From a virus (taxonomy: Duplodnaviria > Caudoviricetes), in the IMG/VR virus record IMGVR_UViG_3300020045_005633, positions 1-28,267 of that record: a DNA stretch of 28,267 nt. The stretch is one strand, 5' to 3'. Position 1 is the stretch's first letter, and each line of letters opens with the position of its first letter. The notes beneath the pieces were generated by a model that was not told the origin of the DNA, searched no databases, and saw nothing but the letters and a program-made list of their open reading frames with translations. The position numbers were made by a program, and so were the translations under genes. Of this stretch, positions 1 through 28,267 are shown piece after piece.

Positions 1-211
1 TTTGGGCCTCACCTTCGATGATTGATTTGATAGGCTTCCCGATTTTCATCAACTCATGATAGCCATTGAATGCCGCGTAGCAGTCACCGCCAGGGCTTTG
101 AATATGATGAATGATTTTTGTACAATCAGGGGATAGTGCCGCTATCTGCTCTTTGATTTGAGCGGGGTAATCTTTTGTTATACGTCCTTCAGTGTATAGG
201 TGGCCTTCCAT
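1..211 (-). CDS. ClpP-like prohead (head maturation) protease, 5' part; runs off the window edge
   Basis: Hand translation from ATG at 211: MEGHLYTEGRITKDYPAQIKEQIAALSPDCTKIIHHIQSPGGDCYAAFNGYHELMKIGKPIKSIIEGEAQ. The IQSPGG motif and the ..IEG.A run-up to the catalytic Ser resemble the ClpP family. Confidence 0.75.
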   Translation of the reverse strand, partial: MEGHLYTEGRITKDYPAQIKEQIAALSPDCTKIIHHIQSPGGDCYAAFNGYHELMKIGKPIKSIIEGEAQ

Positions 212-215
212 ACAC

Positions 216-223
216 CAAAAATA
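216..223 (-). promoter_or_regulatory. Possible Bacteroidota -7 element (TATTTTTG) just upstream of the protease start
   Basis: Matches TAnnTTTG and ends 4 nt before the ATG. No clear -33 TTTG. Confidence 0.3.
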
Positions 224-261
224 AAAAGGCTATAACTAACTAATTAGGTATAAAAACCTAC

Positions 262-465
262 CTATTTGCAATTAGGACACTTTTTTTTCTTTATTTCCCT
301 GACGTATCGATCATCGGTGAAGTTGAAATTTTCTGCTGCCTGTTCCTGCGTCATGCCGGAAGCGAGCGCGCGGCAAAGGTCATAATGCCTCAGGTTCTCT
401 TTGCGTATCATGCCCGACTCTATCAACTCCTCCACCTGCTTACGGGATAAACTTAGTATGTTCAT
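262..465 (-). CDS. Small helix-turn-helix-like protein
   Basis: GMTQEQAAENFNFTDDRYVREI resembles an HTH; C-terminal CPNC; ATGA overlap with the upstream gene. Confidence 0.55.
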   Translation of the reverse strand: MNILSLSRKQVEELIESGMIRKENLRHYDLCRALASGMTQEQAAENFNFTDDRYVREIKKKKCPNCK

Positions 466-2453
466 GCACTTGTAATTGTTTCTTTTAGCTGTACTTCATT
501 CTGAAATTTTCTAAACTCTGTGTAATTAAGATAAACGGGGCCCTGTGACATGGCGCTATTGGCACGCATGCCGCCCGTCATGCCGTTGGCAACTACACTA
601 CCGTCAAGGAAAGACTGAAAATAATCTTTTCCATACGCCTTAACTGTTTCGGCCGGCATTACAAATTCGCCACGGTGCACCGTTCCCGCGGGAGAATATT
701 TTCCACCATCACCAGTGTAGCCACCGTCTGCAAAAGTAGTAGGCACAAATTCCATCTCTTTGATTTGCTTAACACGGATTGCCGCGTAGGCCGCTGTCAA
801 AGCCGCGGCAATACCTTTGATGATAAAACCCCCTGGCGTTGCTGCCAATACTCCGAGAACTGCTTTTGCTGCGTCCGCTATGGCTTGCGCTATCTGATTT
901 TTTTTATCTGTGTCGAATTGCTTTTTCTTGATGTCATTGAGCGCCATCGCGTTATTTATTTCAAGCTGCTTAAGGTCGGCTTTCTGTTTCGCATTGAGGG
1001 CCACGATAGATTTATCGTATTCTTCCTGAGTTATTTCTTGCTTATCTAACTTGGATTGCAATTCTGCAACGTCAGCAGCATATTGGTCATTCAAAATCTG
1101 TTTTTGTTTTGCTAATGTGGCCATTAACGCCTTCTCATCATTTTTATACTGATTAGCCTTCAGGTCAAAGAATTTACTCGTAATGTCGATCGCTACATTG
1201 GTGGCCTCCGTTATTCCTTTTATTAATTTCTCATAATTTTCTTTTTGTAACTTCTCATCGGCTGCCTGTTTTTCTTTGTCCGCTTGCCTCTGTTTTTCTG
1301 CTAATGACTTATTAACTGCTAAAACCTGTTCCCCGAAAGTGGTAGTAAGTTTTACTTCCGTTTCACCTCGTTCGGTGGCGATCTTTCTTTCTTCAATGTT
1401 AGCGTCCCTGCTCGCGGCATGCCTATTGGCTATACCTAACTTGTGGGCCGCTGTGATTTCATCCTGGAGTTCTTTTTCAAGTGCAATTCTTTCCTTGTTT
1501 AGCTTGCGCGTGTTCTCAAAGGCTGCAGATTCCGCATCCATCAGGGCCGCATTTGCCTGGGCTAGTTCATCAAGGGCCGTCTTATCATTTCCGAACTGTT
1601 CGGCTTTCTGTGCCGCTATTTCCTGACGGGTCAAAGCTTGTGCAAGTTCCTGTTCCTGAAGGGCAAACTCTAACGCGATAGCCTCCTCAATTAATGCCTT
1701 GCGTGCCGCCCCTTCGGCTTCGTCTGCCTCTTTCCGGATCTTGGCTATCTCTAACCGTGTTTTTGATCTTGCCTCAATTAAGGCCCGTTCCTGCTTGTCC
1801 CTTTTTGCCTCGTTGTCGGCAAACTTCTGTGCGCTTTTATCTATCTCTGTGAAGAACTTTACCGCGGCTGTTTGATCGATACCTAAGAACTTAGTTAAGT
1901 TTCCTAACGCATTACTTACGAAATCGAACGCTTTGGCAAGGCCATTGAAAAGAAATTCGCCTACCATCTCCACCACGTCCATGAACTTTTCAAAGACCAC
2001 GGTACCCACGGCCATGATCTTGTTTAGCCGGTTCTGGCCTTCCTCTGAGCCTTTGAAGTAGGAAATCAGGGCTGAAATTGCCAATCCTAATGCACCGATT
2101 ACGGCCCCGATAGGGGTAGCTACGAATGCGAGGGCCGCCTTCGCCATGCCTTTAAATCCTTCCACGGTTGCGCCTAACCCTGGAATAAGTTTATCGAGCG
2201 CGCCCGTGTAATTACCCACGTTCAGGCGCTGCTTCTCAAGACTTGAAGAATTGTTTTTGATGGTTTCGGTATTCTTATCAAGCTGCGTGTTAATATCTTT
2301 CACGCGCTTAATCCCGTCCTCAGTTGAGAGGTCTACTTTCTTACGTTCCTCACGTAGTGCTTTGTTAGCCTTAACGAGGTTTTCTATACTTACTACCGCC
2401 TCTTTTTCATCTACCTGAAAGTCGAGTATGATTGTTTTTTTTTCGTCAGCCAT
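462..2453 (-). CDS. Tail tape measure-like protein
   Basis: 663 aa, Ala/Glu/Lys-rich and helical, with hydrophobic ATPIGAVIGALGLAI segments. C-terminal FADGGYTGDGGKYSPAGTVHRGEFV motif is typical of lambda-like tape measure C-termini. Confidence 0.8.
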   Translation of the reverse strand: MADEKKTIILDFQVDEKEAVVSIENLVKANKALREERKKVDLSTEDGIKRVKDINTQLDKNTETIKNNSSSLEKQRLNVGNYTGALDKLIPGLGATVEGFKGMAKAALAFVATPIGAVIGALGLAISALISYFKGSEEGQNRLNKIMAVGTVVFEKFMDVVEMVGEFLFNGLAKAFDFVSNALGNLTKFLGIDQTAAVKFFTEIDKSAQKFADNEAKRDKQERALIEARSKTRLEIAKIRKEADEAEGAARKALIEEAIALEFALQEQELAQALTRQEIAAQKAEQFGNDKTALDELAQANAALMDAESAAFENTRKLNKERIALEKELQDEITAAHKLGIANRHAASRDANIEERKIATERGETEVKLTTTFGEQVLAVNKSLAEKQRQADKEKQAADEKLQKENYEKLIKGITEATNVAIDITSKFFDLKANQYKNDEKALMATLAKQKQILNDQYAADVAELQSKLDKQEITQEEYDKSIVALNAKQKADLKQLEINNAMALNDIKKKQFDTDKKNQIAQAIADAAKAVLGVLAATPGGFIIKGIAAALTAAYAAIRVKQIKEMEFVPTTFADGGYTGDGGKYSPAGTVHRGEFVMPAETVKAYGKDYFQSFLDGSVVANGMTGGMRANSAMSQGPVYLNYTEFRKFQNEVQLKETITSA

Positions 2454-2455
2454 AG

Positions 2456-2941
2456 CTATAACATATTTAATCTTGCAAATTCTCCATGAAATTCTGAGGC
2501 TAATTTATTATATGCTAATGCGGCTTCTTTTTCATCCTTAAATCTACCTATCGTTTTATTCTTACCATTTAAAGATATTGCCGCATTCCAATATTCATAA
2601 ACCCCATATGGTGTTTTCTGAATAACTTTACAAACGCCTAAATATTGACTAGTCTTACCGGATGATTTTTTATTTTTCTGATTTTGCGCGTGAGTGGCCT
2701 TTCTTAGATTATGTCTCTGATTATCTAACCCATTACCGTTAATGTGATCTACCTCTTCTTTAGGATTTGTCAACTCCAAAATAAGTCGATGCATTCTTTT
2801 TATTTCCCCTTTTATTTTTGTTCTAGCGTAATGGGTATATTTTGACCCTTTCATGACATGCCATTTATGATTATTTAGCCATTCATAATCCGCATCATCT
2901 ACTATGGCTTCAAATCCTTTTGTTAGTTTTATCTTTTTCAT
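2456..2941 (-). CDS. HNH-AP2 homing endonuclease
   Basis: MHRLIL...VDHINGNGLDNQRHNLR HNH motif followed by an AP2 domain (SQYLGV...WNAAI...GRFKDEKEAALAYN). Confidence 0.92.
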   Translation of the reverse strand: MKKIKLTKGFEAIVDDADYEWLNNHKWHVMKGSKYTHYARTKIKGEIKRMHRLILELTNPKEEVDHINGNGLDNQRHNLRKATHAQNQKNKKSSGKTSQYLGVCKVIQKTPYGVYEYWNAAISLNGKNKTIGRFKDEKEAALAYNKLASEFHGEFARLNML

Positions 2942-5085
2942 AGCATGTAGAGATTTACTGTCACTGGTGTATTACTGTCGATATAGTTTTCAATGCTTTT
3001 AACAAAGAAGTATCCTATGAGCTGTTCTGTCTCCAGATAAATAAAACGGTCGAATATGAATCTTTGAAATACCGCCTCCGGTAATATCATGATCGCCTCG
3101 ATGTCTGGATTTTGTAAGAACCGTGAAATCTTATTGAAGTAAAGTTCTTTTATGGTAGGATCATTGAAGCCGGTAACATTAGGATTGTCAATGGATAAAT
3201 TACTTTGATATTGATCAATGCCTAATCCTATTTCCTGCTTTGTAAAGTAAGCCATTGGCCACGTGCTTTGATTTGCCACAAGGGAACCGGCACGGAAACT
3301 AGATGACTGCGAATAATCCCAAACGTTTTTACTTGGATAATTAACTAATATACGCGGTCCTACATCCTGATAAACTATTTTTTGTTTCCTGATAAACCCC
3401 GTTCCGGTGGCCAAAAATGCTGTATAGACTTCTATATAAGCAGCACCCACACCATATACTAATCTATACCCTAGATTTGTATTGTCACTGTTACTAATCC
3501 TTACAATTTCATTAGCTATTATTCCATGACCCGAAGCAATAGCATATCGCTCTATGCCGCTTGAATCTGAAATGGCAGTGTAGGGTATCGCATCCCCATC
3601 ATCTACCAGATTAACAAGCGGAACGTTTGCTTTATAAAACCCTGATTTAGTTAGACCAAATGGCGAAGGCTGAAAAGGTAACTGGCTAATGGTATTATTT
3701 ACTTTAAAAGTGTTTCCCGTTTCAATGTTACCATTACCAAACCCTAACAGATTTTCGGAATTATATTTTATAATGTCGCTATTGGTTTCGTTTTTCTCCC
3801 ACTTGATATAATTGTTTTGCGCCTGGTCAACAGTATATTTTGATTTATGGGTCACATAGTAAGCGGACCAATCATAGGAGTCTGTAAGATTAATTCTTTC
3901 AACAATATTAAAACTAAATGTCTTAGATACATCATTGAAATAAACAGAACATCCTAAAAAGTTAATGCAGAATTTTATAACGTCAAGGCTGGATAGAGGT
4001 GGTAGAAAATGGGACGGATAAACATAGTCATTAATGCTTATATTTTCAGGTATCTTTACGGTCACATCAAATCTAATTGTCTCATCGGAGTCAATGGTTT
4101 CTGCATAAAATGTAATCACATCTCCCTTTAATAGAGTATATGAAACGGCTGTTACACCAAGTGAAATCAATAAAAGACTTTCAATTGAAATACCGTTTTT
4201 ATAAATATATAAATTAGTGTTTCCTGTATTATACCATAGGTTAATCTCAAAATAGGTAAGACAATTTATTGGACTCGTGTAGGCATCATTTACAAATGAC
4301 GATGAAATAGACGTTAATGAAGTATATTGAGCCAACCCGCCAGCTAATGTAAATGCCTGATTTGTCCCATAGGCTATTATATTTTTGAAAGCCTCTCTTT
4401 TCATTAACCCATTCACAGGAGTAATGACAATAGACTTATATAATCCATCATCAAATAAATTTCCATTCTTTTTAAATCCTGATTGACTTAAAATCTCATC
4501 GACCAAAGAATGTAAATAAAAACAAGGGTAAGGATCATATAATGGAAAATCATAAAAGTTGTGAGATGAATCTAAAATGCCGTCAGCTAAATTAAACTCC
4601 TCATCGCCTCCTTTATTATAATTATATGCCCAATCTACTAACGGGAATACGGTTTCCTTTTCACTAGACTTCGCGCTGATTACATTGGTAGAATTTAACA
4701 AAACGCTGTAATCTTTTCTACTCGCAATACCCGTGAAATCTAACTCTGTAATCAGTCCCTCTAAAAGCTGGACCCAGTTACTATTTCCCGACACATAGAA
4801 ACATGACAAGGTTGGCCCGTTATCAGATTGGATAACGATGTATCCCCGGTCTAAGATGTTCCCATTCCTTACCCGGCTAAACGCCTGCTTTGTGTAGGCT
4901 ATCTGATTTAGCATCTGAGGACCTTTGTAACCTAGCGTCTTTCGGTTTACTGAATTGTTATCGATCTGGAATGTAGTTGAAAAATCACCCTTAATCTTTG
5001 AGTTAAAAAAAGAAACAGACTGTTTCGTCATGGCGATTTCGCCACTTGTTTCTATCTCATTGCCGTCATCATCTCTAAACGTCAT
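2938..5085 (-). CDS. Putative tail/tail-tip structural protein
   Basis: 715 aa, beta-rich; position in the structural operon next to the tape measure-like gene. No diagnostic motif recognised. Confidence 0.55.
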   Translation of the reverse strand: MTFRDDDGNEIETSGEIAMTKQSVSFFNSKIKGDFSTTFQIDNNSVNRKTLGYKGPQMLNQIAYTKQAFSRVRNGNILDRGYIVIQSDNGPTLSCFYVSGNSNWVQLLEGLITELDFTGIASRKDYSVLLNSTNVISAKSSEKETVFPLVDWAYNYNKGGDEEFNLADGILDSSHNFYDFPLYDPYPCFYLHSLVDEILSQSGFKKNGNLFDDGLYKSIVITPVNGLMKREAFKNIIAYGTNQAFTLAGGLAQYTSLTSISSSFVNDAYTSPINCLTYFEINLWYNTGNTNLYIYKNGISIESLLLISLGVTAVSYTLLKGDVITFYAETIDSDETIRFDVTVKIPENISINDYVYPSHFLPPLSSLDVIKFCINFLGCSVYFNDVSKTFSFNIVERINLTDSYDWSAYYVTHKSKYTVDQAQNNYIKWEKNETNSDIIKYNSENLLGFGNGNIETGNTFKVNNTISQLPFQPSPFGLTKSGFYKANVPLVNLVDDGDAIPYTAISDSSGIERYAIASGHGIIANEIVRISNSDNTNLGYRLVYGVGAAYIEVYTAFLATGTGFIRKQKIVYQDVGPRILVNYPSKNVWDYSQSSSFRAGSLVANQSTWPMAYFTKQEIGLGIDQYQSNLSIDNPNVTGFNDPTIKELYFNKISRFLQNPDIEAIMILPEAVFQRFIFDRFIYLETEQLIGYFFVKSIENYIDSNTPVTVNLYML

Positions 5086-6782
5086 AACGATTGAGCGGGT
5101 AAATTGTCGGTAAAGGATATGCCAAATTCTAAGTTAAAAAGTTTCTCCCTCTGCTGTAGGTAAACAAAGGACCCGCCATCCACGATAACCGTTCGTCTGC
5201 TTTCCCTGCTGTCCACAATCTGCACCAATGGCGAGGTCCTTATTCTATACAAGTCGCTTACCTGTTCTTCTGTAAGATTCTCACATCGCACCGTTACCAC
5301 TTGGCGGCTTATCCGTTGCGTCTGTTGGTTGATGGTGTCCGCTCCAAGACCGTAGGATTTAGGCCAATTCGTGAAAATGTTTTTCTTAACTGACTTTGTG
5401 CCCTCGATCGAAACGCCATAATCGGAATCTGATTTAAATACTTTATAATCAAAACCTCCTAAATGGTTTAGCCATGTGAAATTCAGCATATTACCGGAAC
5501 AATCGGTATTTACTTTGATTGACTTCGTTTCTGAAATAGGTATCCATGAACTGTAATCATAGTATTCCAAAGTAATATAAATTTCGTCCTCTAGATAAAT
5601 GCTTTGGTCTAGTTCATAGCGATAAATTCCAATACCGTAATCGTCAATTAAGTCTATATATTGCGCCACGATAACGCCATTAACCAGACATTCACGCCTG
5701 ATTCGTAACAATGCACCAATCTGATTAACAAAGGATATATCGAAGAACTGGCCAGGGGTTAATTCAGGATATAACGAAGGGGTAAGAAACTTTAACTTGG
5801 TAGCTGATGAGCCATATATGTAATCCGAAAGATAGCCGGAATGAAGGTTTTTAAAAGGTAGTTCCGCATTGACGGCATATCCGGTAAAATTACTTGAATC
5901 GTCCGTATAACTACCTACATAATCCATCAAAGTATAACCACCCGTAGAATAGTCGTAACCTTCTGCATACGTGATATAGAACTGACAAAAGGAATCTAGG
6001 TTATTCTGAAGCGTTCCCTTTAAAAGATCGTTTTTAAGAATATCTATTTTTTCCTTTAGAAACTCGTTTACGTTCAACGTGCAAATACCGTCTGAATCCG
6101 GAATGACTCTTTGCTCTGTGATTAGTTCATAGGGCTTCTGACTTGTAAAGTAATGGGAAGCTGACAGGCCCGCGTAAAGCCGAATGCGTGCATGATAGTT
6201 GTTATAATAGTATTGAACAGACGTGAACGTTAACCCACCAACATAGGCGAGGTTTATAGTGACTATTGATGTGGAATACCATGCGATAACCTGATATACC
6301 GTGGAGGTTCCGCCAGTAAACGTAACCTTAACAAATTCCAGTTCTGAGACCCCCGCGTTAAGCTCACCCGAACATGTCAGTTTCACATACCCGTTATCAT
6401 TGGCATAACTCGAAACCGTGCGCACCGTGTCTACCGAGTTAGTAGGCCATGCGGTAGACTGCAATTTAAACACGATGGGAAGGTGAACGCAGTTCCATGC
6501 ATGCGTACTAACAAAGTAAAGCGTAACAGCATTAGTCCTAATAAATGGAATTGGTAATCCGTCTAAGTCTAAGACTTGAATCTGAACAGAATTATAAGCG
6601 CCTACTTTAAAAAAACCGTTGTATTCTGAAATATCTGATTCTATATAAAAAGCGTCTCCTGTTATTAAATTATGAGATACGTTTGTCTGAATTTGATAAT
6701 AACCAACATAATTATATGAATATCCAGGAATTGAAGATCCTAATATATACCCCTGTGGCCGTTGTACTACTGATAGTGCCAT
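5082..6782 (-). CDS. Putative tail structural protein
   Basis: 566 aa; the WLNHLGGFDY segment resembles W.N..GG.D motifs I recall from Bacteroidota phage tail proteins; operon context. Confidence 0.55.
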   Translation of the reverse strand: MALSVVQRPQGYILGSSIPGYSYNYVGYYQIQTNVSHNLITGDAFYIESDISEYNGFFKVGAYNSVQIQVLDLDGLPIPFIRTNAVTLYFVSTHAWNCVHLPIVFKLQSTAWPTNSVDTVRTVSSYANDNGYVKLTCSGELNAGVSELEFVKVTFTGGTSTVYQVIAWYSTSIVTINLAYVGGLTFTSVQYYYNNYHARIRLYAGLSASHYFTSQKPYELITEQRVIPDSDGICTLNVNEFLKEKIDILKNDLLKGTLQNNLDSFCQFYITYAEGYDYSTGGYTLMDYVGSYTDDSSNFTGYAVNAELPFKNLHSGYLSDYIYGSSATKLKFLTPSLYPELTPGQFFDISFVNQIGALLRIRRECLVNGVIVAQYIDLIDDYGIGIYRYELDQSIYLEDEIYITLEYYDYSSWIPISETKSIKVNTDCSGNMLNFTWLNHLGGFDYKVFKSDSDYGVSIEGTKSVKKNIFTNWPKSYGLGADTINQQTQRISRQVVTVRCENLTEEQVSDLYRIRTSPLVQIVDSRESRRTVIVDGGSFVYLQQREKLFNLEFGISFTDNLPAQSL

Positions 6783-7247
6783 TTATTTGATGTCTTTAAA
6801 TGTTTCATTTATCTTGTCGCCAAACCTTTTGAACTGGTCCCGGCTGACGGCCTGAATCAGGTCCTCGGAAAACTTCTCCACCGCTGAGGTATAAACGTCA
6901 CGGCCTCCTCCTTTTTTGTATAGCCTGTCCCCTTCCCGGTTAATCTTCAGGACTAAGAACTTAGCCAATGCCTCTTTTTTCTTTTGATCCAGGTCGGCAC
7001 CGATGCCACGGGCTTGCATATACTTTAACATCTTATCTTTGAATCCACCATCGGAAGAAGATTGACGCGGGCCGCGCCCTGTTTCCATAGCGATGATAAA
7101 CTCCCGTGCTAAAATCTGCAGGCTTGTCGCGTCTGATTTGTATTCAATAGATCGTTCCGTTTCGCCTGTGGCGGAATATTTGGAAACAGCGGCCCTGACT
7201 ATTTCAACGCCCTTTTTACCCTGTTGCTCTAATACGTCCTTTAGCAT
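6783..7247 (-). CDS. Putative neck/tail completion protein
   Basis: ATGETERSI and METGRGP motifs, size and context resemble HK97 gp10-like neck proteins. Confidence 0.5.
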   Translation of the reverse strand: MLKDVLEQQGKKGVEIVRAAVSKYSATGETERSIEYKSDATSLQILAREFIIAMETGRGPRQSSSDGGFKDKMLKYMQARGIGADLDQKKKEALAKFLVLKINREGDRLYKKGGGRDVYTSAVEKFSEDLIQAVSRDQFKRFGDKINETFKDIK

Positions 7248-7684
7248 ACATTAGTGGTGTCCGGGGCCACCAGAGTAAATGTGAGGGTAACGCCTGACAG
7301 ACAATCCGCATGTTTCTTTACAAATGGGTCACGTTTGAAACTTTCCATCGTAACGAGTTTATACCCGCTCACGATATTGCGGTATTTGTAAACCAGCTTC
7401 TGAGCGATGAGGTCGCAATCGTCTATGATGTGTTCGTATTGTTCGGGTGCTGAGTCCATAGCATCTTTTTGGGCTATGGTTAATTCGATGTCCCAGCTGT
7501 CGGTGGGTGCATTCATGTTGAAAGGAATTACAGGCGTAACGGCCTTAACTGACTGCCATACAGATGGATATTGATGTGACCGGATAGAGTTGAAATCGGT
7601 AAGAAGCCCTGATCCAAATTCCACCGCTGGCGTTAGTGCGTTTACCCCTGCTTCGATAAATTCCCTTACCTCCGTGCGTGTCAT
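7241..7684 (-). CDS. Putative tail terminator-like protein
   Basis: 147 aa alpha/beta pattern ending in GVTLTFTL; adjacent to the neck-like gene. Confidence 0.45.
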   Translation of the reverse strand: MTRTEVREFIEAGVNALTPAVEFGSGLLTDFNSIRSHQYPSVWQSVKAVTPVIPFNMNAPTDSWDIELTIAQKDAMDSAPEQYEHIIDDCDLIAQKLVYKYRNIVSGYKLVTMESFKRDPFVKKHADCLSGVTLTFTLVAPDTTNVC

Positions 7685-7685
7685 A

Positions 7686-7949
7686 TCATTTCATTAAAAC
7701 AGCTGCTAATGCCCCTGAAATTATACCTATCAATGTAAGACCTAGCGCTACCATCTTATTCACCCCGTTCCAATGGCCCTGCGTTACTGCCAGTTTTAGC
7801 TTTATATCCGTTATTTCTTTTTCGTGCGTTGCTACTTTTGAATTAAGTTTCGTTAGTTGATCTAGTATCGAGTGAACGTCCTCGCGTATTGATTTAGAGC
7901 GTTCGTCAAGCCTCCCTAAGATCTCGTTTTGTTCCATTTCGGTAAACAT
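7686..7949 (-). CDS. Small coiled-coil protein with a C-terminal transmembrane helix (XhlA/holin-like)
   Basis: Heptad-rich N-terminus followed by MVALGLTLIGIISGALAAVLM. Confidence 0.55.
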   Translation of the reverse strand: MFTEMEQNEILGRLDERSKSIREDVHSILDQLTKLNSKVATHEKEITDIKLKLAVTQGHWNGVNKMVALGLTLIGIISGALAAVLMK

Positions 7950-7987
7950 TTGGTTTGGGGTAAATTACTTTCATAGTAACAAATATA

Positions 7988-8742
7988 TCATTTTTTCCTA
8001 TTTATTATGTCATTATATTTTTTGTCTACGTGGTTCTTCCATGCCGTGTACCGCAACTGAAACTTAAATTCACCTACCGACCATTCAAGTAGTTCCTTAC
8101 GTGTGAATGGAGTGACCTCTTCCATGTATAGTAACGTATGGAAGAACTTAAACGATGAAGCCAAAGCAGGATAACCTGCCTCCACCTGTTGAGGGTCGTA
8201 CCCTCCAGGTGGGAGGTTATCGGCATGCCTCTGTTCCAAGCGTCCAATTTCAGTAATGTAAAATTTGCCACCGCCACGACCTCCACACATGGCGCGTCCT
8301 TGAGACGTTCCGCTAATTTTTCAGCCTCTTGATAGTTGTACGGTGATGGCGTAAGGTACACCGCCACGATAAAAGGATATTGCTCTAGGTTGTAAATTTT
8401 GTCATCTTCTTTGAACATCGATGCGGTGTCCTGAATGTCGGCATAACGGGCAACGGCCTCCTGTTCGAGGTTTCGCGGGACCGTGATTCCTAAGACTTCG
8501 GACGGCATGACCAGGTTCATCTCTGTTTTCAGGAAGGCCAAAGATGACATGAGGACGTCAAAGTTTTTGATTTCTGCTTTCTCTAAAATCTCTGGGTCCA
8601 AGCCGGTAAAGACCGATAGTAGTTTGGGCAGTTCGTCCCCGGCTTTTACCACCCCGATAAAGTCTTTGAAGGATAAAAGGTGCCACGCGTTGGGGATGTC
8701 CTTTTCTAAAATTTCGTCATTAATTTTTATGTTGTATTTCAT
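7988..8742 (-). CDS. Predicted -1 frameshift fusion product (about 251 aa; shift at 8266-8260)
   Basis: 161 zero-frame codons up to ...VANF, then 90 codons of the 7988..8290 ORF (YITEIGRLEQ...DIINRKK). Confidence 0.65.
8074..8742 (-). CDS. Putative tail assembly chaperone, zero-frame product (222 aa)
   Basis: Long ORF containing an in-frame A_AAU_UUU heptamer and overlapped by a -1 frame ORF, as in G/GT chaperone pairs. Function is inferred. Confidence 0.6.
   Translation of the reverse strand: MKYNIKINDEILEKDIPNAWHLLSFKDFIGVVKAGDELPKLLSVFTGLDPEILEKAEIKNFDVLMSSLAFLKTEMNLVMPSEVLGITVPRNLEQEAVARYADIQDTASMFKEDDKIYNLEQYPFIVAVYLTPSPYNYQEAEKLAERLKDAPCVEVVAVANFTLLKLDAWNRGMPITSHLEGTTLNRWRQVILLWLHRLSSSIRYYTWKRSLHSHVRNYLNGR
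8144..8266 (-). promoter_or_regulatory. -1 programmed ribosomal frameshift signal: slippery heptamer and downstream stem-loop
   Basis: GCA AAU UUU in the zero frame; 8-nt spacer; long interrupted hairpin 8251-8144 with core GAUAACCU/AGGUUAUC, CCACCUG/CAGGUGG, GAGGGU/ACCCUC. Confidence 0.7.
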
Positions 8743-8750
8743 GCCTTGGT

Positions 8751-9923
8751 TTAAAAAAATCCAGTGTAAACTCCTACCTGATCGTTTTTGAAACTTATTG
8801 CTCCGTATCGTGCCGCATCCATAAGATCGTCAAACTTTTTAATCGGCTCATCCAAAATATCCCCGTTGGGCTTCTGCTTCCACTTATACGACCTCATCTC
8901 CTTTTGGATGTCTATAGACTCCCTGTGAACAAAGATACGATTAGATCGCACAAAATCGATTCCCTCCTTTACCGACTTGTCAGCAGGGTAGGCCACAATT
9001 CCGGCCCGCTGCATCTCTTCGATGATCTCCGGACGGGCAGAATCACAGTAAACATATTTCTGTTTCACGATCGGTTTAATGGCGGCTATCAGGTCCGATG
9101 CCGTGGTATGGGACTGGAAAAACTTTTGTTCAAAATATAGTTTCTTTTCCTCATAAGCAACCTTGACAAGGGCGTTAGGGTGATTGAATCCAAAGTCTAA
9201 CCCAAAGCAATAATCGAGGTGTTCGGGTATTTTGTCGATGGTTTCAAACTTATGATAGATTGTAGCCTGAGCGGTGCCGCGCTCACCTAGCCCGTAAACT
9301 TTCCAGAAATTTGGGTCTATGTCCTTCAGTTGTTCTATTTCGGCTTTCTGCTGCCGGCTTAAGAATGGGTTGTCCTTGTACGTGGTCTGAATAAACTTGC
9401 AGTCCTTACGGGGTATGATTTCGTCATAAATCCAATGGAACTCATCCGCGGGGTTGTAATCCATGATTACCGTTTTTTTGGTACGTATCATCAATTGGCG
9501 GGCTGTCTCTAGGCTCAATAGGTTGGCTTCGTTGATGTGTAGAACGTCCCGGCCCGGTCCGCGTACCCGCTTGGCGTCATCGACCCCGAAAAATTCAATG
9601 TAACTCCCTAAAGGATATTGATATAGTTGGTCGGTCATGTTATGGGCTAAAGGGTTGTAATTACCTTTTGCCTCCATCAATTCGCGCCAGTCCCTCATAG
9701 CGCCCTTTTTCAGGTGAGGCAGGGATATTGAACAGACCGAAATACTTTGCTTTGTTGTGTAGGCAAGCCCAATGAGTAGATCCTGTATGCCGTAGGTTTT
9801 GCCGGACCGTGTGCCGCCCTGGTGAACGATCACCCTGTACCCGTCATCAATAGCCTGGAGGGTTTCAACGGCTACTCTTGTGGGGGCACATCCGTATCCG
9901 ATGGTATCAATGATTTGTCCCAA
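8751..9923 (-). CDS. terL: Terminase large subunit (PBSX/SPP1-like)
   Basis: Walker A QGGTRSGKT, Walker B LHINEAN, motif III DYNP, nuclease motifs FGLDFGF and DDLMDAARY. Confidence 0.95.
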   Translation of the reverse strand: MGQIIDTIGYGCAPTRVAVETLQAIDDGYRVIVHQGGTRSGKTYGIQDLLIGLAYTTKQSISVCSISLPHLKKGAMRDWRELMEAKGNYNPLAHNMTDQLYQYPLGSYIEFFGVDDAKRVRGPGRDVLHINEANLLSLETARQLMIRTKKTVIMDYNPADEFHWIYDEIIPRKDCKFIQTTYKDNPFLSRQQKAEIEQLKDIDPNFWKVYGLGERGTAQATIYHKFETIDKIPEHLDYCFGLDFGFNHPNALVKVAYEEKKLYFEQKFFQSHTTASDLIAAIKPIVKQKYVYCDSARPEIIEEMQRAGIVAYPADKSVKEGIDFVRSNRIFVHRESIDIQKEMRSYKWKQKPNGDILDEPIKKFDDLMDAARYGAISFKNDQVGVYTGFF

Positions 9924-10156
9924 TATGCTTTTATTTCGATGCCTCCGCTTTGTTCCACTTTGTCAGTCGGTTTGCCGTATGCGTGTTCAAATACGAATTT
10001 CATTAGGGCTGGTTCCTGCGAGGTTATAAGGTAAATTAACCCTTTCTCTAACGATCCGAAATGATTGATAATAGCCGACCGGCATAGGTCAGCGGTCTTT
10101 AGTTCCTCTGATAATGGTTTCCTTCCCGCTCCCTTTCTTGCTCCCCCTGCTGGCAT
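9872..10156 (-). CDS. terS: Terminase small subunit (putative)
   Basis: N-terminal GGARKGAGRKP and later AYGKP motifs; directly upstream of and overlapping terL. Confidence 0.7.
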   Translation of the reverse strand: MPAGGARKGAGRKPLSEELKTADLCRSAIINHFGSLEKGLIYLITSQEPALMKFVFEHAYGKPTDKVEQSGGIEIKAYWDKSLIPSDTDVPPQE

Positions 10157-10176
10157 GGTGAAAAAAAATGATTATT

Positions 10177-10208
10177 CAAAACTAAACATTTAGTTAATCT
10201 TTTGCAAA
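10177..10208 (-). promoter_or_regulatory. Bacteroidota sigma70-type promoter for the terminase/structural operon
   Basis: TTTG (10208-10205), 20-nt spacer, TAGTTTTG (10184-10177). Confidence 0.7.
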
Positions 10209-10224
10209 TCACTGGGTTATCTTA

Positions 10225-10521
10225 TCAAGTTTCTTCTGAATAATAAATTACCCGCTCATGATCTGTCTTTACTGATAACATCAATTTGCGGTGGATCACT
10301 TTTAAAGATTCGTTAAAAGTTCTATCTCGGTCTGCTCTCATGTGGCATTCACGGCTTAAGGCGCATAAATTTTCCACAAAGTTAAGTTTGGCTTTGGCTA
10401 TGCTGCGAGGTTCAAGATGATGAATATCTACTCCCTGTTTACCGCATCCACACTCACAAGGAATCCATGAACTTTCATCATAACCGAAATATTTAAAATA
10501 GGCTTTAACGTAGCTTTTCAT
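10225..10521 (-). CDS. HNH nuclease-family protein next to the terminase genes
   Basis: CECGC...DIHH...ENLCALSRECH HNH/Zn pattern. Confidence 0.75.
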   Translation of the reverse strand: MKSYVKAYFKYFGYDESSWIPCECGCGKQGVDIHHLEPRSIAKAKLNFVENLCALSRECHMRADRDRTFNESLKVIHRKLMLSVKTDHERVIYYSEET

Positions 10522-10664
10522 CTCGGTAATCCAAAAGTTAAAACATAACCATAATTCACATCCAAATCCAACATGACATAGTATCCAGCGTCATCTAACA
10601 TACCATAAGTTTTTACGGCCTGTGGATCAAATCCAAATGACATAGATTTTCTAAATGGTTTCAT
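10518..10664 (-). CDS. Hypothetical 48-aa protein
   Basis: Hand translation MKPFRKSMSFGFDPQAVKTYGMLDDAGYYVMLDLDVNYGYVLTFGLPR; ATGA overlaps at both ends. Confidence 0.55.
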   Translation of the reverse strand: MKPFRKSMSFGFDPQAVKTYGMLDDAGYYVMLDLDVNYGYVLTFGLPR

Positions 10665-10792
10665 TCCTTGTATTTACTTGCCTTCTTCAGCGTCTTAACA
10701 ATCCAGGAATTTACGTTAGGTTTCGCCACCCTCTTAAGATGATCTTTAAGCCCCTTCTTGGTCTTACAGGTTATTACTTCGGTGTTTATCAT
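10661..10792 (-). CDS. Ribbon-helix-helix (Arc/CopG-like) DNA-binding protein, 43 aa
   Basis: Hand translation MINTEVITCKTKKGLKDHLKRVAKPNVNSWIVKTLKKASKYKE: alternating beta strand then two amphipathic helices; A-rich start context. Confidence 0.55.
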   Translation of the reverse strand: MINTEVITCKTKKGLKDHLKRVAKPNVNSWIVKTLKKASKYKE

Positions 10793-11010
10793 GGTTTTTT
10801 TGTTTCAATTAAAAGTGGGTCTTTCCCCACCTGTCACTATTGTACTGCCTTCTGGTTATTGTTTAACCGCGTTCATACCATGCAGTTTAGCTCCGAACAT
10901 TCTCATAGTAGCCTTAGTTACGGAACGGGTCTAATTACGCATACTCGTTTGGTATAGGGTCGATTTTACGTGCACCCCGAATATGTTTCAGCCACAGCAC
11001 CGTTGCGGGT

Positions 11011-11031
11011 GTAATACTATAAAGGTATTAC
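11011..11031. promoter_or_regulatory. Inverted repeat, candidate operator
   Basis: GTAATAC-N7-GTATTAC. It overlaps a minus-strand TACCTTTA -7-like element, and the half-site recurs at 11103-11109. Confidence 0.55.
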
Positions 11032-11083
11032 CAATTATCCAAATATTCAGGCTAAAATTATTTTGAAATATTTTTCTTAAAAG

Positions 11084-11114
11084 TTTGGAAATATCATAGG
11101 GGGTATTACCTTTG
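11084..11114 (+). promoter_or_regulatory. Consensus Bacteroidota promoter for the early operon
   Basis: TTTG (11084-11087), 19-nt spacer, TACCTTTG (11107-11114); AT-rich upstream region. Confidence 0.85.
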
Positions 11115-11163
11115 AATCATCAAACAATAACAAAAATGGCACACATCAATAAAAAATAAACAC

Positions 11164-11400
11164 ATGAAAAACCAACTAGACACCCGCAAACTTCAAATCT
11201 TGGTAACTAAAAACGAAACACAGGTTACCAACTCTATCCAAAACTTTCAGGTAGTGGATGCCGAGGGTTGGGACTTAGGCGATCCCATCGGTTATGGTGC
11301 TACCCTCGATGACGCAATAATGGACTTTGCTGAAAACTGGGAGATGAAAAGAGATCAGGAAATTGAAATCGAAAAAATTCTTTACCCTTCAGATTTATGA
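11164..11400 (+). CDS. Hypothetical early protein
   Basis: First sizeable ORF after the promoter; ATGA-coupled to the next ORF. Confidence 0.7.
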   Translation: MKNQLDTRKLQILVTKNETQVTNSIQNFQVVDAEGWDLGDPIGYGATLDDAIMDFAENWEMKRDQEIEIEKILYPSDL

Positions 11401-11585
11401 TAAGCGAAACAATGCCTTTAAACGAGTGGCCGGTTAGAGAACTATGGAGCCTTTATGGAATATTAAGTATTGGCAGGTTTGGGGCTGAATCAAATGAGGA
11501 AAGAGATTCCGCCTATGAATTTATGCAAGTAGTTAAAATGGCCATCAAAGACGCAGAAGAAAGAGAAAACAAACTACCCTATTAA
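11397..11585 (+). CDS. Hypothetical early protein
   Basis: Tightly packed co-oriented ORF. Confidence 0.65.
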   Translation: MISETMPLNEWPVRELWSLYGILSIGRFGAESNEERDSAYEFMQVVKMAIKDAEERENKLPY

Positions 11586-11586
11586 T

Positions 11587-11826
11587 ATGAGAAGATGCAA
11601 AGTTATTTTAAATAAGAATGATTCTTTTTTTGATCAAAAAGATTTCATTGAAGGTAAAGTGTTATTGGAAGATATGGAAGATATGGAAGATATGGAAGAT
11701 GGGTTCAGTAGATTTCAATTTGAATCAGATAATGACATTGATATTTTTAACGAAAAAACTTCCTGCTGGACTGATAGAAGTGATTATAAATTTCTTTTTC
11801 ATCAACCAAAAATAACATATTTATGA
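11587..11826 (+). CDS. Hypothetical acidic early protein with an EDM repeat
   Basis: Tightly packed; ATGA overlap with the next ORF. Confidence 0.6.
   Translation: MRRCKVILNKNDSFFDQKDFIEGKVLLEDMEDMEDMEDGFSRFQFESDNDIDIFNEKTSCWTDRSDYKFLFHQPKITYL
11666..11700 (+). repeat. 9-bp tandem repeat TGGAAGATA, about 3.9 copies
   Basis: Read directly from the sequence; encodes EDMEDMEDMED. Confidence 0.95.
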
Positions 11827-12071
11827 GCGTTAAAATAATCACCAACGAAGCAGACGGTTACCAGGTAATGTACTGCTCCACAACGATGCAAGCCTTCGGG
11901 CCTGTCCTGTCTGATGATGATTTGAATCTTGAGGATTTCCTTGTTTGGCTTAAAGACAACTACGGAGATGACCCCCGTGAATTAACTCCACAAGATCTGG
12001 ACTCCAAATTTTACGAATGGATTAAAGTTGAGAAAGAGATCGCGGACGGAAACTTTGCAGATAACCATTAA
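11823..12071 (+). CDS. Hypothetical acidic early protein
   Basis: Tightly packed co-oriented ORF. Confidence 0.7.
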   Translation: MSVKIITNEADGYQVMYCSTTMQAFGPVLSDDDLNLEDFLVWLKDNYGDDPRELTPQDLDSKFYEWIKVEKEIADGNFADNH

Positions 12072-12076
12072 ACAAT

Positions 12077-12715
12077 ATGAGCGAAAACGAACATTTTCAA
12101 GAACCTGAAAAGCTTAGAATGCTTATGCAGGATTTTACAAGACGGTTGAATGTAGAACCTGACCCGCGCGAATTTGAAAAGACCCCTGATAATCGGGCTT
12201 CATTCCTTCCGGTTTCTTTTGTCGAAATGACCCTCGATGAATTGTTTTTAGGACAATGGGAAGTTTCAGAAATTCACACCCAACAAATATTTAACGAAGT
12301 TGTGGGTACTGGGATCTTGACGGTATGGCATCCGGTAACAGGCCGACCACTGAAGAGGGCCGGATTTGGATCGGTAGTTATTACTCAAGACAAGGACGCG
12401 GCTATTGCTGACTTTAATATCACTAAGAAAAAGAACGCCTTAGATTTAACCTTTCCAAAGCTGAAAGCCGAAATACTTAAGAACGCAGCACAAAGTTTAG
12501 GTAAGGTTTTCGGAAGGGATATTAACAGAAAGCAAAGGGACGTATTTAAACCCGCTTTAAAACCACTTTCCGATCAGGGACTGTTAGATGCGATCAAACG
12601 GATTGAAGACGGGAAAATTGAAACCTATGCCCTTGCGGAGTCTAATTTCCTACTTACCGATATTCAAAAGGAAATGTTAATGAACGCCTCACCAAATAAG
12701 CAACTCAATGGATAA
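12077..12715 (+). CDS. Single-strand annealing protein (Sak/Rad52-like)
   Basis: FLPVSFVEMTLDELFLGQW and LKNAAQSLGKVFGRDIN resemble the Rad52/Sak core; adjacent to an exonuclease gene. Confidence 0.65.
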   Translation: MSENEHFQEPEKLRMLMQDFTRRLNVEPDPREFEKTPDNRASFLPVSFVEMTLDELFLGQWEVSEIHTQQIFNEVVGTGILTVWHPVTGRPLKRAGFGSVVITQDKDAAIADFNITKKKNALDLTFPKLKAEILKNAAQSLGKVFGRDINRKQRDVFKPALKPLSDQGLLDAIKRIEDGKIETYALAESNFLLTDIQKEMLMNASPNKQLNG

Positions 12716-13442
12716 TTTTGAAATGGAATTAGCCCAGGCAAGTGAACAAGGTTCACAGATATGGCATGACGTAAGGGCCGGACGTTTTACATCTTCCGAA
12801 ATGTGGAAGTTAATGGAATCAGGGACTAGGGAAATGAACGCGGCTGAATTAGCGGCAAGACCAAAAACAGGGAAGGGCAGTAAGTCAAAGTTTATCGAAG
12901 ATCCTTCATGTCTTTCAAAAACCACTCAGACGTATATCAGGACGAAGGTAGCTGAAACATTGACGGGCCACGCAGCAGAGCAAGTCAACAGCGCGCCTAC
13001 CCGTTGGGGCGAGGACTTTGAACCGATAGCGGCTGAATACTTTGCTGAAAAGATGGGTGTGGAGTATGAGATACTCGCTTTCGTACCTTATGGCGAAAAT
13101 GCAGGAGGAAGCCCTGACCGGAAAATAAAAGGTAAGAACGAACTTTTGGAAATTAAATGCCCGTTCAATTCCGCTAATCAGGTCGACTATCTTATGTTAA
13201 CGGATCAATGGGATTTGAAAAGAGAATACCCAGAACATTACTGGCAGTGTATGAGTAATCTAATGTTTACGGCTGCTGACTTATGTCACTTTGTTACCTA
13301 TGATCATAGAATGATTTCAGATAAACACAAGATGTTTCATTTAGAAATATATCCTGTAATTGAGGACTTTGAAAGAATCAATTTGAAACTTCAATCTGCA
13401 ATCATTGAGAAATATAAATTAATTGAACTGATTAACTTATGA
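12708..13442 (+). CDS. YqaJ/lambda exonuclease-family protein
   Basis: QGSQIWHDVRAGRFTSSE, RWGEDFE, GGSPD, LEIKCP and HYWQCM motifs. Confidence 0.92.
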   Translation: MDNFEMELAQASEQGSQIWHDVRAGRFTSSEMWKLMESGTREMNAAELAARPKTGKGSKSKFIEDPSCLSKTTQTYIRTKVAETLTGHAAEQVNSAPTRWGEDFEPIAAEYFAEKMGVEYEILAFVPYGENAGGSPDRKIKGKNELLEIKCPFNSANQVDYLMLTDQWDLKREYPEHYWQCMSNLMFTAADLCHFVTYDHRMISDKHKMFHLEIYPVIEDFERINLKLQSAIIEKYKLIELINL

Positions 13443-13627
13443 AACTTCCCATCAAAATCCAAACCTACGTGACCGCCATTTTAGAGGCCACCGAAATAAG
13501 CCTGAAGGTCAGCGTGCCTATCTACGTCTTCCGCGTTTTAGAGGGCGGCTATTGCATAGATTCCAATCCTGAAGTATATTCGAATGAGCGTTTGATTTGT
13601 AAACTTTTTAACGGTGAAGCGATATGA
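13439..13627 (+). CDS. Hypothetical protein
   Basis: ATGA-coupled ORF. Confidence 0.65.
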   Translation: MKLPIKIQTYVTAILEATEISLKVSVPIYVFRVLEGGYCIDSNPEVYSNERLICKLFNGEAI

Positions 13628-13794
13628 AGTATATAAAATTAATTGCGTTATGGTTGTTCGTGTTGGCTATCGCTCTGACTCTAAAGATAGAGATGCCTGA
13701 CGATTCAAGTACAACTTTTTTAATAAGGGTTATATTATTAATTCCCTTTTCTTACGGTGCAATATTATTATCAAAAAAAATACTATACAAATGA
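13624..13794 (+). CDS. Small membrane protein with two TM segments, 56 aa
   Basis: Hand translation MKYIKLIALWLFVLAIALTLKIEMPDDSSTTFLIRVILLIPFSYGAILLSKKILYK; ATGA overlaps at both ends. Confidence 0.65.
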   Translation: MKYIKLIALWLFVLAIALTLKIEMPDDSSTTFLIRVILLIPFSYGAILLSKKILYK

Positions 13795-13937
13795 AAACCT
13801 GGACTTACCTAACACCCGACTTTGAGCAATGCGTTAAGATCGTAAAAATGGGCCGCTGCTCCGGCCTGAAGATTGACTGGATGCGATCGCTTTTGAAATG
13901 GACTTGGATGTATCAACTAACCTACTTACCAGAATGA
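13791..13937 (+). CDS. Hypothetical 48-aa protein
   Basis: Hand translation MKTWTYLTPDFEQCVKIVKMGRCSGLKIDWMRSLLKWTWMYQLTYLPE; ATGA overlaps at both ends. Confidence 0.55.
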   Translation: MKTWTYLTPDFEQCVKIVKMGRCSGLKIDWMRSLLKWTWMYQLTYLPE

Positions 13938-14161
13938 ATATAGTAGAGCCTACCCCGTTGCAATTAGCGTTATTTATAATTCAACTGGAAAAAACAGATC
14001 AGAACGTGGATAACATATCCAACATGATTAAGGAATATGGAAGGCGGTTATTAGATCATGCAGCAAAAGAAATAACGACTCAAAACTATAACGTTATTAC
14101 CCGTGGCGGTACTTTCAAATCAGCGATTGAAATAATCCTTAAAATCAAAGATGAACTATGA
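13934..14161 (+). CDS. Hypothetical protein
   Basis: Start moved from 13898 to 13934 because of the ATGA overlap with the preceding ORF. Confidence 0.6.
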   Translation: MNIVEPTPLQLALFIIQLEKTDQNVDNISNMIKEYGRRLLDHAAKEITTQNYNVITRGGTFKSAIEIILKIKDEL

Positions 14162-14400
14162 ACCACACAGAAAAACAAAAAGAAGCCATTGCAAATTATA
14201 TTTTGCTAGGCTTACCTTTAAATCCCTTAGAGGCGTTTAAACTATTCGGTACTTTCAAAATCAGTTCACGTATTGGAGAACTTGAACGCGAGGGTAAAAT
14301 TCCCACCGTTAGGCGTGGATGGCTCGAAGTTAAAACCCGCTATTGTGATAAGGTTAAGGTCAGGACGTATCAATTACCAAGCCGTAAATTTTCGCTATGA
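14158..14400 (+). CDS. Winged helix-turn-helix protein
   Basis: LNPLEAFKLFGTFKISSRIGELEREG matches a common phage wHTH pattern. Confidence 0.75.
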   Translation: MNHTEKQKEAIANYILLGLPLNPLEAFKLFGTFKISSRIGELEREGKIPTVRRGWLEVKTRYCDKVKVRTYQLPSRKFSL

Positions 14401-15041
14401 ACGCAATAATCCTAACCGACAAAGGTATTGGGTGCATTGAAGCACCTGACCCTAACGATACCATTGGAAAATATGGAGCCTATTTTGATAACTTGCCAAA
14501 ATATAAGAAAGAGCTCGAAGCCGCCATGAAAAATGTTGTGCTGTTTAAGGATCAGAAGGGCACAATTAAGGATTGCTACAATCTTTTTGATACACCATAC
14601 ATTGAAAAAGGCAAGCTATATCCTGTGCCGGAAAACTATGAGATTAAACTTGAGGATAAGGTGTGCTATTTTCATGAAGACCCAAAAACTAATCTATGGA
14701 AGCCCTATCCATCCGAAAGTAAATGGACAAACAATCCTAACCTAGCATACCAATTTGATACTATAACGGAAGCTCTTGAAGCACTAACTATGCCAGATAG
14801 GTTAAACGATATAGTTGTTACCGATATCTTCATAGATGCTTATGCCATCTTAGTACCAAAGCAAGAGTCTGTTAAAATACCTACACAAAAAGAGCTCGAA
14901 GACTACCTCACAGTTTACCGCGAATGGACAAAACTCAGGGCGTGGATAAAAAGATGGAAGCACGAGGTAACCCCTGAGAAATTCCAGGACATGAAAAAGA
15001 AAGAACGTGAACTATTGGCCAAACTAAATAAGATGTTATGA
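14397..15041 (+). CDS. Hypothetical protein
   Basis: 214-aa ORF coupled on both sides. Confidence 0.7.
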   Translation: MNAIILTDKGIGCIEAPDPNDTIGKYGAYFDNLPKYKKELEAAMKNVVLFKDQKGTIKDCYNLFDTPYIEKGKLYPVPENYEIKLEDKVCYFHEDPKTNLWKPYPSESKWTNNPNLAYQFDTITEALEALTMPDRLNDIVVTDIFIDAYAILVPKQESVKIPTQKELEDYLTVYREWTKLRAWIKRWKHEVTPEKFQDMKKKERELLAKLNKML

Positions 15042-15262
15042 CACTACAAGAAGCTAAAGACAGATGTGCTGTCAAAATGGGTTATGTTGATTATTATCAT
15101 TTAGCCTCACAGAATTATTTGAAAGTTCCATTATGCTTGGATATAGTTATAGAATTATACGCCCGTAGTAAATGGGACGAGTGTTATTTAAAAACCTGTG
15201 ATGGAATTAAAATTAAAACACTATTTACTTTTGATGCACCTAAACCAGAATTTAAACTATGA
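15038..15262 (+). CDS. Hypothetical protein
   Basis: ATGA-coupled ORF. Confidence 0.65.
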   Translation: MTLQEAKDRCAVKMGYVDYYHLASQNYLKVPLCLDIVIELYARSKWDECYLKTCDGIKIKTLFTFDAPKPEFKL

Positions 15263-15456
15263 CACCAATTCAACTACTTACCGAACGTGAAAGACTTCGA
15301 AATACCAAGATGAAAGACATGAGGTATTTCATCAAGGGGATAGACAGCGACAAACCCGCGCTGCAATGCCTATCGGCTATCTTGCTAGGATTTATTTTCC
15401 CGCTTGTTCTCGCTATTATTATCAGGCTTGTGGACTACTTAATTACAGGGGTATGA
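15259..15456 (+). CDS. Small membrane protein
   Basis: C-terminal hydrophobic LSAILLGFIFPLVLAIII. Confidence 0.6.
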   Translation: MTPIQLLTERERLRNTKMKDMRYFIKGIDSDKPALQCLSAILLGFIFPLVLAIIIRLVDYLITGV

Positions 15457-15734
15457 ACGAATGGACATTAGAAGAAAAGAACAACTTCGAAGGAAGGTAT
15501 ATAGCCGCCAACGCAAAGCAAGCTATAAGGATTCAGGAACTCGAAGCCAAACTGGAAGGGCTTCAAAATCTTGTGATAGCAAAAAGTAAAGTCATCCAAG
15601 ATTATCGTGATGAAGTACACCAACTCGAAGCCAAACTCAAAGCCGCTGATGAGGTGATTAGCGAAAGCGTGTGTCGTGATTATGATGGAAGATACGAAAA
15701 AGCCCTCGAACACTATAAATCATTGAAGCCATGA
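15453..15734 (+). CDS. Coiled-coil hypothetical protein
   Basis: Start at 15453 (MNEWTLEEK) by ATGA overlap; repeated LEAKL segments. Confidence 0.65.
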   Translation: MNEWTLEEKNNFEGRYIAANAKQAIRIQELEAKLEGLQNLVIAKSKVIQDYRDEVHQLEAKLKAADEVISESVCRDYDGRYEKALEHYKSLKP

Positions 15735-15823
15735 GCATCCTATCCATCGTCCTGATCACCTGGTTAGCCTCCTGTTTTACTATTACTCTTTGTTGGTTAC
15801 TTATTAAACGATTCTGGAAATGA
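15731..15823 (+). CDS. 30-aa single-TM peptide
   Basis: Hand translation MSILSIVLITWLASCFTITLCWLLIKRFWK; exactly fills the gap with ATGA overlaps at both ends. Confidence 0.55.
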   Translation: MSILSIVLITWLASCFTITLCWLLIKRFWK

Positions 15824-16458
15824 AGGTGTTGAACCTTTATGCTTGTCTTGGAGGCAATCGATACAAATGGACAGACTGTGAAGTAACAGCTGTTGAGCTT
15901 GACCCCGAACTGGCAAGGCTTTACAAAGAACGATTCCCAAATGATAATGTAATTGTCGGGGATGCTCACCAATACCTTTTAGACCATTACAAAGAGTTTG
16001 ATTTTATTTGGACTTCTCCACCATGCCCAACTCATAGCAAAATGAGGTTAGTTAATACCGGTGATGGTGAAAGAAAGAAATCTGCATCATTCCCTGATTT
16101 AAAACTTTATGAGGAAATAATTTTTCTCGATAATTTTTTTGATGGAAAATATTGTGTTGAAAATGTTATACCATACTATGAGCCTTTGATTCAGGCACAA
16201 AAAAGGGGAAGGCATCTATACTGGACAAATTTTAAATTACCGAATGATTTAGGCGATAGAAGAGCTGATAATTTTATTTATTCAAAACAATCAGATTTAG
16301 AAAGATTCCATAGGATAGATTTAAGCACATATAAAGGAGAACAGAGAACCGATAAGATCGCAAGAAACCTTGTAGACTATGAGGCTGGCCTAACCATTTT
16401 CAATGTTGCGCGGGGTATATACAATAATAAAACCACTCAACAAACACTATTCAAATGA
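15820..16458 (+). CDS. Compact C5 cytosine DNA methyltransferase
   Basis: Motif I LYACLGG, motif IV SPPC, motif VI ENV. Confidence 0.88.
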   Translation: MKVLNLYACLGGNRYKWTDCEVTAVELDPELARLYKERFPNDNVIVGDAHQYLLDHYKEFDFIWTSPPCPTHSKMRLVNTGDGERKKSASFPDLKLYEEIIFLDNFFDGKYCVENVIPYYEPLIQAQKRGRHLYWTNFKLPNDLGDRRADNFIYSKQSDLERFHRIDLSTYKGEQRTDKIARNLVDYEAGLTIFNVARGIYNNKTTQQTLFK

Positions 16459-16814
16459 AATCAAACTTCAACCTACCAAAAGTAGACAGCTTCATGGGCA
16501 AGAACCCTGCCCGTGACACACAATGCGACCTGTTCCCACGCGAACAACACCCAGACGAACGAACGGCAAAAGAGTTCTTTGCCGACATGGAGAAGAAAAA
16601 CTTCAAGCGCAAGTTCGTGGAGAAAGTTATAAACGAAGCCCGCGTGAGATACCCCAACAGGAAGCCTATTATTTGCCTTACAACGGGTGAAGTATTCGAG
16701 GGCGTGAACTTAGCCGCCAGGAAGTACGATCTCGCCAACGGTAATTTAAACCGCCATCTGAAGGGTGATCCGCAATACAATCACTGCAAGGGGTTGAAAT
16801 TTCAGTATATATGA
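16455..16814 (+). CDS. NUMOD1-like DNA-binding domain protein
   Basis: KPIICLTTGEVFEGVNLAARKYDL...KGLKFQY resembles homing endonuclease C-terminal DNA-binding modules; no nuclease motif. Confidence 0.65.
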   Translation: MKSNFNLPKVDSFMGKNPARDTQCDLFPREQHPDERTAKEFFADMEKKNFKRKFVEKVINEARVRYPNRKPIICLTTGEVFEGVNLAARKYDLANGNLNRHLKGDPQYNHCKGLKFQYI

Positions 16815-16996
16815 TTTCGAAAACAAAGAGAAGCAAGGTTTTTGAGAAAAGTCAATGGCGTTGCGTTAAATGTGGCCGTGAGGTACGGTTGACCATAGAC
16901 CACAGAATCCCAAAGTCAAAAGGAGGTACTGATAATTTAAGCAACCTTCAGTCCATGTGTGATCCTTGTAATCAGGAAAAAGCGGATAAACTTTGA
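16811..16996 (+). CDS. Minimal HNH endonuclease, 61 aa
   Basis: CVKC...LTIDHRIPKSKGG...NLQSMCDPCN. Confidence 0.88.
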   Translation: MISKTKRSKVFEKSQWRCVKCGREVRLTIDHRIPKSKGGTDNLSNLQSMCDPCNQEKADKL

Positions 16997-17021
16997 ATTT
17001 ATTAAATGATCGCTATATTTG
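16992..17021 (+). promoter_or_regulatory. Bacteroidota promoter
   Basis: TTTG (16992-16995), 18-nt spacer, TATATTTG (17014-17021). Confidence 0.75.
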
Positions 17022-17025
17022 TATG

Positions 17026-17114
17026 TGCTTTTCGTGGAAGCAATTAAAAACATTTTCCGTCCTATGTAGGGGGAGAGCCACGAACTCGAACCCGACATAG
17101 GACATTTTATTTTT
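17026..17114 (+). ncRNA. Structured 5' leader A (kissing-loop hairpin pair)
   Basis: UGCUU[UUCGUGG]AAGCA, linker, then GUCCUAUGU-A-GGG-GGA-GAG[CCACGAA]CUC-GAA-CCC-G-ACAUAGGAC, U-rich tract, AUG at 17115. Confidence 0.75.
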
Positions 17115-19301
17115 ATGGAGTACGAAGAGTTTTTACAAACAAAGATCAGGAAGTATAAAGATTCAGGATTTGAGACTGATGATTTAAATCCTAATCTATT
17201 CGACTTTCAAAATTTTATAGTCAAACGAGCATTAAAAGCAGGCCGTTACGCATTGTTTTGTGAATGTGGAACCGGTAAAACAATTATGCAATTATCGTGG
17301 GCGGATGCGATTGTAAAGAGAACCGGTAAGCCTGTAATTATTCTTTGCCCTTTGGCGGTAAGCGGTCAAACTATATCGGAGGGATTAAAGTTTGGCATAG
17401 AAGTACAACGATTAAAGTCAGATGTATTTGGTCCGGGGATCTTTATTACCAATTATGAACAACTTGAAAACGTAGATGTAGAACCCTTCATTGGAGTTGT
17501 ACTTGATGAGAGTTCCATCCTTAAGAACTTCACAGGGGTATATAAAAATCTAATCTTAGAGAAATTTAAATATACTCCTTACAAATTACCATGCACAGCT
17601 ACGCCTTCACCTAACGATCTTAATGAGATCGGAAACCACTCGGAATTTTTAAACATATTAGACGCTCAAGATATGCGCTCTAAGTGGTTTGTAAGGGATG
17701 AAGGAATGAACAACTATCGATTAAAATCACACGCTAAAGTTGATTTTTACGCATGGATTTCTTCATGGGCCTGTATGCTTTCTAATCCTTCCGATCTTGG
17801 ATTTGATGGCAGTAATTTTATTTTACCTCCATTGAATTACATTGAAAAGCAAATTAAAACTAATGTAAGAAGTAATTATAAGCTATTCAATGACGCTTCC
17901 ATAAACGCTACTAATTTCAATAGCGAATTACGATTAACTAAGATTGAAAGACTATCGGAGGTTATTGATATTGTTAACTCATCTACTGATAACTTTATAA
18001 TATGGGTTAAACAAAATGAAGAAGCTGACTATTTAATGAAACTTATTCCTGACGCGGTGGAGGTTCGTGGGAATGATAATCCGGTATTGAAGGAAAAGAA
18101 CCTATTAGGATTTGCAAAAAATGAATTTAGAGTTTTAATTACAAAAGCTAAGATTGCTCAATTCGGACTTAATTATCAGAACTGCCACAATCAGATATTT
18201 GCCTCTTTGGATTTCAGCTTTGAAGGATTATATCAGGCCATTAGAAGATCCTACCGATTCGGACAGAAACAACAAGTAAACATTTACATGATAACCACCG
18301 ACACCATGCAAAACGTGATTAACTCAATTAAAGAAAAAGAGCGCAAATTTATTGAGATGCAAGATGAAATGAATCGTAACATTAATAGCAAACAGTACGG
18401 TCTTTTAAATACATACGATTACAAAGAAGTTAAGACTGAAAACTATTTCTTAATGAAGGGAGACACCTGCAAAGAGATTAAAAGAATCCCTGATAACAGC
18501 GTTGATTTGATTATATTTTCTCCTCCTTTCAGTTCGTTGTTTACCTATTCAAACTACATCCATGACATGGGTAATAATGAAAACCACGGAGAGTTTTTTA
18601 AGCAATATGCATTTCTTTTAAAAGACCTTTACAGGATATTAAAGCCTGGTCGTTTGATGTGTTGTCATACAAAAGACTTAGGAGTTTATAAGAACTCAAG
18701 CGGTTACACCGGAATGTATGATTTTACGAGCGATCACACAAGGTCGGTATTAGCTGAAAATTTCAAACTACATTCAAAGATTACAATTTGGACCGATCCG
18801 GTACTTGAGATGCAACGCACTAAAACGCAAAGATTACTTTATAAAACAGTTACAAGCGACTCCACATTTACCGGAATAGGGATGGCTGAATATGTTACCA
18901 TTTTTAGGAAGTGGGAAGGAGATCAGGAAAACTGGGAACCGGTTACTAACCTTACAAAACAGAACTTCCCTTTGGACACATGGCAAAAGTGGGCCTCGCC
19001 TGTCTGGATGGACATAAGAAGGACTGATGTTTTAAACGGTCATGAGGGTACTGACATGGGAGATGAGAAACACATTGCACCACTTCAATTAGAAGTCATT
19101 CACAGGCTTGTTAACCTGTATTCTAATCGTGGTGAGGTTGTATTCACTCCTTTCTTAGGCATTGGCTCCGAGGCTTACCAGGCTATTAAAGATGAACGTA
19201 AGGCGATAGGGTGCGAATTGAAAGATAGTTACTTTGATGTAGCGGTTAAGAATTGCAATAATGCCACGGCCGCCAAAGCTCAGATTAAGATGTTTGTTTA
19301 A
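17115..19301 (+). CDS. SF2 (SNF2-like) helicase fused to a beta-class N4-C/N6-A DNA methyltransferase
   Basis: Helicase motifs CGTGKT, LDESS, TATP and QAIRRSYRFGQ; MTase motif IV FSPPF precedes motif I TPFLGIGS. Confidence 0.9.
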   Translation: MEYEEFLQTKIRKYKDSGFETDDLNPNLFDFQNFIVKRALKAGRYALFCECGTGKTIMQLSWADAIVKRTGKPVIILCPLAVSGQTISEGLKFGIEVQRLKSDVFGPGIFITNYEQLENVDVEPFIGVVLDESSILKNFTGVYKNLILEKFKYTPYKLPCTATPSPNDLNEIGNHSEFLNILDAQDMRSKWFVRDEGMNNYRLKSHAKVDFYAWISSWACMLSNPSDLGFDGSNFILPPLNYIEKQIKTNVRSNYKLFNDASINATNFNSELRLTKIERLSEVIDIVNSSTDNFIIWVKQNEEADYLMKLIPDAVEVRGNDNPVLKEKNLLGFAKNEFRVLITKAKIAQFGLNYQNCHNQIFASLDFSFEGLYQAIRRSYRFGQKQQVNIYMITTDTMQNVINSIKEKERKFIEMQDEMNRNINSKQYGLLNTYDYKEVKTENYFLMKGDTCKEIKRIPDNSVDLIIFSPPFSSLFTYSNYIHDMGNNENHGEFFKQYAFLLKDLYRILKPGRLMCCHTKDLGVYKNSSGYTGMYDFTSDHTRSVLAENFKLHSKITIWTDPVLEMQRTKTQRLLYKTVTSDSTFTGIGMAEYVTIFRKWEGDQENWEPVTNLTKQNFPLDTWQKWASPVWMDIRRTDVLNGHEGTDMGDEKHIAPLQLEVIHRLVNLYSNRGEVVFTPFLGIGSEAYQAIKDERKAIGCELKDSYFDVAVKNCNNATAAKAQIKMFV

Positions 19302-19353
19302 AAAAAAATTTGCTTAAAAGTGTGGAATTTCCTCTACAAATCTCATGTATAAT

Positions 19354-19384
19354 TTTGTACTCATATGTGAATTATGTAACATTG
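19354..19384 (+). promoter_or_regulatory. Bacteroidota promoter for the replication operon
   Basis: TTTG (19354-19357), 19-nt spacer, TAACATTG (19377-19384, one mismatch). Confidence 0.65.
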
Positions 19385-19399
19385 CATACCAAATTAAAA

Positions 19400-19485
19400 G
19401 ACTATGTGCGTAGTCATTCAAAACATTTTTAGCCTTGAAGGGCCGAACCGCGCACACGGGGAGGTTCTTCAGGGCTTTTTTATTT
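19400..19485 (+). ncRNA. Structured 5' leader B (kissing-loop hairpin pair)
   Basis: GACUA[UGUGCG]UAGUC, linker, then AGCCUUGAAG-GGCC-GAA-CCG[CGCACA]CGG-GGA-GGUU-CUUCAGGGCU, U tract, AUG at 19486. Confidence 0.75.
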
Positions 19486-20100
19486 ATGGAAATATCAGAT
19501 AGTATTTGTAGTGCAATTTACAGAAGTTGTATTAGGGTAGTTGATTCAGTTATTTTAAATAGCCCAGAAATGAAAGCTATTGCCTATCATGAATTTGACA
19601 ATTTTATTTGGAGGCTTAATTCAAAAATAGGTAAGGTTCAATATTATTTAAATAATGAAACTAATGATAGCCCAAAAGTAGTTCGATCAAATGGTACTAA
19701 TTTTACTTTTGAATTTACTATTTATCCTGATAAAACAAGTGAATTTAGGGTTTCATTAAGAACTACATCATACAGAAAATTTGACTCATCATATCTGCTA
19801 TCTAAAGCTAAAGTTAATAAGGGGTATGTTTATTTTATAAAATCAGAATTTGGCTATAAGATTGGTTGTACAAATAACATAGCTAAGCGATTAAAGATTT
19901 TCGAAGTAAAACTTCCTTTTAAGGTTAATTTAGAATCATATATTGAATCTAAAGACCATAATAAACTTGAATCAATGTTACACAATCTTTTATCACATAA
20001 AAGAATTGATGGAGAGTGGTTTGATTTAACCGAAAATGATTTTAGTGAAATAGATTTAGTGATAAAAAATATGGGGTTAATCAGATTACAAAATGGCTAA
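19486..20100 (+). CDS. T5orf172 / GIY-YIG-like domain protein
   Basis: GYVYFI...YKIGCT...KRL...LE..LH...GEWF. Start placed at ATG 19486, after the leader hairpin. Confidence 0.85.
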   Translation: MEISDSICSAIYRSCIRVVDSVILNSPEMKAIAYHEFDNFIWRLNSKIGKVQYYLNNETNDSPKVVRSNGTNFTFEFTIYPDKTSEFRVSLRTTSYRKFDSSYLLSKAKVNKGYVYFIKSEFGYKIGCTNNIAKRLKIFEVKLPFKVNLESYIESKDHNKLESMLHNLLSHKRIDGEWFDLTENDFSEIDLVIKNMGLIRLQNG

Positions 20101-20755
20101 AGAACTACCCTACTTTAAGTTCAACGCCTCGGAATGGATCAGTGGAGCGATTACACTTGAAGATATGACAACTCAAGGCGCATTCATAAATATCTGTGCA
20201 TACTATTGGTTCAAATCGGGATCGTTAACATTAACCGAAATCAAGCGAAGGCTTAAATTAAAACAAGCGACCATTGATTCTTTAACCCATGGAAATCATA
20301 TAAAAGTTGATCAAGATGTCATTGAAATTTCATTTTTGAATGAGCAATTTGATGAACTCGGACATATTTCTAAGAAAAATTCATTAAACGGAAGTAAGGG
20401 AGGTGCCCCAAAAGGTAATAAAAACGCACAAAAAAACAACCCAAAACAACCCAAAACAACCAATATAGAAGAAGAAGTAGAAGAGAATAGAAAAAGAGAA
20501 GAAAGAAAAGTTTTTGTTTATGGTAAGCATGATGAAGATAAATACATTCTAATTACCCCAAATACAATCGATGGTCTATTGTATAGAATTAATGGTGAGG
20601 ACGGATTTAAAGAATTGTATGATATTAAGCAGTCAAAAATATCTCACCCTAATCTTGTTAAGGACTTTCTTAGATCATATCCCGGAAAACACTTTGATGA
20701 TTTTCGCCATGTATATAACACATTTAATCAATTCATTGAAAAAAAGTATAACTAA
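20093..20755 (+). CDS. Putative replication initiator (YdaU/DUF1376-like N-terminus)
   Basis: LPYFKF...W...TQGAFINIC.YYW N-terminus, NGSKGG linker, internal DNA repeats, upstream of a DnaB-like helicase. Confidence 0.72.
   Translation: MAKELPYFKFNASEWISGAITLEDMTTQGAFINICAYYWFKSGSLTLTEIKRRLKLKQATIDSLTHGNHIKVDQDVIEISFLNEQFDELGHISKKNSLNGSKGGAPKGNKNAQKNNPKQPKTTNIEEEVEENRKREERKVFVYGKHDEDKYILITPNTIDGLLYRINGEDGFKELYDIKQSKISHPNLVKDFLRSYPGKHFDDFRHVYNTFNQFIEKKYN
20433..20461 (+). repeat. 10-bp direct repeat AAAACAACCC, about 2.9 copies (candidate iterons)
   Basis: Read directly from the sequence; followed by a purine-rich tract to about 20510. Confidence 0.75.
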
Positions 20756-21093
20756 TGGATAAAGTCATAATTCACAAGGTCACAACCCGCCCAAACTACC
20801 TGAAAGACCATAACCTCAAATATCTTGAGTTTAAGGCACTTTGTCCTAACCGACTAGGAAAACTACGGGAAATCATAGAAAGTCTGCCTGAGGGCAAGCA
20901 AAGGGCCACAGCGACCGAAATTATCACATGGTTACATGAATCCTTTACGGAAGTGCTAAAAGACTATGACGGATTGCAGGAAGGGAGCGAACTTAGAAAC
21001 ACGCTTGAAGATGCTATTCAATGGATACAGGCAAAGGATCGTGAGATCGCTATTTATGAGAATTTGTTAAAACAAAAGGTAAAAACGAAATGA
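20755..21093 (+). CDS. Hypothetical protein
   Basis: TAATG-coupled ORF in the replication operon. Confidence 0.7.
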   Translation: MDKVIIHKVTTRPNYLKDHNLKYLEFKALCPNRLGKLREIIESLPEGKQRATATEIITWLHESFTEVLKDYDGLQEGSELRNTLEDAIQWIQAKDREIAIYENLLKQKVKTK

Positions 21094-21326
21094 AAGACTT
21101 AGACAAAGAGATTAAAAAGGCAGGATTCACTTACATACAGGTATTTGCCGATACTTCGTGGTATATCTACTCCCAACACCTTAACGGGCAAGAAGTGGGC
21201 TATATTGTGTTTAGGCGTAAGGAAAATTCAAAATTCAACTGTGTTTCGTTTCCGGGTGATAATGCCTTTGGTTTGTGGGCGTGGCAGACATGGAGTTTTG
21301 AACTGGCTAAATCACATATCAAATGA
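21090..21326 (+). CDS. Hypothetical protein
   Basis: ATGA-coupled ORF. Confidence 0.7.
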   Translation: MKDLDKEIKKAGFTYIQVFADTSWYIYSQHLNGQEVGYIVFRRKENSKFNCVSFPGDNAFGLWAWQTWSFELAKSHIK

Positions 21327-22264
21327 TCTCAGCAGAAGAAGCCCTGAAAAAGATTGCGGAACGTTACGACAACGAAACCCACTACTTCGCCCAACCGGAA
21401 GAATGGCAGGCGGAAATCAAAACAGGGCTTAAATTTGAGGTTCACAAGTACGGTCACCGAAAGGTTGACGAACATATGCCCTACGTACAGGGTGAACTAA
21501 CTTTGGCCGTTGGCGCTACCAACGTTGGGAAAACTTACGTAATTCTGTACTTGCTTTCAAAGATGCTAGACCGTAAGAAGTTGATTGTTTATTCTGCTGA
21601 AAACCGTATTTCCACGCTTGCCAGGTATTTGATTCAATTCTTTTGGAATACGAACGATCATAAAACGATACTCACAAAAATGGATTGGCTTGCTGACCAT
21701 GTAGAATTTATTAGACATGAAAAGAAGTTTACCCATATTGAAATACTTACCCAATTCATTAAGGGTCAACACAGGGGGTTTGATGCTGATATGATGTTTA
21801 TTGACCCTTACAACGCCCTACAAGTAAAAGGAGGGCATGAAGGTCATTACGATGCAATTCAGGATTTCAGAATATTTACTCAGCAAACAGGCAAAAGCAT
21901 CTTTCTAAACTGCCATACGATGAGCGAAAGCCAACGGCAGAAATTAGACAAGTCAGGGGCAACAAACCCTCCAATGATGGCCGATGTTGAAGGAGGCGCA
22001 AAGTTCCCTAACAGTGCTGACACGGTAATTGTGGTTCACAGAAACCTTTACCACATGGATGAGGACGAAAGATATTGCACGCTTCTTTACGTTGGCAAAA
22101 TAAGGAACAGGGAGGCTGGAGGTAAACCGACAAGATTTGATGAGCCGATAAGATTAAAGTTTAAAAAGGATTGGACCGGATTCACTAACGATCATGATGA
22201 TATTGCGAGTAATTACAGATTGATTAATAATCATGCCACGCTGATTGATGACGATCCTTTTTAG
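21323..22264 (+). CDS. DnaB-like (SF4) replicative helicase, C-terminal ATPase domain
   Basis: Walker A GATNVGKT, YSAEN, Walker B MFIDPYN, ADTVIVVHR and KIRN motifs. Confidence 0.85.
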   Translation: MISAEEALKKIAERYDNETHYFAQPEEWQAEIKTGLKFEVHKYGHRKVDEHMPYVQGELTLAVGATNVGKTYVILYLLSKMLDRKKLIVYSAENRISTLARYLIQFFWNTNDHKTILTKMDWLADHVEFIRHEKKFTHIEILTQFIKGQHRGFDADMMFIDPYNALQVKGGHEGHYDAIQDFRIFTQQTGKSIFLNCHTMSESQRQKLDKSGATNPPMMADVEGGAKFPNSADTVIVVHRNLYHMDEDERYCTLLYVGKIRNREAGGKPTRFDEPIRLKFKKDWTGFTNDHDDIASNYRLINNHATLIDDDPF

Positions 22265-22270
22265 GGCTTT

Positions 22271-22741
22271 TTATTGTTTAGCTCTCATATCTTTTATGCG
22301 CGAACCGGCACTAGATCCGAAATAGTAACTGAAAAGAGAAACTATAATACCCTCAATTATTCCTAGTGTGTGAACGACTAATATTTCATTTTTTTCAGGA
22401 ACCTCTGATTTAAGCAAAGTCCACACAAGGAAAGCAAAAATAGCAATAGCAGCCAACGCAAGGAACCACATCAAGAAATCAATATGTCCCGTTGCCTTTA
22501 CAAATTCAGCCTCCCTGTTTCTTGCGCTCGCCCTGTCCTGAACATCCAATTCTTTTTCTTTTATTAGGTTAGCTTGCAACGCCTCCAAGTGCCGATTTAC
22601 CTCCACCTGAATAGCGAGTTTCGCAGCCTCCTTCTCTTCCTTTGAAGTTGTCAAATTGTCAATTACCGACCCTACCGAACTGATTACTTTTTCAGCAGAC
22701 CCGCCAAAGATTTTTGTAATTACGCTTCCTATTCCGCTCAT
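22271..22741 (-). CDS. Holin-like membrane protein
   Basis: DRASARNRE motif, two TM helices, YYFGSS C-terminal motif; directly downstream of the endolysin. Confidence 0.75.
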   Translation of the reverse strand: MSGIGSVITKIFGGSAEKVISSVGSVIDNLTTSKEEKEAAKLAIQVEVNRHLEALQANLIKEKELDVQDRASARNREAEFVKATGHIDFLMWFLALAAIAIFAFLVWTLLKSEVPEKNEILVVHTLGIIEGIIVSLFSYYFGSSAGSRIKDMRAKQ

Positions 22742-22819
22742 AATTTTATATTTTTGTTACGTCCAAGTTAAAATTAAGAAGTCATGAGATAGTAAGTCTT
22801 AAGACTTTTTAGATCACAA

Positions 22820-22849
22820 GCCAGCCTGAGAAATCAGTCTGGTTTTTTT
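22820..22849 (+). terminator. Intrinsic terminator, plus strand
   Basis: GCCAG-C-CUGA[GAAA]UCAG-U-CUGG followed by U7. Confidence 0.75.
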
Positions 22850-22862
22850 ATAGGCTAATTAT

Positions 22863-23339
22863 TCAAATTACCGCTATAAAATGCTTAAACTCAGGCTCTG
22901 AATCGAAGCATGGACATTCCTTAATCCAGTCATTTCGATCAATTATCCCGTCCTCATTCTTATCAGGACTTAAATCACGATGCCCACAAATGCGCGTAAC
23001 GTGCCCTCCATTACGTCCGGCAAAGTTTAAGGCCTCCATGATACACAAATTAATAGCGTTCTTCTGTGCCTCGGTGCGCGTGTCTTTTGCTTTGCCATTG
23101 GCATCTAGTCCACCCTCATAGCAGATACCTATTGAATTAGCGTTGTAATCCTTAACGTGCGCGCCCGTCTTATCAAAGGGTCTGCCTATGTGAATAGTGC
23201 CATCTTTTCTTATGAACCTATGATAACCGCAGGTATTGAAACCCCTGGCCTTGTGATCCCTGATACAGTCCTCAAAAGTGTAGTCGTTCGTTTCCTTTGA
23301 AGCCGAACAATGAATTACTATTAGGTTTATTTTTCTCAT
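22863..23339 (-). CDS. Endolysin, N-acetylmuramoyl-L-alanine amidase (T7 lysozyme-like, Amidase_2)
   Basis: IVIHCSA, GYH, GAHV..YNANSIGICYEGG, GHRD and KECPCF motifs. Confidence 0.95.
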   Translation of the reverse strand: MRKINLIVIHCSASKETNDYTFEDCIRDHKARGFNTCGYHRFIRKDGTIHIGRPFDKTGAHVKDYNANSIGICYEGGLDANGKAKDTRTEAQKNAINLCIMEALNFAGRNGGHVTRICGHRDLSPDKNEDGIIDRNDWIKECPCFDSEPEFKHFIAVI

Positions 23340-23394
23340 ATTATTATTCCGAAAGTCTGCTCCTTATCGTGGCTTAATCGTTGTAATGTGAATT

Positions 23395-24228
23395 TCATAA
23401 TCCGTAGTAATGCATAATATTTTGATTCATTTCATTTCTTGATGAACTCATATCTTTGGAATATAGAATAACCTCACCGAATCTTGCAGAGGCTGGATTA
23501 CTGATACCATTATATCCGCCAATAGTGTTCCATACTGTATTGCTTCCACTAAATCCAAGTTCAGCAGCCAATGAATATGGGGAATTATTTTTATAAGCTG
23601 ACATTACATTATTTATGCAATAACCATTCATTACCTTATAAGTTGACGTACTATCAGCCGCGGATCTGTAAAAATCAGTTCCGGTATTAGCCCGTTGAAT
23701 ATATACGTTATTGTCGTTCCATTGAGTAGGTGAAAGGGCTGCTGAACCTGATATATATTGATCCCTTACTCCGGCCCCTGTTCTTTTTGAAACTACAAAA
23801 GTCGACCAATCTCCCAATGCACTAATATTATTTGTAAATAATAAGTATGAATTTAATTGAATAAAGGCTACCACTTTATTATTCAATAAATGAAATCCTT
23901 TATTATAAATAGATGACGCAATATTAACCGATGCGCCTGTAATATTTGCTGTATTATTATTTCCGCTTTGATCATACCATTTGAAAAGATAACCGTTTGA
24001 ACTATTCCTTAAAAAGGAACGGGCATATTCCAAATCTATATAATCATCTTTAAATGGAATATCTAAAACAGTAGTGTCGTCATGTTGAACCTGTAAACAA
24101 AAGCCTCTATAATCCCTTCTTAATTTTCTAAAAGAATAAGCCACCGCTGCACCTGGATATAGGTCAAGAAACAAAGGTTTAGAAATAACCATTGTGCTAT
24201 AAGTTCCGTGTAACAGCCCTTTATTCAT
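23395..24228 (-). CDS. Putative tail fibre-associated lectin/concanavalin A-like protein
   Basis: AAVAYSFRKL...WYDQSGNNN...GEVILY pattern. Start moved to 24228 (MNKGLL) because of the TAATG overlap with the upstream gene. Confidence 0.6.
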   Translation of the reverse strand: MNKGLLHGTYSTMVISKPLFLDLYPGAAVAYSFRKLRRDYRGFCLQVQHDDTTVLDIPFKDDYIDLEYARSFLRNSSNGYLFKWYDQSGNNNTANITGASVNIASSIYNKGFHLLNNKVVAFIQLNSYLLFTNNISALGDWSTFVVSKRTGAGVRDQYISGSAALSPTQWNDNNVYIQRANTGTDFYRSAADSTSTYKVMNGYCINNVMSAYKNNSPYSLAAELGFSGSNTVWNTIGGYNGISNPASARFGEVILYSKDMSSSRNEMNQNIMHYYGL

Positions 24229-24692
24229 TAAGCTAAAGATGTAAAGTCGAATCCTTGTGCGGTAACGTGGCATTTTTTTGCCGCTGTCATGTTCGCTAAT
24301 GTTGAAACCCTTAATGTCCACGATGCAGGAATTGAAATATATCTTTTACCCGTAACGTCTATTAACATACCAATCAAAGAAACACCACTACCTGCTAATA
24401 AATCAATGTTTGGTACAGTTCCACTATTACCAGAGCTAAGTGGTACGTTTACAATTCCTAGAGGATAAACGTTTGATGACCCGTCTACAAGTAAAACAAA
24501 TAAGTTTACCGCTGCCGTGTCGTCTGAGTTGGCAACAAGGCTCTCAATCCTGCCACCGTAAGCCCCGGCCGTATAACAAGTAACTGCGTTAGTTGTAGCA
24601 CCTAACGCTCCTGCTGTGGCTGCATTAAGTATTCCAACACCTACATTTATCGTCCGCGCGTAAACCGCTTTTTCTGCTAATGAAACTGCCAT
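24228..24692 (-). CDS. Putative small virion structural protein
   Basis: Ala/Gly/Thr-rich beta pattern in the fibre cluster. Confidence 0.55.
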   Translation of the reverse strand: MAVSLAEKAVYARTINVGVGILNAATAGALGATTNAVTCYTAGAYGGRIESLVANSDDTAAVNLFVLLVDGSSNVYPLGIVNVPLSSGNSGTVPNIDLLAGSGVSLIGMLIDVTGKRYISIPASWTLRVSTLANMTAAKKCHVTAQGFDFTSLA

Positions 24693-24695
24693 ATA

Positions 24696-24911
24696 TTATA
24701 ACTTTTCTTTGTAAACTATTTTTTTGAATCCGCTTACTGTATCAGATTGAAACTCAATAATCATATTAGCTAATTGCCATGCCTGATTCTGCCATTCAGA
24801 CTGATCTATGTCATTCCCAATGAATACTAATTCATCAGTTAGGTTTTGACCTTGCGCCCATAGCGTAAGTTTTTGCTTTATGTTTGCTGTTGTTACTTTT
24901 AATCGTGCCAT
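24696..24911 (-). CDS. Hypothetical protein
   Basis: TAATG-coupled ORF. Confidence 0.6.
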   Translation of the reverse strand: MARLKVTTANIKQKLTLWAQGQNLTDELVFIGNDIDQSEWQNQAWQLANMIIEFQSDTVSGFKKIVYKEKL

Positions 24912-26998
24912 TATTTTTGCGTGTAATTAAAAATTGAAGTCGTATAAGCTAGTTCTAGTTCATCACCGCCTAATGAACTTAAGTAATCTACTACAAACTC
25001 AGTAGTTGCGATTTTTGTTGAGTCATCACTTACCGCTGGTGTGGGTGCAGTAGGGATTCCCGTCAGAGCGGGGCTTGCCAATGGTGCGCCAGCTATATCA
25101 CTTAAAAAATCCGATGCGCTTCTTGCCGTGACCGTATTGTCGGCATTGATACGAATAAATCTTACCGCGCCTGGATTGGCTAAATTTGCTATCGCTATCC
25201 CTACCGTAGTGGGTAAGATAGTAGAGTTTTTAATTAGCTTTCCGGTAGTGCCATCGTAAAGAACAACGGCTCCATCCGTTGCACTTGCTGGGCCTACTAC
25301 ATCGCCTGTTACACCACCTCCACCGCCTAAGCCTATTACCTGGATATTGGTCCCGTCATAATGAAAGATATAAACCCCGTTAGTTTTCAGGTCGCCAGCC
25401 GCCAACGCAGTCGTAACATCTTTCTTTAATGGGATCGTGTTAAATGTACTTGCACCTGTGTTGTTGTTCGGAATCTTAACTCTGAAAACATGGCCTGTCG
25501 CTATCGTTGTCGGCATTGTGCCCGTGTAGGTATCAGTTCCGCTTGCTGTAATTAATGGAAGTGCCTTAATGTTGATCGTTTTTCCTGAAGCGGTTACGAC
25601 CGTTCCCTCTAAGCCTAAAATATTAAATGTATCGTTTGCCTGATCTGAAACCGCGCTACCTGAATCAGTTGTAATAGTGGTAACGGCATTTTGCAAAGGT
25701 GAAGAACTAGCAATACCCCCTTGTAAAATAATGTTATCCATATCGAAGCCTGTTGCATTGGTTCCCTTCAATGCAATGTTCAACCGGTCAAAGTTAGCAC
25801 TCGAAAAAGTGAACGCTGAAAGAGGGATAACGATTAACTGATAACCTGCTATATCGGTTCTGTCAAAATCATAAATGCTGTTCGTAATTGTTACTGAAGT
25901 AGAAACAACCGTAGCCCCGTTACGGAATGATAAAATAAATCCAGCTGTCGTTGAAAATGTGGCTCGTAATTTTACGTAAAATTTTATTTGACTATAATCG
26001 GTAATATCATTAGTGACCGAGTCAACAAACCGTAAATACTGACCATTGGTAAACGCCCCGCATCTGATATGTTTTGTTCCCGCAAAAGGGTTTGTCGTGG
26101 CGTTAAAATCTACCGTTCCATTATCAGACGAAGCTGTCCACTCTACATTCTCGCGGTAGATATATTCGTCCGTTATCCCTGCGGGTGTAGTGGCCCCCGC
26201 GTTAATTAATACCGTGGTAATTGAAAGCTGTGTTAAATTGTCAACCGTTGGGGTGACGGGGTCCGCTGCTGCTGTCCCCTGAATTACTATTTCCCCAGTG
26301 GCATCCACCGCGATAACGTCAATACGTGGGTTAGTTGGGTCCGCTGCCGCCAAAGTTACCTGACCACTGCCGGCATCATACCGAACGCCAACAATGTAAT
26401 AAGCGGGCCAAATTACATCGAATACTAAACCCGTGCCGGTCCATGTAGCAAGCGCCTGTCCGACAAAGCCGGTCTGAGAATAAACTACGTCCTCAAGATC
26501 ATCGACTCTTACCTCAAGGGCATCTAATTCAACCTGAGAGGCTTTCGCATCTAATGCGGCCTGTAAGTCTGTCTGGTTCGACAAAGTCCCTGTAATGCTG
26601 CCCCAAGTGCTAGAACCGCCCCCGGTGCTGCTAATTGTTACAGTGAGTTTAGAACCAACTCTGACAGCGGAAACAGGAGTGCCTACAAAATCAATGATCG
26701 TAATGGTCCCCGCTGTTCCTAGATTGCCGCCCTCATCCTGAAACTGGATAGCTGACTGACCTAAATTATTTCCGGTAGTGACTTCTACCGTTTCAACATT
26801 GTAAGAAGTTACATAGACATTTTCAACTGTCGTTACCTCTGTTACTTGTACGTTTTCAACTGTGGTTTCATCCGTAACTACTACATCACTTTCAATAGTC
26901 GTTACATAGATGTCACTACTAACAACCTGATCCGTGACCGTTACGGTTTCATTCTTTGTTATGACATAAATAGCGTTATCAGTTGAATCAACATTCAT
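24911..26998 (-). CDS. Modular tail fibre/spike-like protein
   Basis: Thr/Gly/Val-rich. Contains common fibre modules WGSITGTLSNQTDLQAALDAK, GDVVGPASATDGAVVLYDGTTGKLIK and APLASPALTGIPTAPT...KIATTEFV. Confidence 0.75.
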   Translation of the reverse strand: MNVDSTDNAIYVITKNETVTVTDQVVSSDIYVTTIESDVVVTDETTVENVQVTEVTTVENVYVTSYNVETVEVTTGNNLGQSAIQFQDEGGNLGTAGTITIIDFVGTPVSAVRVGSKLTVTISSTGGGSSTWGSITGTLSNQTDLQAALDAKASQVELDALEVRVDDLEDVVYSQTGFVGQALATWTGTGLVFDVIWPAYYIVGVRYDAGSGQVTLAAADPTNPRIDVIAVDATGEIVIQGTAAADPVTPTVDNLTQLSITTVLINAGATTPAGITDEYIYRENVEWTASSDNGTVDFNATTNPFAGTKHIRCGAFTNGQYLRFVDSVTNDITDYSQIKFYVKLRATFSTTAGFILSFRNGATVVSTSVTITNSIYDFDRTDIAGYQLIVIPLSAFTFSSANFDRLNIALKGTNATGFDMDNIILQGGIASSSPLQNAVTTITTDSGSAVSDQANDTFNILGLEGTVVTASGKTINIKALPLITASGTDTYTGTMPTTIATGHVFRVKIPNNNTGASTFNTIPLKKDVTTALAAGDLKTNGVYIFHYDGTNIQVIGLGGGGGVTGDVVGPASATDGAVVLYDGTTGKLIKNSTILPTTVGIAIANLANPGAVRFIRINADNTVTARSASDFLSDIAGAPLASPALTGIPTAPTPAVSDDSTKIATTEFVVDYLSSLGGDELELAYTTSIFNYTQK

Positions 26999-27363
26999 TG
27001 AGGGGAATCATAAACTAAATAGCATAACCCTGAAACCTTCGCCTTATCCAAATCGGTACGCCTCAACTCAAAATAATATTCACCCTCCTCTATGGCGGTC
27101 TGCGTGGCGCTCGCTGTCACCCTGATTTGGTTATCGACATAGGTGATAAATTCAATGCCGTTACCCAAAGTGAGGTTAAACATCTTCACGCGGTCGCCTT
27201 TAAATTTCTTTAAGAAAAAAGAAAAGGTTGCGCCCGTTAGATCGTCATCGGTATACACTTCTGTCGTGGAATTATAGCTTCTGAAAATGAAGTCTTTAAT
27301 CCAAACCGACCCGATTTGCATCTTAATGTTTAGCTGACCCGCGCCCGTTCCTATCGTTTCCAT
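26995..27363 (-). CDS. BppU-N-like baseplate/fibre adaptor
   Basis: DLTGATF...I.V..SATQTAI..G.YYFEL pattern; immediately upstream of the fibre gene. Confidence 0.55.
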   Translation of the reverse strand: METIGTGAGQLNIKMQIGSVWIKDFIFRSYNSTTEVYTDDDLTGATFSFFLKKFKGDRVKMFNLTLGNGIEFITYVDNQIRVTASATQTAIEEGEYYFELRRTDLDKAKVSGLCYLVYDSPQ

Positions 27364-27687
27364 TTAGTTATATTCTAATTCAATGATTGGAAGTGTAGCC
27401 GCTGCTGTATTGCCCGCGTCTGTGTTATCGGTTACCACGCGTACCGCAAGGCCGTGCGATGTTCCAAATAAAAACTTATTCCCTATTAGGTTAAGCGCCC
27501 CGCCACTTGCTGCGACCGCGTACGTTTTCAATGGCGTATCCTGGAAGGTGGCTACATCGGAGTCATAAAATTTAACATAGATCACCGCGCTATGGCGGTT
27601 AATGATGTTCACCTGGCTCACGTTCACGCCCACACTGGAAACCGTTGCTCCTGTATTGGTTGCCGTTGTACTTCTGTAATTGCTCAT
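27364..27687 (-). CDS. Putative small virion structural protein
   Basis: Beta-rich sequence (VIYVKFYD) and operon context. Confidence 0.5.
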   Translation of the reverse strand: MSNYRSTTATNTGATVSSVGVNVSQVNIINRHSAVIYVKFYDSDVATFQDTPLKTYAVAASGGALNLIGNKFLFGTSHGLAVRVVTDNTDAGNTAAATLPIIELEYN

Positions 27688-27688
27688 A

Positions 27689-28240
27689 TTATTCGTTGCC
27701 GATTATGGCTTTATTGATTGAAAATATTTTGTCTTCGTGGCTGTTTCTTTCTATCCCTGAGATGCCCCACCCGAACGCGCCCTTTTTGCATCCATCCCAA
27801 AGCGGGAAGGCTGTGGAATCTTTCGACTGTTCGTTGTCTAGGTAGTTAATGATCCGGTTTTTATAACGGGCCACCATCTGCAGGACGTTTTTTTCTTTCG
27901 CCTCCAATGCAATGTCAGCTAGTAAAGTGCTGTTCTCATCCGTAAAAGCCCGCTCGCCCGTTGGCGTTGACTCAGACTGACTGAAACCTAAGAGCCGGTG
28001 ATAAGTGGACCACGCAAGAAAGTCTTTCAAGTAGTCCTCGTATAGTGTAGCATTGGCAGTGGTGAGGGTGTCATTCTGTGGGCTGTATTGCGTCTCAATC
28101 TGAGCGTAAAATTCAGCTCCTAGAATATCTTCAAGGTCCTCCTGTGCTAACTTCAGGACCATTTTAAATTTCTTTTCATCGATGTTCTGTGATAAGTAAC
28201 AAGCCTCATTAAGATACGATAACGGGATTAGTAATTTCAT
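27689..28240 (-). CDS. Putative head-tail adaptor
   Basis: AQEDLEDILGAEFY...YLKDFLAW helical pattern resembles head completion proteins I recall from Bacteroidota phages. An upstream ORF (…WLNPNPVEL) ends overlapping its start. Confidence 0.5.
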   Translation of the reverse strand: MKLLIPLSYLNEACYLSQNIDEKKFKMVLKLAQEDLEDILGAEFYAQIETQYSPQNDTLTTANATLYEDYLKDFLAWSTYHRLLGFSQSESTPTGERAFTDENSTLLADIALEAKEKNVLQMVARYKNRIINYLDNEQSKDSTAFPLWDGCKKGAFGWGISGIERNSHEDKIFSINKAIIGNE

Positions 28241-28267
28241 AACTCCACGGGGTTAGGGTTTAACCAT

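Follow-up and report, generated by a model that had tools for sequence, protein, structure and literature searches.

Do two short 5' leaders of one phage genome, alike in design and different in their letters, belong to a single class of regulatory RNA, and how might they act on the genes behind them? The genome is a whole virus record of 28,267 bases (the window), which encodes a terminase, an amidase, a YqaJ recombinase, two methylases and a DnaB-like helicase. Of 30 relatives of its largest early gene, 28 lie in Bacteroidota genomes. The leaders are a candidate answer to how phages of the Bacteroidota, whose hosts do not read Shine-Dalgarno sequences, dose their methylase, nuclease and replication genes.

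Results

Two leaders with one architecture

The first-pass annotation described six shared parts in the leaders, here called A and B: a 5-bp hairpin (P1) with loop L1, a linker with an identical decamer, a long hairpin (P2) with a 3x3 purine internal loop, a 3-bp apical stem, an apical loop (L2) complementary to L1, and a U-rich tract running into the AUG. Every part was found in its place when the sequence was re-checked (Table 1). L1 and L2 are exact complements within each leader, with duplex energies of -8.8 and -7.6 kcal/mol. Cross pairs between the leaders are weak (-3.1 and -2.6 kcal/mol), which bears out the claim that the loops of A and B do not cross-match. The folding z-scores are -2.7 for leader A and -5.0 for leader B, with the caveats that the energy model extends P1 into its loop by G-U pairs and that the minus strand of leader A folds about equally well.

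Both strands of the window were scanned for a 5-bp hairpin with a 6-7-nt loop and the exact complement of that loop in a second hairpin loop 30-60 nt on. Exactly two sites were returned, leaders A and B, and 60 local dinucleotide shuffles gave no site, whether the 3x3 rule was applied or not. Because the descriptor was shaped after these same leaders, the out-of-sample tests below (loop-blind test, covariance model, patterns) weigh more.

Table 1. Positions of the predicted promoters, leader parts and genes behind them in the window
Feature	Position	Strand	Details
Predicted Bacteroidota promoter, leader A	16992..17021	+	TTTG 16992-16995; 18-nt spacer; -7 box TATATTTG 17014-17021
P1 hairpin, leader A	17026-17030/17038-17042	+	5 bp; loop L1 17031-17037
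Linker, leader A	17043..17058	+	16 nt; holds AAAAC motif; decamer AAAACATTTT 17047-17056
P2 hairpin, leader A	17059..17103	+	predicted terminator stem; -21.7 kcal/mol
Internal loop of P2, leader A	17072-17074/17088-17090		GGA/GAA; 3-bp apical stem; L2 17078-17084
U-rich tract, leader A	17104..17114	+	6 U in first 8; abuts ATG 17115
Helicase-DNA methyltransferase fusion	17115..19301	+	728 aa; first gene after leader A
Predicted promoter region, leader B	19350..19384	+	two alternative -7 boxes
P1 hairpin, leader B	19400-19404/19411-19415	+	5 bp; loop L1 19405-19410
Linker, leader B	19416..19431	+	16 nt; holds AAAAC motif; decamer AAAACATTTT 19420-19429
P2 hairpin, leader B	19432..19475	+	predicted terminator stem; -26.1 kcal/mol
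Internal loop of P2, leader B	19445-19447/19460-19462		GAA/GGA; L2 19451-19456
U-rich tract, leader B	19476..19485	+	7 U in first 8; abuts ATG 19486
MUG113/T5orf172-domain gene, nuclease-like	19486..20100	+	204 aa; first gene after leader B
Replication block, overlapping frames	20093..22264	+	primosomal-type 20093-20755; two small ORFs; DnaB-like helicase 21323-22264

A Bacteroidota promoter had been claimed before each leader. For leader A this is supported by prediction: with the published consensus and a distance of 4-5 nt between the -7 box and the start (PMC6847099), transcription is predicted to begin at 17026-17027, i.e. at the first base of P1. For leader B the assignment is ambiguous. 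A perfect -7 box, TAATTTTG, lies at 19350-19357; the nearer candidate combines TTTG at 19354-19357 with a one-mismatch -7 box, TAACATTG, at 19377-19384, 15 nt before P1. A scan of the + strand for the bipartite promoter gave three matches, at 11084, 16992 and 19354. The match at 11084 heads the early block and has no leader; the other two directly precede leaders A and B. Sigma-70 and terminator consensus scans picked up neither leader, since the promoter type is wrong for them and the stems have interrupted or small apical parts.

The gene product behind leader A matches Helicase_C and N6_N4_Mtase in Pfam, and helicase and methyltransferase in PHROGs. The MUG113/T5orf172 domain of the product behind leader B is presumably linked to the GIY-YIG family. 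The replication block that follows is likely under leader B too, as its overlapping frames suggest co-transcription.

A family of leaders in Bacteroidota phages

Comparison with related loci indicates that leaders A and B are copies of one real, widespread and conserved cis-type RNA class of Bacteroidota phages. The loop-blind test, the alignment, the covariance model and the pattern tests all agree with the earlier proposal of a conserved RNA class with covarying loop-loop pairing.

Loci around relatives of the helicase-methylase were collected from viral (76) and genomic (30) sources. By eye, the same design in other letters stands directly before the methylase gene in 16 of the 105 loci with a usable start, and in many methylase loci a second leader directly follows the gene. 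Leaders come and go in front of the same gene. As most orthologues have no leader, it is, judged by this distribution, dispensable for the methylase gene.

The loop-blind test looked for a promoter box, a hairpin, a terminator-like hairpin and an ORF in the window and 129 loci, and returned 59 distinct candidates. Their own loops pair over at least 6 bases in 27 of 59 candidates, against 113 of 3422 cross pairs, and over at least 7 bases in 23 of 59 against 32 of 3422. Among the 32 candidates that do not pair, several are members in which the fold misplaced the loop, and others are unrelated.

When 11 members are aligned by sequence only, 85% of the named structure is paired, compared to 64% in shuffles. 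The loop-loop helix reaches 88%, and 5 of its 7 pairs have changed on both sides. The 11 were picked as kissing members and are related, so these figures are not a probability. A covariance model had been suggested on the basis of leaders A and B. It was built instead from the 11 members, without leader B and without the loop pairing, and it gave 20 matches in 96 sources. Nine of these were not used for training. They include leader B (E 0.009) and two new members, L071 and L072, whose loops are complementary.

With patterns free of loop letters, 41 distinct matches came from viral and 25 from metagenomic sequences, most of them by chance. Where a match has a promoter box and a stable hairpin (-18 kcal/mol or better for viral and -16 for metagenomic matches), a kiss is scored in 6 of 7 viral and 9 of 10 metagenomic cases, several of the latter repeating known members; it is scored in none of the 24 matches with a weak hairpin. 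A U-rich tract, which was not among the pattern criteria, follows the stable matches. One relative, L326, has a mismatched kiss.

Removal of sequences more than 90% alike left 42 non-redundant members, which have 41 different loop codes of 6-10 bases. P1 lies within 0-21 nt of a -7-like box in all 42, a box within 32 nt being a filter for curated members. The cultured Flavobacterium phage FCV-1 (KY979235) carries two copies, at 35875 and 40365, the second of which precedes a NUMOD4-HNH gene.

Other searches added little. A promoter-plus-linker pattern gave mostly chance matches in viral contigs, with one doubtful hit in its 120 loci, and stayed near its control in five host genomes. A stricter GGGGG-type pattern had no match. 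Relatives of the leader-B protein provided one locus, in which no leader was seen. The covariance model found nothing in 150 further genomes of the phylum of one source genome (G001), with 28 candidates scored per genome, and a blastn search with leader A against cultured phages gave two chance hits.

Conserved and variable features

Members of the window's type, with a long P2 stem, make up 33 of the 42 and have a median linker of 17 nt and a median P2 arm of 20 nt. The motif AAAC is present in the linker of 26 of these 33, and the stem ends 10-13 nt before the AUG in 27. The linker decamer, identical in leaders A and B, does not extend to the family: the full AAAACAUUUU occurs in 4 of the 33 long-stem members. 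Likewise, the 3x3 purine internal loop of A and B occurs in its exact form in 4 of the 33. What the family keeps is a GA-rich internal loop, and in 8 of the 33 the 3x3 loop is replaced by AGUA/GAA, the loop-E motif. AAAC and the GA-rich loop are retained while the stems change. The other nine members have a short P2 and a linker with a median of 35 nt. They look like ordinary terminators, and their spacing between stem and AUG is looser (11-27 nt). The distance from L1 to L2 is nevertheless alike in both types, 38-54 nt with a long stem and 42-61 nt with a short one. Across the 42 members, the loop pairing extends at most 2 nt past the scored helix. Linker length and helix length are not correlated (Spearman 0.06).

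The genes behind the leaders vary in kind. An ORF begins 10-32 nt after the leader in 40 of the 42 members, and in the remaining two no ORF of 50 codons follows closely. Among the downstream genes with a family match are those for helicase-methylases, whose count is inflated because this gene served to collect the loci. The rest code for MUG113 and HNH nucleases, an O-like initiator, a primase-type protein and small DnaJ-domain proteins. Of the 29 other proteins scanned, 16 have no Pfam match at E 0.01.

Search for catalogued relatives

The first-pass annotation had not recognised the RNA as a named family, and this held. The Rfam 15 covariance models gave no match in the window at E<=5. In 16 further loci at the gathering score they found only a tRNA, and in another 18 loci at E<=1 nothing. 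The literature that was searched held no description of the leader family; the motif alignments of a 224-motif screen (PMC5737381) and of Fremin et al. 2023 (PMC10690425) lie outside this comparison, and either could hold part of it. The main texts of PMC11109978 and PMC8632094 do not mention Bacteroid, Flavobacter, phage or kissing.

The tables of PMC10690425 list unnamed candidates before NUMOD4/HNH and T5orf172 genes. One of them, DNAVirus_1203, is a 96-nt RNA of aquatic phages, found upstream of NUMOD4/HNH genes in 4 of 18 sequences and listed as not a terminator, with one covarying pair and host unknown (PMC10690425). It resembles our leaders in length, phage origin and NUMOD4/HNH context, a likeness of table entries rather than of alignments. 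By these comparisons the leader RNA is uncatalogued, a variant of the kissing-loop terminator layout without a conserved pocket. Its defining helix is hardly conserved in sequence, a likely reason why motif screens led by sequence miss it.

Discussion

A proposed promoter-proximal attenuator

Between predicted promoter and first gene, each leader has a predicted stable hairpin followed by a U-rich tract, the general layout of an intrinsic-terminator attenuator. We give about an even chance to the reading that the leader is a promoter-proximal attenuator, in which loop-loop pairing favours read-through of the predicted terminator. HK022 put RNAs and the IncI repZ pseudoknot had been offered as loose precedents. 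The closest layout is instead that of the guanidine-IV riboswitch (GGAM-1/mepA), where the loop of a 5' hairpin pairs with the loop of a terminator hairpin, with a linker, a U tract and a gene behind. The kissed state of guanidine-IV gives read-through, and the proposed cause is strain on the outer terminator pairs or their exclusion (PMC7736828, PMC11611296); on the strength of this shared layout we place the kiss on the read-through side. The two RNAs differ in that the loops of guanidine-IV hold near-invariant ligand-binding bases, whereas here 41 codes in 42 members leave no invariant loop base. The genes differ as well: those of guanidine-IV export guanidine, while those here encode helicase-methylases, nucleases, replication proteins and proteins of unknown function.

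In the proposed mechanism, transcription would start at or just before P1, which would fold first. About 40 nt later L2 would leave the polymerase and pair with L1 while the lower part of P2 is still incomplete. Held to the base of the stem by a short linker, the kissed unit would then make it harder for that base to close within the polymerase exit channel, in the way suggested for guanidine-IV, and transcripts without the pairing would stop in the U tract, a few bases ahead of the AUG. The loops would need only complementarity, so that no metabolite pocket is expected. Methylase, nuclease and replication genes would likely be expressed at a set or slowly tuned dose. Since the base of P2 covers positions -11 and beyond relative to the start codon, such a switch would also touch translation initiation. 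The family would test whether a terminator kissing loop can control polymerase without a ligand.

Several observations bear on this mechanism. Nested folds of the growing transcript give, for both leaders, the L1-L2 helix as the state of lowest energy just before P2 is complete. Methylase orthologues with a leader (12 distinct) average 6.6 U and 2.5 A in the 10 nt that precede the AUG, compared to 2.3 U and 5.0 A in those without (69 distinct); an A at -3 is found in 4 of 12 and 40 of 69, respectively, a difference that is not significant (p 0.13). Adenines before the start codon favour initiation in Bacteroidota (PMC6847099). The U tract, which travels with the leader, is therefore best read as a terminator tail. 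The tract starts with A in 9 of the 33 long-stem members, which is not ideal for a terminator and counts against the attenuator reading. So do the missing correlation between linker and helix length, the many methylase orthologues that lack a leader, and the mismatched kiss of L326.

How the kiss would oppose the stem is constrained by a rough worm-like-chain estimate. A kiss is compatible with a fully closed P2 at a stretch cost of 1-9 kcal/mol, with 0-2 base pairs frayed in leaders A and B. At least 3 bp are frayed in 4 of the 33 long-stem members, at the stiffest setting only, and the nine short-stem members are unstrained. Linker tension as the sole cause of antitermination is thus weakly supported, as by this rough estimate the kiss and a closed P2 can coexist. 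A topological trap, in which the kiss blocks zipping of the two-turn stem, was dropped on the reasoning that the kissed block can swivel.

Other readings

The coexistence of kiss and stem also suits a different role, in which the kiss does not oppose termination and locks the terminated short RNA in a compact, stable fold. The RNA itself, or a protein that binds or opens it, would then do the work, whether as a small RNA, as a decoy or by feedback on nascent leaders with the same loop code. The 16-18-nt linker just spans the closed structure in a rough polymer estimate, retention of AAAC and the GA-rich loop while stems change is what tertiary docking would lead one to expect, and a free leader could bind another copy through both of its loops. 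The two members with no close ORF and the distinct codes of leaders that share a locus are in line with such a role. We nevertheless hold it to be a minor possibility: the position of 40 of the 42 members just ahead of varied ORFs points to cis action, the window's codes find no second target of longer complementarity, only bare 6-7-mer matches, and the orthogonality within loci equals chance expectation. Unlikely, too, is that P2 is an inefficient terminator and the leader a translational switch or a stabiliser of the mRNA 5' end, with the kiss gating ribosome access to the start codon and a repZ-like outcome. The tight distance between stem and AUG also fits translational control, structure between -20 and +20 lowers initiation in F. 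johnsoniae, where -12 and -13 matter (PMC6847099), and long interrupted stems with A-first tracts make atypical terminators. However, the favoured A gives way to U ahead of the AUG only in genes with a leader, the short-stem members have the look and looser spacing described above, and folding of leaders A and B revealed no alternative that pairs the start region.

Loop-loop recognition before replication genes is typical of antisense-controlled attenuators such as those of pT181 and IncI, and the IncI repZ pseudoknot has it too. The leaders share this feature, and a separate counter-transcript could then be the regulator. This is very improbable here, where the complementary loop is already supplied in cis and a consensus scan of the 200 nt downstream found a reverse -7 box for 8 of 42 members, compared to 15% of random places. 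Compared to the antisense attenuators and repZ, there is no sign of a counter-transcript promoter, and no leader peptide or Shine-Dalgarno sequence to free. We find it hardly credible that the leaders have no RNA function and are DNA-level elements, be it a site for recombination or for cassettes, or an inverted repeat that template switching maintains. Their coming and going before the same gene would agree with this, and template switching could copy one loop from the other; but their orientation behind the promoter box is fixed, the U tract lies on one side only, and G-U pairs and GA-rich loops work on one strand.

The loop code

Where leaders share a locus, their codes differ in 16 of 16 ordered pairs. 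None of these 16 cross-pairs, against 0.5 expected from a background of 52 in 1722 (3.0%), so the comparison has no power. These counts neither support nor refute the orthogonal specificity code proposed in the first-pass annotation, and drift alone may have produced the orthogonality. Inspection by eye gave no sign of diversifying selection on the code; close pairs change their loops no faster than their stems. Loop pairs have changed at 3 of 7 positions between L059 and L060 and at 1 of 8 between L030 and L221, and at none in L013/L014, L050/L228 and L035/L207.

A more speculative extension, which we think quite improbable, is a self-addressed switch free of protein and ligand. The nascent leader would kiss itself and read through, and accumulating leader RNA would capture transcripts of the same code and shut the cassette off. 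If this is true, a newly infected cell would make methylase, nuclease or replication protein in an early burst. One RNA would be sensor, signal and terminator, and a code of 6-8 nt would insulate cassettes from each other. The 41 natural loop codes on one 90-nt scaffold would be a ready set of parts for gene control in Bacteroidota.

Other leader systems

HK022 put shares with the leaders a phage origin, a promoter-proximal position and two hairpins in the nascent RNA, and it acts on termination without a phage protein (PMC9378689). However, put works by binding polymerase, which suppresses pausing and the termination of early genes, and is not itself a terminator. Here, in contrast, a U tract comes after P2, and the hairpins lie 16 nt apart and are paired by their loops.

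The zipper-type attenuator cATT of pLS20 is a mobile-element leader of 456 nt, with no ligand named in its abstract, and a 5' segment complementary to its terminator region (PMC13401043). Its pairing extends as a long stem into the terminator, whereas here only the loops pair in a leader of ~90 nt. Among related leaders, 10-14 nt of the 5' end of L015, L023 and L070 pair by eye across the upper P2 stem and must compete with it, which speaks for the attenuator reading. Single-strand variants of this type come closer to a zipper attenuator.

Members and relatives of the leader family

The cultured Flavobacterium phage FCV-1 (KY979235) carries two members of the kissing-loop family, at 35875-35981 and 40365-40456, neither annotated in its record; these were the only members detected in its 46-kb genome. 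A repetitive element from a single marine metagenome assembly (L313, L324, L325, L330, L333, L334 and L336; L-numbers denote loci or contigs compared with the window) fits the loop-blind pattern, a search pattern without loop letters. This element has neither the promoter box nor complementarity between the loops and is an unrelated repeat.

The minus-strand leader at L326:1150-1251 links a 5' hairpin (P1) resembling that of L337 to a terminator-like hairpin (P2) resembling that of L201, and its loop-loop pairing contains one mismatch and one G-U pair. It is likely a recombinant or an intermediate. In L199, L201, L326 and L337, an additional GAAA-tetraloop hairpin lies immediately 3' of the -7 promoter box and ahead of P1, at the predicted 5' end.

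In related leaders without a clear P1, 6-14 bases at the 5' end pair with the terminator-like hairpin, across its loop and the upper part of its stem. These leaders and the kissing-loop family possibly form a wider superfamily.

The whole contig region of L221, labelled Saccharibacteria, has nearly the same layout as the viral locus L030 and contains Bacteroidota promoter boxes; L221 is likely a mis-binned phage contig.

Leaders with 5'-end/hairpin pairing but no clear P1, and promoter matches at the window gap
Feature	Location	Strand	Remark
Leader	L070, about 6250-6360		14-base match
Leader	L015:6255		
Leader	L023:6474		
Leader	L061:5936		
Leader	L066:3031		
Leader	L199:629	minus	
Promoter match	window 11084	+	
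Promoter match	window 10208	-	nearby

Other features of the window

A 640-base gap (10522-11163) separates divergent gene blocks, and no leader of the kissing-loop family was found in it. The small ORF at 11587-11826 contains a 9-base tandem repeat that codes for EDM three times. The phage methylases (15820-16458 and 17115-19301) comprise a match to a C5-type methylase fragment and a helicase-N6/N4 methylase fusion, with two small ORFs, HNH-like or unknown, between them.
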